Origin: Prorocentrum cordatum
Taxonomy: Eukaryota
Length of the DNA: 64,000 bases
Direction of reading: 5' to 3'
NCBI GenBank assembly: GCA_963575745.1
Contig: CAUYUJ010000004.1
Location: 124,001-188,000, forward strand
The translations under genes and the position numbers were made by a program. Below are positions 1 through 64,000 of the stretch, in pieces. The notes under the pieces were generated by a model. That model saw only the letters and a list, made by a program, of their open reading frames with translations, was not told where the DNA came from and did not search any database. Each line of letters begins with the position of its first letter. Position 1 is the stretch's first letter.

Positions 1-631
1 CAACCGGCGCGGAATGCTATGGACAGACGTGGCTTCCATTCTCGAGTCCTACCACACGTGCCCCGAACATTTCTGGACATGGAGAGCCCGAGCGGTCTCT
101 GAGCGGGGGGTCGGGCGGGCGGCGTGTCTCTCGCGGACAACCAACGCCGCTGCGCCGTAAAAGCCTTCTTCCCCTCTTTCTCCTACCCCCCTCCTTCTCC
201 TCACCCCCCATCCTCCTCCGCATCCCCCTTTTCATTATCCCCCCTCCCCGTCCTGCTCCTCCTTTTCCTCTTCCTTTCTCCCCCTGTTCCTTCACTTTCG
301 CCTCTTCCTCCCCCTCCCCCCTCCCTCCCTGTCTTCTCTTCCCTGCCGCGCCCCCCTCCTCTCTTTCTCGTGCTGCGTGCAGTCATTGTGCGAGACCCGT
401 TGGGTCGGTGCTCTCTATCTCCTCCTCCTCCTCCTCCCCCTCCTCCTCGATCCTCTTTCTCTTCTTCGATCCTCCTCCTCCTCCTCCTCTGGGAAGGGGG
501 CGGGCGGGGAGGATGATGGCGATGAGGATGGAGGAGGATGAAGACATGGAAGGGGCGGGGTCATGGCGGTGTTCGGTAAAGTCGCGGCGGGATCATGGCG
601 AGGTCTTGGTGGGGTCCTGCCTGCTCCCGAG

Positions 632-721
632 GCGGGGACCCACGGCGCCTCGTGATCGGGGGCCTGTCGCAGGGCGTGGCCCTCGCCGTCGACGTGGCGC
701 TGCGGGCGCCCTTCACTGTGG
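632..721 (+). CDS. Exon of a phospholipase/carboxylesterase (Abhydrolase_2, acyl-protein thioesterase-like) gene containing the catalytic Ser elbow
   Basis: Translates GGDPRRLVIGGLSQGVALAVDVALRAPFTV(G), matching the APT/carboxylesterase pattern D-P-x-R-I-V-x-GGFSQG-x-A-L-A. Acceptor ...ctgctcccgAG at 630-631; probable GC donor at 722. Confidence 0.75.
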
Positions 722-740
722 GCGGGCGGGGCCGGCAGGA

Positions 741-774
741 TGTCGTCGTCGTCGGCGTCGCCGTCGTCGTCGCT

Positions 775-836
<62 letters not shown>

Positions 837-1230
837 GGTCGTCGTCGTCATTGCTTCGTCGTCGTGGTCGTCGTCGTCGTCGCTACGTTGTCGTCGTTGC
901 GTCGTCGTCGTCGCCGTCGCCGTCGCTGCGTCGTCATCAACGTCGTTGCTGGGGAAGGAGGAGGATGAGGAGGAGAAAGAGGAGGAGGAGGAGGAGGAGG
1001 AGGAGGAGGAGGAGGAGGAGGAAGAGCAGGAGGAGGAGAAGGAGGAGGAGGAGGAGGATAAGGAAGAATTCGTCGCCGTCGTCGTCATCGTCGTCGTCGC
1101 CGGCGTGGTCGTCGTCATCGTCGTCGATGCTTCGTGAGGAGGAAAATGAGGAGGAGGTCGTCGTTGTCTTCGTCGTCGGGTCGCGGCATTGTCGTCGTGA
1201 TTTTCGTCGTTGTCATCGTCGTCGTCGTTA
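741..1230. repeat. (GTC)n and (GAG)n microsatellites
   Basis: Directly visible triplet runs. Confidence 0.95.
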
Positions 1231-2785
1231 TTGAATTGTCATTCTTGATAAAAGTATTGATCCCCCCTGGTGCCCGCTGCGCTTTTCAATTCAAGTGCTC
1301 CTCCGAAGGGGTCGCACCCTATTTCTCATAAGGGGAAACCTGAAGGGTCAGAAGGGGTCGCGGCAACCGAACTGCAAGAACAAACGCAACAACAACAATT
1401 TTAAGACGGTTCGCTCTTATCTGCTCACGTGCCATTCAACACGTGTGTCCCAAACCCTCGATACCCGCCCTCTTCGTCTTCTATCGTGCCCCTTTGGGAT
1501 ACCTGCCACTGTGCATTTAGCGAAGACAACCTTTTAAACAGGGGAAGACAGGACGGATGGAAGGGGAGGGAGAAGGATGGAGCACGAGAGGAGTTAGCAG
1601 GCGGGGGTCTAGGAGCAGAAAACACGTGACAGAACCAGACGGGCAGATCAGACGGGCAGACCCTAGCGGGCGGGTCGGAAAGGCGGGCCTGGGCGGTCAG
1701 GTCGAGCAGGCGGGTTGCTGAAGCGTGAGTCCTGCACGAATCGCGAGGAGGTCTCGAGCGACAACGCGATTCCCAAGTGAATCGCGAGAGGGCCAAAGCG
1801 AGAGCATGATTCCTGAGTGTCGAGGGCGCGGTGTCTGAATAAATTCAGGAAATCCCGCGCGAGACCGCGATCCTTGCATAAATTCTAAGGGAGCCCCGCG
1901 CGAAAGCGCGACTGTGGAATAACCTGTGAGGAAGTATAAAGAGGGAACTGTTGAATTTTATTTCAAAAGAATAATTCGTGTTGATCCCTCCCTCTGGTAA
2001 CCATGGTAGTTTTCAATTAAATTGCTTCTCCCCGGGCTTGCACCTTGTTGTTTACAAGTGAGAGTGAGGTGTCACCAAACTGTGTTGTTGGGTCCCGGTG
2101 TACCACCGCAACGTCTCCCGCGCGATATTTCCTCACAATGTATTCCCAAATCGCGCTCTCGCGCGGGACGTCCTCACAATTTGTACAAACATCGCGCTCT
2201 CGCGTGGCATTTCCGAGTTGTTTATTCAGACGCCGCGCTCTCGACACTCAGGAGTCACGCTTTCGCTGTGGATTTCCTCGCGATTCATGTGAGAATCGCG
2301 CTATCGCCCGGGACTTCCTCGCGATTCATGCAGGACGCACGCTTCAGCAACCCACCTTCCTTTTTTGTCTGTTCCTTCCATCCGTCTTTTCTTCCCTTGT
2401 AGTAAACAAGGTGCGAGCCCTGGGAGAAACATTCGATTTGAAACATACAATGGTCACCGGAGGGGGGTCAATATTAATATTTTTTGACATGAGATTTCAA
2501 CGGCCCCCGCTTGATATGTCCTGGCAAATTATTCCAAAATCGCGTCCTCGCTCGGGACTTTTTAGAGTTTATGGAGGGTTCGCGCTCTCGCGTGGGACTT
2601 CCTCGCAATTTAGCAATATCTATTTTTCAACAGCGGCTCCCGCGTGGTACTTCCGCCGAATATATTCCAAATCGCGCTCTCGCGTGGGAGTTCCCCACGA
2701 TTCATGTAGGAATCGTGCTCTCGCGTGGGACGTCTCCTTAATTTATTCAGACGCCGCGCCTTTGCCACTCAGCAGTGAAGCTCTC

Positions 2786-2840
<55 letters not shown>

Positions 2841-4735
2841 CCAGTAGTTGCTTGGGAATCGCACCATCGCTCGAGACTTCCTCGAGATTCGTGCAGGCCA
2901 CGCTTCAGCAACCCGCCTGCTCGACCTGGCCGCCCAAGCCCGCCATCCCTACCCGCGTGTGAGGGTCTACCCGCCCGATATGCACGCTCGTTTATACCGC
3001 ATGTTTTCTGTTCCTGGCCCCACTCTTGCTAATTCCTCTCGTGTTCCATCATTTCCCTTTTCCTTCCATCCGTCCTCTCTTCCCCTGTCTCAGGGCCTGC
3101 GTTAAATGCCCGCGGCAAGTAAGGAATATATACCCCCCCCCAATAGGGTACGATCCACGACGAAAAGAGCGGGTACCGATGTTTTGGGATATACGTCTGC
3201 AGTGGCACGCGAGCAGATAGGAACGAATAGTCTGAAAATAATTGTAGTTGTAGTTGTAGTTGTAGTTGTCGCTGGATTATTCTGTCGAAAGAAGAATATT
3301 TGTTGATTTCCCCTTCCGCTAATCATTACATGATTCAATTAAAGTGCTCCTTCCGGGTCTCGTACCATGTTGTTAACAATGTAAAGTGAGGTGCCACCAC
3401 GCAGTGTTGTTTGGGCCCCTGTTTGCAACAGCAACGGCTCCCGCCTGATATTTCCCAACAGTGTCTTCCCAAGGTGCGCTCTCGAGCGGGATTTCCTCAC
3501 ACATTATGCAGGAATCGCGCTCTCGCGTGGGATTCTTGCAATTTAGTCAGCCGCCGCGCCCTCGACACTCAGGAATCATGCTTTCGCTGTGGATTTCCAC
3601 ACGATGTGTTTGGGAATCGCGCCGTCGCCCGAGACTTCCTCGCGATTCATTCAGGACGCACGCTTCGGCAACCCGCCTGCTCGACCTGGCCGCGTGGGCC
3701 CGCCTTCCCTTCCCGCCCGTTATGGTCTACCCGCCCGATCAGCCCATCAGTTTCTGCCATGTGTTTTCTGCCCCTAGTCCTCCTGCTACCCTCTCTCTCT
3801 TTCGTGATCCATCCTCCTCCCTCCCCCTCATCAGGCCTCTCTTCCCTTGCCTTCGGGGCTTGCACGAAATAGACGCTGCAAGTGAGGAGTATTCCCTAGT
3901 GGTATCGATCGAAGACGAAGAAGGCGGGTATCGTTTGGGATATACGTTTTGAATGGCACGCGAGTAGATAAGAACGAACAGTCTTAAAATGATCGTGGTC
4001 TCAGTTTTAAAGAATTATTATTGATGATCTTCCTTCTCTGGTAGCCATTGCATTTTTCAACTAAGGTGTTTGCTTCTCCCGGGGCTCGCACTCTGTCTTT
4101 TACCTGGGAAAGCGAGGGGTCACCAAACTGCGATGTTGGCCTCACCGTGTATTCCCAAGTCGCGCTCTCGCGCGTGACGTCCTCTCAACTGATTCAGGAA
4201 TCGCGCTCTCGCGTGCGATTTCCGAGCCATTTATTCAGACGCCGCGCCATCGACACGCAGGAGTCATGCTCTCGCTGTGAACTTCCTCGCGGTTAAAAAG
4301 GAATTGTTCTATCGTTGGAGACGTCCTCGTGATTCATGCAGAACGCGCGCTTCAGCAACCCGCCTGCTCGACCTGGCCGCGTGGGCCTGCCTTCCCTTCC
4401 CTGCCGTTATGGTCTACCTGCCCGATCTGCCCGTCGGGTTCTGCCACGCGTTTTCTGGTCCTAGTCCCCCTCCTGCTACTCTCTCTGTGTCTCTCTAGTG
4501 ATCCATCCTCCCTCCCCCGTGTCCCTTCCTGCCATCCGTCATCTCGTCCCCTGCCTTAGGGGCTGCACGAAATACAACGTTGCAGGCAAGAAGGATATAT
4601 ACCCCCAAAGGGGTACGATCGAACACGACGAGGGCCGGTATCGATGGTGCGAGATGTACGTATTGAGTGGCCCGCGAGCAGATAAGAGCGAACAATATTG
4701 ACATGATTGTTGTTGGTGCTGTCGTTTTTGTTGTT
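1230..4735. mobile_element. Cluster of about 6 full or partial copies of dispersed repeat family A (SINE-like, ~0.6-0.75 kb, bounded by (GTT)n/(CAA)n), in both orientations
   Basis: Recurring blocks CGCGCTCTCGCGTGGGACTTCCTC, GCTTCAGCAACCCGCCTGCTCGACCTGG and GAGCAGATAAGAGCGAACAGTCTTAAAATGATT(GTT)n. Further copies at ~9840-10500 with 11590-11760, 13540-14290, 15285-16245, 17660-18240 and 18410-18890. Confidence 0.8.
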
Positions 4736-5144
4736 GACGAAGCCATTCGCCGGCGGCCCCCCCTGGCGCAACGCAGCGCAACGCACCGGACCTCCCCTCC
4801 CCAGGCGCAACGCAATGAAACGCAACGAAACGGACGCAGGGAAGAAGGAATGTAGCAGGAGAGGGAGGAGGAGCAGCAGCAGGATGAGGAGGATGAGGAG
4901 GAAGAGGAGGAGGAAAACTTAGCCATTGTGGTGTTCCTGTGCGTCCCTGTCGTCGTCGCTATCGCCCTCTCTGTCTCCCTGTCTGTCTGTCTGCCGCCGC
5001 CGCAAACGACGACGACGACAACGTAAAAAATCACGACGACGATGACAACGACCTTGCGGTTCTTTTGGCGGTGCCGAGGCCGTCTTGGGCAAGGGGGATG
5101 AGGAATGTGAGGGATGTGATTATTGCTATTACTACTTCTTGATA

Positions 5145-5835
5145 ATAAGCAACAACCACAACAACAACTACTAGTACTAGTACTAGTACTAGTACTAGTA
5201 CTAGTACTAGTACTAGTACTACTACTACTACTACTACGACTACTACTACTACGACGACTACTAGTACTACTACTACCATTACTACTACTACTACTACTAC
5301 TATTATTACTACTACTACAACTACTACTACTACTACTACCACTACTACTACTACTACTACTACGACGACGGCTACTACTACTTGTGCCATTATTATTACT
5401 ACTACTACTTTTACCACCACTACTACTACTACTACTATTACTACTACTACTACTACTACCACTATTTACTAGTTGGTGCTACTACTACTACTACTACTAC
5501 TACTATTACTACTACTACCACTACGACTACAACTATTACTGCTAATACTACTTCTACCACTACCACTACAACGACTGTCACTACTACTACTACTACTACT
5601 ACCACTATTACTACAACTACTACTACTATTACAACTACTACTACTACTACTGCTACTACTACTCCTACTACTACTACGACTACTACTACTACTACTACTA
5701 CTACTACCACTGTTAATTCAAGTACTACCGCTACTACTACTACTCCTGCGACTTCTGCTACAGCTATTACTATTCTGCCACTACTACTGCTACTACTACT
5801 AGCACTACTACTACTACTACTACTACTTCTACTAT

Positions 5836-5877
<42 letters not shown>

Positions 5878-6015
5878 GACTACTACTGTTACTACGACTA
5901 CTATTATTATTACTACTACTACTACTACCACTACTACTACTACTACTACAATCATAACCACCACGACTACTACTACGACGACGACGACTACTATTAGTAC
6001 GACCACCACCAGCAC

Positions 6016-6047
<32 letters not shown>

Positions 6048-6163
6048 GCTAGTATTATTGCTACTGCTAGCACTCCTTCTATTACGACTGAAACTGCTAC
6101 TATTAATATTATTTGTATACGTGCTACCACTACTACTGCGACTACTACGACGACGACGACGAC

Positions 6164-6194
<31 letters not shown>

Positions 6195-6195
6195 G

Positions 6196-6227
<32 letters not shown>

Positions 6228-6935
6228 GACTACTGCTACCATCACCACTATTATTATTACAACTGCTACTACCTACCTACCAGCCTACTTACCCCACCTA
6301 CCTACCTAACCACCTACCTACCTACTATTATCATTATTCTTGTTTACTACTTCTACCCCTGCGAAGACCATAGCTGTTACTGCTACAACTTCCACGACTT
6401 CCACTACAAGGAGCACCACGATTATTACTACTACTACTACTACTACTACTACTCCTATTGCTACTACTGCTGCTGCTACTACTACTACTACTACTACCAC
6501 TGCTACCCTTATTAATACCATTACGTGTAATTCGCTGTACGATTCCTACAACAACAGCAACCACAACAACAAGAACTACTACTACGACTACTACTGCAAC
6601 CACGTGCTACTACGCACAACGAAGTACTACGACGCACTTCGTACTACGTACCTCGTACCGTATTACGTACTGCGTACGAGATATGACGTTCCACGCACTC
6701 GTATTAGAACTACTACTAGTACTTCTGTTGCCACTACTATTATAGCTAATACAATTATTATTACTACGGGCGCTACTTCTAGGAATATTGGCCCTACTAT
6801 AGCTGCTATTTCCACCACTACTACTACTACTACTCCTACTACTACTACGACGATTAAGATTGCGACTACGACGGCGTCGACGACGACGACGACTATTACT
6901 ACTACTGCTACCACTACTACTACTGCTATCACTAG

Positions 6936-6969
<34 letters not shown>

Positions 6970-7468
6970 GCTACTAGTACAACTACTACTAGTACTCGTA
7001 CTACTACGACCACTCGTTCTACTACTACTACTACTACTACTATTATTACTACTACTACTATTACTACTTCTACTCCTACTACTACTGCTACTACTAATAC
7101 TACTACTACTACCAGTATTACATTACTACTGCTACTACTACTACTACTACTACTACTACGAGCACTGCTGCTTTTACAATGGCTAATATTCGGTACGATG
7201 ATTATTTTTATTTTTATTGTATTGCACTTATTTGTACTACCGCAATTATTTCTCTTATTACTCCTACTACTACTCCGACTACCATTATCAACGCTATTTT
7301 TTTTAGTGCTACTATTCTTAGTATTTCTACTGCTACTGCTACTGCTACTACCACTCCTACTACGACTACTACTATTGCGATGTTTTCTCGTATCTCTATC
7401 TCTACGACTACTACTACTACTACTACTGCTACTACTACTACTACGACGACTACTACTACTACTACTAG

Positions 7469-7530
<62 letters not shown>

Positions 7531-7545
7531 TACGTTTCGTAGTAT
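5145..7545. repeat. Degenerate (CTA)n microsatellite, ~2.4 kb
   Basis: Direct observation. Confidence 0.95.
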
Positions 7546-7564
7546 TACTGTGAGTATTGCTGCT

Positions 7565-9620
7565 GGCTTCCTAGGGGTCCCTGTGGATTTCGAAGGGAGT
7601 ACTAAGGATTCCCTTCTAATTTTCAGGGTTCTGTAAGGCTTTAGAAAGAGCTCCTAGGGTGTCCGAAGGACCCCCTACGGATTCCAAAGGATTCCTCAGG
7701 GACTCCTCAAGATTCCCTGGGGATTCTTCCGGATTCCCTCAGGATCCCTCAGGACCCCCTAAGGATGCCCGCAGGATTCCCTAGGGTGTCCGAAGGATTC
7801 CCCCGGGATTCAAAAGGATTCCTGTGGGATTCCTGAAGGTTCCTTACGGATTCCAGAGGATTCCCAAGAACTTGTCAGGTTGCCCTTAGGATCCCCGAAG
7901 GATTCCTTTGGGAGCCCCTTAGTGTTGGGGCTTCCTGAGGGAATGCTAGAGATCCCTTAAGGATTCCCTAGGGAGCCCGAAGGATTTTCTTGGAATTCCT
8001 GGGGGTTGCCGAAGGATTCTTTGGAATTCCGGAAGATGTCCTAGGGAGTCGTAAGGATTCTTGAGGAAGTGCTATGGCTTCTTTACGGAGTGGTCAGGAT
8101 TCTTTGAGGATTGCCAAAGATTCTTCAGGCTTCCCAGAGGCTCCGTAAGGATCCCTGAGGGACTCTTCAGAATTCCTTAAGGTTTCCAGAGGGATCCGCA
8201 AGGATTTCCTGAGGATTCCGAAGGATTCCCAAGCGAGTCCCAAGGGTGCCTTAGGGAGTGCTCACGATTCCGCAGAGAGTGCGAAGGATTCCCTGAGGAT
8301 CCCCTTGGGATTCCTGAGGATGTCCTAGGTATTCCTCCGGATTCCCTGGGGATTTGTAAGGATCCCCGGAGGATGCCCCAAGGATTCCCTCGGGAGTCCC
8401 TGGGCCTTCCGAAGGATTCCCTGGGGAGTCCTATGGATTCTTCAGGGTGTGCTAAGGATTCTGAGGAAGTGCTAGAGATTCCTGAAGGATTCCCTAGGGA
8501 GCCTTATGGATTCTCTGGGGACTCCTTGGGATTCCCAAGGGATTCCTTGGGATTCCGGAAGATGTCCTAGGGAGTCTGAAGGATTTTTGAGTGATTGCTA
8601 TGGATTTTTCAGGGAGTGCTCAGGATTCCTGGAGGATCCCCCATGGATTGTTTCATGATTTCCAAAGGATCCGTGCGGATCCCTGAGGGGCCCCTAGGGA
8701 TTCCGTATGGTTTCCAGAGGGACCCGCAAGGATTTCCCAAGGCTTCTTGAGGATGCCTCAGGGAGTGCTCACGATTTCGCAGAGAGTGCTAAGGATTCCC
8801 GAAGGATTTCCTTGGGATTCTGGATGATGTCTTAGGTAACCCTCAGGATTCCGCAGGGATGCCCGAGAGATTCGTAAAGATTTGTTCCAGGGATTCCATT
8901 GGGAGTGTCAAGAATTTCGTAGGGGGTGCGAAGGATTTCGCAGGGAGTGGTAAAGATCCCGCAGGGAATTTTAAGGATTGCATAGGGAGTGCTTTGGATC
9001 CCGTAGGGGAGCGCGAAGGATTCCGAAGGGAGTGCTAAGGTTTCCGTAGGGAGTGCTGAAGATCCCGTAGGGACTGCTAAGGATTCCGTAGGGAGTGCTC
9101 AGGATTTCGCTGGGAGTGCTAAGGATTTCGCAGGGAGTTCGAAAGATTCCGTAGGGAGTGCTAAGGATTCCGCAGGGGGTGCTAAAGAATCCGAAGGGGG
9201 TGCCCCGGATTCCGCAGGGAAACCCAAGGATTCTTCAAGGATGGCAGGAGTCCGTCGGGAGTGCTACGGATTCCTGAAGGAGTGTTAAGGATGCCCGAAG
9301 GATTCCGTAGGGATTCCTAAGAAGATATAAGGGACTCCCTAATAACGGACTCCCTAGGGATTCCGAAGGCTTCCCTAGGATCCCCCAAATGTCCCAAAGG
9401 ATCCTCAAGGATTCCTTCGGGATTCCCAAGGATTCCCCCAAAAATCCCAATGATTCCCTAGGGATTCATTCGGGATTCCTCAGGATTCCCTAGGGATTCC
9501 TTCGGGATTCCGAAGGGTTTCCTGGAGATTTCCTAAGGATTTCGAAAGATGTCTCAAGTAGTCCGAAGGATTCTTCAGGATCCCCAAGGATCCCTAAGGA
9601 TCCCCTATGGATTCCCGATA
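7565..9620. repeat. Degenerate GGATTCC/GGATCCC-based satellite (second block at 19060-19520)
   Basis: Dense recurrence of (A)GGATTCC(C) and GGGAGTGCT motifs. Confidence 0.9.
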
Positions 9621-10514
9621 GAGGGGTATCCAGCCCCCGCCCCCGCCGCAACGCAACGCAACGCAACCAAAGCTGCACCGGCAGCTGTGTTGCGTTGCGT
9701 TGCGTTGCGCGGGGGGGGGTCCGGGTACACCAGTGATATGTTTCACCACGTGGAGCGAAAGGGCGCATTGGATGACCCGGTCCGGGTACCCCAGCAGTTC
9801 GTTTTGCCTTGTTGTGATATTTTTTCACGATTCATTCCTGGAGGTCATCTTTCGTGCTCTATCCTTTTCCTTCCCCCACTCATCCTCTTTTCCCGTGTTT
9901 GAGGGGCTGCGCTAAATGTGCGTGGCAAGTAAGGAAGATATACCCCCGACGGGTTCGGTCGAAGACGCAGAAGGCGGGTATCGAGGGTTTGGGATGTACG
10001 TGTTGAGTGGCGCGCGATCAAGTAAGAGCGAACAGTCTTACAATGATTGAACTTTCACTTCTGAAGAATAGTTATTGTTGATCCCCCCCACCTGTGCATA
10101 TTGTTGTTTCTCAATCAAAATGTGCCCCTCGACGCTCGCACCGTGTTTTTTGACAGGGAAGGTATTCCTGCTCAAACTGGCCCCCTGGCCCCCGGGTTAC
10201 AACAACAACGGCTCCCGCTTGAGACCTCCTCGCAATTTAGCCAGGACCCCTGTTCCCGCCCGAGACTTCCTCACATGTTATTCAAGAATCGGGCTCTCGC
10301 TTGGGACTTCTTTACAATTATCTAGGAATCGCTCCCGGCGCTCTGGAGTCGCGCTGTCGCTGGAGACTTGCTTGCGATTTAATGGCGAATAGCGCCCTTG
10401 CGTTGGAATTTCTTGCAATTTACTCAAGCGCCGCGCTCCCGACACCCAGGCACCCAGGTGTCGTTCACGCTTAGGACTCCCTCACAGATTACCTAGGAAT
10501 CGGGATCTCGCTGC

Positions 10515-11350
10515 CCATCGTGGCCTCGTTGCAGCCCTTTGTGGCCCCCTCGCTTTCTTTCGTGGCCCCGTTGCAGCCCTTCGTGGCCCCCTCGCTTTGT
10601 TTGGTGGCCCCGTTGCAGCCCTTCGTGGCCCCCTCGCTTTGTTTCGTGGCCCCGTTGCAGCCCTTCGTGGTCCCCTCGCTGCCCCTCGTGGCCCCGTTGC
10701 AGCCCTTCGTGGCCCCATTGCAGCCCTTCGGGGTCTCCTCGCTGCCCTTCGTGGCCCCATATATGTATGCCCTTCGTGGCCCCCGCTCGTTCGCGCCCGT
10801 GTTGGCCCCATATGCATGCCCTTCGTGGCCCCGCTGTCGCCGTTCGTGGCCCCTTCGCTGCCCTTCGTGGCCCCGTTGCTGCCCTCGGTGGCCCCGTCCT
10901 TGCCCTCCGCGGCCCAACATACGTGTGCCCTTCGTGGCCCCCGCTCGTTCGCGCCCGTTGTGGCCCCATGTGCATGCCCTTCGTGGCCCCGCTGTCGCCG
11001 TTTGTGGCTCCCTCATTGTCCTACGTGGCCCAGTTGCTACCCTTAGTGGCCCCATCGTTGCCTTCTGTGGCCCCGCATTGTCTGCCCTTCGTGGCCCCCG
11101 CTCGTTCGCGCCCGTTGTGGCCCCATGTGCATGCCCTTCGTGGCCCCGCTGTCGCCGTTTGTGGTTCCCTCACTGTCCTACGTGGCCCAGTTGCTACCCT
11201 TAGTGGCCCCATCGTTGCCTTCTGTGGCCCCGCATTGTCTGCCCTTCGTGGCCCCCGCTCCTTCGCGCTTTTCGTGGCCCCGTACGCATTCCCTTCGTGT
11301 CCCCGCTGTCGCCCTTCGTGGCCTACTTCGTGTCCTTCGTGGCCCTGCTG
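10515..11350. repeat. CCCTTCGTGGCCCC minisatellite with a ~157-bp internal tandem duplication
   Basis: Core motif repeated dozens of times; block ~10926-11082 is repeated at ~11083-11240. Confidence 0.9.
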
Positions 11351-11376
11351 TCGTTCTCTCTCGCTCTCGCTTTCTC

Positions 11377-11408
<32 letters not shown>

Positions 11409-11757
11409 GCCATCGTCGTCGACGTCGTCGTCGTCGTCGTTGGTGTCGTCGTCGTCGGTCCCCTGTCCGTCCCTCTTGGGGTCGGGTCGACGGTCCGCGG
11501 CCGCCCCGCCGATCAGCGCTGCCGCTGGCCAAGCCGACGGTCCGCGGCCGCCCCGCCGCTTGCCGGGGCCCGGCCTGCAGGGAAGAAAGGTCTACCACCC
11601 AAAAATGGTTCGATCGAAGATGAAGAAGGCGGGTATCGAGGGTTTGGGAAATACTTGTTATTGGACACTCGAGCAGATAAGGGCGAACAGTCTTAAAATG
11701 ATTGTTGTTGTTGTTGTTGTTGTTGCTGCTTTTGTTGTTATTGTTGTTGTTGTTGTT

Positions 11758-12517
11758 GAACATTATTAATTCTAAAGAATAATTATTGTTGGGACCCCTG
11801 GTGCGGCCCCCCTGCGCCGCCTAGGCCGCAGCTACATTTTCATCATTTTCGTGAGGAAGCCTCAGGTAATTCGATGTGATCAAGATCCGGTTGTTTTGTT
11901 CCCCCCCGCTTTCCCTTGCAAAAAACACTATAAAATGACATTTCTTGTTCTAATATAATCAAATTTCAAGAATCCCTTGCAAAAAATAAGGTAAAGTGGA
12001 CATTCGCGCGCGCAAGACGAAATCCTTCCAAAACCTTAGTGTTCGCAGCGATTTTAACATAAAAACATCAAAAAACCAATGGTTTTTCAACAAAAAAATT
12101 GTCAAAATCTCATCCCGCGCGCTCTTGCGGATTCGTAGGAAACCCAACACTTTTTAAACATTTCTGTCAAACGGGCTTTTGCGAGCAACTTTTTCGAACT
12201 TCTGCGACAACGGTTGCGCACCTGCCAGGGCCATCATCCCTGTCAAATAATACCATGCGGGACACATTCGTTTTTTCTTCGCGCGCGCACGCCGTCGTCG
12301 TCGGCCGCGGGGCCCTGAATAGTAGCCACGGTCGTCCGCATGCCACGAAGTGAAGTGTCCGAACGTCATAGGGCGGGAAGCTGGGTGTGGGTGGTGGCGA
12401 AGAGTCGTTTGGAAATTTGGTAGAGCTTGAACCGGCCCCCCCACAAAGTGGGGGTATTGCCCGCCTCCTATGAAAACCCTGGCACTGGTGAGAACGGAGT
12501 GTCCCCACGTGCTAGTA

Positions 12518-12580
<63 letters not shown>

Positions 12581-15232
12581 GAACATTATTAATTCTAAAG
12601 AATAATTATTGTTGGGCCCCCTGGTGCACGCCCCCCCTGCGCCGCCTAGGCCGCAGCTACATTTTCATCATTTTCGTGAGGAAGCCTCAGGTAATTCGAT
12701 GTGATCAAGATCCGGTTGTTTTGTTCCCCCCCGCTTTCCCTTGCAAAAAACACTATAAAATGACATTTCTTGTTCTAATATAATCAAATTTCAAGAATCC
12801 CTTGCAAAAAATAAGGTAAAGTGGACATTCGCGCGCGCAAGACGAAATCCTTCCAAAAGCTTAGTGTTCGGAGCGATTTTAACATAACAAAAAACATCAA
12901 AAAACCAATGGTTTTTCAACAAAAAAATGTCAAAATCTCATCCCGCGCGCTCTTGCGGATTCGTAGGAAAACCAACACTTTTTAAACATTTCTGTCAAAC
13001 GGGCTTTTGCGAGCAACTTTTTCGAACTTCTGCGACAACGGTTGCGCACCTGCCAGGGCCATCATCCCTGTCAAATAATACCATGCGGGACACATTCGTT
13101 TTTTTTGCGCGCGCACGCCGAAATCTCCAAAAACCATTGGGTCCTCGAAAAACACCTGCACGTCTTCCCTTGCGAGTACGTATCATGTGTATCATGTGTA
13201 TCATGTACCATATGCATCATATGCAACAGATGTTCTGTGGAAGGCTTAACAACTTCTGTGGGTTAACAAGGCTTAACAACTTCTGTGGGTGTACGAACGT
13301 AGGCTTAACAACTTCTGTGGGTGTGTACTCCACGCCAGTGTAGTAGCCACGGTCGTCCGCAGGCCACGAAGTGAAGTGTCCGAACGTCATAGGGCGGGAA
13401 GCTGGGTGTGGGTGGTGGCGAAGAGTCGTGTGGATATTTGGTAGAGCTTGCACTGCCCCCCCACAAAGTGGGGGTATTGGCTGGCGTCGCATGAAAACCC
13501 TGGCACTGGTGAGAACACTGAGCGTTCGGGTAAAGTGATTGTTGTTGTTGTTGTTGTTGTTGAACTTTCACTATGCGAAAAAACAATTACTGTTGATCCC
13601 TCCCCTCCGGTGACAATATTGTTTTTTCAATTGAAGTATGTCCCCCTGGGCTCGCACCTTGTCTTTTATCAAAAAAGCCACGGGCCTCAAATTGGGCCCT
13701 TGGCCTTTGGTTTACACCAGCACGGGCTCCCGCCTAATATTTCTCCACAGTTTAGTCCCAAATCGCGCTCTCGCGCGGGACTTCGTCACAATTCATGTAC
13801 GCATCGCGCTCTCGCGTGTGACTTCCTCGCAATTTATTCAGACGATGCGCCCTCGGCGCTTAGGAATCACGCTCTCGTTTTGATGTGTTTCACGATTTAC
13901 TTGGGAATATCGCTATCGCTCGAGACTTTTTCGCGGTTCATGCAGGACCCACGCTTCAGCAACCCGCCTGCTCGACCTGGTCGCCTGGGCCCGCCTTCCG
14001 ACCTGCCCGCTATGGGTCTGCCCGACCCATTTGCCCTTTTGGCTCCGCTCTTTGCCACCCTCCTGCTAATTTTTCTCGTGCTCCATTCATCTCCCTCCTT
14101 CCACCCGTCCGCTCTTCCCTTGTTTTAGGGGCTACACTAAATGTGCGTGGCAGGTAAGGAAGATATACTCCCAAAGGGGCTACGATCGAAGACGACGAGG
14201 GCGGGTACCGACGGTGTGGGGGAGACGTATTGGTTGGCACGTGAGCAGATAGGAGCGACCAGTCTGAAAATGCTTGCTGCTGTTGTTGAATGTGAACTAC
14301 TAAGTTGTTATTGTTGGACTCCCCCCAGGCGCCCTGGCGCTCTCGCCCCGGCGCCGGCTACATGTTCATTGAAAATGAGGCTCACGCTCGAGCGTTTCCA
14401 GGGGGCGCCACAACCTCCCCCCAAACAACAACAACAACAACAACAACAACAATTACCCGAACGCGTGGTGTTCTCCCCAGTGCCAGGGTTTTCATACGAC
14501 ACCAGGCAATACCCCCACTTCGTGGGGGGGCATTACAAGCTCTACCAAATATCCAAACGACTCTTCGCGACCACCCAAACCCAGCTTCCCGCCCTATGAC
14601 GTTGGGACACTTCACTTCGTGGCGTGCGGACGACCGTGGCTACTACACTGGCGTGGGGTACACACCCACAGAACCCAATGGTTTTTGGAGATTTCGGCGT
14701 GCGCGCGCGAAGAAAAAACGAATGTGTCCCGCATGGTATTATTTGACAGGGATGATGGCCCTGGCAGGTGCGCAACCGTTGTCGCAGAAGTTCGAAAAAG
14801 TTGCTCGCAAAAGCCCGTTTGACAGAAATGTTTAAAAAGTGTTGGGTTTCCTACGAATCCGCAAGAGCGCGCGGGATGAGATTTTGACATTTTTTTGTTG
14901 AAAAACCATTGGTTTTTTGATGTTTTTATGTTAAAATCGCTCCGAACACTAAGCTTTTGGAAGGATTTCGTCTTGCGCGCGCGAATGTCCACTTTACCTT
15001 ATTTTTTGCAAGGGATTCTTGAAATTTGATTATATTAGAACAAGAAATTTCATTTTATAGTGTTTTTTGCAAGGGAAAGCGGATTACAACAAAACAACCG
15101 GATCTTGATCAACTCGAATTACCTGAGGCTTCCTCACGAAAATGATGAAAATGTAGCTGCGGCCTAGGCGCGGCGGGGGGGGCGCGCACCAGGGGGCCCA
15201 ACAATAATTATTCTTTAGAATTAATAATGTTC
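11758..15232. mobile_element. Three near-identical copies of AT-rich repeat family B: 11758-12520 (+), 12581-13540 (+), 14451-15232 (-)
   Basis: Long near-identical segments, e.g. TTTTTAAACATTTCTGTCAAACGGGCTTTTGCGAGCAAC...; each copy is flanked by (GTT)n/(CAA)n. Confidence 0.9.
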
Positions 15233-15285
<53 letters not shown>

Positions 15286-15699
15286 CCATTTTAAGGCTGT
15301 ACGCTCTTACTTGCCCGCGAGTCATTCAACACGTATACCCTACACCCTCGAAACCCGCCCTCTTCGTCTTCGATCACACCCCTTTCGGGGGGATTATTTC
15401 TCTTTGCTGGGGCCGGCGGGCTTAGACGTACGGGCAAACCGGAACGGGCGGACAATCCTTCGGGGGCGTACATCTCTCTGCCCGCCATTGGAATTGGCAC
15501 GGGCCCTGCAAGAGGAGGAGGGGAAGAACGAGGGAGAGTGGGAGGAAGGGGAGGGGGAAGGACGAAGGAAGAGGGAAGATACCACGTTGTGAAGGCGTCC
15601 TTGGCGCGTGCGTGGTTCCTGAGCGCCGAAACGCAATTCCAGAATAATTTGTGAAGACGTCGCACGCGAGAGCGCAGTCCTGAGTACATTGTGAGGAAA

Positions 15700-16082
15700 T
15701 CTCGGGCGGGAGCGGGGGCCCTGACTAAGTTGCGAGGAAGTCTCAAGCGGGAGCGCCGTTCCTGAGCAAATTGCACGGAAGTCTCAGGCGGGAGCGGGGG
15801 TCCTCACTAAATTGCGAGGAAGTCTCAGGCGGGAGCGCCGTTCCTGAGTCAATTGCGCGGAAATGTCAAGCAGGAGCGGGGGTCCTGAGTAAAATTCGAA
15901 GAAGTCTCAGGCGGGAGCGCCGTTCCCACGTAAATTGCACGGAAGTCTCAGGCGGGAGCGGGGGTCTTGATTACATTGCGAGGAAGTCTCAGACGGGAGC
16001 GCCTTTCCTGAGTAAATTGCGCGGAAGTCTCAGGCGGGAGCGGGGGTCCTGAGTAAAAATCGAGGAAGTCTCAGGCGGGAGC
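15700..16082. repeat. 41-bp tandem repeat with alternating A/B units inside a family A copy
   Basis: GCGGGAGCG[GGGGTCCT or CCGTTCCT]GAGTAAATTGCGNGGAAGTCTCAG, about 9-10 units. Confidence 0.85.
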
Positions 16083-16320
16083 CGTTGTTGTTGTAGCCCG
16101 GGGGGCAGGGGCACAGTTTGAGCAGGAAGACTTTCCTTGAGAAAAAACAAGGTGCGAGCCCCGGGGGTGGCACTTCAATCGAAAAAAATCAATGTGCACC
16201 GGTGGGGGGGGATCAACAATAATTATTCTTCAAGAATGAGAGTTCAACAACAACAGCAACAACAACGACAACAACAACAACACCACCACCAACAACACCA
16301 ACAACAACAACAACAACACC

Positions 16321-16359
<39 letters not shown>

Positions 16360-16384
16360 ACCAACAACAACACCAACAACAACA

Positions 16385-17440
16385 ACGCTCCTGCTCGATA
16401 TTTTTTTTCTTCAGGGCTGGTGCTCTTGCTCGCCGCCGAAAGCCGCCGCCCCAACAAAACCAGCGTTCCCGCTCGGGACCTCCTCCCGTTCTACCTTGGA
16501 CTGGCGCGCTGCTCTTTCTCTCATCGGCGCCGCCCCCAGCAAAAACAACGCCCCCGTTCGAGACCTCTTCATTTTTTTACTCAAGGCGGTGCTCCTCCTC
16601 GCCGCCGAAGACCTCCGTCCCAACAAAACCAGCGTTCCCGCTCGAGACCTCCTCCCGTTTTACCTTGGACTGGCGCGCTACTCTTTCTCTCATCGGCACC
16701 TCCCCCAGCAAAAGCAACGATCACGCTCGAGAACTCCTCATTTTTTACCCAAGGCGGTGCTCCTCTTCGCCGCCGAAAACCGCCGTCCTGACAAAAGCAG
16801 CTCTCCCGCCCGAGGCTACCTCCTGTTTTACGTTGGACTGGCGCCCGACTCTCGTTTGAATTGGCGCCGCTCCCAGCAAGAATAACGCTCCCGCTCGAGG
16901 TTTCTTTTTTTTTTGTTTCCTTTCCTCGGGACGGTGCTGTTTCTCGCCGCCAACAGCCCCCGTCCCGACAAAACCACGGTTCCCGCTCGAGGCTTCTTCC
17001 CTTCTTACTCAAGGCGGTGTTCCTCCTCGCCGCCGAAAGCCGCCGTCCCAACAAAACAGCGCTCCTGCTCCGGACTTCCTCCCGTTTTACCTTGGACTGG
17101 CGCGCTGCTCTTTCTCTCATCGGCGCCGCCCCCAGCAAAAACAACGCTCCCGTTCGAGACCTCTTCATTTTTTACCCAAGGCGGTGCTGTTTCTCGCCGC
17201 CGAAAACTGCCGTCCCAACAAAACCAGTGCTCCCGCTCGAGACTTCGTTTTGTTTTACGTTGGACTGGCGCCCTACTCTATTCAGCATTGGCGCTGCTCC
17301 CAGCAACAACAGCGGCCCTGCTCGAGACTTCCTCCCTTTCTACTCAGGGCCAGGTCCTCGCCTCGCCGCCGACAGCCCCCATTCCCACCAAGGCAATGCT
17401 GTCGCTCGATACTTCCTTTTGCTTTACCCTTGGCTGGGGC
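16385..17440. repeat. Modular tandem repeat (CGCCGCCGAAA...CCCAACAAAAC...CCCGCTCGAGAC...TTGGACTGGCGC)
   Basis: About 6 degenerate units of roughly 140-240 bp. Confidence 0.8.
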
Positions 17441-18222
17441 GCCACTGACGGTCTCGCATCGGCGCAGCAAGGCGCGGGCATGTGTTTTCGAGCCCGCATA
17501 TGTTGAAACTCCTCGGAGGAGGTGTTTGCAAGACCTCATTGGGCGGGAGATCTGGCAATGGGAATAACGGACCCCGCTGTAGAACATGAGTCCACCATGC
17601 ATGGGGATGGTTATCATGATGGTCGCATGCTTCGTGTGGAAACATCGCGCATGAGGGTAAAATGATTGTTGTTGTTGTTGAGCTCTCACTATTGACGAAT
17701 GTTCTTGTTGATCCCCCCCTCCGGTGCACATTGTATTTTTCAATTGAAGTGCCCCTCCCGGCGCTCGCACTTTGTTTTTTATCAGGGAAAGCCTTCCTCC
17801 TCAAGTTGGGCCCCTGGCCCCCAGTTTACAACAACAACAACGGCTCCCGCTTGATACTTCCTCGAAATTTACCCCGGTCCCCCGCTCCCGCTTACTTCTT
17901 CGCAATTTACTCAAGAATCGCGCTCCCGCTTGAGACTTCCGCGCAATTTACTCAGGCGCCGCGCTCTTGCCATTCAGGAATCGCGCGTTCGCTGAGGACT
18001 TCCTCAAATTTTCTTAGGAATCGTTCTCTCGCTGGAAACATCCTGGCTAATCACACAGAGATCACGAAGAAATCGATACCCACCAAAAGTGGTATGATCG
18101 AAAACGAAGAGGGCGGTTATCGAGGGTTCGGGAGATGCACGCTGAATGACACTCGAGCATATAAGAGCGAACGGTATTAAAATGATTGTTGTTGCTGTTG
18201 TTGTTGTAATTGTTGTTGTTGC

Positions 18223-18268
<46 letters not shown>

Positions 18269-19799
18269 CTTGTTGTTGTTGGGGGGTTGGCGCACCCCCG
18301 AAACGCTTGAGCGTGAACTTGATTCTCAAAGGGAACGCAGCCGTCGCCGAGGCGAGAGTTTCAGGGCACCTCTAGGGGATCCAACAATAATGATTATTGG
18401 TTAGGAAGTAAGATTCAACAACAACAACAGCCACAACAACAACGATCAGTTAATGAAGGTTCACTCTTATCTGCTCGCGTGCCATTTAACACGCATGTCC
18501 CAAACCCTCGATTTCCGTCCTGATCGTGTTCGACCGTCCCCACTTCCTTACGTGCAACGTGTATTTCGTATAGCACCGAAGGCAGGGGAAGAGAGGAAGG
18601 ATGGAAGGAAGGGACAAGTGGCAGGCGGGTTGCTGAAGCGTGGGTCCAGCATGAATCGTGAAGAAGTATCGAGCGATATCGCGATTCCCAAACAAATCGT
18701 GAGGAAAACCGAAGCGAGAGCGTGATTCCTCAGTGTCGAGGGCGGAGCGTCTGAATGATTGCGAGGAGGTCGCACGCGAGAGCGCGATTCCTGTATAGCT
18801 TGTGAAGGAGTCCCGCGCGAAATCGCGATGTGGGAATACAGTGCAAGGAAGAAGCAGGCGGGAACCATTGTTGTTGTTGTTGTTGTTGTAGTTGGGGCCC
18901 AACTATTTAGTTGGGTTGAACAACTGCGATGGTTACGGGGCAGGGGGAACAACAACAGTTATTGCTTAGAAATGATATTTCAACAACGCCGACGGCTCCA
19001 GGTCGAGACGTCCTCGCCATTTGTGCATTCCACGCAGGGTATCACAGAGATCTCCCACAAGGGGATTCCTGAAGGATTCTTGAGGGATTCCTGAAGGATA
19101 GCCGAAGGATTTGCTAGGGATTCCTGAAGGATTGCTGTTGGCTCCCCAGGATTCGTAAAAGGATCCCTGAGGGATTCTTCAGGGAGCCCTCCAGAATCTG
19201 ATGGAACCCCGAAGCATTTCCCAGGATTCCTGAGGAATTCGGGATGGTCCAGCAAGGATTCTTGAAGATTATCGGAGGACTCCTGAGGATTCTTACGGGA
19301 TGTCTGGATCCCTCGAGGATTCCAGAGGATTTCGGGGTAGTTCCTGGGGAATCCTCAGGGATTCCGAATGGATTCCGGAGGGAATCCACCAAGGATTCTT
19401 CATGAGGGAATCGTACGGATTCCTGAGGGTTCCCTGAGGAGCTCGAAGGGATTCTTGGGGATGCCGCTACGATTCTTCAGGGATGCAGAAGGGAGTCCTG
19501 GAACTTCTCGAGGCTTCCTGACTTTATCCTGGCGAGGATGATGGGGGTGGTCGCGATGATGATGATAATGATACTGATGATAGTCATGCTGATGATGGTC
19601 ATGATGATAATTCGTGATGCTAATGATGATGGTGATGGTGATGATGATGGTGGTCATCGTTATGATGGTCAGTGTAATGATGATGCTGGTGATGATGATT
19701 ATGGTGATGATGCTGGTGATGATCATGATGATGTTGGTGATGGTGAGGATGACGATGATGGTTGGGGTGATGATGTTAAAAATGATGGTGGTGATGCTC

Positions 19800-20160
19800 G
19801 ATCTGGGATCTGGTCAAGTATAATCAGTTTTTTGCAGAGTCCGATCGGAATTCAAGCGGAACCAGTTGGGTCTGTGATCTTTTCACTCTCAATTATGTAT
19901 TAATTATAATGCAATAGGAGAAAAGAGGAGTCCGCTGGATATGGAATTTGATGAATTTTAATTGGAATTTAATTACGTACCAATCAGAATCATATTGGAA
20001 CCAGCTGGATCTGTGATCTGCTCAACTCGAATGAGATTTAATTCGTGTCCAATGGGAATTTAGGTCGTATCAGCTGGATCTGACATGGATCAGTTCTAAC
20101 TACATTGTAATTCGGCTTTGGAACCAGCTGGATCTGGGATCTGATCAATTCTGATTACAT
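19800..20160. repeat. Degenerate tandem repeat with ACCAGCTGGATCTG core
   Basis: Core motif occurs about 5 times in AT-rich context. Confidence 0.65.
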
Positions 20161-20878
20161 ATTCATTCGAATACAGTAAGAACTCACTTAATTGTGGTCT
20201 GCTCAATGGTCATTCCTCTGCAGTAAAGATTCGAAAAGGAATCCAAGTGGAATCAGCTCCTAATTCAAGGTTCGAGCGGTTTCCCTTTTCCCTCATCTTC
20301 GGGTGGCCATTGGAAACCCAATCCAACTGCAACGCCTTCCTATTTCGTTATTCTGCCTACTTCTTCCAGCCGGTAGTTATCTAGGGACAGGAAGGGCGCA
20401 AAGTTCCGGAGATTGAAGGGGGCGATTCTTAGAGGACGCGTGCGACGAGGGGATGGGGTCGGCCTTAGAACGCACCACCTTCTCTGGATTCCATCATAAG
20501 CACCTCCCCCGTGCCATCCTGACAGGCAGCACGTTCCGACCCCCCCACGCGCCCCGACGGAAACTGCCCGTCGACCCCCCCACCCACCCATCCAACCCCC
20601 TTCTCCCCTTGCGCAAAAAGACGACGGCTTACCAAAGCTGCCCCCCCCCCACACACACACACACCCCGCGGCAGATGGACAAGACGGACCCCCCCCACGC
20701 GGGACGACGCCGCAGCATCAAAATTTGCACGCCCCCACGCCCCCCGTGGGACAACCCATCTCCGCCCCCCCAACGCGATCCAGCCCTCGCACGCTCATTC
20801 TGGAATCCGGCAGAGGAGCCTTCTGACCCTCCCCAGCGTGCACGAGGCACGGTGAAGGATCGATGCATTGACAGGATA

Positions 20879-21067
20879 CGGTAGGTTCGCGTCGTGTCGA
20901 CCGGCGGCGCCCCCGCCGCCAGGCGTTCAAAGTTGAACGCCGCCAGCGACCCAGAATCCGTCGATGTTGAACTATCGGACGTTTCGGAAACGGCCGATCG
21001 TTCAAGGTTGAACGATCCGCACGGTGTCCAGAACCAACGCCAGGGTCGACACGACACGAACCTGCCG
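20879..21067. mobile_element. 189-bp foldback MITE with 24-bp TIRs and probable TA target duplication (Tc1/mariner-like)
   Basis: TA|CGGTAGGTTCGCGTCGTGTCGACC ... GGTCGACACGACACGAACCTGCCG|TA (22/24 complementary), plus four internal hairpins. Confidence 0.75.
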
Positions 21068-21289
21068 TACGCAGGGCTACCGTGAGTTGCCGCAGATTAG
21101 GGGGACAAACAATGACATGACAAAAAACTCAGAGGTCCGCGTGGATGTCTCGGATCGGCGCTGGACCCCCAGAGGCGGCAACGGAGACGCCGTCCGAGTT
21201 CTTGGCTGGCTTCCCTGAGACAGGACGCGCAGGGGCCCCGTGAGTTGCCGCGTCACGCCTCCCCCCCCCGCCCCGCCCCAACCCACCGC

Positions 21290-22300
21290 GGGAGAGAGGA
21301 GCGAGGAGCGAAGAGCGAGGAGCGAGGAGCGAGGAGCGAGAGGCCAGGAGCGAGGAGCCAGGAGCCAGGAGCAAGGAGCGAGGAGCGAGGAGGAGGAATA
21401 GGAGGAATAGGTAGGAGGAGGAGAAGGAGGAGGAGGAGGAGGTGGAGGAGGAACAGGAGGAGGAGGAGGAGGAACAGGAGGAGGAGGAAGGAACAGGAGG
21501 GGAGGAGGAGGAGGAGGAGGAGGAGGGGAGGAGGAGGAGGAGGGAGGGAGGATGATAGGAGGAGGAGGAGGAGGATGTAGGACCAGGAGGAATAGGAGGA
21601 GGAGAGGAGGGGAAGGAATAGGAGGAGGAGGAGGAGCGAGGGGAGGAGGAGGAGGAGGAGGAGGAGGAGGAGGAGGAGGAGGGAGGGGAGGAGGCGGAGG
21701 AGGGGAGGAGGTGGAGGAGGAGGAGGAGGAGGAGGGAAGGAGAGGAGGAGAGCGCCCAGGCGGCGTGCTCGCGCTCCGCGGCTCGGTGCTGCCGAGTGCA
21801 TCACGGTCTCCCCGCCGGGCGCGGCCCGGCGGCCACGGGCGCGCGCCGCGGGCGTGCAGGCGCCCGCCCTGCGCCCCCGCTGCTACGCCGGGTGGGTGGG
21901 TGGCCGCAGCCGCCGCGCGGATGGCGCTGCGCCTGCGCCCCGCTGCCGTACCGCCGCGGCTCGGCGCGGCCTGCCGCGGCCTCAGGTCCTCTCGGGGGGC
22001 CCGTGGCCAGAGGGTCCGATGGCGTGTTTCGGTGGAGGAGGAGGAGGAGGAGGAGAGGAGGGAGGAGTAGGAGGAGGAGGGAGGAGGAGGAGGAGGAGGA
22101 GGATTGGGAGGGAGGATGGAGGGTGACGGGGAGGAGGAGGAGGAGGGAGGGAGGAGGTGGGAGGAGGGTGGAGGTCCGAGAAGGGAGGAAGGAGGAGGTG
22201 GAGGAGGAGGAGGAGGAGGAGGAGGAGGAGGAGGAGATGAGGAGGAGGAGGAGGAGGAGGAGGAGGAGGAGGAGGAGGAGGAGGAGGGAGGAGGGAGGGC
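21290..22300. repeat. (GGA)n and GAGCGAG tracts flanking the small exon
   Basis: Direct observation. Confidence 0.9.
21760..21805 (+). CDS. Next exon of the same carboxylesterase gene (3' boundary uncertain, about 21795-21805)
   Basis: ccAG|gcggcgtgctcgcgctccgcggctcggtgctgccg is phase-1 compatible with the exon ending at 721. The join reads ...PFTV-GGVLALRGSVLP, the expected 'LGGVVALSG' strand. GGCGG is repeated at both junctions (721-725 and 21759-21763). Confidence 0.6.
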
Positions 22301-22707
22301 GTGATTCGGAGGTTGATAGTCAGGAGTTCTCTTGGGCCATCTTAGGGCCATCTTGATGCCTCAACAGCGCATCAGAAGCGAAAAGGCCAGAAGGCAAGCA
22401 TCAGCGATATCCCTGAGGCGTTCGAATGCTTCTGGCTTCTCGGGGAGGTCCTAAGGGGTCGCCAGACGCTCCTGGAAACATTTTGTGGCTCTCTTGGGCC
22501 TCCTGGAGGCGTATTGGAACCCACCTCGAACGATCTTGCAGTACCTTGAAGCATCTTGGAGTCAGGGGGGGAAAAACACACAGACACAATTAATCGTCGA
22601 TTCCCCAGAAAATATGGGAACATATGGGAAGTGTGGGGGGGGGGGGGGAAGACAGAAACTAGGAAAATAGCGGAAAATATGGGGAATCTGGTTATTTGTG
22701 TATATTT

Positions 22708-23412
22708 CCCTACCTAGGCTCTGCCTAGAAGGGTTCTTACTCGGAGGCTTAAAGGGCCGGGCAGTGGATCGCGCCCCGGGCGGTTGCCCCGGCATCCGCC
22801 CCGCGGTTCCCCCAGTGACGTTCCCTTAGCTTCGCGTTGCTTATCTCATCTTAGCTTAGCTTATTTCATCTTACCTTAGCTTAGCTTCATCTTACCTCAG
22901 TTTTATCTTAGCTTAGCTTACCTTCATCTTAGCTTCGCTGAGCTTTAGCATAGCAGAGCACAGCATAGCATAGCGTAGCATAGCATAGCGCAGCATCGCA
23001 TATCATAGCATGTGTGTAATTCCCTACCTAGGCTCTGCCTAGAGGGTTAGCTTAGCTTAGCTTAGCTTAGTTTAACTTAGCATAGCGCAGCGCTGCATTA
23101 GCATCACATAGCATAGCATAACATAGCCAAGCATAGCATAGCATAGCATTGCGCAGCATAGCATAATATAGCATCGCATAGCGCAGCTTAGCATAGCATA
23201 GCTAAGCTTAAAGGGCCGGGCAGTGGGGCTCGCCCCAGGTGGTTCCCACGGCATCCGCCCCGCGGTTCCCCCAGTGACGTTCCCTTAGCTTCGCGTTGCT
23301 TATCTCATCTTAGCTTATCTTATTTCATCTTAGCTTAGCTTCATATTAGCTTAGCTTAGCTTAGCTTCATATAAGTGTTAGCTACATTAGATCCTCCAAC
23401 TCCTAGGTAGGG
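22708..23412. repeat. Tandemly duplicated element with (CTTAG)n/(GCATA)n pentamer satellites
   Basis: CCCTACCTAGGCTCTGCCTAGA at 22708 and 23022; GCTTAAAGGGCCGGGCAGTGG...TTCCCTTAGCTTCGCGTTGC occurs twice; CCTAGGTAGGG at 23402-23412. Confidence 0.75.
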
Positions 23413-23997
23413 TCGCACTGGGATATCAATTTGCGTGTCCCAGTTCCCCTTCAGATAGACCTCCTGCCCTGACGCGTCGATTGAGGAGTTGGCCGTTCTC
23501 GGTTCGCGGGAGGGCGTCGCGGCCGTCGTTTCTGCGGGTTCAGGTCCGTCGGCTTCGGTCCCGGGCCGTTGTCACTAAGGGGAGGTTTGCTCAAGGGAGG
23601 TTTGTCCACCGCCGAACGTGGTCTTTTCAGGCCGGCGTCGTTTCCTGGACGTCGGCCTCCGGCGCCCGTTCTCTCGGCCCCCCGGGGGCCAGCAGACGTG
23701 GATCTGGATCGAAGGGCCCTCCCGGGGGGAGGGGTCGGGGCCTGGGGCCGCAGCTGGAAAGAAGTCGTGTCGGCGGATGTCAGGAGGCTTTGGAGCCGTC
23801 GGCGACGTCGGCGGGTCCCCTCCGCCGAGCAGGCCGGGCCCCATCCCGGAAGGAGCCCCGTCGGCCCACTGCCGGCCACAGGCGGCCCCTAAGGGCCCCC
23901 CCTCAGCAGCCCCTCGGCCGCCTCAGCAGAGGGGAGCGCGTCCCGCTGGTGCCTCTCGTGGGCTCTACGCGCCCCCCGGGCGCCTCTCCAGGCAGTC

Positions 23998-24170
23998 GCT
24001 TTCACTACGCCGGCAGGTTTGCCACCCATGGACTCGCAAGTGCGTTAGTCTCCTTGGTCCTTGTTTCAAGACGGGTCGAATGTGACCATTTAGTCATCGC
24101 CTTTGTGTCAAGGAAGTGCCCAAGGCACCAGGGTCGCTCGCCAGTGGCAAGCCAGGACGTGACGAGCTCT
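23998..24170 (-). pseudogene. Degenerate fragment of 28S (LSU) rRNA spanning the D2 end and D3 start
   Basis: Minus strand reads ...CCTTGACACAAAGGCGATGACTAAATGGTCACATTCGACCCGTCTTGAAACAAGGACCAAGGAGACTAACGCACTTGCGAGT..., versus the universal GACCCGTCTTGAAACACGGACCAAGGAGTCTAAC. No other rRNA core segments are seen nearby. Confidence 0.85.
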
Positions 24171-24758
24171 TCAAGATGCCAAGGCTCTATGCAATGGCTA
24201 GGCTTGTCAGAGACCTAGAGGTCGGCACCAGCACCGAGCGGGGGCGACCCCCCGACCCTGGTGACAGAGGCAGTGCTCAGGCTTGTGAGGTGGTGGGCGA
24301 TGACCGTCACAGTCTCCCCCCTGTGGAGGCGACACCCGAGAATGGGGATGGTTCAACTTCTGGGCCTGCCTCCTGGCACGCTCCCGTATGCTTCTGTCGG
24401 GCTCAACCAGACCCCATTTTAAACTTCGGTGCATTTTGTCATGTTCCGGGTTGTGTATTTTTGTTGCTCGATGTTGTTTTTGCGCGTTTTTCCGCTGGCG
24501 TTGTGGGATGCTCTTCGCGATGCCGCAGCGCACTCTCGGGCCCCGACTCGCTTTGGCCCTGTTGAAGCGACAGCCATTCTGGCGCTTTAAAATATCGGCG
24601 GGGGGTCCTGAAGCAAGCTGCACATGTGACGATCGTTGGGAGGGCAGGTTCAGCCCGAGCTTTTGGGCATCCGTAGCCCTTCGGTCGGTGTGACCCCAAT
24701 CTACCAGTACTATGTGCGCGTCGCCCACCCCAGGGGCGACGCGCGCACCGAGAAATTT

Positions 24759-25027
24759 GATCGGAGGTGAGGGGTGAGATCGAACTGGAACGGAGAGCCC
24801 CCCTACCGGGAAATCGGTTTCGGTTTCGTGTTCGTGCGTGCCGTGCGTGCGGGCGAGGCGAAGCTGCGTGGGCGGGCGAGAAATAAGTCTCCTGCAGCTG
24901 AGGCGCGGCCGGACCAAAAGTCTCCCTTCCGGCAATCTGTGCCCCGCGGTGTCCCGCCGGTGTCCCGCTCGGGGGCCGGTGGCGCGCGGTGTCCCGCCGG
25001 TGTCCCGCCGGTGTCCCGTCGGTGTCC

Positions 25028-25101
<74 letters not shown>

Positions 25102-25216
25102 GTGATGGTGATGGTGATGATGATGATGATGATGATGTTGATGATGATGTTGACGACGATGATGATGGTGATGGTTGTGATGATGATGATGGTGTCCCGA
25201 TGATGATGATGATGAC

Positions 25217-25247
<31 letters not shown>

Positions 25248-25334
25248 GTGATGGTGATGGTGATGGCGATGATGATGATTGTGCCCCGATGACGATGATG
25301 ATGATGATGATGATGTTGATGATGAGGATGTTGC

Positions 25335-25372
<38 letters not shown>

Positions 25373-25719
25373 GTGCTCAGATGATGATGATGATGATGAT
25401 GATGTTGATGATCCTGAAGATGTTGTCGATGATCATTTGATCTGATGATGATGAAGACGATGATGAAGCTGGTGCCCCGATGATGGTTATGATGATGAGG
25501 TTGATGATGCTGTTGATGATGATTGTGATGATGATGATGATGACGGCGATGATGATGATGATGGTGATGATGATGACGATGATGGTGTCCCGATGATGAT
25601 GTTGGTGATGATGAGGATGATGATAAGGTGATGATGATGATTTTGATGATGGTGGCCCAATGATGGTGATGATGATGCTGATGTTGATGATGATGATGAT
25701 GATGGTGTCCCGGTGATGT

Positions 25720-25750
<31 letters not shown>

Positions 25751-25895
25751 GGTGACATGATGATGGTGTTCCGATGATGATGATGTTGGTGATGATGATG
25801 TTGCTAATGATGATGATGGTGGTGTCCCGATCTTGATGTTGATGATGCTGTTCATGATTCTGATGATGAGATGATGATGATTATGGTGGTGTTCC

Positions 25896-25955
<60 letters not shown>

Positions 25956-26079
25956 AATGATGATGATGATGGTGTCCCGATGATGATGGTGTTGATGATG
26001 ATGGTGATGGTGACGATGATGGTGTCCCGCTGATGATGGTGATGATGATGGCGATGATGAGATGGTGATGGTGATGAGT

Positions 26080-26126
<47 letters not shown>

Positions 26127-26513
26127 TCCCGATGATGCTGATGAGGATGATGATACTGATGACGTTGATGACGATGATGTTGATGATGATGACGTTGCTT
26201 GTGATATCGATTGTGATATCGATTGTGAGATCGATAGACCGAATGTGAGACCGAATGTGAGATCGATTGTGAGATCGATAGTGGGATCGATAGTGAGATC
26301 GATTCGGAGATCGATAGTCAGCTCGATTGTGAGATCGAGATCGATCGAATGGAATGGATCGAGTGAGATCGATTATGATATCGATCGAGTGAGATCGATC
26401 GAGCGAGACCGATAGTGAGATCGATAGTGAGATCGATAGTGAGACCGATCGAGTGAGACGTTGGTTCCTCCACCCCCCGAACCTCCTTATCACCCAAAGG
26501 GTGGTCGTATAGG
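24759..26513 (+). mobile_element. Composite repeat family C copy, internally expanded by (GAT)n
   Basis: Head GATCGGAGG...GTGCGTGCGGGCGAGGCGAAGCTGCGTGGGCG, then (GGTGTCCCGN)n and (GATCGATAGTGA)n, ending ...TTATCACCCAAAGGGTGGTCGTATAGG. Confidence 0.75.
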
Positions 26514-26735
26514 TAGTATATGCGTCGTGGCGGGCGCTTTCTGGCCACACCGCTCGGGAAACGACCTCCTACAAGATGGGTATACTACCTATAGGAATGG
26601 CCTCCGGCCAGTGCCGCCGATCCGGGGCGCTCCGGGTGCCTGTGGAAATGAGAGACGACGAGGAAGTCGAAAACGACGACGAAAACGAATACGTCGACGA
26701 CGACGACGACTACGAGAGCGACGACGACAACGACC

Positions 26736-26767
<32 letters not shown>

Positions 26768-26797
26768 AGCGACGACACGACGCGAAGACGCGAGCGA

Positions 26798-26910
<113 letters not shown>

Positions 26911-26929
26911 AACGACGACGACCTGGCGA

Positions 26930-27515
26930 CGGGGGGGGAGCTGGTTTGCAGGGGGGGGCTGTCTGCTCTGCCAGGGGGGGGTCCTTCCGCACGGCAAAGG
27001 GAGGGGCCTGCAGGGAGAGGGGGTCTGCTCTGCAGAGTAGGGGGGGCTGCAGGAGGGGGGTCTGCTCTGCATGGGAGGGGGGTGCCAGGGTGGGGTGGGG
27101 GGGTAACGCTCGCAGGGGGGCGGGGGCTGCACGGGGGGGGTCCGCTCTGCAAGGGGGGAGGGGTTGACTTGGGCCTGCAGGAGGGGGTGGTGGGTGGGGC
27201 GCTCTGCAGGGGGAGAGGTGCAAGGAGGGGGGTCTGCCTCTTTCAGAGGGGGGTGTGCAGCGGGAGGGGGGGGGGGTTCCGCCTCTGCAGGGGGGAGGGG
27301 GGGGTGGTTCGCAGGGGGGAGGTCCTGCTCTGCAGGAGGGGCCCTGCTCTGCAGGGGAGGGGGTGCATGGGAATGGGGGGGGTCCCTGGCTTCTCCCGGG
27401 GGGGGGGCTGCAGGGGGGGATCTGCTTCTGCAGGGGGGGGGGCTGGGCTGCAGGAGGGGAAGGGGGGGGGCGCTCTGTACGGGGGTGGGTCCGCTCTGGA
27501 GGGGGGGGGGTGCGA
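26930..27515. repeat. G-rich (CTCTGCAGGGGGG)-type repeat with G-quadruplex potential
   Basis: Repeated TGCAG followed by G-runs. Confidence 0.8.
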
Positions 27516-27637
27516 AGCACTGAATTAGGTCAGCAATAGGTCGGAAATAGGTCGGAAATGAGGTCCCCCCCTCTGCAGAGCGAAGCTTGAGCGAGCTCAA
27601 GCCCACGCTCTCAGAAACTCACACGCCGGATCGGCGG

Positions 27638-28584
27638 ATACGACGACCCTTCGGGTGATAAGGAGTTTTTTTGGGGGGAAAGGGGGGGGAACCAACATCT
27701 ATCGATCTCACTATCGATCTCACTCAACGGGACACCACGGGACACCACGGGACACCACGGGACACCACGGGACACTTGTCGATCTCACTATCGATCTCAC
27801 TCAACGGGACACCGCTAGACACCACGGGACACCGCGGGACACCTCTCGATCTCACTATCGGTCTCACTATCGATCTCACTATCGATCTCACTCAACGGGA
27901 CACCTTAGGACACTACGGGACACCTCGGAACACCTCGGGACACCACATCGATCTCACTGTCGATCTCACTATCGATCTCACTATCGATCTCACTCAACGG
28001 GACACCACGGGACACCACGGGACACCTCGGGGCACTACATCGATCTCAGTATCGATCTCTTTTTCGATCTCACTATCGATCTCACTGTCGATCTCACTCA
28101 GCGGGACACCACGGGACCACGGGACACCACGGGACACCACGGGACACCACGGGACACCGCGGGACACCGCGGGACACCGCGAACCACCGCCGGACGGACG
28201 GACGGACGGGCGAGCGGTGGATAATCATTTGTCTTGACTTCGCCCCAGCAACGGCGGACACCACGGGACACCACGGGACACCGAGGGACACCGCGGGCCA
28301 CCGCCGGACGGACGGACGGAGGAGAAACATTTGTCTTGATTTCGCCCTAGCAACGGCTGGCACCACGGGACACCACGGGACACCGCGGGACACCGCTAGG
28401 GCCACTGCCGGATGGACGGACGGACGAGAAACATTCGTCTCGACTTCGCCCTAGCAGCGGCGGGTTCATTCCCCTCGCGCGCCCACGCAGCCTCGCCTCG
28501 CCCGCACGCACAACACGAACGTAACGCAACGACTTCCTGGTTGGGGGTCTCCGTTCCACTGCGATCTCGCCCCCGACCTCCGAT
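27638..28584 (-). mobile_element. Family C copy in inverted orientation
   Basis: Reverse complement of the head, the 10-mer and 12-mer arrays and the terminal hairpin seen at 24759-26513 and 60864-61935. Confidence 0.8.
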
Positions 28585-29082
28585 GAGTTCGGGTCGGACG
28601 CATGCCTCCAAGGAGGACACGATGATGTGATGATGTTTTCGCTGCAAATGCTATACCGAAGTACTGGGCAGTGACGTGTGCGAGCTCGGCGGGGATTTCG
28701 CGCGACCCCCGCTGTACCCTCGCTGCGCTGAGCGGGTTCGAGCCTGAGGGCCACGGAACAAACAATGTCACAATGCTGCTCTTGCGCAAAATGAGCTTTG
28801 TTAGAGCTTGGGCGTCCCATTTAGGCGCGCTGCGCTTCCCCTCCGTGCTCCCGCATGCTGCTTCGGGGCTCCGCCGTTCCGCGGCCGCCTCTCGCGGAGG
28901 GAGTGAGGCAGCAGGGCGCGCGGGGCCGCGCCGCCCTCCAGGACTTGAGAGATCCTTCCCCGTGATCGCCGCCCCCCTCGTCCTCCCCCTGCTGCTTGTA
29001 GCAAAGTGTGCGCCTTCGCTGTTTTCTCGTCGGAGGCCTCGTCTGACGGCTGGCCCACTTCGAACACGCCCCCGTCAGAGTC

Positions 29083-29096
29083 GGATGATGAGGATG

Positions 29097-29137
<41 letters not shown>

Positions 29138-29165
29138 AATGATGATGATGATGACGATGATGACG

Positions 29166-29197
<32 letters not shown>

Positions 29198-29777
29198 CAT
29201 GATGGTGATGATGATCATGATTATGATGCTGATTCTGATTACGATGGAGATAAAGATGTTGCTGATCATGATGTTGATCATGATGACGATGGTGATGGTG
29301 ATGATGCTGCTGATGATGATAACGGTGAGGATGATGATGATGATGCTGATGATGATGATGACGGCGATGATGATGTTGATGATGATGAGGAAGAGGACGA
29401 TAATGAGGATTCGAGCGGGTGGAGGAGGATGAGGAGGAGGATGTGAGTGAGGAGGAGGAGGAGGATGAGGAGGATGAGGCTGATGATGATAATTATGGTA
29501 ATGATGATAATGATGATACTGATGATAATGATGATGAGGATGATAATGATTATGATGAGGAGGAGGATAATGACTTGGATGACGATTATGATGCTGGTGA
29601 TGATGATGATGATGATGACAATGGCAACGATGCTGGTGATGGTGATGACGACGTCGATGATGACGTCGATGGTGACGATGATGATGCTGATGATGACGAT
29701 CATGATGATGACTATGATGCTGCTGATGATGATGCTGATGATGTTGATGATGATGACGATGACAACGATGCTGGTGG

Positions 29778-29811
<34 letters not shown>

Positions 29812-30007
29812 TACGTCGATGATGTCGTCGATGGTAACGATGATCATGATGATGATGAGGATCATGCTGATGATGATGATGATGATTATGCTGATGATCA
29901 TGATAATGACTATGAGGGTGATGGTGAGTGTGATGATGCTGATGACGGTTCTGCTGATGATGGTAATGATAATGATAATGACAATGATGGTGATGATGAT
30001 GATGATG

Positions 30008-30064
<57 letters not shown>

Positions 30065-30206
30065 CTGATGCTGATGATGATGATGATGTCCAAGGTGATG
30101 ATGATGACGATAAGACGGAGCAGGATGGTGAGGATGAGAAGTTGATGTGGATGATGATGACGACGATGATGGTGATAAAGATGCTGTTGCTGCTGCTGCA
30201 GATGCT

Positions 30207-30276
<70 letters not shown>

Positions 30277-30351
30277 GTGATGGTGATGGTGATGGTGATG
30301 GTGATTGTGATCATGCTGCTGATGATGATGAGGATGGTGATTATGATGATA

Positions 30352-30447
<96 letters not shown>

Positions 30448-30515
30448 GTGATGATGCCAGTGATGATGAGGAAGAGGAGGATGAAGAGGAGGAGGAGGAG
30501 GAGGAGGAGGAGGAC
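29083..30515. repeat. Degenerate (GAT)n microsatellite
   Basis: Direct observation. Confidence 0.95.
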
Positions 30516-30578
30516 GAAACCCTGAAATCAATGAATGCATACAGTCAATTCTTGACGCTTTGCGTAACCCCACCAGGG

Positions 30579-30610
30579 TCCGTAGCCTGGCTCAAGCCAT
30601 CTGGCTCAAG
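30579..30610 (+). other. Tandem relict dinoflagellate spliced leader
   Basis: TCCGTAGCCTGGCTCAAG followed by CCATCTGGCTCAAG, versus DinoSL DCCGTAGCCATTTTGGCTCAAG. Confidence 0.8.
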
Positions 30611-30721
30611 CTGTCTGGTGGGCCTGCCTCCCTCGGGGCAATCTCCCACCACTCAATGGGGCGCCCGGACGCTTTTCCTCCCTCCGGTCCATTTCCATTC
30701 TCCCCGGCAAGCACCGCTGCG

Positions 30722-32098
30722 ATGGCGGACCCGCACCAGGATGTGCTCGGGAATGAGGATCCAACAGTACGCAGCATGGGAGACTGTGTACTGGCTTCAG
30801 TGGAGAGATCTTCCCCGCAGAGTGTGCGACCGCCGCTGACACGCGAGGATGGGCCAGCACCGAGATCAACACCGCCCTTGGGGCGCGAGGAAGGAGGACA
30901 TTTACTGCCGCTGGGGGAAGGTCACGCCCCCGAGCTGAACCCTGAGCGCATTCCCGTCCCGTCTTCCCCCCCCGTTTCCCCTCGCAACGGAACGGGCGTG
31001 CCGCAGCGGGCGCGAGCAATGGATGCTACTCGATCCGCGATGTTCGGAAATAGGGACGAGGACCAGTCTCTGTAGACAGCCCGTGAAGCTCCCCCAGCTG
31101 ACGGAGCCTCATCCCCAGCCTAAGGGGATGCGGACCCCCCTCAGGATGACGCAGGCCGAAACGTTCATGCTCCCCCTCCCACATCCTATGATCCAACAGC
31201 TAACGTGGCTATCGGCCGCACCCCCTCCTCTCCTCCTCCCCCAGGGGGGCAGAATGACAGTGCGGCGCCACCCAGAATGCGACAGGTCGATCAGAGTGCG
31301 TGCGACAGAGTATCCAATGCTGGGAGACCCCCTCCAGTGACGGGCACTGCCCACACGCAGGCACAGAGCAGAGACGCGGCGCGCAGCGAGCCTGCGCCCC
31401 CCGACGGTGACTCACTCCCTCGTATGTCATCGAGTCCTGCGGCTATCGGCCGCGCTTCCCTTTCCTCTCCTACCATTTCACCAGTTAACGCGGCTATCGG
31501 CTGCACTTCTCCTCGCTCTCCTCCTCCTATTCCTTGCGACTTACCAGATTCAGCGGCTATCGGCTGCACCGCCCCCCCAGCTCCCCCTCGCGAATCGATG
31601 AATGACCTTGCCTCGGCACACAGACCCCCTGGTGAGGCCGAGGCGCAAGCTACCGTGCCCCCCGAAGTAGCAACGGTGGGCGATGCCACTTATAGTGGAG
31701 CTGCGCAAGGGGGAGGAACAAGGCCCTCCCCCACAGCCTTCGCAGCCTGACTTCCTCGGGACGACGCGGCCGTAGAACGAGCCGCGGCCATCCCGGTGCC
31801 TGGCTCAGGGGACGACCTCGAGATAACCCCCACCGTACCCTTCCACCCGAGGGGAGACAGTGCTGACGGGGGGGATAGACACGAGGCTGAACACGTACTT
31901 GACAGCATAGCAGGTGCTGACCCAGGAGGGGACATGGACCCAGGAGAAAACGAGCAAGATGACAGGCTCCTATTCGAGGACGAGCACGACTGGGGTGCCG
32001 ATGATGACAGCACCTCGGACTCTGACGCTTGGGAGCGGGGCCTGCCTCGCGCCTGGTGCCGAGACGCCGCGAGCACGAGGACGAGGGCCCCTGCCGGT

Positions 32099-32140
<42 letters not shown>

Positions 32141-35011
32141 AGCGGATAGGGAGTTGTCTCGGAATATCGACTCCCCCTCTCAAGCCCCCACAGTGATGGG
32201 CCCCAGAAACACCATGAGGGGAGGCCCTCTGGCAGCCCTCCTCTCGCGGCACGAGCCAAGGGGTGGGCCGTGGAGGGTGCGCAGAGTTTCCCCCCGTAGC
32301 CAGGCTATGAAAGAAGGACTGGTTGGACTGATGAGACAGCGCTGGCCCAGACACCCCTCAGGCCGCTGGGGAGAAAGCCAGCCCGACAGGAGCTCAACAG
32401 GACGTGGAGGCTCAGTGACCCCCCGCGCCGCCGCGACAGCCATGGCTCACCTAGACCTCACATGGCTGGTCTAGTCCATCACGGGCTCCGATCACGAAGC
32501 TAGGCTAGGTGGAATCGGGCCAGGCCCAGTCCAGATACTCGCCTTCCGATATGCCAGTCTCGCACAAGACCCAGACATCGGGGACGATATACACGAGGTC
32601 CACGAGCCTACGCAGGAGGAGATCCTAGCGGCGGAAGCAGAGTATGACCCCTCTACGTGGACATAGGAATGTGCGAACCTACGGATCTGATGTTCCTGCC
32701 AACCCTCCTAGGCATGTCCAGGTGGCGGCATGATCCGGCGCCAGACGCAGCGGACAATGGACCTACTGACACGAACTCAGAGGGGAAAGCCAGGATCTGC
32801 AAACACCTAGTCCACGAGCACCGCAGCAACTCCGTGCACTTCCCAGACCACAGTGAGGTCCGACGATGGGCCATCAGCAGAGGACACTGGGTTGATGCCG
32901 GTGCAGACGTCCTCGCAACACCGCAACAGGGCTTAAGCCGCGACGGATGGGCGACACCAGCCGTTCACAGCGCGGAGCCGCAGCCCCCTGGCATACTGGG
33001 GCCCAGAGATTTAGAAGGTGACAACCCAACAGGACCATGGCCCGTCAACAACACCTCCCAAAAGATCCTGAGGGGAGATTTTTTCCAACCCAAAGGCAGA
33101 TGCGGAAGCTGCGGATGCTGGCGCATGAGACAGGGCGCGAGCATTTGCATCGTGTGTCTCAGACTAGGTTCAGCATGGGCCACGTGCACGGACAGCTCTC
33201 CCACCACCGAGCTGGAAGCCCCCAAACACCCTCTGGACCTACTGGATACAAGACTCACACTCCAGCTCGCCAGGGTGGGAGCTCGCTGCGCCCCCGTCGC
33301 CAGCCACATCGACAACGCGCGTCGCCCAACAGAGGCCACCAACTTCTCCCCTTTTTGGCTAATAGCCGAGCTCCTTGCAGCCTGGTGCCACATGGCTGAG
33401 GCGGAGGTGGAGAACCTCGGGAGGCTGAACCAGCAGGAAGGGCGGATGCCCATCCCACCAGGACCATGGGGCGACCCAGCACTCTGGGCAGCGGCCGGCT
33501 CCCTGGCCAAACTCTGCTGTGCAACGATGGCATGGGCTATCGACGCGACGACGCACCTACAGCATACTGTACGACAACACCCCCTCGGTGGCCAGCTTCG
33601 CGATTGGGTTCCGAGGTGCCTCCTGAACGCACCCACCGCCAGCGTGCCGGTGCAACCCCCGCCAGCGCACCCGTGCCCGCCACGAGGGTCACGGGGCCCA
33701 AGGACTAGGTACCAACGCTGCTTCGAAGGCCTCCCAGTCGGGGAAGTGGAATGGGTCCGAAGGGAAATCGGGGGTACGTTCATCGAGCAGGCGCTCTCCA
33801 TCACCCCGGCAGACAGGGCATGGGCGACTGACCCAAGCCCGGAAGCGATTGAAGCAACGGACGTGGCGTGCAGAGCCGCGGCGGCGGCCGCCATAGGCAG
33901 CGGGAGATTGGTAGGGTACAGCCTGCTACCTGGAAACCCGAGAGGGGGGGCGCTGAGGTTGGCGATAGCCCTGCGGACGAGGGCGAGAGGAATCGGCGCC
34001 ACGGTAGCCCGAGACGAGCGCCATCAGGGCAACGCAAGAGTGGGCGGCGGCGCACGCGCCACGAGCTCCCCAGTGCCGAGTCCGACTGCACTCCCGCCTC
34101 ACAGAAATGAAGGAAATGTCAGAAGACTGTTGCAATAAATCCAGGACATCCGCTCCCAGTTTGCAAATGACAACATCCCACCGAACATGACATGGAGTCG
34201 GCTGGCGGTACCCTTCATATGGGGAACAGCGGCGGAAGAAGGAAGAAGGGCCACACTCGAACAGGCGTTCGAAGCCACAGGGATCCCCAGCTCCTAGGCG
34301 AGGAGGGCCGGCGAAACATAGCAGCAAGTTGGAGTCGCTACGATGGAGGGGGCGCGCCGCAGGCTCGGACTAGCGGCAGCCAGCCTGACGACAGACATCG
34401 GAAGAACGGTCGCATCCCCCCGTCTGGGCGGATACATAGACCCCCCGCTGCAGGAAAGCATGATGAGGTGGCTTGACCCCCACGGGCTGCTCCAGGAGGC
34501 AGTGCTTACTGCAGACAGACAGGCGGTCGAAAGCGGCGCGCGGCTGCGTAATGCTCGGAACCAGGACCGACCCAGCGGGCACGGGGGTGGCGCAGCAGGC
34601 AGAAAGCGGCCCAACTCCCCCGCACCAGGAAGGGCACGAAACACCACCACCCCGTGGCACGAAAACACCAGACAGCGGCCTGAGGGGCACACCAGCGGAA
34701 GCAGCAGTGGCGCTGCATAGGTATTCAGTAGGGGAGGAACCCTGGACGCCTTGATACGGGCGCTTGACGCCACGCAGAGAGACGACGAGGCGGCCGGTAG
34801 GGCCAGGCAGCATAATGTGGACCGCATTTCCCTCAACGGGTCAGAGGCCCAAACAGTGGTAGAAGGACTGCTCAGAGAAACCAGAACCCGACTGGACCCA
34901 GCGAGCTGGATATCGAGAGCCATGCGGTTCTGCCTCTCCGAGGGGTGGTGGAAGTTCTGGGCCAGTGTGGACATGTATTCCACAGAGAGTGCCTGGAGCA
35001 ATGGAGGCTGA
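30722..35011 (+). pseudogene. SL-headed, intronless decayed coding sequence (~1400 codons) of unknown function
   Basis: ORF-track pieces 30560-31075, 31205-31750, 31796-32149, 32657-34138, 34343-34720 and 34751-35011 are all in one frame, separated by stops and a probable frameshift at the C37 run (32102-32138). Contains CGSCGC...CIVC. Confidence 0.5.
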
Positions 35012-35490
35012 GCCAGCCCGGGGTCTTCAGAGGAGGAGACAGCGCCATGCCAGTCCGATGCCCCTAATCCAGAAGCCCTTATACTGAGGACGATCGAGGT
35101 CGTTTCAAAGCGGTCCCGGGGGACTGCTTTGAACGCTAGGCAACGTTCAAAGCAGCCCCCTGGGACTGCTTTGAACGATGTGGATTTCTGGCCAGAAGAG
35201 CGCAGGGAGGAACAGGAGGAGGAGGAGGAGGAGGAGAAGGCGGAGAGGGCTGTTGCAAGGCGCGCCGATGGCTCCTGTCCGTCGCCACGGTGTGCCCAGA
35301 GGGGGAAGAGGTGGAGGAGAAGGAGGGGGGGGAGGGGTTCGAGGAAGGATCGGCGAGGTTTTCTCATCAGTTTCGGCCTCTAGAGGCCCAGCGGGACAAC
35401 AATGCCGCAGTTGCGGCGATCCAGAGTAATTCTTTCAAAATCGAAGATTCCCCTCTGCCCCTCTGCCTTCAGGGGTGTTTGCATACATAC

Positions 35491-35522
<32 letters not shown>

Positions 35523-35659
35523 TTGTATGTATGTATGTGTACATATATATATATGTGTGTATATATATATATATGTATATAGATTGCGATTGGTATATAT
35601 GCTTGTACTTGTCGTCGCCGTCGCCGCCGTCGTCGCCGTCGCCGCCGTCGTCGCCGCCC

Positions 35660-35872
35660 TTCCAGGGCGCCCCCCCGCTTCGAGTAGCGGTCGCGGGGGG
35701 GCATCCTGGAGGGGCGTGTTCTGTTTCCCTCCCTGGGTTCTGGGGCGCCCCCCCCGCCGCGGGAAGCGGTCACGGGGGGGGGGGCGCTCTGGTGGGGCGC
35801 GTTCTGACCGCCCCCCCTGGGCCCTGGCCCCCCCCCGCCGCGAGGAAACGGTCACGGGGGGGCGCCCTGGAA
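35660..35872. mobile_element. 213-bp foldback element with perfect 17-bp terminal inverted repeats
   Basis: TTCCAGGGCGCCCCCCC (35660-35676) and GGGGGGGCGCCCTGGAA (35856-35872); three internal CCCCCCGC...CGGTCRCGGGGGG units. Confidence 0.65.
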
Positions 35873-36047
35873 AAGGTGAGCTCTCGACCCCTCCCCGATC
35901 CTCCTCACTGCATTCTCCCTCCCGCCCTCCCCCTCCAGTGCCGTTCGGCTCAAGCAGTGCCGTTCGGCTCAAACCAGCGCCGACGTCGGCGGTGGCACGG
36001 GCTCGCGCCTGTGCAGGATGGGCAGAGAATTGCACAGATTGGCAAAT

Positions 36048-36960
36048 ATGTGCGAAACGGCGGCCCTGGAGGAAGCAAAGGAAAATAGGGCCGCAGTTGC
36101 GGGGCCTCCATGGGGCGAAGGCGGCGATGGGACTGCTCGTGGATGGCGGGGCGACCGCAGTGGCGGATGGGGCGGCGGGGGTGGCCGCAGCGGTGGATGG
36201 CAAGGCGGAGATTGGCGCAGTGGCGCATGGCAAAGGGATGGATGGGGAAACGGCGACGGAGTTGACCGCGGTCGCGGACGGGAGTGCGGCGGCGGAGGTT
36301 GGCAATGCGGAGAGGAGGGTGGCGGCGGAACTCATGGCGCCAGTGGAAGTTGGGGGGGCCGCGCCAGCGGTGGAGGAGAGGGCGCAGGCGAACGCGGGCA
36401 GGGCCGCTGGAGCGGATGGGAAGACGGCCGCTGGAGCGGTTGGGAAGGCGGCCGCTGGAGCGGATGGGAAGGCGGCCGCGAAAACCAATGGCAAGGCGCA
36501 GTTGCGCACGTCCAAGGAGAGGGCGCCCCCGCAGGGCGAGCGGCAGACGACGCGAAGGGCAAGGGGAAAACCGCAGTGGCGCATGTCCCAGGGCGAGGAG
36601 GTGCCGCAGTTGCGGACGCCAGCCGCCCTGGGGTGTACACGTTGGAGCACTTCCAAACCTACGTGGCGCGCTGGCATGGCAACTATAAGCAGCACAACGC
36701 GGCCTTGAAGTACTACCGCGAAGAGTACGAAAACCCAGCTGACCCCTTCAACAGCCGATTTCCTGTTTTTGACCCCGCAGTTGCGGAGCCGATTTCGCGC
36801 ATTATCAAGCGCAAAGGGCGCGGAAGGGGCGCAGGACAACAGGGGCTGGGAGTGGGGCCGCGCAGAACTGGTCCCGTGGTCTTGGCTGCAGCTGGTCGCG
36901 CAGATGGGTGCGGCCACAATGGAACTCGTCGTGTGCGGCCCTGACACCGCCCGGTGCCCC
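36048..36960 (+). pseudogene. GW/RG-rich protein-coding remnant downstream of SL-like relics, with a frameshift near 36830
   Basis: MCETAALEE...GRWSGWEGG x3...YTLEHFQTYVARWHGNYKQHNAALKYYREEYE, continuing in another frame as WEWGRAELVPWSWLQLVAQM. Preceded by GCCGTTCGGCTCAA twice (35940-35972). Confidence 0.5.
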
Positions 36961-37582
36961 GACCAGCGGCGGCCGCCGCCGTCGGCCCGCCGGCGGCGGC
37001 GACGGCGGCGGCCGCGCCGGCCACGGCGGGCGCGCCGGCGGCCGCGGCGGCACCGCGGCCGCGCCGGCCACGGGGCGGCCGCGGCACCGGCGGCGGCAGC
37101 GGCCGCCGCGGCCGGCCCGAGGGCGCAGCGCGCGCCGCGGCGCCGGCGGCCGAGGCGGCATCGCCGCGGTCGGCCGCCGCAGCAGCCGCGGCGGCCACAG
37201 CGGCAGCGGCGGCCGCGGCGGAGGCGCCGCCGGCCACGCAGGGGCGGGGGGCCAAGCCGGGCCGCGGCGGCGGCAGGCCGGCCGGGGCCGGCCGCGGCGG
37301 CGGGGCGGCTGGCGGCCGGCCGCCGCAACCGCCGTGGAGGCCGCCGCGGCGGCGCGGCCGCAACGGCGACGCCGCTGCAGCCAGGCGGCGGCAGGCCTGG
37401 CGGGCAGGCCGCGGGGGCGGCGCGGCGGGCGGCAACGTGCCGTCGCCGCCGCCGCCGCGCCGCGCGCGCGGCCATGGCGAGCAAGCGGGGGCGCGGAGGG
37501 GGGCGAGCCCCTCGCGCGCCCCCGCGGAGGTCAGCGTCAACGGGGGGGCACAGCGGCGCCCCCTCGAGAGGTGGGGGGCTGC

Positions 37583-37611
37583 CTTGAGCCAGGCTTGAGC
37601 CAGGCTGCGGA
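37583..37611 (-). other. Tandem relict spliced leader on the minus strand
   Basis: Minus strand reads TCCGCAGCCTGGCTCAAGCCTGGCTCAAG. Confidence 0.75.
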
Positions 37612-38367
37612 CGCTGGTGGGGAGACGCGAAGCGTCTAGAATTCCTCAGGCAGCACCTTTCAGCGGCCAGGCGACAGCCAGAGGGTGACCGCGAACCGGT
37701 CTTCATCGCTAGCATCAACGCGTTGCATCAGCGGACCAATCGCCCTGCCCACCCCCTGGTACATCCAGGAAAAGTCAGCCCCCTGGCATATCCAGGAACA
37801 GTCAGGTTCTACCGATCACAAGCTGCCTGGGGCGGCCTCCTGCAGGCTTTCCGACCTGCGGCTTCTTTTGGGCCGTCCCTTCAGAAAAAGTCTCCAGGCT
37901 TATCATGCCGTTCAACGCGCGGCACACCAGTGTTGGCGCCCTTTCTCTCCAGTGGGCTCCGTGGACAACTGGCACCCGTTCCGTTGCCTTTTTGTTAGGC
38001 CGCCGCGGGGTGTGCCCCAAGGTGGCGCTGTAACTGTCAGGGCGCCGTGTCACGTAGACCAAAGCGTGTGTACAGCTGGCGTCCGTCTGTCCGTGGGCGT
38101 GCAAATGGGGAGAGTCTCGCCATTTTCACTGCTTCCCGCTTTTGTTTTCCAGTCGGGGTCGCCACATACCGTGCCAGGGGAGGAGAGGGTAGTTTCCCCC
38201 GCCCCTGCTTCTCATGCGGGCCTCCCGCCGCAACAGGTGGGTGGGCGGGGCGGGGGCGAGTGCCCCACGCGCCTGGACGGGTTGCGATCTCCTCCTCCCT
38301 TTCCTCCTTCTCTTCCCTCGCTCCCTCCTTCCCTCCGTCACTCCTTCCTTCGCTCCTGCCCGCCTAG

Positions 38368-38441
38368 GTGATGGCCTTCCACGGCGAGCGCGACAGGCAG
38401 TGCCCGTTGGAGGCTGCGAGGGCTGGCTACGAGGGATTGAG
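38368..38441 (+). CDS. Exon of the carboxylesterase gene with the H-G-x-x-D catalytic Asp motif
   Basis: Pyrimidine-rich acceptor ...cgcctAG|GTG; translates VMAFHGERDRQCPLEAARAGYEGL(R); AG|GC donor at 38442. Confidence 0.75.
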
Positions 38442-38835
38442 GCGCCCCAAGCGGAGGGAGCGGGGCAGGAGGGGGCGGGAGGAGGAGGAGGAGGAGGAGG
38501 ACGAAAGGAAAAGGATGAGGAGGAAATTCTTCACGCTTCGCGTATCCCCACCAGCCCATCTCAAAACAGCAACTCTTGCGAAGCATGCCGACAGTCGTGT
38601 TTTTCAGGCGTGTTTCCGCCTGCCCCCGCATATCTCCCCTGTTCCTCCTTCCTCCCGCCTCCTTGTACATCCTCCTTGTGGTGGGAGCGGGAGAAGGACG
38701 AGGCGGAGGAGGAGGGAGAGAAAGCGGTGGGAGGCAAGAGGGATTTAGCGGAGACGACGACCACAGCGATGATCCTAACAACGACGACGCACCCGACGAC
38801 GACGACGATATCGACCGCGACGACGACGACGACCA

Positions 38836-38867
<32 letters not shown>

Positions 38868-38893
38868 TCGACGACGACGACGACGAAGGCGGC

Positions 38894-38925
<32 letters not shown>

Positions 38926-38926
<1 letters not shown>

Positions 38927-39539
38927 TGGTGGGAGTCGTTGGGGCCCCTCGTGGTGTGAGTCGTTCGGCCCCATCGTCCTTGTGTGAGTCCTTCGGGCCC
39001 CTCTTCCTGGTGTGAGTCGTTCGGGCTCCTCGTGGTGTGAGTCGTTCGGGCCCCTCGTCCTGGTGTGAGCCGTTCGGGCTCCTCGTGGTTCGAGTCGTTC
39101 GGGCCTCTCGTCCTGGTGTGAGTCGTTCGGGCCCTTCTTCCTGGTGTGAGTCGTTCGGGCTCTTCGTGGTGTGAGTCGTTCGGGCTCTTCGTCCTGGTGT
39201 GAGTCGTTCGGGCTTCTCGTGGTGTGAGTTGTTCGGGCCCCTCGTCCTGGTGTGAGTCGTTCGGGCCCCTCCTCCTGGTGTGACTCGTTCGGGCTCCTCG
39301 TGGTGTGAGTCGTTCGGGGCCCTCGTCCTGGTGTGAGTCGTTCGGGCTCCTCGTGGTGTGAGTCGTTCGGGCGCCTCGTCCTGGTGTGAGTCGTCGGGCC
39401 CTTCCTTCTGGTGTGAGTCGTTCGGGCTCTTCGTGGTGTGAGTCGTTCGGGCCCCTCGTCCTGGTGTGAGTCGTTCGGGCTCCTCGTGGTGTGAGGCGTT
39501 CGGGCACCTCGTCCTGGTGCGAGTCGTTCGGGCCCCTCG

Positions 39540-39540
<1 letters not shown>
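38926..39540. repeat. 25/28-bp minisatellite TGGTGTGAGTCGTTCGGGC(T/C)CCTCG(TCC)
   Basis: About 23 adjacent units with no unique spacers. Confidence 0.92.
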
Positions 39541-40070
<530 letters not shown>

Positions 40071-40529
40071 CTACAGTCGAACAGCTATCTCCGAACAGCA
40101 ACCCCAGCGAAGCATGCCGACAGTCGTTTGGTGCAGGCGTGTGTCTGCCTGCCTTCGCATATATCCTCTGTTCCTATTTCCTTCTGCCTCCTTGTACATC
40201 CTCCTTGTGGGGGAGCGCGAGGAGGACGAGTCGGAGGAGGAGGAGGGAGTGAAGGAGTTGGGAGGCAAGACAGAGGGCGGTCGTCGTCGAGTCCAGCGAT
40301 CTCCCCCGACCAGTTGTGCAGCGAACGTGGCTCGGCACGGATGCGCAGGACTCCCTCATCGCAAGGTGTGGGAACCATGCGCGTGATCTCTGCGCCGCTC
40401 GTAATGGCAAGGTGTGGTAACCCATCCGCGACGACGACGACGATGGCGAGCGATGAGGGCGACGACGACGACGACGGCGACGACGACGGGTCAACCAATA
40501 GGGCGTTTCTGGGCATTTCTCTCTGAAGG

Positions 40530-40687
40530 TGCTGGGAAGTTTGTAGTTTTACATATATATGTGATTATAGAGAATATAATCAGACTGTCCTGGAGGATCC
40601 AGGAAATCCTGCAGCCCTTTGTTGCTCGAGGAAAAGAGCGACCCTCACCTCCCCCCTTTCTCCGCGAGGGGGGTGGGTGCGCGTGCA
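40530..40687 (+). repeat. 5' LTR (158 bp)
   Basis: TGCTGGGAAG...GCGCGTGCA; identical by eye to 47456-47613. Confidence 0.96.
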
Positions 40688-40699
40688 TGGTAGCGGAGC
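40688..40699 (+). promoter_or_regulatory. Primer-binding site (initiator tRNA-Met type)
   Basis: TGGTAGCGGAGC immediately after the LTR; complementary to a tRNA 3' end ...GCUCCGCUACCA. Confidence 0.85.
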
Positions 40700-41119
40700 T
40701 CGCTTGAGGTTCGCGGGCCGCTCCGCACCCCAGCGAGCTCCAGGAGCCCCTCGAGAGGGCCCAGCGGCGCGACGCCGCGGGTCCGGCAGCCAGCGGGACG
40801 ATCCACGCGGCTGCCGAACGAAGTACCCCTTGCTGGTCAGAGCTGCGGTCAGACCCGCGCTCTGGCAGCGGAGGCCAGCCAGCCAACAAGGGCAAGGGCA
40901 AGGCCACGCTGAAGGCCAAGAAGCCGAACAAGCGAGGAGGCAGAGCGGCGGACACGCGTGAGCACCGCCAGCTACGAGGGACCGCTTTTAGGAAGCTTGC
41001 GGCGTGCGGCAGCAAGGCGAAGCTCACTCAGGAGGAGCGAGCAGCAGTGAAGAGGCAGCTGGCGAGCGACATCGAGAGGCTGGAGAAGCGTGTCACTGAC
41101 GTGCTCGACGACGACCAAG

Positions 41120-44100
41120 ATGGAGCAGCAGCTGCAGCAACTGGTCGATCAAGTTCAGAGACTGACGACGGAGAGTCAGAACATGAGGCAGGAGCTTCAG
41201 AACAGGGACGTGCAGATCGCAGAGATGAGAGGACAACTGCAGGGTCAGCAGCAGGCTCAGCAGCAGGCTCAGCAGCAGCGGGTAGCCCCGCGCGGCGAGA
41301 TGATGGATCCGAAGATCCTTCACAAGGTGAAGCCGTTCGACGGCCAAAGGTCAAGCTGGAAGACGTTCAGCTTCCAGTACAGAGCGTACCTGATCGCGCA
41401 GGATCGGAGGTACCGAGATCTTCTGGAAAGGTGCGAGGACGGAGCCCAGGAGGTGGACAACGTCAACCTGGACCCGCAGGAGGAAGAACTCAGCACGCAG
41501 TTGTACTACGGCCTGGTCCTGGCCATGCCCGAGGACTCGGTGGGCGAGCTGATCGTGAGGAACAGCCCAGTAGGAGAAGGAGCCGAGTGTTGGAGGAAGC
41601 TTCAGAAGGAGTACAACCCGAGCGAGGCAGGCAACGTACTGGCGATGTGGACCAAGCTCACGGACACGAAGTTCGACGCCAAGGAAGACGTGATGGTGAG
41701 CATCAGCAAGCTGGACGAGGACATGGCGAGGTACCAGAAGATGGCAGGAGAGGCCGTCTCGGACCTGATCAAGCGCGGCATCCTCACAAAGGCGCTGAAG
41801 GATCACGACGAGCTCCAGAAGCACGTGTTTCGGAACAGCAGTCGGTTAAGTACGTACGAGCTTCTGAGAGCCGAGGTGGTGTCGGCGTTGGCGGCAGAGC
41901 GAGCGGTTCAGGACGACCCGATGGAGATCGGAGCGCTGAAGGGCGGAAAGAGACCGTGGAAAGGCCGCGGCAAAGGGAAAGACGGCAAAGGCAAGGAGAA
42001 GCCACCGAATCCCGACGCCGAGATCGAGTGCCACTACTGCCACAAGAAGGGTCACCGCAGCGCAAACTGCCGAAAGCGGATCGCCGACGAGAAGAAGACA
42101 CCCGAGAAGGACAAGAAGGACAAGAAGCAGTTCCGAAAAGAGAAGGCAAAAGAAAAGAAGAAGATCGGGGCAGCGGCAGTCAGGGAGCTCGAAAGGTTAC
42201 GACAGACAGGAGTGGGCACAGGATCAAGCTCGACAGCACCGACACAACAGATGCTAGGAAGTCAGGGAAGCGCCGACAGCGCGATGACTCAGCAGGTGCT
42301 GCGCCCAGTCAACTGTGCGCTGCGAGCGAAGATGATTCTGGCCCTGAGGGCAGAGGTCACAAGAAGCGCAGCCACACGATCGACTGGAAGTACTGCTTGC
42401 CTAGCTACTACCAATATGTATGCTGCTCTTGCAAGAAGACCTTTGAAGGACGGCGATGGCACTACGATCAGTGGAAGCTGGACTACTGTGCCGTGTGTGC
42501 CGAGTACTGCCTGGACGGCCTCAAGGACGGGGAAGAGCCAGACGACGACAAGAAGCCAAAGAAGCGCAAGAAAGGCTAGATTCGTCGCTGACGACCGTCA
42601 GTGCTGCGATATGCCAGCTGCGGTGAGCCCCGCGCTGGCCGGCCCCAGGCCTGTTACCATCGCTGGTCTTCGGCCCGTGGATGAAGATCAGAGCCCTGCG
42701 GATGACCGATTGCGGTTAGCCCCGCTTCGGAATGCGATCATGCTCGATTCAGGTGCGCAGATCAGTGCGATACCGAGGTCACAGGTGACCAAGCACAACT
42801 ACACGCCGACGGACAGCAACGTTGTCGGCTTGAAGGGCATAGGAGGCGAGGAGATCGAGAGGTACGGCCACGTGGAGCTGAACCTATCCCGAGGAGGAGA
42901 GGTTATTCAAGTCGGTGCTGAGGTTGCCGATGTGGAGTACCCAGTTGTGGCTACAGACGCTGTAGTACAACGTGGTCAGAGTGTTCTTCATAGCCCTGCA
43001 GGTCACTGGATCATCAACGGTACCATCGAGCCACCTGATGGAGCTGAGTTCGTACCTCTACGTCGTCACCAAGGCAACTACTACTTAGAGTACGATCACA
43101 TCATCGACGGCCAGACTCAACCAGAAGCTTCAAAGGTAGCTGCGGTACGAAAGACACTACCAAGGAAGGTACCAGCTGAACAGGAAGCTGGAGCTTTGCC
43201 GAAGGTTCTAGGTCCCGAAGCTGATGAGACCACAACTGTGCCAACGAGAGTGTTGAAGACTCCTCACCAACCTAGTGCTGCGGAGAGAGCCGCGCACGAA
43301 GGGCATCATCTACCTTTTCGGCCTTGGTGTCCCATCTGCGTGCAGGCTCGAGCAGACGATGACCCCCACCACGCTCAGGAACCAGCTGATGAGAACAAGA
43401 TCCCGAAGGTGGTGTTCGACATCTTTTACGTAGGGACAGACCAGCTGGCTGCGAAGTACAAGCTTAAAGGAGGTTACTTCAGCATCAGGGAGAAGACGTC
43501 GGTCACGAAGGCCGAGTTAGACCAAGCGGTCTCTGTCTTGAATGTTATCGACTGTAAGATCTTGGCTCAGGCGACGTTGTACGCGAACAAGGAGACGGAT
43601 GACTACAAGGTGTCCTTCCTGCTAGGCGTGCTGGAAGCTTGGGGTCACACAACAGTCATACTTCAGACAGACCAGGAGCCTGCCACCATGGCTCTGGCGC
43701 AGGCAGTTCGAGATCGCAGATCACACTCAACCTTGGTGCGGGGATCACCGCCCTTTTCCAAGCAGAGTGCAGGCTACGCTGAAGGAGGTAACAAGCTAGC
43801 AGCTGGTCTACTTCGAGCCTACAAGCTGAAGCTGGAGCACAAGCTGGGCAGCGAGATCAAGATGACGGATCCGATCGTGCCATGGCTTGTGAACTCAGTG
43901 GGGTGGATGATCACCAGATTCCAGCCTCGCAGTCACGGAGGTTCCTCCTACAAGATGCTCTACGGCAAAGAGTACAACGGCGAGATTGCGGAGATGGGTG
44001 AGCAGGTCTGGTATCGGATCTCAGCCCGAGTTGCCGCGGGACGTGGCAAATGGGAAGCCCGCTTCGCAAAAGGAATCTGGGTTGGTAAGAGCGAGCTGGA

Positions 44101-44839
44101 CGACGCACATCTCGTGATCGATCCTGAACGTGGAGTGCAGAAGGTGAGAACGGTGCGAAGGATGCCTGAGGAGTTCAGGTGGCAGCCCGAGCTCATCCAG
44201 CACATCAGGGTGACGCCCTGGAAGCAGACGCCCGACAAGAGTTCAGGAACGATCGGACGCAGCATGTACATCACGGAGCGCATGATCGATGCTCATGGTC
44301 CTACCGACGATTGCAGGAAGTGCAGTACAGGATACGGTTCGCATTCGGCATCCTGCCGACAGCGTTTCGAGACCATTCAGGCCGACTTGCTGCGCGAGAA
44401 GTTGGCGAAGGACCCTGTGGCCCCTGAGGCTACAGTCGTGGTGCCAGCGCCGGCTGCGGGAAGCCCCGCGCCTGGAGCCGCACCCGGAGGAGCAGCGGCA
44501 TCAAGCAGCAGTGAGGTTGCGGTGAGCCCCGCACCTGCTGCCAGTGACGTAGCTATGGTTCCTGGCCCAGGAGAGGCTGAGGTGCAGACAGCCATGGACA
44601 CGGAGAGTGGAGAGCTCAGGAGCGACTTTCGGCGAAGCGCCCCAGGTGAAGTTCGTGAAGGAGCTGAGGTCAAGAAGCCCAGGGTAGCAAGCATTGGGCA
44701 TCTCTCTGTCTGTGAGTTGGCAGTCTGCGAGGAGGGCTACGACGAGAGCTTCGACCCCATGTGGGATCCACACCCAAAGCGCAGTGCGAGATGTTCCGAG
44801 AGGTGTGAGAAGCACTCATCACGATGCCAGCTACGATAA
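41120..44839 (+). CDS. Copia Gag-protease-integrase polyprotein, ending at a single in-frame TAA
   Basis: ATG at 41120; Gag PFDGQRSSW and AECWRKLQKEY; CCHC knuckle CHYCHKKGHRSANC; aspartic protease IMLDSGA; integrase H-x3-H...CPIC and D(VFDIF)-D(QTDQE)-E(GYAE). Confidence 0.93.
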   Translation: MEQQLQQLVDQVQRLTTESQNMRQELQNRDVQIAEMRGQLQGQQQAQQQAQQQRVAPRGEMMDPKILHKVKPFDGQRSSWKTFSFQYRAYLIAQDRRYRDLLERCEDGAQEVDNVNLDPQEEELSTQLYYGLVLAMPEDSVGELIVRNSPVGEGAECWRKLQKEYNPSEAGNVLAMWTKLTDTKFDAKEDVMVSISKLDEDMARYQKMAGEAVSDLIKRGILTKALKDHDELQKHVFRNSSRLSTYELLRAEVVSALAAERAVQDDPMEIGALKGGKRPWKGRGKGKDGKGKEKPPNPDAEIECHYCHKKGHRSANCRKRIADEKKTPEKDKKDKKQFRKEKAKEKKKIGAAAVRELERLRQTGVGTGSSSTAPTQQMLGSQGSADSAMTQQVLRPVNCALRAKMILALRAEVTRSAATRSTGSTACLATTNMYAALARRPLKDGDGTTISGSWTTVPCVPSTAWTASRTGKSQTTTRSQRSARKARFVADDRQCCDMPAAVSPALAGPRPVTIAGLRPVDEDQSPADDRLRLAPLRNAIMLDSGAQISAIPRSQVTKHNYTPTDSNVVGLKGIGGEEIERYGHVELNLSRGGEVIQVGAEVADVEYPVVATDAVVQRGQSVLHSPAGHWIINGTIEPPDGAEFVPLRRHQGNYYLEYDHIIDGQTQPEASKVAAVRKTLPRKVPAEQEAGALPKVLGPEADETTTVPTRVLKTPHQPSAAERAAHEGHHLPFRPWCPICVQARADDDPHHAQEPADENKIPKVVFDIFYVGTDQLAAKYKLKGGYFSIREKTSVTKAELDQAVSVLNVIDCKILAQATLYANKETDDYKVSFLLGVLEAWGHTTVILQTDQEPATMALAQAVRDRRSHSTLVRGSPPFSKQSAGYAEGGNKLAAGLLRAYKLKLEHKLGSEIKMTDPIVPWLVNSVGWMITRFQPRSHGGSSYKMLYGKEYNGEIAEMGEQVWYRISARVAAGRGKWEARFAKGIWVGKSELDDAHLVIDPERGVQKVRTVRRMPEEFRWQPELIQHIRVTPWKQTPDKSSGTIGRSMYITERMIDAHGPTDDCRKCSTGYGSHSASCRQRFETIQADLLREKLAKDPVAPEATVVVPAPAAGSPAPGAAPGGAAASSSSEVAVSPAPAASDVAMVPGPGEAEVQTAMDTESGELRSDFRRSAPGEVREGAEVKKPRVASIGHLSVCELAVCEEGYDESFDPMWDPHPKRSARCSERCEKHSSRCQLR

Positions 44840-46207
44840 TGCCACCAAGCTGAGTGTGCATGCAGGAGATGTTTGATGAGCCACATCGGCACAATCAGGA
44901 GCCACTTCGGAGATCCTGAGGAGCAGCAGGTGGAGCAGATGGTTGAGGTGAGCGCCGAGCTGCATGAGAAAGACCAGTGGAGCCCAAAGACGATACACTA
45001 TGATTACTACACTGGAGAGCCTCTGGATGAGGACCTGTATCAGAAGGGTCGCGACGACGAGCTGCAGGCCATGAAGGACTACGGGGTCTACGTGGAAGTG
45101 GCGACATCGACGGCGACCGACGGCAAGCACATTGGAGGTTTCCCGATAGCCCACATGAAAGAAGGAAAGGTCAGGTGGAGGTTCGTAGCGACCGAGGTGA
45201 ACAAGTACGAGGTCAGGGAGGACAACCACCAAGGCACGCCCCCGCTCATGATCGTCAGAGCGACGCTGAGCCGTGCCGCTTCAAGTCCAACTTCCAGCGG
45301 GCAGCACCTGCGGAAGATACAAGTCTGGGACGTCAGGAAGGCTTTCTTCAACGCTGACTTAGACGAGACGATCTACGTGCATCCTGGGAGAGAGCTGTGT
45401 CCGCCTGGAAGGTGCTGGTGGTTACGCAAGGCCATGAACGGTACCAGGAAGGCGTCGCAGATGTGGGGTGAGCTTGTGAGAACTACTATGGACGACGGCC
45501 ATTGGGAATGCTTGGTTGGAACTCCTAACGTGTTCTACTTACCTGCTAGCCCCAACACAGCCCCCTTCGACGAGGATAGCACAGCGATCTGCCATGGCGA
45601 TGACTTTCTTGCTGAAGGCTACGACGAGCAGCTGGACGAGCTGGACGAGTTGTTGAAGCAGCAGTTTGAGGTCACGGCCAGCGCCAGACTTGGACCAGGA
45701 GCGGTGGGGCAGACTACATACCTCAAGAGGACGATCGGCTACACCGACAAGTTGCCAGGTTGCGAGGAGCCAGGTTTCTTCTGGACTGCCGATCCCAAGC
45801 ATGTGGACTTCATGATCAAGTGGACGCAGAAGCGAGGTTGTAAACCAGCTCCCACTCCAGGGACGAAAGCTACAGGACAAGGCCGACGAGACAGCCTAGA
45901 CCTTCTTTCCAAGGATCGTGCTCGAGAAGTGGCGGGTGCAGCTGGCACCGCTCTTTACCTTTCTTCGGACAGGCCCGACACGATGTACGCCAGCAAGACA
46001 GCGATGCAGCACGTCTCCAACCCGAACGTCTTGATGCATGCGCGTGTTCAGCGACTTGGAAGGTACTACGAAGGACAGCCTGTGTTGGTCTGGTGTTACC
46101 CACTTCAAGGTACTCCTGAAGGCATTCGTGTAGATGGTGACGCGGATTGGGCACCTACGAGTGAACTACAGCGGCGATCTACCAGTGGAGGAGCTGTGAG
46201 GTATGGG
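44840..46207 (+). CDS. Copia reverse transcriptase and start of RNase H, in the same frame as Gag-IN
   Basis: DVRKAFFNADL, LRKAMNGTRKA, ICHGDDFL (YxDD equivalent), VDGDADWA...RRSTSGG. Confidence 0.93.
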
Positions 46208-47244
46208 ATCACACTTGGGACTGCTACTCAGTGACGCAGAGTACGATAGCCCTAAGTTCAGGGGAATCCGAGATGTACGCTACGGGAAGTGCGACAGCCA
46301 GAGGACTTCAGTGTAAGACTTACCTGATCGAGACCCAGAGGCCCTGCAACCTGAAGATCTATAGTGACAGCACAGCTGGACGTGGCATGTGCAGTCGAGT
46401 TGGGGTGGGCAAGGTCAGGCACCTGGAGTTGAGGTACTTGTGGATTCAGGAGCGGTTGCGTCTCAAGGCGTTCGAGCTGCACAAGGAGGACACCAGCAAG
46501 ATGACAGCCGACATGCTCACGAAGTACAGCGAGTGGCCGACAATCGAGAAGCATTGCACCACTCTCAACCTCAGGTTCGGAAAGCAGTTGAAGGGCTTGA
46601 GCGCAATGGCAGTTTTCACGGAGGTCGTGACGAAGGCGTCAGGCGAGAAGGTGACAGTGTACGGAGGTTCTGACGAGGTTGCGGTTTGCCCCGCGCCTGT
46701 CAGCCACTACGTGGACAGCGAGGAGTTCTGGTTCTTCCTGAAGTTGGGACTAGTTGTGGTGACTGCAGCCAGTGCTTTCTTACTGGGGTGCTGGTGTGGT
46801 TGTTACTTCAAGGACTTCTACGACAAGTTCCTCCTCCAGGGTGCGGTTGACCCCGCCTCTGGAAGCACGTGTATACCATCTGCGCGGGCTGAGGCCGAGT
46901 TCAAGACCGTGTGTGTACAGCAGGACAAAGGAGCAAGGCACAAGCTCTTAAGCACGTTTCTTGTAGCTGAGCTGCGAGCTGTCTTGAAGGCCAAGAGCCT
47001 GGCCGTGTCAGGGATCAAGGAGGACCTGGTCACGAGGATGATCAAGCACGGATGCGTTCTGTCGGATCGCCAGGCCAAGGAGATCGAGCAGCTGCGAGTG
47101 ATGGCTACAGCGCGAGGACCTCTTACCAAGCTCAGCTTGCAGGACATCAGCAGTCCAGAGGCCGCGCAGAAGTGGATCGAGACGTTCAAGAGCGAGTGCG
47201 GAGACCGTTCCAGAGGCTCTCAGGTGATCCACGGAGAGGGCTAG
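46207..47244 (+). CDS. Remainder of RNase H after a 1-nt frameshift, plus a ~220-aa extension with a TM helix and SAP-like motif
   Basis: DHTWDCYSVTQSTIALSSGESE, IYSDS, RHLELRYLWIQE, ADMLTK; then FWFFLKLGLVVVTAASAFLLGCWCGCYF and LSTFLVAELRAVLKAKSLAVSGIKEDLVTRM. Confidence 0.88.
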   Translation, partial: DHTWDCYSVTQSTIALSSGESEMYATGSATARGLQCKTYLIETQRPCNLKIYSDSTAGRGMCSRVGVGKVRHLELRYLWIQERLRLKAFELHKEDTSKMTADMLTKYSEWPTIEKHCTTLNLRFGKQLKGLSAMAVFTEVVTKASGEKVTVYGGSDEVAVCPAPVSHYVDSEEFWFFLKLGLVVVTAASAFLLGCWCGCYFKDFYDKFLLQGAVDPASGSTCIPSARAEAEFKTVCVQQDKGARHKLLSTFLVAELRAVLKAKSLAVSGIKEDLVTRMIKHGCVLSDRQAKEIEQLRVMATARGPLTKLSLQDISSPEAAQKWIETFKSECGDRSRGSQVIHGEG

Positions 47245-47446
47245 GAGAATGGTCGCAGGAAGCACTACGACAGCCGAAGGTGAGCTTTCTTTTACAGGCT
47301 GCGGTTTGCCCCGCGCCTGCCCTCTGCGGGTAGCCCCGCGATGGGCTTAGGCGGGCAGCGCCGTTGCGAAGCCTGCTCAGGGAGCACAAAGTGGTTTCCC
47401 TGTGGCTCACGTTTCTCGACTGGAGGCCGAGCCGCTTCCAGCGCCC

Positions 47447-47455
47447 AAGGAGAGG
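47447..47455 (+). promoter_or_regulatory. Polypurine tract
   Basis: AAGGAGAGG abutting the 3' LTR. Confidence 0.85.
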
Positions 47456-47613
47456 TGCTGGGAAGTTTGTAGTTTTACATATATATGTGATTATAGAGAA
47501 TATAATCAGACTGTCCTGGAGGATCCAGGAAATCCTGCAGCCCTTTGTTGCTCGAGGAAAAGAGCGACCCTCACCTCCCCCCTTTCTCCGCGAGGGGGGT
47601 GGGTGCGCGTGCA
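47456..47613 (+). repeat. 3' LTR (158 bp)
   Basis: Matches the 5' LTR and is followed by the TSD GAAGG. Confidence 0.96.
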
Positions 47614-48026
47614 GAAGGCATAGTTCGGAGATTGGCAGTGAGCTTAGCTCTGCCCATCCAGCAACCTGTTCGACCAGTTGTGCAGTGATATCTAGAGACC
47701 GCCAGCGGGCTACACCACACCAAGAACCAAAAACCAAGAAAGGAACCAAGAGCCAGCAAAGGCGAGATTGGAGGAATCAGCAAAGGAGAGATTTCAGGAT
47801 CCACACCGCACTGCACCGCACTACACCACCCCGCACGAATACCACGCCACACCGCACCACGCCGCACCACGCCGCACCGCACCACACTAGACACCACTTC
47901 TCACCAGTACGCACCATCAGACGACGACACTACAGCTCAAGAGGCCCCCAGGAAGCGCCACGAGGTCACCGAGGCTCTCAGGAGAGGCCCAAGTCTCTAT
48001 TTTCCTCCAGCGTTGTCGTCGTTGTT

Positions 48027-48845
48027 GCCATTCTGGCTCACAGTGTTGCAGTGTGGCTGTGAGCTTAGCTGCGCCTACCAGCAATCGTTTCCGCCTACCA
48101 GCAATTTTCCCGCGGCCGGCATGGAGAAGCGCCCGTGCGCTCTGGTAACCTTGCTAGCCACGGGGGCCCCTTGGAGCGAGCGTGGAGAATGTCGGTCGTC
48201 GGCATTCTCGCACCACCTTCAGCTTCGACGGTGCGGTCGGCGCGCTGCGCTTCGCTCCGCATGGCCTGGAAGGTGATGGCGAGGATTGCACCGCGAGGGC
48301 AGTGAGCGTAGCTCAGCCCACCCCGTCTGCTCTGACAGGAAGCGCGGCCATCCCTGAGGGCCGGCCGTGATGTGAATGGTGCGGAGGCGCCGAGAATGCA
48401 ATCTTCGACGTTTGCAAGAGGTGCGGCCTGGACGTGCGCAACGACGTGCAGCAGTGCTTTGATTTCGCGAGCACTTGGGCTTCTGACTCGGCTGTCGCTC
48501 GTGACACCGCATTGGAGCACGTGTTCTACGACGGCGGAGTCCACTGCGGGGTGGACTCTGTCACGATTCGTGCATTAGTCGACCAGGTCGCTCCGGGAGT
48601 TGGGACATGGAGCGGCAGCCCAGCGATGGGACGTGCAGGAAATGTTCGACAAGGTGAACCGCAATGTGGACTTGTTGGAGTGGATGCCAGGCATGAAGTT
48701 TGGCCACTTGTTGCTGCCGTGCGCCGCCGCAGAGGTGAGCTCCGAAACAGGCAAAGGCGCGTCGGTCCTCTGCTTTCCATTCCTTCATGCTCACGCGGGT
48801 CTGGAGGTCGAAAGCGCTATAACAGCACTCTGCATTCTGGCTTGG
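48027..48845 (+). pseudogene. SL-headed decayed retrocopy with a CxxC...CxxC finger
   Basis: GCCATTCTGGCTCA at 48027-48040; ATG at 48121; one frame reads ...IPEGRP*CEWCGGAENAIFDVCKRCGLDV...QCFDF, with frameshifts. Confidence 0.45.
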
Positions 48846-49529
48846 TCGACGACGACGACGACGACGACGCCGACGCGGGCGACGACGACGACGACGACGC
48901 GACGACGACGTCGAGACAGCGACGACGACGACGACTACGACGTCAATGGTGACGCCGACGGCGAGCGGAACGCACGCGCCCATCGTGGTTTTGGCACGAT
49001 GTGGCCGCGTTGCGCAATTAGGGCAGATCGCCCATCACGCCTACGGGCTCGCCACTTTTTGTTGTGATGCGTGTTGCGCCCTCCTCCATTGGCCCCGCCT
49101 TCGTGGCAGCAGCTCCTCGTTGCGGCTAACGCCCGGGGACATGCAGGCGCGGCGGCCACCGCGGGATGCCCCAGACACGCGCCACTCTCGAGCTTTTATT
49201 GGCACGATCTGGCCACCTTGCGAAATTAGGGCACCCACTCCCCGTCAAACACGCGCGCGCACATTTAAAACGCAAACGCACACAAATCACACACACAACA
49301 AACAAACACAGAAAGACACGCATAGAATTTGAACCCTTTCCCCCGCTGCCATGGGGGTGAGGGGGCGCGCCATTTTTTGTTTGGATGTCGATCGGGCCCT
49401 GGCGAGGCCTGGAAGTCGAACCTCCGATGCTTCGTCTACCGCGCTCGTGCGCAGTAGACGCGTCGAGCGTTACGCAACGTGTTGGCTGAATTGCACCCGC
49501 CTTTGCAGCAGGAGCAATAGCACTAGGTT

Positions 49530-51345
<1,816 letters not shown>

Positions 51346-52359
51346 CGTATCCAAGGCAATAGGGAGGCCTCTTGGAGGCCGTTTTGGGGCCTCTTGGGCT
51401 CTCTTTTGAGCCTCTGGGGAACGTCCGAAGGCTCTCTGGGTCGCCTCTTGGAGCGTCTTGGGGGCCTGATGAGGCCATCTTGGGGGCGATCGGTCGCAGA
51501 TGGGGCGAGCATTTTTCAGTGTCCCCCCCTGGGGGCGACGATCCTCGTGAGGGGTGTCGAATTTTAGCTCTCCCAGGGATAGAAAAAAGGACCCTCTGAC
51601 CACCCGCGGAAGGCCCCCTCCAGGTCCAGGGGGAGGGGGTAGGAGGAGGGGTAAACCCCTCCCCGAAGGGGAAGAAGGGGGGTTGAGAACAGAGCGGACT
51701 CCCTAAACCACTCACGCCCAAAGGGCTGGTGGGATTGGGGAGCCGGAAGAGGACCAGTGTAAACCCAAGGCGCGCCGACGAGGTTGCAATAAACCCCCGT
51801 CCGAGTTACATTTCCGCCTGCCCCTGCAAAACATTGTTTTCATGGCGGGAAGCGCCCCGTTGGAAGGCAACCGTCTGAGAATTCCCAATCGTACCAGAAC
51901 GCCTTTCCTGGGACTCACGCCGCCTGTTGCGTCCTGGCCATTGAACCCTGCCAGAAGACCATTCCTGGGACTTCAGCGCCGCGAATGAACGTAACTGTTG
52001 CGTCATGGCAAGTCTAAGCCGTGCGAGAACTCTGGGGATTTCAACCCTACGGTGCCCCGAACGCACATTCTTAAGACATTCTTGAGACGAGTGGTTGCGG
52101 CGCCCAGGCGATAACCACTTTTTGAAGCCGGCCCGCCCTCCATCTTTGAAGCTGGTGCAAACGTTTAAGGCGAATGCGCGCGGCGGTCAAACGAACGCCA
52201 CAGTTCGAAAACCACCCGCCATCTGTTCGGTGTCGCACGCTTTCAAGCTTCATGCTCAAAAAGTGGTGGGGCAGTACCATGTTGTCTGCGGCAAGTTTCG
52301 CCACCGTGCCAGCCCAGCATCCTGGGGGGGTGACTGTTCGAGGCTGGGAGAGTCGCCAT

Positions 52360-52935
52360 GGGGATGATGATGTTGATGTTGATGTGGTTCTTGATGATGA
52401 GGACGACGGCGATGACAATGGATGATGCTGGTGATGGTGATGGTGATGGTGATGGTGATGGTGATGGTGGTGATGCTGATGATGATATTGATGACCCTAT
52501 GTATGGTGAAGCAGATGATGATGATGACCAGGCTGACGATCATAATGACGATGCTGCTATTGATGATGATGATGATGCTGATCATAATGCTGATGTCGGT
52601 GATGGGGATACAGATGATACTGATTGTGAAGATGACGGTGGCGATGAGGATGATAATGATGATGATTCGGATCGTCCTGGTCCTAATAATGATGACGATG
52701 ATGATTGTGTTGTTGATGATCATGAAGATGAAACAGACGATTATGATGATGATGATGAGGATTCGGATCATCCTGGTCCTAATAATGATGGCGATGATGA
52801 TTGTGTTGTTGATGATCATGAAGATGAAGCAGACGATTATGATTATGATGATGAGGAGGATGAGGAGAAAGATGAGGATGATGCATATGCTGCTGATGAT
52901 GACGAGGATAATGATGCTGATGCTGATGATGATGC

Positions 52936-52977
<42 letters not shown>

Positions 52978-53048
52978 GGATGAGGATGAGGATGAGGATG
53001 AGGAGGAGGAGAAGTAGAGGGAGGAAGAAAAGGAGGAGGAGGAAGAAG
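52360..53048. repeat. (GAT)n/(GAG)n tract abutting the LINE 3' end
   Basis: Direct observation; includes an internal duplication around TCGGATC..CCTGGTCCTAATAAT. Confidence 0.9.
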
Positions 53049-53531
53049 TGTACCGTCAAATGTGTCTCCTGTCGTCTGCACTATTTGAGGAGCTCTCATA
53101 GAACTCGTGGAAGGTCTTCGCGGCCACGCTCTGCAGCGCCTGCTCGAGGAACGAGCTGTCGTGGGCCAACCTGTCACCATCGAAACTTTGGTCCGGCAGC
53201 TGGGACCGAGAAAAATTGACGATAATCATAAAGGCCCTCACCCCAAAGAAGTCGTCGAAAAATATGTCGTACCTCTGAATTCATGGAAGAGCCGGCCAGA
53301 GGGTCTCATCGTGGCCGGAGACGGAGTCTATGAAGAAATTGCACGTGAATTATGAGGCTGCCGATGGTCCCTGCTGCCTGTTGTGCAGCACCCGCGAGGC
53401 GGTGGAGCCGAGGCTCCCGTCGCCCCCGGGGGGGCCGGGCGCCGCCGCCCTGGGCCCGAGGGCCCCCAGGAGGGGCAGCGGCGCCGGCACGTGGGCCCAT
53501 CAGGGAGCCTGCTCCGCGGCCCATGCCCGGG

Positions 53532-54260
53532 CTAGCGGCGGCCGCGGCCACCGCCGCCACCTCGGCCCCCCTCCGTCCGGCGGTGCTTGCGCCCAGGGAG
53601 CTCGTCATCGCCGTCTCCGTTCTTCCCGGCAAGCCAATCAACCAAGTACTTCACGAGCGGGCCGTCCTCAGTCTTGGCCGGAGCCACGGTGAGGTTGTCG
53701 TACTTGGTCTCATACGCTGCCGCGATGACGAGGGCATCACGAAACTCCTGCGGCGCTGCCATGGCCACCACGAGGTACCACACCCACGGGCGTGTCGGGT
53801 CCGCGTGCGGGTCCAGGTGCTTGGGCTTGAGGCGGAAGACTGACCGCTCGATGGCCGGGCCGTCCATGTTGTTGAGGTAGTCGAGAGCGGTCTTCACCCT
53901 CGCGTCGTGCTGGCTGCCGTCCCCCTTCTGCTTGTAGGTGTCCTTCATCGTGACCACCATGCGCGCGAAGAGGATCACACGCTGCGAGCACCCGGCGGGA
54001 TGTGGAGACCCGTCCGACGGCTTGGCATCCCGCCACTCCTTCCGCTGCTTCACCACCTGGTCTTTGACTGCTGGGTCTTTGAGCACTACAGCGATCGTGG
54101 ACCGATCCGCGAGCTCGGCGATCGCCCTGTCGTGTGCCACAAGCAACTGGGCCATCGCTCGCTGGACGCCTCCGGGGCGCGCCCCGGGCCTGGCCTGCAA
54201 CGCCGGCGCCGGCTGACTGGCTCCCGCCGCCGCCGCTCCGTCGAGAAGCGCCTGCGCCAT
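53532..54260 (-). CDS. 242-aa uncharacterised ORF downstream of, and overlapping, the LINE RT ORF
   Basis: Intact, non-repetitive, GC3-rich frame MAQALLDG...MAQLLVAHDRAIAEL...PWVWYLVVAM...GRGRR*. Confidence 0.65.
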   Translation of the reverse strand: MAQALLDGAAAAGASQPAPALQARPGARPGGVQRAMAQLLVAHDRAIAELADRSTIAVVLKDPAVKDQVVKQRKEWRDAKPSDGSPHPAGCSQRVILFARMVVTMKDTYKQKGDGSQHDARVKTALDYLNNMDGPAIERSVFRLKPKHLDPHADPTRPWVWYLVVAMAAPQEFRDALVIAAAYETKYDNLTVAPAKTEDGPLVKYLVDWLAGKNGDGDDELPGRKHRRTEGGRGGGGGRGRR

Positions 54261-57200
54261 GACTACTGGCAGGAAGCGCTGTCCAACGAGCGTGCTGAGC
54301 CGAGGCTTCCGCTGGCGTAAGCATGTGTTTGTACTGACCAACTGGAATGCCACTCACAACGCAACGTTTACGGCATGCACCAGAATGAACACGCAAATGG
54401 AAAATGGATGGATATCGGAGGCCACAATGCTCACAACACAACGTCCATTGCATGACAGCGGCCGGACCGTATTGTTTCAACTGCGATGCCAAGATCCGTG
54501 CCCTCGCCTCCTGCACGGCTTGCTCCGGATGCGGGAGCCCAGGGGGAAGGGCAAGGGGAGGGGGGGAGGGGGGAGGGGGAGGGGGAGCGGAGGCAGAGGA
54601 GGAGGAGGAGGCAGCCGCAACAGCAGAGGGAGGAGGCGAGGGAGGAGGAGGGCCAAGGAGAGGGACAAGGTCAAGAATTTTGTCGTGTTGACCCTGCGCA
54701 ACCGCCGCCTGTCCGGCAGGTGTCTGCCGCCCTGGTTGCCTCCGCTTTTGTTGCCGCGCCGTCAGAGTACGAGAGCTCTCTCCGACAGCCTTGCAACTGA
54801 GCCTCTGGTGTTGTTTCAAGCTTCGGCGCTGCACCTGCGTACCACAATTCGGACATGGGACAAGCTCGAGAGACTGTGCTGTGGCCGGGCGACGGGCCGG
54901 GCGAGGGGCGACATCCTCGTGAGCCACCACCGCCGCGGTGTCCGGCCGAGTGTTGCGAGGAATGCGTCTGCCCACGTCGTCAGCACGAAGCTCCCGACGC
55001 ACGCGCAACTTTTCCTCCTCCTCCTCTGCGTTGCGCATGTGGTGAGAGTCTAACGAATCCACCTTGCGACGCCATGCTGTCCAGGCCCCGACCGCGCGCT
55101 GCCAAGCCTCCCGGCTCGCAGCCACCGTCTTCCAAGCGTGTTCGTCGTCGGCTGGGTGACCGCCTTCTCGCATAACCTGACGGAGAAGTTCCCGGCTCTG
55201 GCTCCGCCACGTCGTACCCTGCTTACTGGCGCGGGGCACGGAGCCTTCCGGAGCGAGCTGTCCGAAAGCGAGCTGGCGTTCCAAGCGGTCCGTGGGGTAA
55301 CGACACAAGTGACCAAGGTAGCCAAGCTTGCGTTTACCGATGGCAGTCTCAACAGTGTCAATGCCGACCCGCTCGCGCAAGTCTTGCATTGTCAACTTTC
55401 CTTTCATGTCCATCATGGTAAACTTCTGGCTGAGGGCAATGCCCCGGACACAACGATTCATGAATGACTGATACATGCCCAATTCCTTCGTGGTGAATGG
55501 TCTCACCTCCGACCCGTAGAGTAGGGATGCCTCCACTGTCGCCCTGAGCACCTCGCCTTTTTGGCGTAAGGTTAGTCCCAGGCGCGGGAGTTGCCTGTAG
55601 ACTTTGTACCAGATCTTATTGGCCTTCTTAATCCGCTCATTGGTACCTTTCAGGGTGTCACCGGTGGAGGACAGCCAACAACCGAGCAACTCTGCGTGTT
55701 CCGTAAACTGCAATTCCTCCGCGGGCTCCGAGGCAGGGTCTGGGCGGCCGCGGCGGGCAGGACCCTTGCCGCGTAACCTGCGTGCCTTGCCGGGCGCGGG
55801 GACCGGGGCTGGGGCAGAGGGCTGTGCCACGAGGGAGGAACGGTCTGCCGGCCCTTTGCCTCGAAGTCGTCGCCTACTCGGGATTGGGGGGTCGACCGCT
55901 CTCTTAAAGCGCACAAGCTGCCACTTGTCCGGGTGTACAACTTCGCACCAGTCCGACAGAATGCGCGTGACCAGGCGCTTGCGGTCCTGGACCGTCGAAA
56001 CCCGTTCGAGTAGGGTCGTATCATCGGCAAAACACAGCATGCGCAACAGCACTTTCTCCCATTCTTCCTGCACGCGCTTGAAAGCATGCGCCTGCAGACC
56101 ACCAATGGGAGCCTCGGGATGAGTGCGTACCTCCACCGCCGGTCCTCCTGCAGAGTCCATGTGGTTACAGTAATCCCGCAGGACGGCATTGTGAAAGAAC
56201 AGGTACACTACGCAAGAAGATGGACAGCCTTCTCTCAAACCTTTCGCCAGTTGGTACCGCTCGCTAACCCCAAGCTGATTGCGGCACACATAGTGTGTGT
56301 CAGAGTGAATGTGTGTCAGCAAGTTCACAACATGAGCGGGCACGCCTTCGTTGCTGAGGATTCGCCAGGCCGCGTTCCGAGGAACGCTGGGATAGGCCTT
56401 CTGGATGTCCAGCAAAGCCACGCAGAGATCATCCAGGTCCTCGCTGCGAACCTTGGTGACCGTTTCGACTAGCAGCCGCGCCACGAGGACCACATCTATA
56501 CAAGACCGGTGGGCTTGAAACCCCCACTGGTCGGCTCGAAAGATGTGGTGTTGGCGAGCATAATCGCTGAGTCAAACTGCTACGACGCGTGCAACCACTC
56601 TACTCACGATCGACAACAGACAGATACCACGATAGTTGGTCAGCTTGCTGCGGTCGCCCTTTTTGAACAGGGCTATCACTTCCGCTGCATGTGCCTCCTC
56701 CTCCCAACTATCTGGCGCCTGCCAGTACCGGCGTACAAGGTCAAAGAAACGCTGTTGCAGAGCAGGGGCCGCAAGGCGAAGCATATTTATCGTCACCTCG
56801 TCCGGGCCTGCAGCGCTTTCCTTCATTTTTCCACACCTTCTGTATCTCTGCACCGGAAGGAATATCCGCGAGAGACTCCTGGGTGGGGCGAGCAGCCGGG
56901 AGGCGTTCCAGCACTGACTCCGCGACAATCGATTCGTCCCGTCCGATGCTGTGGAAATGCTCCCGGAGCTGCTCTGGTGTGTGTTGAATCCGACCTTTCA
57001 TTGTGCTGCCCGACATCGTAACGCCGAGTTCTCTCAAGCCTGCATAGAAACGGCCCTTGTCCCCCAGTGCCGTGGCGTGTTCTAGCTCACGCACAACGCT
57101 GTCAACCCATGCCCTGCGCCACGTCCGTCGCTTCCGACGGAAAGCCGCCTTCTCCTGGCGTAATTGTTCTCGTAACTGCACCTCCCGGCTGGCAGCAGGA

Positions 57201-57574
57201 GGAGAGGGAGGGGCAGCAGCAGCAGGGGGAGGGAAGAGCGGGGGAGGGGGAGGGGGAGAGGAGGAGACACCACAAGCTGGATCCGCCTGGTCAGAACTCG
57301 CGCGGGGGGACCGGCCCCCGGGGCCCGAGCGAGAAGCAACGCCACCAGCTGGATTCGACCGGTCAGAACGCCTCGCTCCGCCCCCCTGCGCTTTCCGGCA
57401 CTGTTCGGCGAGTTGCCGCAGACGTTGTCGGGTGGCCATAACCTCATCCGCATGACCATCCATGTAAGGCACTCCAAGGTTCCGTCTCCCCCGGGGTGCA
57501 ACAGACTCCATAGAGTCAACACACATGCGCACAACTTCCGGCCAACTACAGTCAATTGGTGCCTCCTGTGCCAA
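53737..57574 (-). pseudogene. LINE reverse transcriptase ORF with a frameshift (~56826-56830) and an in-frame TGA (56572-56574)
   Basis: SAAGPDEV, LFKKGDRSKLTNYRGICLLS, QWGF, LDIQKAYPSV, GLREGCPSS, LCFADDT, LGYLGHLCR, AASREAW; fingers CPNC...HQRLSC and CEHC...HSGAC. Confidence 0.9.
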
Positions 57575-57589
57575 ACGATCGGTCTCATT

Positions 57590-58290
57590 AGTAAGTAACG
57601 ACGAGTAGCGGGTAGTGATTAGTGAGTAGCGAGTAGGGAGTAGCGAGTAGTGAGTAGTGAGTGCTGAGTAGGGAGTAGGGAGTAGTGAGCAGTGAGTAGT
57701 AAGAAGTGGGTAGCGAATAGTGGGTAGGAAGTAGCGATTGGTGAGTAGTGACTAGTGACTAGTGACTAGTGACTAGTGAGTTGTTACTAGTGACTGGAAA
57801 GTATGTAGTGATTAGTGAGTAGGGAGTAGTAAGTAGTGAGTAGTGAATAGTGAGTAGCGGGAAGTATGTAGCGAGTATTGAGTAGCGAGTATGGGAGTAG
57901 CGAGTAGCGAGTACTGAGTACTGTGTAGTCAGTATTGTGTAGGGGGTAGGGAGTAGCGAGTAGCGAGTAGTGGGTAGTGAGTAGTGATTTGTGGGCAATG
58001 AGTAGTTAGTAGTGAGTAGTGAGTAGTGGATAGTGGGTAGTGGGTAATGAGTAGTGGGTAGTGGGTACTGAGTAGTGATTATTGAGTAGTGAATAGGGAG
58101 TAGTGAGTAGTGCTTAGTGAGTAGTGAGTATTGAGTAGTGGGTAGTGAGGAGTGAGTAGTGAGTAGGGAGGAGGGAGTAGTGAGTAGGGAGTAGTGAGTA
58201 ACCAGTAGTGGGTGGTGGGTAGTGAGTAGTGGATAGTGAGTAGTGAGTCGTGAGTAGCGAATAGCGAGTAGTGAGTAGGGGGTAGTGAGT
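57590..58290. repeat. Degenerate (GAGTAGT)n heptamer satellite
   Basis: Direct observation. Confidence 0.92.
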
Positions 58291-58649
58291 AGGGGGCTGG
58301 GGTTAGTGGTTAGGGGGTAGGGGGCCCCTCGTGACTCCCTTTGGGGCTGGGGTTAGTGGTTAGGGTTCGGATTCGGGGTTTGGGTTCGGGTGGGGACTAG
58401 GGGTACGGGTGGCGGGGGTCGGGTTCCGGCGTCAGGGGGCGGCGTGTCGAAAGGGGGGGAGGGGGTTTCGGACACCCCACCCCCTTTTGAAAGGCGGGGA
58501 GGGGGGGGGGGGTTCCCCGACGACGGATCGGGGAAGGGAGGGAGGGGGAGGGGGGGGTTGCCCGACGACGGATCGGGGAAGGGGGGGGAGGGGGGGGGGG
58601 TAGGACCCCCCCCCCCTGGGGAGATCCAGCGGCGCACCCTCGCTGATTA

Positions 58650-63350
<4,701 letters not shown>

Positions 63351-64000
63351 CTGAAGAGGACGGCGAGGAGACAGGATGCGGGAGACAGGATGCGGGAGGC
63401 AGGACGAGTCCCCCAATGAACTCTCCCCCCAACTGCCCCGCCTGCTCCTTGTATGCCCCTTTCTCCTCGCTGCCCGTCCCCTGCCAGCCTCCCTTGGGAT
63501 AACGCAGCGTGCTGATCCTCGTCGCCGTCGCCACATCTGCCCCCGCTTTCTTCCCGCGCCGCTGCCAACCCCCCAAGGATCCGCGGGGCCCACGTGCGCA
63601 TCGCGTCGGACCCAGAGCTGGGGCATGCCGGGTGTGCGAACCATCGCGGCCCAGAGTACTTCGACCTGCTCGACCTCCCCTTTTTCCTATTGTTGCTGCT
63701 TGTCTTCGTCGCCGTCGTCGTCGTCGTCCCCCTCCCTTCTCCCTCTCTCTCCCTCCCTCTCCCTCCCTCCATATTCTCTCTTAGGCTCCGGCCCGTGTCG
63801 TGGCCGGCAGATCTTCGGCTGCGCAGGGCGGCAGCCACGCGCCGCCGCGCCACGGCCGGAGTTCCCCGCAGAGGGGGTCCTGCGCCATGGCGGCCTGCCG
63901 GTGTCGCTGGGCATCCACACCGTGCTGCCGTTCGTCTGTGTCTCTGGCTGCGCCGCAGGCGTGCAACTGCTTCGCGTGCGTATCGCTGCCAGAACTGCAG

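Follow-up and report, generated by a model that had tools for sequence, protein, structure and literature searches.

A Ty1/copia-like LTR retrotransposon at positions 40530-47613 of the analysed window, a 64,000-nucleotide stretch of Prorocentrum cordatum DNA, carries a second open frame that spans its entire gag. This frame, called frame B, lies at -1 to the gag-pol frame (frame A), the third base of each gag codon being the first base of a frame-B codon. It is open for 623 codons (40708..42579, plus strand, as are all features below), contains no ATG and ends at a TAG stop (42577-42579). We tentatively favour, with slightly less than even confidence, a reading in which frame B would encode one overprinted protein initiated at a non-AUG codon in the gag leader.

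The element is flanked by a GAAGG target site duplication, read directly from the sequence (40525..40529 and 47614-47618). Its two LTRs, of 158 bp with TG...CA ends, are identical (40530..40687 and 47456-47613) and lie within a direct repeat of 161 nt and 100% identity (40527-40687 and 47453-47613). Directly 3' of the 5' LTR is the primer binding site TGGTAGCGGAGC... (40688..40705), which we take to resemble the 3' end of the initiator tRNA. The gag core begins at ATG 41120 in frame A (41120..42340) and is overlapped throughout by frame B. It includes a CCHC knuckle (42029-42070) and matches Pfam Retrotran_gag_2 with an E-value of 1.1e-4 and 22.2 bits, under the curated cut-off of 27; among the variants listed for it, 12 of 18 are at frame-A third positions. 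The first part of pol (42581..44836, frame A) comprises the protease motif DSGA (42746-42757) and the integrase region, and stops at an in-frame TAA (44837-44839) where relatives have Glu. In the second part (44840..47244), RVT_2 (28.9 bits, under the curated cut-off of 31.6) is followed, past a frame break near 46165-46234, by an RNase H-like region, then by a hydrophobic stretch and a SAP domain. Intact relatives have a single ORF of 2036-2045 codons and are named copia-type Pol polyproteins in databases; the order DSGA, H..H..C..C, RVT_2 was read by eye. The TG..CA LTRs, 5-bp duplication, LTR-adjoining primer binding site and the apparent order of CCHC gag, protease, integrase and RVT_2 resemble Ty1/copia elements of the single gag-pol ORF type. 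The element departs from that type in its coding-like leader, in the second frame that runs over the whole of gag, in the finger cassette separating gag from protease, and in the hydrophobic stretch and SAP domain 3' of RNase H.

The original prediction described a stop-free -1 frame without ATG between 40708 and 42579, and this was borne out by the stop-to-stop listing and by the translation, which has no Met and ends in ...CCSCKKTFEGRRWHYDQWKLDYCAVCAEYCLDGLKDGEEPDDDKKPKKRKKG at the stop. The missing ATG over 623 codons counts against a frame-B protein. The length of the frame is beyond chance when codons are permuted. Shuffling synonymous codons of gag (41120-42340) gave a mean of 8.3 frame-B stops and shuffling codon order a mean of 9.0, and the observed value of 0 was reached in none of 3000 shuffles in either case. 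Both halves of gag are separately stop-depleted, with P(0) of 0.008 and 0.014 in the synonymous shuffle and 0.0014 and 0.0034 in the codon-order shuffle. The same frame of pol, used as a control, contains 32 stops in part 1 and 18 in part 2. These DNA-level statistics describe one copy, itself defective in pol.

Beyond this openness in excess of composition, the synonymous sites of gag are constrained. Before codons that start with C, T at third positions is as frequent in gag (23/68) as in pol (68/206; p=1), whereas before all other codons it is found at 3 of 189 positions in gag against 176 of 702 in pol. The deficit holds before AA, AG and GA codons (0/87 versus 50/250; p=1e-7) and before the remaining non-C codons (3/102 versus 126/452; p=1.4e-9). 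Where a fourfold site precedes a non-C codon, T occupies 0 of 125 positions in gag, 120 of 469 in pol and 78 of 379 in a LINE-like ORF. Since T at third positions is near-absent in gag except before C, frame-B codons of the form T[A/G/T]N, stops included, have been purged. The controls for this comparison are pol of the same ORF and the LINE-like ORF, and a codon-pair habit of this genome's highly biased genes may be the source of the pattern. The purge of T-initial frame-B codons begins with the first gag bin; such codons are back from 42385, in the finger-coding part of frame B, and remain common in pol 3' of the frame-B stop. Over gag, frame B contains single Y, C and I residues and no F, W, M, N or stop; for a Gag back-translated with the codon usage of pol, the numbers expected in this frame are 23 stops, 10.6 C, 6.8 N, 6.3 I, 5.8 Y, 4.4 F and 4.2 W. 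In the -1 frames of pol and of the LINE-like ORF, C and W are not depleted. The purge takes non-stop T-initial codons too (the 3/102 above), beyond what stop avoidance alone explains, and some further constraint could lie behind it. It is not absolute in other lineages, as the relative P0024 has a Trp in the gag overlap. Nearly every variant listed for the gag core is non-synonymous with respect to frame B, and there is thus no sign of sequence-level frame-B constraint in this region.

Other causes of this pattern were considered and rejected. The original prediction cautioned that high GC3 in gag by itself suppresses stops in this frame, but general GC3 pressure is insufficient, as T before C is unchanged relative to pol and near zero elsewhere. 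Avoidance of UpA and UpG in RNA does not account for a phase-specific pattern in a gag where CTG and GTG codons are common (by eye, uncounted). T-to-C editing with a neighbour preference was set aside because the fourfold-site share of T has gone mostly to G, not C, and a minus-strand ORF because TCA is frequent in that phase and minus-strand ORFs are short.

Upstream of gag, frame B reads as a basic, coiled-coil-like leader module (40798..41119, 5' limit approximate), delimited by GC content per codon phase and by variants. Its GC periodicity fits frame B, and among the variants listed between 40812 and 41115, 9 of 13 are at frame-B third positions and synonymous (p=0.009), two of them being stops in frame A. 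The P0002-type lineage, about 11% diverged from the window type, has the identical leader/gag frame offset, and leader indels relative to it are apparently multiples of 3. The leader module had no match in the Atlas and only sub-threshold matches in Pfam. Its RNA is strongly structured (z -5.2), which counts against a frame-B protein. A variant with 1 nt missing at 41110 likewise counts against it, as it places the leader in frame with gag, not in frame B; its depths were 13.7/39.4 in sequencing run X1, 71.9/153.5 in X2 and 0/25.4 in X3.

ATGs between 40527 and 41125 are found only at 40559, 40687 and 41120. As had been predicted, ATG 40687 straddles the junction of LTR and PBS in frame B and is followed by a TGA at 40705; with the six codons between them, they form a mini-ORF (TGA at 40705-40707). 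The suggestion that 40705 might be a sense codon elsewhere was not borne out, no variant being present there among the 40 of 207 variable places listed. In one lineage, seen in X2 and X3, 37 other letters stand in place of the 72 nt at 40753-40824, and between 40708 and approximately 40825 the frame is thus lost in at least one lineage. ATG 40687 was rejected as the frame-B start, given the TGA and the stretch that is not frame-kept. A loose end after 40719 may carry a frame-B TAG, in an uncertain alignment. Near-cognate codons of the leader with a purine at -3 include, among others, ACG 40798 and CTG 40843, the latter an in-frame codon singled out by the original prediction and found to have G at -3.

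The 3' end of frame B lies in a cassette of approximately 300 nt (42353..42703). This cassette has no counterpart in the P0008 lineage, where BLASTP places 17 residues between the ALRA and RLAPLRNA motifs instead of the 117 of the window. In frame A it encodes an S/T/R-rich linker, in agreement with its earlier description as filler. In frame B it encodes a finger, IDWKYCLP..Y.C.SC.K.FEG.RWH...W.LD.C..CA..CLD (42379..42516), followed by the basic tail KKPKKRKKG and the TAG stop (42550..42579). The six Cys and one His of the finger (C8, C17, C20, H30, C39, C42, C46) are invariant in the four intact lineages, down to 57% identity, and the tail and stop are kept, with differing sequence, in P0015, P0016, P0017, P0024 and a P0002-type variant. 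Together with the third-position variants of the leader, this conservation upholds the earlier view that the ends of frame B look protein-coding.

We searched the finger against 1.84 billion representatives, which gave 11 matches at E<=1e-3. Seven are element-derived, the remaining four are repetitive proteins, unrelated as judged by eye, and no host donor was found among these representatives. Against PDB profiles, the best matches were ZZ domains of ZZZ3 (2fc7_A and 6e83_B; E-values 0.18 and 0.25), with the p300 ZZ domain (6ds6_A) fifth of five (E-value 5), none being significant. The finger has the outer CxxC...CxxC pairs, without variation, and HYDQW, HFDQW, HYAQW or HFAEW is found where ZZ fingers have H-C-x-x-C. 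The earlier claim of a ZZ-like finger without the middle Cys pair thus holds in that its nearest solved look-alikes are ZZ domains and that pair is missing, but the resemblance is below significance, and Pfam ZZ (PF00569) gave no match at E<=1 to any of eight aligned fingers, from seven relatives and the window. The finger shares with the ZZ fingers of ZZZ3 and p300 the CxxC ... G-x-R-W-H ... LD-x-C-x-x-C spacing; unlike them, it is without the middle CxxC of the second zinc site (HYDQW) and has extra conserved Cys in YCLP and YCLD. Two AlphaFold models had mean pLDDT values of 50.8 and 45.8, too poor for a fold search, and the Atlas returned for the finger only leads under 0.9 (C1/KKT2-3/ZZ clusters).

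Relatives of the element were also compared over longer stretches of frame B. P0024 comes from a lineage 74% identical in frame B; in this copy, which has lost 17 nt, frame B is read over 251 codons as far as the same stop. A 120-residue C-terminal query matched P0015 only. The whole frame-B translation found no match among proteins of 342-1091 residues, a null result of little weight because gene prediction favours frame A and the 8000 candidates were taken up by low-complexity words. Scans of JGI metagenomes, GTDB genomes and IMG/VR with the gag and finger alignments gave no confirmed locus. Contigs were compared with the element for 4 of 24 listed sequencing runs, and these showed no joints between 41120 and 42600 beyond two low-depth skips in X2 (depths 4.3 and 4.6). 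Of the runs, X20 alone is certain to be RNA; it covers just 40575-40730 and 40887-40920 and has no bearing on splicing or expression. In the part of its text available to us, the P. cordatum nuclear proteome paper mentions retrotransposons only in passing (PMC10449503).

Under the reading we favour, frame B would be read as a single chain of approximately 580-620 residues with three parts. An N-terminal basic, coiled-coil-like module would come from what is otherwise the gag leader. It would be followed by a linker of approximately 400 residues overprinted on the whole gag core, probably disordered and held open and free of aromatic residues, Cys, Asn, Ile and Met through the choice of gag third bases. 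The acquired cassette would then provide a ZZ-like Cys/His finger, presumably zinc-binding, a basic tail resembling an NLS, and a stop codon of its own. The majority of ribosomes would scan the ATG-free leader, start at the gag ATG 41120 and make Gag-Pol through the cassette in frame A, while a minority would initiate further 5', at a near-cognate codon (for instance CTG 40843), and translate frame B. The gag sequence would be constrained mainly by frame A, with frame B acting only through its first codon base. A more far-reaching proposal, which we find somewhat unlikely, is that frame B is a third gene besides gag and pol. Its product would be a non-AUG protein of approximately 600 residues with a selected disordered linker over the entire gag, a degenerate one-site ZZ-like finger and a nuclear-localisation tail, and it might enter the histone-poor nucleus of the dinoflagellate together with nucleic acid of the element, or anchor that nucleic acid to chromatin.

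It is improbable, in our estimate, that translation of frame B is limited to the cassette, reached from frame A towards the end of gag through a small splice, RNA slippage or a -1 shift. The product, Gag-finger-NLS, would end at 42577, and unshifted ribosomes would make Gag-Pol. Recoding or splicing commonly yields Gag and Gag-Pol in retroelements, as in the +1 shift of Ty1 and the splicing of copia and EVD. The S/T/R-rich linker that the cassette encodes in frame A is poorly conserved, mutated copies that join A to B as single ORFs exist (P0022, P0024), and a GT..AG stretch at 42196-42308 (113 nt), used by one of the four gene models examined (P0004), would join the frames. However, frame A contains no X XXY YYZ heptamer between 41120 and 42580, where only two relaxed matches occur (41944 and 42439), and there is no homopolymer of 5 or more in 40688-42700. 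The gene models P0002-P0005 bridge the two frames at four different places, some with 'introns' of about 28-30 nt, and these bridges therefore look like predictor fixes and not a shared intron. Late entry also leaves unexplained the frame-B coding of the leader and the purge of T-initial frame-B codons in the first 300 gag codons. Dual coding is favoured over such a fusion because no slippery heptamer, homopolymer or joint was seen and because the purge begins with the first gag codons, where a late shift does not need it. Of the two products envisaged by the original prediction, the Gag-ZZ fusion made by frameshifting or splicing thus fits less well, and the dual-coded accessory protein agrees better with the codon-context evidence, although its nuclear role is putative.

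We also consider it unlikely that three unrelated things share one frame by accident, the leader being an extension of the Gag N terminus that is in frame with it in the -1-nt variant but not in this copy, the cassette being separately expressed or carried, and the T pattern having another cause. The 1-nt variant at 41110 is commoner than the window form in X1 and X2, MLV glyco-Gag is a precedent for an upstream non-AUG in-frame extension of Gag, and given a 1-nt offset the odds are about 1 in 2 that the leader shares the frame of the cassette. The purge of non-stop codons also hints at a broader constraint. Against an accident, the offset is common to the window-type and P0002-type lineages, and it is thus probably ancestral and the in-frame form derived. 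The T pattern, with its phase specificity, its spared CTG and GTG codons and its shift towards G, fits an accident poorly as well; it is also specific to one region of one ORF, and its absence from pol of that ORF disfavours mutation bias or translational selection. A relic, in which the cassette is a captured host coding fragment (finger, tail and stop) lying out of frame, with no frame-B translation today, is very unlikely. The P0008 lineage is without the cassette, fingers have decayed in P0007, P0017, P0018 and P0022, and an open frame A across the cassette is unsurprising (P 0.16-0.24). Yet no host donor is among the 11 matches at E<=1e-3, neutral decay would lose the Cys and His residues, basic tail and stop that are kept down to 57% identity, and the leader and gag evidence would be left unexplained.

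The single overprinted protein that we favour has parallels in known systems. Overprinted genes are well known in compact viruses. The Sendai virus C' ORF over P and MLV glyco-Gag begin at a near-cognate codon upstream of the main AUG; C' is read in another frame over the main gene, and its overprinted part is compositionally biased and loosely constrained. The candidate near-cognate start upstream of the gag AUG resembles these cases, and the openness of frame B in excess of composition and the constraint at gag synonymous sites are as expected of an overprinted gene. Unlike in them, the overlap would span the entire gag (approximately 407 codons) of an LTR retrotransposon, and the frame-B protein would have an acquired folded domain at its end. 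Glyco-Gag shares the frame of Gag, which here only the leader of the -1-nt variant does. With recoding at the end of gag (the Ty1 +1 shift, retroviral -1 shifts and the Gag-only RNA of copia and EVD), the element would share one RNA with two products that differ past gag, and an alternative frame that ends shortly 5' of the protease. Here, however, Gag-Pol would come from unshifted ribosomes and a shorter protein from shifted ones, and neither a slippery site nor a homopolymer nor a shared intron was found.

A literature search, in the parts of the papers accessible to it, found no overprinted gene across the gag of an LTR retrotransposon; if the third-gene proposal is true, the element would be the first of the LTR retrotransposons whose gag is dual-coded throughout. 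If frame B is translated, dual coding can evolve in retrotransposons of very large genomes, where space is not limiting, and the synonymous sites of another gene can by themselves suffice to maintain a long disordered protein. Elements of dinoflagellates would then bring their own accessory factor with a finger and an NLS. The occurrence of T only before C at synonymous sites provides a simple and portable test for hidden -1 frames elsewhere. For annotation, all four of the close gene models examined stitch frames A and B together with implausibly small introns.

The frame under study lies inside a complete Ty1/copia-like LTR retrotransposon. Two direct repeats of identical sequence (40527-40687 and 47453-47613) resolve into LTRs of 158 bp each with TG..CA ends (40530-40687 and 47456-47613), GAAGG flanks the element on both sides, and a primer-binding site, TGGTAGCGGAGC, is positioned directly 3' of the 5' LTR. 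The gag-pol frame (frame A) starts at ATG 41120 and includes a CCHC knuckle (42029-42070) followed by a DSGA protease, an integrase-like region and an RVT_2 reverse transcriptase. The Pfam scores for gag (22.2 bits) and RVT_2 (28.9 bits) are weak and under the curated cut-offs. Pol is defective in the window copy: an in-frame TAA at 44837-44839 replaces the Glu of relatives, and the frame breaks at about 46165-46234, before DHTWDCYSV. Both defects are present even though the LTRs are identical. With the first 560 residues as query, 8000 candidate proteins were scored and 13 relatives reached E≤0.001; ten carry the name of Prorocentrum cordatum gene models in their sources, the other three being unnamed ENA proteins. 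Two members of the cluster, P0030 and P0035, can be read in frame A without interruption over 2045 and 2036 residues, so that the intact design is one long gag-pol frame. The pol region C-terminal of the RNase H-like part (46165-47244) contains a hydrophobic stretch, FWFFLKLGLVVVTAASAFLLGCWCGCYF, and then a SAP domain that scores 23.9 bits, at Pfam's cut-off. Both are common to P0030, P0035 and four close gene models (P0002-P0005), and form a C-terminal extension that is unusual among copia-type elements.

As originally predicted, the frame at -1 relative to gag (frame B) is stop-free on the forward strand from 40708 to 42579 and comprises 623 codons without a Met, between a TGA at 40705 and a TAG at 42577; the ATG at 40687 and the in-frame CTG at 40843 are also as described. 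Over gag (41120-42340), 8.3 frame-B stops are expected from synonymous-codon shuffles and 9.0 from codon-order shuffles. None is observed, and none of 3000 shuffles of either type was stop-free, so that this openness exceeds chance expectation. The two halves of gag are each depleted of frame-B stops when tested separately. In the same phase, the two parts of pol contain 32 and 18 stops vs 42 and 25 expected, so that stops are mildly depleted in general, by about a quarter. The openness of frame B is real and base composition does not explain it; the caveat that the high GC3 of gag would suffice fails under the shuffles, the codon context and the frame-B composition.

The codon statistics all come from one copy, itself partly defective, and concern T at the third codon position of frame A, which is the first base of the frame-B codon. 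Before codons starting with C, such T is as frequent in gag (23/68) as in pol (68/206; Fisher p=1). Before codons starting with AA, AG or GA it is found at 0/87 positions in gag vs 50/250 in pol (p=1e-7), and before other non-C codons at 3/102 vs 126/452 (p=1.4e-9). At fourfold sites before non-C codons, gag has T at 0/125 positions and pol at 120/469; the figure is 78/379 for a LINE-like ORF in another part of the window, which served as codon-context control. The low third-position T of gag is therefore no general GC3 effect. In frame-B terms, T[A/G/T] codons are purged over gag and TCN (Ser) alone is tolerated. Already the first 100 gag codons show the purge; from 42385, in the finger-coding part, frame-B codons with an initial T are found again, and they are still common in pol 3' of the frame-B stop. 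F, W, M, N and stops are absent from frame B over gag, and Y, C and I occur once each, whereas the numbers expected when Gag is back-translated under the codon usage of pol are 23 stops, 10.6 C, 6.8 N, 6.3 I, 5.8 Y, 4.4 F and 4.2 W. In the -1 frames of pol and the LINE-like control, N, K and stops are somewhat scarce, which fits a general avoidance of A|A and T|A, but neither C nor W is. Gag and pol share one ORF and one strand, so that mutation bias or translational selection should act on both, and the simplest reading is a constraint from frame B on gag third bases that is specific to phase and region. The purge of non-stop T-initial codons exceeds stop avoidance, and we infer selection for a disorder-type composition.

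Upstream of gag, a protein-like frame-B stretch had been proposed, and sequence variation bears it out. By codon phase, the GC pattern matches frame B at 40990-41110 and 42370-42600, and frame A at 41110-42190. Contigs of four public sequencing runs were aligned to 40500-43000 at 80% likeness, giving 207 variable places, 40 of them listed. Among the listed variants, 9 of the 13 at 40812-41115 are synonymous changes at frame-B third positions (p=0.009), and two would create stops if read in frame A; this bias indicates that frame B is the coding frame of the leader. Of 18 listed variants in the gag core, 12 are at frame-A third positions (p=0.004) and nearly all alter the frame-B residue; the core thus evolves under frame-A constraint, and the frame-B sequence is free to vary. 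The P0002 type seems to differ in length from the window type by multiples of three: 3 nt at 41110, 36 gap letters over 40839-41316 (one contig) and seven leader residues. One lineage has 37 nt in place of 72 upstream of about 40825 and so does not keep this stretch in frame; ATG 40687 is therefore unlikely to be the general start. The leader RNA (40688-41130) has a folding energy of -221.5 kcal/mol (z -5.2), matched by 0/100 shuffles. No ATG occurs in any frame for about 430 nt 3' of 40687.

The 3' end of frame B is encoded in a cassette between gag and protease. The distance between two conserved motifs, ALRA and RLAPLRNA, is 117 residues in the window vs 17 in the distant relative P0008, so that about 300 nt (42353-42703) represent an insertion in the window lineage. 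In frame A the insert is a poorly conserved S/T/R-rich linker, whose openness is unsurprising (P 0.16-0.24). In frame B it encodes a finger, IDWKYCLP..Y.C.SC.K.FEG.RWH...W.LD.C..CA..CLD, with a basic tail and a stop after it. Among 1.84 billion representatives scanned in full with HMMER, 11 matched at E≤0.001, seven from the element family and four repetitive proteins judged unrelated by eye. Six Cys and one His are invariant in four intact finger sequences with identity down to 57%, surface positions change conservatively, and the tail remains basic with a terminal stop across lineages while its sequence differs. Four further sequences have lost Cys and look decayed. The finger had been likened to a ZZ domain lacking the middle Cys pair. 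It has no significant Pfam family match, and none of eight aligned finger sequences matches ZZ (PF00569) at E≤1. A profile search of PDB sequences gave five matches up to E 10, the top two being the ZZZ3 ZZ domain (E 0.18 and 0.25) and the fifth p300 ZZ (E 5). The alignment pairs CxxC, G-x-R-W-H and LD-x-C-x-x-C, and the middle CxxC of ZZ fingers is indeed missing. A language-model atlas gave leads only (0.89) and two structure predictions were too poor for use. ZZ-like thus denotes resemblance, not membership. EukProt lists P0018, a decayed frame-B finger ORF of 87 residues, with a Pyramimonas transcriptome, which suggests element-family RNA or contamination in a non-dinoflagellate data set.

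The original prediction offered a dual-coded protein or a fusion by frameshifting or splicing. Comparators for such expression are Sendai C', MLV glyco-Gag, Ty1 frameshifting and copia/EVD splicing. A continuous protein is favoured because the purge spans the entire gag and the leader likewise codes in frame B; we tentatively propose that all 623 codons may form one protein. Ribosomes would start frame B at a near-cognate leader codon, and scanning ribosomes would make Gag-Pol from the first AUG. The lack of a start codon counts against this reading, as does a variant that lacks one base at 41110 and puts the leader in frame with gag (depth 13.7/39.4, 71.9/153.5 and 0/25.4 in runs X1, X2 and X3). 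The offset is common to the window form and the ~11%-diverged P0002 form, and the in-frame form is tentatively taken to be derived. A Gag-finger fusion is unlikely: frame A has no canonical -1 slippery heptamer and the searched sequence no homopolymer of at least five. Splicing out a GT..AG stretch of 113 nt in the P0004 model (42196-42308) would join the frames, but the four models P0002-P0005 bridge the two frames each at its own place, some with gaps of ~28-30 nt that look like predictor fixes. These models probably misrepresent the element. The aligned contigs contain no joint of the P0004 kind; of the four runs, one is certainly RNA, its cover lying outside gag.

Two relatives, P0022 and P0024, are accidental fusions, single ORFs that cross from frame A to frame B via indels. 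In P0024, from a lineage 74% identical in frame B, a 17-nt deletion leads into 251 frame-B codons that end at the usual stop. Frame B thus has no stop over the final 40% of gag there, and this part carries one Trp. Separate modules combined with a codon constraint of other cause seem improbable to us. An untranslated relic is very unlikely. In frame B, the leader module and the finger with its tail and stop are coding sequence under selection.

A second frame across gag is not reported in the literature listings and abstract openings on dinoflagellate copia elements, overlapping gag frames, retrotransposon overprinting or ZZ domains in retrotransposons, and the passages of PMC10449503 found by term do not mention the element. 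Very long arrays of trinucleotide and 25-28-nt repeats lie on its flanks (38870-40070, and much of the window), and the long ORFs of the window are mostly translations of such arrays. A minus-strand ORF of 944 codons (53737-56571) with a reverse-transcriptase-like FADD motif, seen by eye, which provided the codon-context control, is probably a non-LTR retrotransposon.

Follow-up and report, generated by a model that had tools for sequence, protein, structure and literature searches.

The analysed stretch of DNA from Prorocentrum cordatum, hereafter the window (64,000 nt), contains a young Ty1/copia LTR retrotransposon of 7,084 bp at positions 40530-47613. As expected for this class, the element has LTRs with TG..CA ends, a 5-bp target-site duplication (GAAGG, directly before 40530 and directly after 47613), a primer-binding site and a polypurine tract, and it encodes a copia-type Gag and an RVT_2 domain in the order Gag-protease-integrase-reverse transcriptase (RT)-RNase H. 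Its main parts are:

40530..40687, + strand: 5' LTR, 158 bp, TG..CA ends, 100% identical to 47456-47613
40688..40699, + strand: putative primer-binding site TGGTAGCGGAGC, adjoining the 5' LTR, assigned from its position and its TGG start
40708..42579, + strand: open frame overlapping the leader and all of gag, Arg/Gly/Glu-rich, with a Cys-rich finger and a basic tail at its end
41120..47244, + strand: Gag-protease-integrase-RT-RNase H-transmembrane-SAP coding region, assigned from ORFs and matches to Retrotran_gag_2, RVT_2 and SAP
47445..47455, + strand: putative polypurine tract, adjoining the 3' LTR, assigned from its position
47456..47613, + strand: 3' LTR, 100% identical to the 5' LTR

The coding region is interrupted in this copy by an in-frame stop codon (44837-44839) and by a break in the frame around 46206; the stop position is read through in a paralogue, and at 46206 other copies show a one-letter difference. 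The matches to Retrotran_gag_2 (E 1.1e-4) and RVT_2 (E 1.1e-6) both stayed below the gathering score, relatives of the element carry PF07727, and the protease DSG motif as well as the HHCC finger and the D,D35E triad of the integrase were identified by eye. The frame overlapping gag contains no stop in 486 gag codons, where 13.7 would be expected, and none of 5000 synonymous shuffles left it open. It is read in P0050 and P0059, lacks an ATG in this copy, and its product matched no Pfam family. Judged from its sequence, this product is a candidate for an accessory protein that binds the hairpins described below.

A GCGG-N6-CCGC dyad recurs along the element, and the earlier note had counted about ten copies of it. 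The repeat is real and the ten listed positions all carry the motif, with cores beginning one base further on (40713, 40845, 41278, 42620, 42712, 44456, 44519, 46681, 47301 and 47326) and with loop sequences as originally written, but the total for the loose motif is 13 because three copies at 46843, 43280 and 43738 had been overlooked. Comparison with dinucleotide-shuffled sequence, which that note had proposed, demonstrated strong enrichment: 0.176 copies would be expected in the element, and none of 2000 shuffles reached 13. In the entire window, the motif occurs 20 times compared to 1.71 expected (0/100 shuffles reached 20), and the seven sites outside the element represent GC-rich simple sequence with a best hairpin-model score of 13.4 bits. 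The asymmetric form GCGG-N4-CCCCGC is present nine times on the + strand of the element (0.008 expected), while its reverse complement occurs once. Among 42 perfect hairpins with a 4-bp stem and a 6-nt loop in the element, 13 have the GCGG stem and no other stem is found more than twice.

The dyad is the constant upper part of a hairpin of roughly 25 nt that occurs 11-13 times in the sense strand, and thereby in the genomic RNA, of the element. From bottom to top, this hairpin consists of a lower stem of free sequence, a bulged U on the 5' side (11 of the 13 copies), the GCGG/CCGC stem of 4 bp and a hexaloop of the form (U/G)N-A-G-C-C; with G as the fifth base, the stem extends to 5 bp and the loop shrinks to 4 nt. 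All copies lie on the + strand:

40695..40742 (core 40713-40726), + strand: long leader stem topped by a variant GCGG/CCGC hairpin, C in place of the bulged U, assigned by folding, 26.4 bits
40836..40866 (core 40845-40858), + strand: leader hairpin, 8-bp lower stem, bulged U, loop UCAGAC
41275..41293 (core 41278-41291), + strand: hairpin near the Gag N-terminus, GCGGG/CCCGC stem, loop UAGC, reads RVAPR
42613..42639 (core 42620-42633), + strand: hairpin before the protease, 6-bp lower stem, reads AVSPA, 37.3 bits
42706..42730 (core 42712-42725), + strand: hairpin roughly 9 codons upstream of the protease DSG, reads RLAPL
43275..43297 (core 43280-43293), + strand: hairpin upstream of the integrase zinc finger, lower stem GUGC/GCAC, loop AGAGAG, 27.4 bits
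43735..43753 (core 43738-43751), + strand: weakest copy, within the integrase core, lower stem of 2 bp, loop GGAUCA, 25.4 bits
44452..44472 (core 44456-44469), + strand: first hairpin of the integrase-RT linker, reads AGSPA
44514..44536 (core 44519-44532), + strand: second hairpin of the integrase-RT linker, reads AVSPA
46676..46698 (core 46681-46694), + strand: hairpin between RNase H and the transmembrane segment, reads AVCPA
46835..46863 (core 46843-46856), + strand: hairpin between the transmembrane segment and the SAP domain, 7-bp lower stem including G-U, reads AVDPA
47295..47319 (core 47301-47314), + strand: 3' untranslated hairpin, 37.5 bits
47319..47346 (core 47326-47339), + strand: 3' untranslated hairpin, GCGGG/CCCGC stem, loop UAGC, outer GCCC/GGGC stem

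The hairpin before the protease begins 33 nt downstream of the stop codon of the overlapping frame, and the copy at 47301 shares a 20-nt core plus flank identically with 46680-46699. Since the 2.1-kb RT-RNase H stretch and the 1.3-kb Gag core are free of copies, the array is unevenly spread. The initial impression that the catalytic cores contain none was not strictly true: the 43738 copy lies inside the integrase core, between the second Asp and the Glu of a putative D,D35E triad that has no Pfam match, and the 43280 copy lies beside the finger, seven codons upstream of HH..CC. These two are the weakest of the 13 copies, and the one at 43738 may be a chance match.

When folded in isolation, 10/10 copies (in 9 segments) formed the hairpin, in most cases with a stem lengthened by the flanks, and the minimum-energy folds of the 201-nt leader and of the 216-nt 3' untranslated region contain their hairpin copies. 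With a 1-nt 5' bulge allowed, the lower stem comprised on average 3.69 bp when each copy kept its own flanks compared to 1.22 bp when flanks were swapped between copies, and none of 20000 permutations reached the observed value. The two arms of a lower stem thus match each other within a copy, whereas arms taken from different copies do not. Across the 13 copies, 74.4% of the cells were paired (66.4% after shuffling, 38-54% after sliding), and the covariation score was 0.323, which 0/500 shuffles attained, compared to 0.161. The four lower pairs nearest to the core are formed in 12, 12, 10 and 11 of the 13 copies with two-sided changes in 4, 2, 3 and 7 copies, respectively; some of the lower-stem pairs are G-U. 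In total, two-sided changes were present in 8/8 lower-stem pairs counted among these paralogous copies, and the four core pairs are invariant. Pairing is therefore retained through two-sided changes among the 13 paralogous copies, as in selected RNA secondary structures, and the multi-copy hairpin that had been suspected from the dyad is corroborated by covarying lower stems. A search against Rfam 15 returned five weak matches, all far under the gathering scores and none at a hairpin.

The signal is strand-specific, which answers the question of strand bias raised in the earlier note. The core is preceded by T in 11/13 copies and followed by A in 2/13, and a covariance model scored 25-37 bits at the 13 sites on the + strand compared to 8-11 bits on the - strand (31.5 and 8.8 bits for the leader hairpin at 40845-40858). 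GNRA hairpins do not occur on the sense strand of the element. In the 57 kb of this one window that lie outside the element, the model found nothing above 13.4 bits, which speaks against a genome-wide palindromic mini-element of the REP/RPE type.

Synonymous-codon shuffling, also suggested at the outset, yielded on average 0.52 sites compared to nine observed coding copies, and 0/5000 shuffles reached nine; because of this excess, the constraint acts at the level of the nucleic acid and not of the protein, as had been proposed. It had also been noticed that two codon phases are used and that the motif extends into untranslated sequence, and this holds: six coding copies share one phase (AVSPA-like), three are in another (R-x-A-P-like), and two or three further copies are outside the gag-pol reading frame. 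Codon sharing among copies could have arisen through descent from local duplications, and close pairs of hairpins are 25, 63, 92 and 162 nt apart.

Conservation in relatives was judged from peptide footprints only. In 60 related proteins, the phase-0 footprint occurred 39 times (6.4 expected) and the phase-2 footprint 19 times (3.0 expected), counts that are not independent because the proteins are mutually related. Footprints in the same linkers were found in P0049 (79% identity), P0054, P0009, P0011, P0003, P0047, P0053 and the clade of P0015, P0040 and P0042, and the RLAPL peptide of the 42712 copy is present in P0049, P0054, P0055 and P0056. By this measure, the motif is indeed kept in diverged relatives: the peptide islands persist down to about 50-60% identity, while the surrounding linkers have diverged. 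At the 46843 site, conservation of the motif residues was 0.73 compared to 0.19 in the flanks, which are the least conserved of the alignment, and the variable residue (D/S/N/C/G/T) matches the expectation for free loop bases; at the 46681 site the corresponding values were 0.65 and 0.40. P0057, P0058 and P0060 (41-52% identity) showed no clear footprints. Neither the 43280 nor the 43738 copy, both of which fall in conserved parts of the protein, is present in the more distant relatives, and the former is retained in close relatives only. P0049 has extra copies within the same linkers.

Several rival explanations have to be considered. The location of copies at domain boundaries and the conserved peptide islands would also be expected if the linkers carried an A-V-S-P-A-P signal at the peptide level, such as a site cut by the protease of the element, with the similarity in DNA being secondary. 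We give this very little credence, since the same protein with the same codon usage would yield hardly any sites, the three coding copies in the other phase encode unrelated peptides, further copies are located in leader and 3' untranslated sequence, and the central residue varies non-conservatively (S/C/G/D/N/T). In addition, one and the same site reads RLAPL in P0025, in a shifted frame, and AVSPA in P0040 of the same clade, which would mean that the codons are fixed to the hairpin core. A double-stranded DNA site for a dimeric protein (CGG-N6-CCG), or CpG methylation marking the provirus, is scarcely credible, although the core of 4+4 bases is perfectly palindromic and its spacing constant. 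Zn2Cys6 factors are known from fungi, and their sites resemble the dyad in having inverted CGG triplets six bases apart; unlike these symmetric duplex sites, the feature in this dinoflagellate is asymmetric, with the bulged U in 11/13 copies, an AGCC at the 3' side of the loop and + strand scores far above those of the - strand. Its flanks covary and pair as a stem, partly with G-U pairs, and complementarity without sequence conservation plays no part in duplex recognition. The suggestion of a Zn2Cys6-type site is therefore not supported. A by-product of recombination or duplication, that is a GC-rich repeat spread by slippage or template switching of the reverse transcriptase and marking module joints or having no role, would account for the close pairs, for the additional copies in P0049 and for the identical 20-nt stretch at 46680 and 47300 that brackets the transmembrane-SAP module and the stop codon. 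However, no hairpin-to-hairpin joint was present in contigs from four DNA runs, the lower stems vary in sequence yet remain paired, and the footprints stay in place in relatives whose linkers diverge, so we consider this origin very unlikely. The same low rank is assigned to splicing or spliced-leader signals, in which the hairpins would mark donor, acceptor or trans-splice points for subgenomic mRNAs. Single-ORF copia elements of plants and flies produce a Gag mRNA by splicing, and splicing has been described as the way in which copia is expressed (PMC5580714, PMC3735527). In our element, an AG lies at most 5 nt upstream of 8/13 copies (flanks read by eye), the copies at 44519 and 46681 come after AG|GT, and a GTGAG...TTTCTTTTACAG stretch immediately precedes the 47301 copy. 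The automated gene model P0001, a paralogue, omits 46678-46923 from a GT at the hairpin foot to an AG, and P0048 omits the linker in which the copies at 44456 and 44519 are situated. Against this, the AG belongs to the semi-conserved CAGG/CCUG lower stem, it is missing at 42712, 43738 and 47326, and the gene models patch frames implausibly (e.g. P0002).

The hairpins, held at the level of the nucleic acid and on one strand, may rather function as sense-strand RNA tags that are bound by a protein of the element for the selection of its genomic RNA, a function to which we assign a probability of a little under 0.4. About a dozen hairpins would give a single RNA-binding protein of the element many identical binding sites. 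The likeliest candidate is Gag, which has a CCHC knuckle, followed by the finger-bearing, Arg-rich product overlapping gag, and the protein in question would use the sites to select the element's own full-length RNA from cellular RNA for particle assembly. A fixed structure of 14-25 nt dictates 5-8 codons, and the confinement of the hairpins to the leader, the linkers and the 3' untranslated region is explained by this demand: only poorly constrained linkers would tolerate a hairpin. The folding, covariation, codon and strand evidence fits equally well if the same RNA hairpins act as response elements through which the overlapping-frame protein or a host protein controls how the unspliced RNA is exported, stabilized or translated, similar to Rev/RRE or to CERV of Cer1, or if they are ribosome pause sites at the ends of domains. 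Proteins that bind bulged hairpins are often Arg-rich with a basic tail, like the product of the overlapping frame, which stays open across gag. For Cer1 of C. elegans, an accessory protein, CERV, is reported to be required for export of the genomic RNA (PMC10309623). Since export elements usually occur in one or two copies near an end and not as a dozen, and since the overlapping-frame protein has neither a Pfam family nor an ATG in this copy, we regard this reading as unlikely, albeit worth serious consideration.

Dinoflagellate genomes harbor very many copia families side by side. Extending the proposed selection of genomic RNA to this setting, it is conceivable, though doubtful, that each dinoflagellate copia family has its own hairpin 'barcode', a single short RNA hairpin of exact format repeated many times in linkers and untranslated regions. 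The reader of this barcode would be a protein of the same family, Gag or the finger-bearing, Arg-rich protein encoded by a gene overprinted on gag. Among hundreds of competing retroelement families per nucleus, each would then capture only its own RNA, barcode and reader would co-evolve, and polyprotein linkers would double as slots for RNA signals. To our knowledge, the choice of their own RNA by LTR retrotransposons is poorly understood outside yeast and retroviruses, and the portion of the literature on retrotransposon structure and packaging considered here contained no description of such hairpin arrays. If the interpretation is right, a dozen-fold, strand-specific and codon-imposed hairpin would be a compact, testable cis signal, and RNA structure rather than protein could shape the inter-domain linkers of a polyprotein. 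The array would also offer a sequence handle to classify elements and to find the reading protein.

Among known RNA structures, HIV-1 TAR and the iron-responsive element share the layout of a lower stem, a 5' bulge, a short upper stem (4-5 bp) and a loop of six bases with fixed identities, whereas the hairpin described here has no sequence likeness to them and no Rfam match. TAR and the iron-responsive element occur in single or few copies in untranslated regions. Rev/RRE and CERV of Cer1 (PMC10309623) resemble our case in that an accessory protein acts on unspliced genomic RNA, a part for which the Arg-rich overlapping frame is the candidate here; in contrast to the single large structure of the RRE, the element has an array, and its overlapping-frame protein is putative. 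The carrier itself belongs with the Ty1/copia LTR retrotransposons of dinoflagellates, such as SmTCL of Symbiodinium, by its LTRs, the 5-bp target duplication, the protease-integrase-RT order and the combination of RVT_2 with a copia-type gag, while the part of the SmTCL description considered here does not mention a hairpin array, a frame overlapping gag or a transmembrane-SAP tail (PMC5776459). Dispersed packaging signals have been described for the single-stranded RNA genomes of MS2, STNV and parechovirus and for the HBV pregenome (PMC6281560, PMC4836477). The element differs from these by its constant stem sequence, by the clustering of about a dozen copies in linkers and by being an LTR retrotransposon, and the likeness is known here from sequence, with contact to a coat protein being putative. 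As in those genomes, many small stem-loops with a common motif are overlaid on codons as well as placed in non-coding sequence, and they are scattered over the genomic RNA and confined to the strand that is packaged.

The Ty1/copia LTR retrotransposon at 40530-47613 of the window contains 13 copies of GCGG-N6-CCGC where 0.176 would be expected, and none of 2000 dinucleotide shuffles reached this number, while the window as a whole contains 20 copies at an expectation of 1.71. All ten positions listed in the earlier note, which had reported about ten copies, were confirmed; three copies (starting at 43280, 43738 and 46843) had been overlooked. The extended form GCGG-N4-CCCCGC is found nine times on the + strand of the element, its reverse complement once. 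Among the 42 perfect hairpins with a 4-bp stem and a 6-nt loop in the element, 13 use the GCGG stem and every other stem is used at most twice.

When each copy was folded, the dyad proved to form just the upper part of a larger hairpin. From its base upwards, this hairpin has a copy-specific lower stem, a bulged U on the 5' side, the GCGG/CCGC stem shared by all copies and a loop of six bases that mostly ends in AGCC. With G as the fifth base, the stem extends to GCGGG/CCCGC and the loop is reduced to four bases. A T directly precedes the core in 11 of the 13 copies, and the lower stems are as diverse as CAGAGC/GCUCUG, CCAGC/GCUGG, AGGU/ACCU and CCAGGG/CUCUGG. Lower stems have a mean length of 3.69 bp with their own flanks and 1.22 bp with swapped flanks (0/20000 permutations reached the observed value). 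When the 13 copies were aligned without gaps, 74.4% of the cells were paired, compared to 66.4% after shuffling and 38–54% when the partner was slid, and the covariation score was 0.323 versus 0.161 (reached by 0/500 shuffles), whereby the copies are paralogous within one element, a few of them share flanks and the covariation is not orthologous. Of the lower pairs, the four adjacent to the core occur in 12, 12, 10 and 11 of the 13 copies, and both positions of the pair have changed in 4, 2, 3 and 7 copies, respectively. Since the lower stems pair and covary, the multi-copy RNA hairpin proposed earlier is well supported as a prediction, and the hairpins also appear when the leader and the 3' untranslated region are each folded in full to minimum energy. 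A search of Rfam returned nothing relevant, GNRA hairpins in the element numbered zero on the sense strand and one on the antisense strand, and no more than two of the loops would match the host spliced leader or tRNA primer by complementarity. The sequence-fixed format of the hairpin, in an element free of sense-strand GNRA hairpins, would fit tags specific to the element family.

The carrier is a single element of 7,084 bp, bounded by a GAAGG target-site duplication and by LTRs of 158 bp each that end in TG..CA and are 100% identical. A primer-binding site after the 5' LTR and a purine tract before the 3' LTR were recognized from the sequence, Pfam identified a copia-type Gag, RVT_2 and a SAP domain, and the nearest proteins to its products are, by the naming of the source, from Prorocentrum cordatum. 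The polyprotein ends with the following feature:

46700-47241, + strand: transmembrane segment, then SAP domain (Pfam E 8.8e-6)

This tail is kept in the related proteins P0047, P0049 and P0052, and the clade of P0008, P0015 and P0040 has a different-looking sequence beyond the second hairpin. The window copy is young, because its LTRs are identical, yet not intact, because it carries an in-frame stop at 44837-44839 between integrase and reverse transcriptase, which the paralogues P0001 and P0048 read through, and a frame break at about 46206, a one-letter difference in most contigs from three of four DNA runs. According to the reads of these runs, the family is high-copy (792 variant rows). 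Directly upstream of the element, at about 38300-40100, lies a very long trinucleotide array of the GTA/TAC type, which in translation gives interspersed repeats with a period of about 30 aa. On the 3' side, a unit of about 26 nt occurs three times within 47634-48323 (at 47634, 48055 and 48298), and a CACCGCAC-type repeat with a 10-nt period occupies 47801-47902. Directly 5' of the hairpin in the 3' untranslated region, a tiny intron-like stretch at 47281-47298 (GTGAG, a pyrimidine run and ACAG) could be a remnant or a functional acceptor site.

With a covariance model built from the hairpin, the copies scored 25–37 bits on the + strand and 8–11 bits at the same places on the – strand, with a best score of 13.4 bits in the rest of the window; since the training copies match by construction, the informative part is the strand contrast and the lack of signal elsewhere in the window. 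The lower stems include some G-U pairs, which would be mismatches on the opposite strand. The hairpin signal thus sits on the sense strand, and a strand bias is evident. This asymmetry and the pairing flanks contradict the alternative of a duplex site for a dimeric DNA-binding protein, raised in the earlier note, which we regard as very improbable. Nine copies are coding in the gag-pol frame, six of them in the phase A-[V/G]-x-P-A and three in the phase R-x-A-P-x, and the leader and the 3' untranslated region contain additional ones. Shuffling of synonymous codons, which retains protein and codon usage, left a mean of 0.52 sites and a maximum of 4, and 0/5000 shuffles reached nine. As the earlier note had argued, the constraint acts on nucleic acid and not on protein, and these counts exclude a signal in the encoded peptide as the primary cause of the motif, leaving it highly improbable as a source.

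Marking of splice or spliced-leader addition points finds some backing in the AG upstream of 8/13 copies and in gene models of paralogues that skip the linkers holding hairpins, but the AG is itself part of the lower stem, and we consider such marks improbable. Equally improbable is that the copies are leftovers of recombination: identical 20-nt copies on both sides of the transmembrane-SAP module would fit this origin, but no hairpin-to-hairpin joints were found in the four DNA runs, and none of the six joints listed in their contigs is at a hairpin. Another role at the RNA level, in export, stability, translation or pausing, would leave structure and strand preference as observed and is unlikely, though a more serious contender. 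Stimulation of frameshifting was dropped after no slippery heptamer was found upstream of the two copies examined, 41278 and 42620.

Flanks in the lower quarter of conservation surround 5/9 coding copies. The simplest account of the placement at domain boundaries is tolerance: a fixed structure fixes 5–8 codons, a burden that would be acceptable in linkers but not in catalytic cores. The observation that catalytic cores are free of the motif was nearly right, except that copy 43738, the weakest of all (its lower stem has 2 bp and its loop is atypical), lies inside the integrase D,D35E core as read here. The copies at 46680-46699 and 47300-47319 share 20 identical nt of core and flank and enclose the transmembrane-SAP module together with the stop codon. 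As read from the sequence and the ORF 46971..47333, loss of the DNA between these copies would produce an open frame that terminates at the UAG in the loop of the 47326 hairpin.

Conservation was judged from the peptide footprints of the core in related proteins. In 60 such proteins, which are akin so that the counts are not independent, the phase-0 footprint (AVSPA-like) was found 39 times versus 6.4 in shuffled sequences and the phase-2 footprint (R-x-A-P-like) 19 times versus 3.0. The same linkers as in the window carry footprints in these relatives:

Before the protease, same place as in the window: P0049, P0056; RLAPL also in P0054, P0055
After the integrase, same place as in the window: P0049, P0053, P0009, P0011, P0054
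On both sides of the transmembrane segment: P0049, P0047, P0003, P0053, P0061-P0064
After the transmembrane segment only: clade of P0015, P0040 and P0042

At the post-transmembrane site, conservation is 0.73 for the five motif residues and 0.19 for the 24 flanking residues, the lowest-conservation flanks in that alignment. The middle residue is S, C, G, D, N or T, which is what free loop bases would give. At this site P0025 reads RLAPL in a shifted frame and P0040, from the same clade, AVSPA; assuming the same DNA in both, the two readings together would fix the codons to the hairpin core. By footprint, the motif thus appears to be kept in diverged relatives. Copies 43280 and 43738, located in conserved stretches of the integrase, are missing from more distant relatives, and clear footprints were not found in P0057, P0058 and P0060 (41–52% identity).

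Protein-based searches for DNA of relatives found none in the viral and prokaryote genome collections. A metagenome search with protein alignment gave one locus of 1,021 bp with 38% identity, in which no hairpin matched (best 9.8 bits). A single-hairpin pattern retrieved seven viral loci, each with only its own model match, apart from an extra weak match on the opposite strand in L003, and a double-hairpin pattern at least 120 prokaryote and 99 viral loci. Because tblastn with the element's proteins matched only L001 of 227 loci, the pattern-matched loci are unrelated GC-rich sequence. Among the matches listed, GC-rich contigs of prokaryotes and viruses commonly carry pairs of GCGG-N4-CCCCGC (L134, L159, L204 and others), and some form periodic arrays, as in L159 with five matches in steps of about 84–96 nt, with no relation to the element.

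A further frame overlaps gag:

40708-42579, + strand: second open frame from the leader through all of gag, stop at 42577-42579

It contains no stop in 486 codons, compared to 13.7 ± 2.8 after synonymous shuffling (0/5000 shuffles open), and the same register has 31 stops in 745 codons across pol. It resembles a gene overprinted on gag. The window copy lacks an ATG in this frame, which in the gene model of paralogue P0050 begins with a Met in the leader and is also read by P0059, from another clade. Its Arg/Gly/Glu-rich product ends with a Cys-rich finger and a basic tail. Pfam assigned no family to the finger (best match Zn_ribbon_8, E 0.28), and the identity of the 'ZZ-like' protein was not confirmed.

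An invariant stem, a bulge and fixed letters in the loop, combined with a lower stem of free sequence, restriction to one strand and many copies per RNA, suggest a protein-binding hairpin that would be used multivalently. Through it, an element-encoded protein would select the element's full-length RNA; candidate readers are Gag, through its CCHC knuckle, and the protein encoded by the overlapping frame. We tentatively favor this selection of full-length RNA at a probability of roughly 0.4, both binding and function being deduced from the architecture. In the parts of the literature that our search covered, no description of hairpin arrays in retrotransposons was found. The proposed role resembles that of the dispersed packaging signals of RNA viruses (PMC6281560, PMC4836477), and a retrotransposon is an unexpected carrier for a signal of this kind.

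Follow-up and report, generated by a model that had tools for sequence, protein, structure and literature searches.

Chromoviruses, which are Ty3/gypsy elements, carry a chromodomain at the end of their integrase, and Sireviruses, which are of the Ty1/copia type, have an env-like open reading frame (ORF) after pol. In dinoflagellates, retrotransposons are reported to have acquired DNA methyltransferases, a finding said to be that of de Mendoza et al. in 2018. Outside of mobile elements, Heh1/Src1, Heh2, MAN1, emerin, and LAP2 join a SAP-related helix-extension-helix DNA-binding motif to a membrane span. SAP domains also occur in the mRNA-export proteins Tho1 and Hcc-1 (SARNP), and domains of this type bind RNA and proteins as well.

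SAP accessory domains have been described in Chlamys-type Penelope-like elements (Physarum) and in Zisupton DNA transposons; in Chlamys-1_pPol the domain lies inside the reverse transcriptase (RT) region of another element class, and the available part of that article reports no membrane helix (PMC8557442). In the dinoflagellate Symbiodinium microadriaticum, the features given for Ty1-copia-like elements are limited to integrase, RT, RNase H, and LTRs, and the accessible portion of the text mentions neither SAP nor transmembrane segments (PMC5776459). Our literature searches retrieved nothing joining a SAP domain, a retrotransposon, and a dinoflagellate. The passages retrieved on SAP and copia LTR retrotransposons concern other element classes, and no copia Pol with a SAP domain or a membrane helix is described in the titles and abstract openings covered. 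Nine proteome supplement files of PMC10449503 contain no mention of Pol polyprotein, TNT 1-94, SAP domain, or retrotransposon.

Here, we analyzed a stretch of 64,000 nucleotides of Prorocentrum cordatum (contig CAUYUJ010000004.1, positions 124,001 to 188,000 of the forward strand; hereafter the window), where the frame of a Ty1/copia Pol continues past RNase H into a tail with a hydrophobic helix and a SAP domain. We found this combination described nowhere in the literature searched. Like chromoviruses, the element has an accessory domain of the chromatin- or DNA-reading kind at the C-terminal end of Pol, and, should the tail steer integration, they would be its closest counterpart in function. 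However, they belong to another superfamily, use another domain, place it on the integrase instead of after RNase H, and have no membrane helix. Sireviruses share the Ty1/copia type and extra coding sequence after pol, including hydrophobic segments, but their env-like gene is separate, much longer, and devoid of SAP, whereas the tail is an in-frame fusion of 221 residues. The methyltransferase-bearing elements also exemplify the capture of a host chromatin-related domain in the same host group, with a different domain and function. In the HeH and LEM proteins the DNA-binding motif is N-terminal to the span or spans, with an MSC domain in the MAN1/Src1 group, whereas the tail has a short N-terminal segment, one helix, and then SAP. 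Finally, Tho1 and Hcc-1 are soluble nuclear proteins, whereas the tail SAP stands behind a hydrophobic helix and before a C-terminal domain (C-domain) of about 55 residues without a fold match.

Results

A complete Ty1/copia element with an extended reading frame

The element at 40530-47613 is complete, with an identical LTR pair and a 5-bp target duplication (Table 1), and it appears to be of the Ty1/copia type, as a preliminary description of this DNA had proposed. Its gag matches Pfam Retrotran_gag_2 (E 1.1e-4, 22.2 bits, below the curated cut-off of 27), its protease Asp_protease_2 (E 0.012, below cut-off), and its RT RVT_2 (E 1.1e-6, 28.9 bits, below the cut-off of 31.6). No Pfam integrase profile matches at E <= 1 in the integrase region, where an HHCC-like motif was recognized by eye between the protease-like match and the RT. 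The RT is 94% identical to that of the relative P0056, and the RNase H is 91% identical to P0056 and 100% identical to P0053 and P0054. Relatives of the element bear the source-name label 'Retrovirus-related Pol polyprotein from transposon TNT 1-94'.

From 46165 up to the TAG that ends the tail, frame 1 contains no stop, and 221 of its codons (46579-47241) lie past RNase H. The preliminary description had located an extension of about 220 residues beyond the usual end of Pol, and its coordinates and sequences proved correct. The GC3 of the tail (0.72) is similar to that of the remaining coding region. Two 24-nt direct repeats lie on either side of the helix-SAP part, and none of 100 shuffles gave four matches. 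Splicing across the module was considered and rejected: splice-like signals are present at the two repeats, yet the DNA contigs of the four runs contain no joint.

In the window copy, Pol and tail are not translatable together because of an in-frame TAA and, near 46206, a frame change of one base. At the TAA, all the contig depth in all four runs has another first base, which gives a sense codon, and the relatives P0054 and P0056 read E at this position. An extra base behind 46206 is carried by the full depth in runs X2, X3, and X9, and by 48.2 of 179.8 in run X1, where most depth carries the frame change of the window copy; intact relatives read RYGDHTWD across it. Pol and tail are fused in relatives, but the window copy is frameshifted upstream of the tail, a point missed in the preliminary description.

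Table 1. Features of the element in the window (positions counted from the first base of the window).
Feature	Position	Strand	Basis or remark
5' target-site duplication GAAGG	40525..40529	+	same 5 bases recur after 3' LTR
5' LTR, 158 nt, TG...CA	40530..40687	+	100% identity with 47456-47613
Primer-binding-site-like stretch, begins TGG, abuts 5' LTR	40688..40703	+	sequence reading
gag (copia-type, CCHC knuckle), protease, and integrase-like region, from ATG	41120..44836	+	
In-frame TAA	44837..44839	+	contigs of four runs
Reverse transcriptase, copia type	44840..46204	+	Pfam RVT_2 and relatives
One-base frame change in G run	46205..46207	+	contig depth, relatives
RNase H, ends ADMLTK...LNLRF	46207..46578	+	translation
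Tail pre-helix segment, residues 1-49, conserved AVCPAP..HYVDSEEF	46579..46725	+	alignment
24-nt direct repeat copy 1, codes VAVCPAP	46676..46699	+	sequence
Hydrophobic helix, residues 50-77, G-C-x-C-G at end; candidate membrane span	46726..46809	+	Kyte-Doolittle, AlphaFold2, relatives
Variable linker, about residues 78-118	46810..46932	+	pLDDT, identity, length changes
SAP domain, residues 119-157; Pfam match 46963-47037	46933..47049	+	profile, fold, motif
Conserved helical C-domain, residues 163-213, QAKEIEQLR...RGP...DISSPEAAQKWIE	47065..47217	+	pLDDT, hhalign
Tail stop codon TAG	47242..47244	+	translation
24-nt direct repeat copy 2, 23/24 identical, 3' untranslated part	47296..47319	+	sequence
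Polypurine tract AAGGAGAGG, abuts 3' LTR	47447..47455	+	sequence reading
3' LTR	47456..47613	+	identical to 5' LTR
3' target-site duplication GAAGG	47614..47618	+	sequence

The tail contains a SAP domain

The preliminary description had pointed to a SAP pattern in the tail, and both profile and structure bear this out. Pfam PF02037 matches tail residues 129-153 (E 2.1e-5, 24.4 bits, curated cut-off 23.9). Of 12 relatives bearing the module, 8 exceed the cut-off, with scores reaching 39.9 bits, 3 fall short of it, and 1 has no match. The model of the domain has helices at residues 129-138 and 147-157 (pLDDT around 96), the same helix-loop-helix as in Tho1 and Hcc-1, to which it is 35-39% identical. 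It superposes on Tho1 at 0.7 A (4uzw) and 1.6 A (1h1j), and on Hcc-1 at 0.6 A (2do1), over 33-34 columns; given the small size of the domain, the Foldseek E-values of these superpositions all exceed 0.1. The profile of alignment A4 also matches the Tho1 SAP (E 3e-4). In 31 sequences, V143, G145, K147, R153, L154, Q165, G180, D189, A196, and W199 are nearly invariant. Profile, fold, and motif thus identify the domain as SAP. No match to LEM (PF03020), HeH (PF12949), or MSC was found in the tail at E <= 1, SAP being the only domain reported by Pfam; with the same profile library, the control multi-SAP protein P0022 matches HeH and LEM. The architecture of inner-nuclear-membrane tethers, to which the tail had been likened, was not recovered, since there is no LEM or HeH profile and the layout differs from that of known tethers.

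The pre-helix segment is 76% identical to that of P0056, with a model pLDDT of 41-60. The linker has a pLDDT below 50 for residues 93-115, is 43-44% identical between relatives with in-frame length changes, and is partly missing from P0064 and P0058. That of P0026 carries basic clusters; the sequence of the window linker has no basic nuclear-targeting cluster. The C-domain is modeled with a pLDDT of 87-96, and a wide structural search with it alone gave no match above Z 4.3. The same search with the whole tail gave none above Z 4.4, most matches being single long helices. Among the weak structural matches is 6h9u, a solved structure in which the SAP domain of MANF is bound to BiP; its Z of 3.0 is no better than chance rows. 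In the ESM Atlas, no usable feature match was found for the tail, and P0026 matches generic SAP clusters alone (TM 0.26-0.34). Modeling of two copies of residues 40-216 for self-association gave a score of 0.01.

A conserved hydrophobic helix precedes the SAP domain

The hydrophobic segment noted in the preliminary description was found again as residues 50-77. Its best 19-residue Kyte-Doolittle mean (2.06) is the only one in the polyprotein above 1.6, the next best being 1.25. This value is reached by 397 of 5000 shuffled tails; since such hydrophobicity is not rare as a pure composition effect, the weight of the helix comes from its conservation. A Kyte-Doolittle maximum of at least 1.84 is found at the same place in 20 of 24 relatives. 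AlphaFold2 predicts one helix over residues 48-87 (pLDDT 88-89 over residues 51-70). In the 20 sequences, the N-terminal flank has a net charge of 0 to -5 (negative in 17, zero in 3), and the C-terminal flank has 1-5 K/R. The helix and its charge asymmetry are kept even in relatives at 22-28% identity. The helix is absent from P0065, and P0016, P0020, and P0024 have SAP and C-domain with no hydrophobic segment in their ORFs as called. With around 20 uncharged hydrophobic residues, a predicted helix, a conserved character, and a flanking charge bias, the segment has the features of a single-pass span and is likely to be inserted in a membrane. The charge pattern predicts that the N-terminus is out and that SAP lies on the cytosolic or nuclear side.

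Conservation and divergence of the tail

In a representative search, the tail matched 35 proteins with E <= 1e-3, 12 of them with E <= 1e-10 and 6 with E <= 1e-30. Longer proteins carrying the tail were found in 10 of 3746 candidates, 7 of the 10 being named P. cordatum; they include P0056 and P0058. The former (16 member sequences) is a single uninterrupted ORF of 1934 residues comprising gag, pol, and tail. The tail of P0056 is 63% identical to that of the window and the tail of P0058 59%, and both keep the same stop; the same tail end (IH..[GS]) occurs in P0002, P0053, P0054, P0055, P0056, P0058, P0061, P0063, and P0065. When neutral substitution was simulated in 400 walks starting at the window DNA, 99.5% of the walks contained a stop once identity had fallen to 63%, and 99.25% once it had fallen to 59%, a comparison that is biased because relatives taken from protein databases are open frames only. 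The replacements were also compared with stop-free neutral walks: the observed BLOSUM62 mean was reached by 0-4 of 200 walks in five comparisons. Hence, the extension in related copies, which the preliminary description had considered might be stop-ridden or neutral, is not riddled with stops and does not drift freely by these neutral-walk comparisons.

Divergence is uneven along the tail and along Pol. Identity to P0056 is 72% in the C-domain, 62% in SAP, 44% in the linker, and 38% in the last 16 residues. Relative to P0053, 14 of 221 tail residues differ, vs 1 of 552 in RT and RNase H; relative to P0054, the counts are 21 of 221 and 1 of 516. In the contig pieces of run X3, 13 of 1787 bases differ in 44924-46709, 8 of 283 in 46814-47096, and 8 of 285 in the mostly untranslated 47201-47485. 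As the divergence in the tail is like that of the untranslated part, the tail may drift close to the neutral rate over short times. Overall, it is more conservative in its replacements than neutral drift, yet RT and RNase H evolve much more slowly.

A pattern search of metagenome contigs with alignment A4 gave 275 pattern matches, none of which was confirmed. The only viral-contig locus found with A4 (L001) was rejected: it is an ORF of 761 residues, phage-primase-like by eye, that has no SAP and owes its match to a chance SDPEAAEQWIE stretch.

Small relatives of the module

The module also occurs in a family of small ORFs, comprising P0026, P0029, the P0031 cluster, and P0036. Comparison of alignments A4 and A5 by hhalign gave 99.85% over SAP and C-domain (E 9.2e-31, 100 columns), and on this sequence evidence the two domains are homologous to the small ORFs. 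The latter bear their own N-terminal hydrophobic helix, preceded by 8-50 residues. At the one locus read (L002), the gene of P0029 has stops upstream in all frames and no Pol, and so stands alone; it lies within a unit some 834 nt long, with direct repeats on both sides. In the P0031 cluster, 9 of 10 members share the start M-P-[RH], and a search of viral contigs with P0031 gave no locus. A search with A5 for longer, fused forms gave none among 8000 candidates, a negative that carries little weight. These small relatives, one of them standing alone, had been missed in the preliminary description.

The module is thus common to the element and the small genes, and the simplest explanation is that pol acquired a cellular gene at its 3' end. 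In the module tree, support is 23-48 at deep nodes, P0029 is misplaced by its long branch, and the gamma shape (1.99) is uninformative. With such weak deep support and such a branch, the tree does not tell which way the module moved between the element and the small genes.

Discussion

Judging from the sequences compared here, the tail appears to be a genuine accessory module, which selection has maintained in a single Ty1/copia lineage of P. cordatum and relatives, rather than read-through junk. With moderate confidence, we favor the reading that this selected module is a putative membrane-anchored adaptor for nucleic acid. It consists of a single hydrophobic helix closing with the conserved G-C-x-C-G, followed by a flexible linker, the SAP domain, and the conserved helical C-domain. 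The helix would span an endomembrane, either the ER or the nuclear envelope, and SAP and C-domain would face the cytosol or nucleoplasm, where they may hold DNA, or the RNA or cDNA of the element. Some step of the element cycle would then be tied to a membrane surface. The module would probably act after being cut from Pol by the element protease, or from a separate message: as the 1,840 residues of Gag-Pol before the helix cannot give the N-out orientation, a tether needs a tail that is cut off or made separately. This need had not been considered in the preliminary description, whose tether is a plausible hypothesis.

Where such an adaptor would act can be read in several ways. The released module might be an inner-nuclear-membrane protein whose SAP holds chromosomal DNA or cDNA, with integration at the persistent envelope, which we consider unlikely, if worth weighing. 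The candidate membrane span with its SAP domain fits this, as do the charge pattern that sets SAP on the cytosolic or nucleoplasmic side, the basic clusters in the linker of P0026, and an extramembrane part of about 145 residues, small enough for diffusion past the pores. The dinoflagellate nuclear envelope also persists through the cell cycle, according to the available part of PMC10449503. Yet the LEM, HeH, and MSC profiles are all without a match, the window linker is devoid of a basic nuclear-targeting cluster, and our observations do not tell the nuclear envelope from the ER or another membrane. This location further depends on an unproven cleavage or separate message, and binding of RNA and proteins by SAP domains also speaks against it. 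Its most specific form, in which the tail would be the element-borne copy of a protist single-pass SAP family that pins DNA to the nuclear envelope, the cut tail docking cDNA or the integration complex at the inner nuclear membrane, is distinctly unlikely. Rather unlikely, too, is an anchoring of Gag-Pol or of the released tail on ER membranes of the cytoplasm as an assembly platform, with SAP and C-domain binding the RNA or cDNA of the element and not chromosomes. It has the same structural support; moreover, the nearest solved SAP domains are those of the mRNA-export proteins Tho1 and Hcc-1, and assembly of yeast Ty1 Gag is membrane-linked, but the small relatives suggest a cellular role apart from particle assembly.

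The opposite orientation has its own rationale, because for signal anchors a large folded N-terminal part dictates the orientation. The helix of the Pol fusion could thus insert with Gag-Pol in the cytosol, leaving SAP and C-domain in the ER or perinuclear lumen to bind a protein, as MANF binds BiP, and not DNA. The 6h9u match is in line with this but no better than chance, and the K/R excess after the helix and the acidic residues before it in the 20 sequences, together with small relatives having just 8-50 residues before it, argue for the reverse; we regard a lumenal SAP as highly improbable. It is also conceivable, although very doubtful, that the tail is a useless, decaying passenger, a piece of a captured gene, or that the helix packs or oligomerizes instead of spanning a membrane. 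Between close copies, its amino-acid change outpaces that of RT and RNase H by a factor of 30-50, nucleotide divergence in the contig pieces resembles that of the untranslated part, the helix or part of the linker has been lost in some copies, and the frameshifted subfamily is still spreading, as seen in the identical LTRs of the window copy and in most of the X1 depth. However, frame and stop position are held at 59-63% identity, replacements are conservative, positions of SAP and C-domain are nearly invariant, and the helix with its charge asymmetry is retained even at 22-28% identity. Even if the tail were a fast-drifting passenger, it would still clearly exemplify how a copia pol can capture a gene at its 3' end.

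Accessory domains decide where and how retrotransposons integrate and are a rich source of targeting biology, to which a Pol ending in a membrane helix and a SAP domain would add a new solution. The nucleus of the host is itself unusual, with chromatin that is not nucleosome-based and an envelope that persists through division. Beyond the element, the module defines an unannotated protein family in marine protists, in which SAP and a conserved C-domain stand mostly behind a hydrophobic helix, and which would offer a compact, testable handle in the form of a protein of 180 residues. If this family anchors nucleic acid to membranes, it bears on the attachment of dinoflagellate chromosomes to the envelope. 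Were the reading of a family pinning DNA to the nuclear envelope true, its free-standing members would be candidates for the long-sought links between chromosomes and envelope.

The element and its copy in the window

The feature analyzed here is real. It is an accessory domain carried by an LTR retrotransposon, in the tail of 221 codons that follows RNase H in its copia Pol (residues 1-221 below). Pfam searches of the element returned a copia-type gag (E 1.1e-4) and a copia-type reverse transcriptase (RVT_2, E 1.1e-6), both below the curated cut-offs, and its translation gave no Pfam match to an integrase. We found no second copy of the element within the 64-kb window. GAC-rich triplet repeats flank the insertion on both sides, and each LTR has a 19-nt stretch (40612-40630 and 47538-47556) resembling the dinoflagellate spliced leader.

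Positions of the element, its parts and neighboring features in the window
Feature	Position	Size	Remarks
Complete LTR retrotransposon	40530-47613		carries the tail
Two LTRs		158 nt each	TG...CA; 100% identical to each other
Target duplication		5 bp	GAAGG, either side of the element
Primer-binding-like site			starts with TGG; adjoins the 5' LTR on its 3' side
Purine tract			AAGGAGAGG; adjoins the 3' LTR on its 5' side
gag ATG	41120
In-frame stop	44837-44839		TAA
Frame change	near 46206	one base	in a G run
RNase H frame (ADMLTK...LNLRF)	open from 46165		ends at TAG, 47242-47244
Tail	46579-47244	221 residues and stop
Hydrophobic segment	46726-46809		residues 50-77
SAP profile match	46963-47037		residues 129-153
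24-nt direct repeat	46676-46699; 47296-47319	24 nt	23/24 identical; brackets the helix, SAP and C-domain part
Weaker copy of the repeat	46838-46861
Similar to the repeat	44455-44474; 44518-44537
Long tandem arrays	38873-40100		just 5' of the element
Array, 25/28/53-nt period	38873-39594		upstream of the element
Array, 9-nt period	from 39395 on		upstream of the element; 80 overlapping 300-nt registers listed
Second, unrelated retroelement	53737-56571, minus strand	944-residue open frame	non-LTR-type reverse transcriptase RVT_1, E 1.9e-9, 38 bits vs cut-off 29.6

The window copy has two breaks, the in-frame stop and the frame change, and its tail is therefore not translatable together with Pol. 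We compared the contigs of four public sequencing runs (X1, X2, X3 and X9) with the element and counted depth per variant. At 44837, a different first base accounts for all the depth in all four runs. X2, X3 and X9 carry an extra base after 46206 throughout their depth, X1 in just 48.2 of 179.8. Intact relatives have E at the position of the stop and RYGDHTWD across the site of the frame change, which together with the extra base in the runs indicates a single gag-pol-tail frame for the family. The frame change seems to be common to many copies in X1. Taken with the identity of the two LTRs, this points to a subfamily that continues to be copied although defective, presumably in trans. The region around the frame change (46205-46207) is skipped by several P. 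cordatum gene models (P0002, P0052).

Parts of the tail

The open extension and the hydrophobic segment announced in the preliminary description were both recovered on translation, at the coordinates given there. An AlphaFold2 model of the tail (31-sequence alignment, mean pLDDT 73) has no confident structure at residues 1-47, a single continuous helix at 48-87 (pLDDT 88-89 across 51-70), a disordered linker (pLDDT < 50 at residues 93-115), and a compact helical part at 119-213 (pLDDT 87-96) with helices at 119-124, 129-138, 147-157, 163-179, 187-190, and 193-213.

The same description had also read a SAP motif, and the Pfam profile agrees (PF02037, E 2.1e-5, 24.4 bits for a curated cut-off of 23.9). 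In the model the motif is the helix pair 129-138 and 147-157, which superposes on known SAP domains at 0.6-1.8 Å. The whole-tail model fits the SAP of Tho1 at 1.6 Å (1h1j) and 0.7 Å (4uzw), over 33 columns with 39% identity, and a model of residues 113-221 alone fits 4uzw at 0.7 Å, Hcc-1 (2do1) at 0.6 Å, 1h1j at 1.6 Å, and PIAS1 (1v66) at 1.8 Å. The Foldseek E-values of these superpositions all exceed 0.1, as expected at around 34 residues, so that the modeled fold, taken alone, is supportive rather than decisive. A profile of 11 family members matches the Tho1 SAP sequence (E 3e-4). Among 12 module-bearing relatives, eight pass the Pfam SAP cut-off (at most 39.9 bits), three score below it and one has no match. 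Across 31 sequences, V143, G145, K147, R153, and L154 hardly vary. Hence, we assign residues 119-157 to a SAP domain. The match is not new to databases, since some near-identical proteins are named "SAP domain-containing protein" by automatic annotation, alongside "Retrovirus-related Pol polyprotein from transposon TNT 1-94". These records give Prorocentrum cordatum as the organism, which makes the host a dinoflagellate. The C-domain that follows (residues 163-213, QAKEIEQLR...RGP...DISSPEAAQKWIE) is conserved to the same degree as SAP; structural searches gave it no counterpart, the best Z scores (4.4 and 4.3) lying among chance-like rows.

The helix reaches a best 19-residue Kyte-Doolittle mean of 2.06, whereas the rest of the polyprotein stays at or below 1.25. 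As 397 of 5000 shuffles of the tail attain this value from composition alone, the helix counts only through its conservation. In a scan of 24 sequences, the Kyte-Doolittle maximum at the corresponding position of the alignment is 1.84-2.68 in 20, the residues themselves differing, and nearly all helices end in G-C-x-C-G (GCWCG, GCACG, GCCCG, GFCCG, GMCCG). The exceptions are P0065, where the helix is deleted, and the small ORFs P0016, P0020, and P0024, which as called have no hydrophobic segment. Over the 15 residues on the N-terminal side of the helix, net charge runs from 0 to -5, and 17 of the 20 sequences are negative there; the 15 residues on its C-terminal side include one to five K/R. 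The positive-inside rule is established for the orientation of membrane spans, and acylation typically occurs on cysteines where a span meets the cytosol. We infer that the candidate helix inserts into a membrane, and by this rule the flanking charges predict a lumenal N-terminus, with SAP and the C-domain facing the cytosol or nucleoplasm.

The module is bracketed by the 24-nt direct repeat, which with up to three mismatches has four matches in the window for 0.01 expected. Copy 1 encodes VAVCPAP and begins AG|GT; copy 2, within the 3' untranslated part, is preceded by a pyrimidine run ending in AG. Because of these signals the pair looks like splice sites, or else like the scar of an insertion. 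DNA contigs of the four runs contain no joint across the pair. In X2, a diverged copy (loose end at 47286) has retained a motif resembling the repeat where copy 2 lies.

Conservation of the tail among Pol-linked relatives

Searched with the tail, a set of 1.84 billion representatives yielded 35 proteins at E <= 1e-3, of which 12 reached <= 1e-10 and 6 reached <= 1e-30. Word-based searches added 10 of 3746 candidates among longer proteins and 13 of 587 among those of similar length. Seven of the ten longer proteins are P. cordatum gene models with Pol ahead of the tail. P0056 (source ENA, 16 member sequences) is an uninterrupted ORF of 1934 residues comprising gag, pol, and tail.

Identity (%) of two relatives to the window copy, the latter translated across its two breaks with X at each
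Relative	RT	RNase H	Tail	Helix	Linker	SAP	C-domain	Last 16 residues
P0056	94	91	63	67	44	62	72	38
P0058	86	79	59	63	43	55	66	56

We asked whether the extension is stop-ridden or neutral in relatives. Nine of them (P0002, P0053, P0054, P0055, P0056, P0058, P0061, P0063, and P0065) end at the same stop. In neutral substitution walks from the window DNA (n=400, indels ignored), a stop had been acquired in 69.5% by 90% identity, 99.5% by 63%, and 99.25% by 59%, but predicted-protein databases contain open frames only, which weakens this argument for selection. Replacements are also more conservative than in stop-free neutral walks, of which 0-4 in 200 reach the observed BLOSUM62 mean (five comparisons). 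The third-position G+C of the tail (0.72) is similar to that of the remaining coding region. Against this, close copies have diverged at a far higher rate in the tail than in the enzymes: relative to the window copy, P0053 has 14/221 differences in the tail and 1/552 in RT and RNase H, and P0054 has 21/221 and 1/516. Contrasts of this sharpness hint at an exchange between subfamilies by recombination, or else at rapid adaptation of the tail. In contig pieces of X3, 13/1787 bases differ in the RT/RNase H stretch, 8/283 in the linker-SAP stretch, and 8/285 in the largely untranslated stretch 3' of it. Besides P0065 without its helix, P0064 and P0058 lack parts of the linker. Judging from these comparisons, constraint on the helix, SAP, and C-domain is real, yet much weaker than on the enzymes, and the linker is free or fast-evolving.

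Possible roles of the tail

In the reading that we prefer, the helix would span an endomembrane, and SAP and the C-domain would bind nucleic acid on its cytosolic or nuclear face. In the fusion, the 1,840 residues ahead of the helix would fold in the cytosol, which would force the opposite orientation and put SAP in the lumen. As this clashes with the conserved charges, the tail would probably act after release, cut by the element's protease in the conserved stretch ahead of the helix or, alternatively, made from its own message. The idea of a membrane-DNA tether is plausible, with release from Pol as an extra step that it would need. Its first version, a tether at the nuclear envelope, has a small chance of being right. 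The tail is not a LEM/HeH protein: it matched neither profile, although the profile library did yield both for a control protein, its parts come in the opposite order, and the MSC domain is absent.

That the tail is instead an ER assembly platform, whose SAP binds the element's RNA or cDNA, seems doubtful to us. A lumenal, protein-binding SAP, as in MANF, would follow from the orientation forced in the fusion; set against the flanking charges, it is very improbable. That the tail drifts as a passenger, or that its helix is no membrane span, would fit the fast change of the tail, and is improbable given the shared stop and the conservative replacements.

A Sirevirus env-like gene was ruled out, the tail being short and in frame with RNase H. 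Chromoviruses have a chromodomain as the DNA- or chromatin-reading end of Pol, and the tail, if it works at all, may be more like this. Dinoflagellate retrotransposons have reportedly captured DNA methyltransferases. Accessory SAP domains have been recorded for a Physarum Penelope-like element and for Zisupton DNA transposons (PMC8557442), and the passages of PMC5776459 on Symbiodinium copia elements give canonical domains only. We found no description of a copia Pol with SAP or a membrane helix in open-access literature and preprints, covered largely through titles and abstract starts.

Relatives outside Pol

The alignment of the Pol-linked group (A4) and that of small distant ORFs (A5) match profile to profile with 99.85% probability (E 9.2e-31) over 100 columns spanning SAP and the C-domain. 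Four of the small ORFs (P0026, P0029, P0031, and P0036) each carry a hydrophobic helix of their own, at a distance of 8-50 residues from the N-terminus, followed by linker, SAP, and C-domain in this order. In the cluster of P0031, nine of ten members start M-P-[RH]. The first residues of the small ORFs align, weakly, with those of the tail. The P0029 gene lies on a 1012-nt locus (L002) with upstream stops in all frames and no Pol, between 28-nt direct repeats 834 nt apart, with (CTAG)n runs at both contig ends; the locus resembles a single repeat from a tandem array of genes. The search for longer proteins with the distant group A5 added none of 8000 candidates, which is weak evidence.

Other fronts also occur. 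P0059 (465 residues, 57% identical to the tail) has 290 residues ahead of the module, without a Pfam family or similarity to the element, and P0004 (242 residues, 69% identical) has a low-complexity stretch; neither front is RNase H, and both proteins stop early at a common end, ...IETINWRT.

By sequence, the module is therefore shared by copia Pol and at least one gene that stands by itself. Most simply, a small cellular gene was captured at the 3' end of pol. The opposite course, in which free-standing genes were born from element tails, is conceivable as well, since the deep nodes of the tree have supports of 23-48. Alongside the copia tail, the analysis defines a module family that had no annotation.
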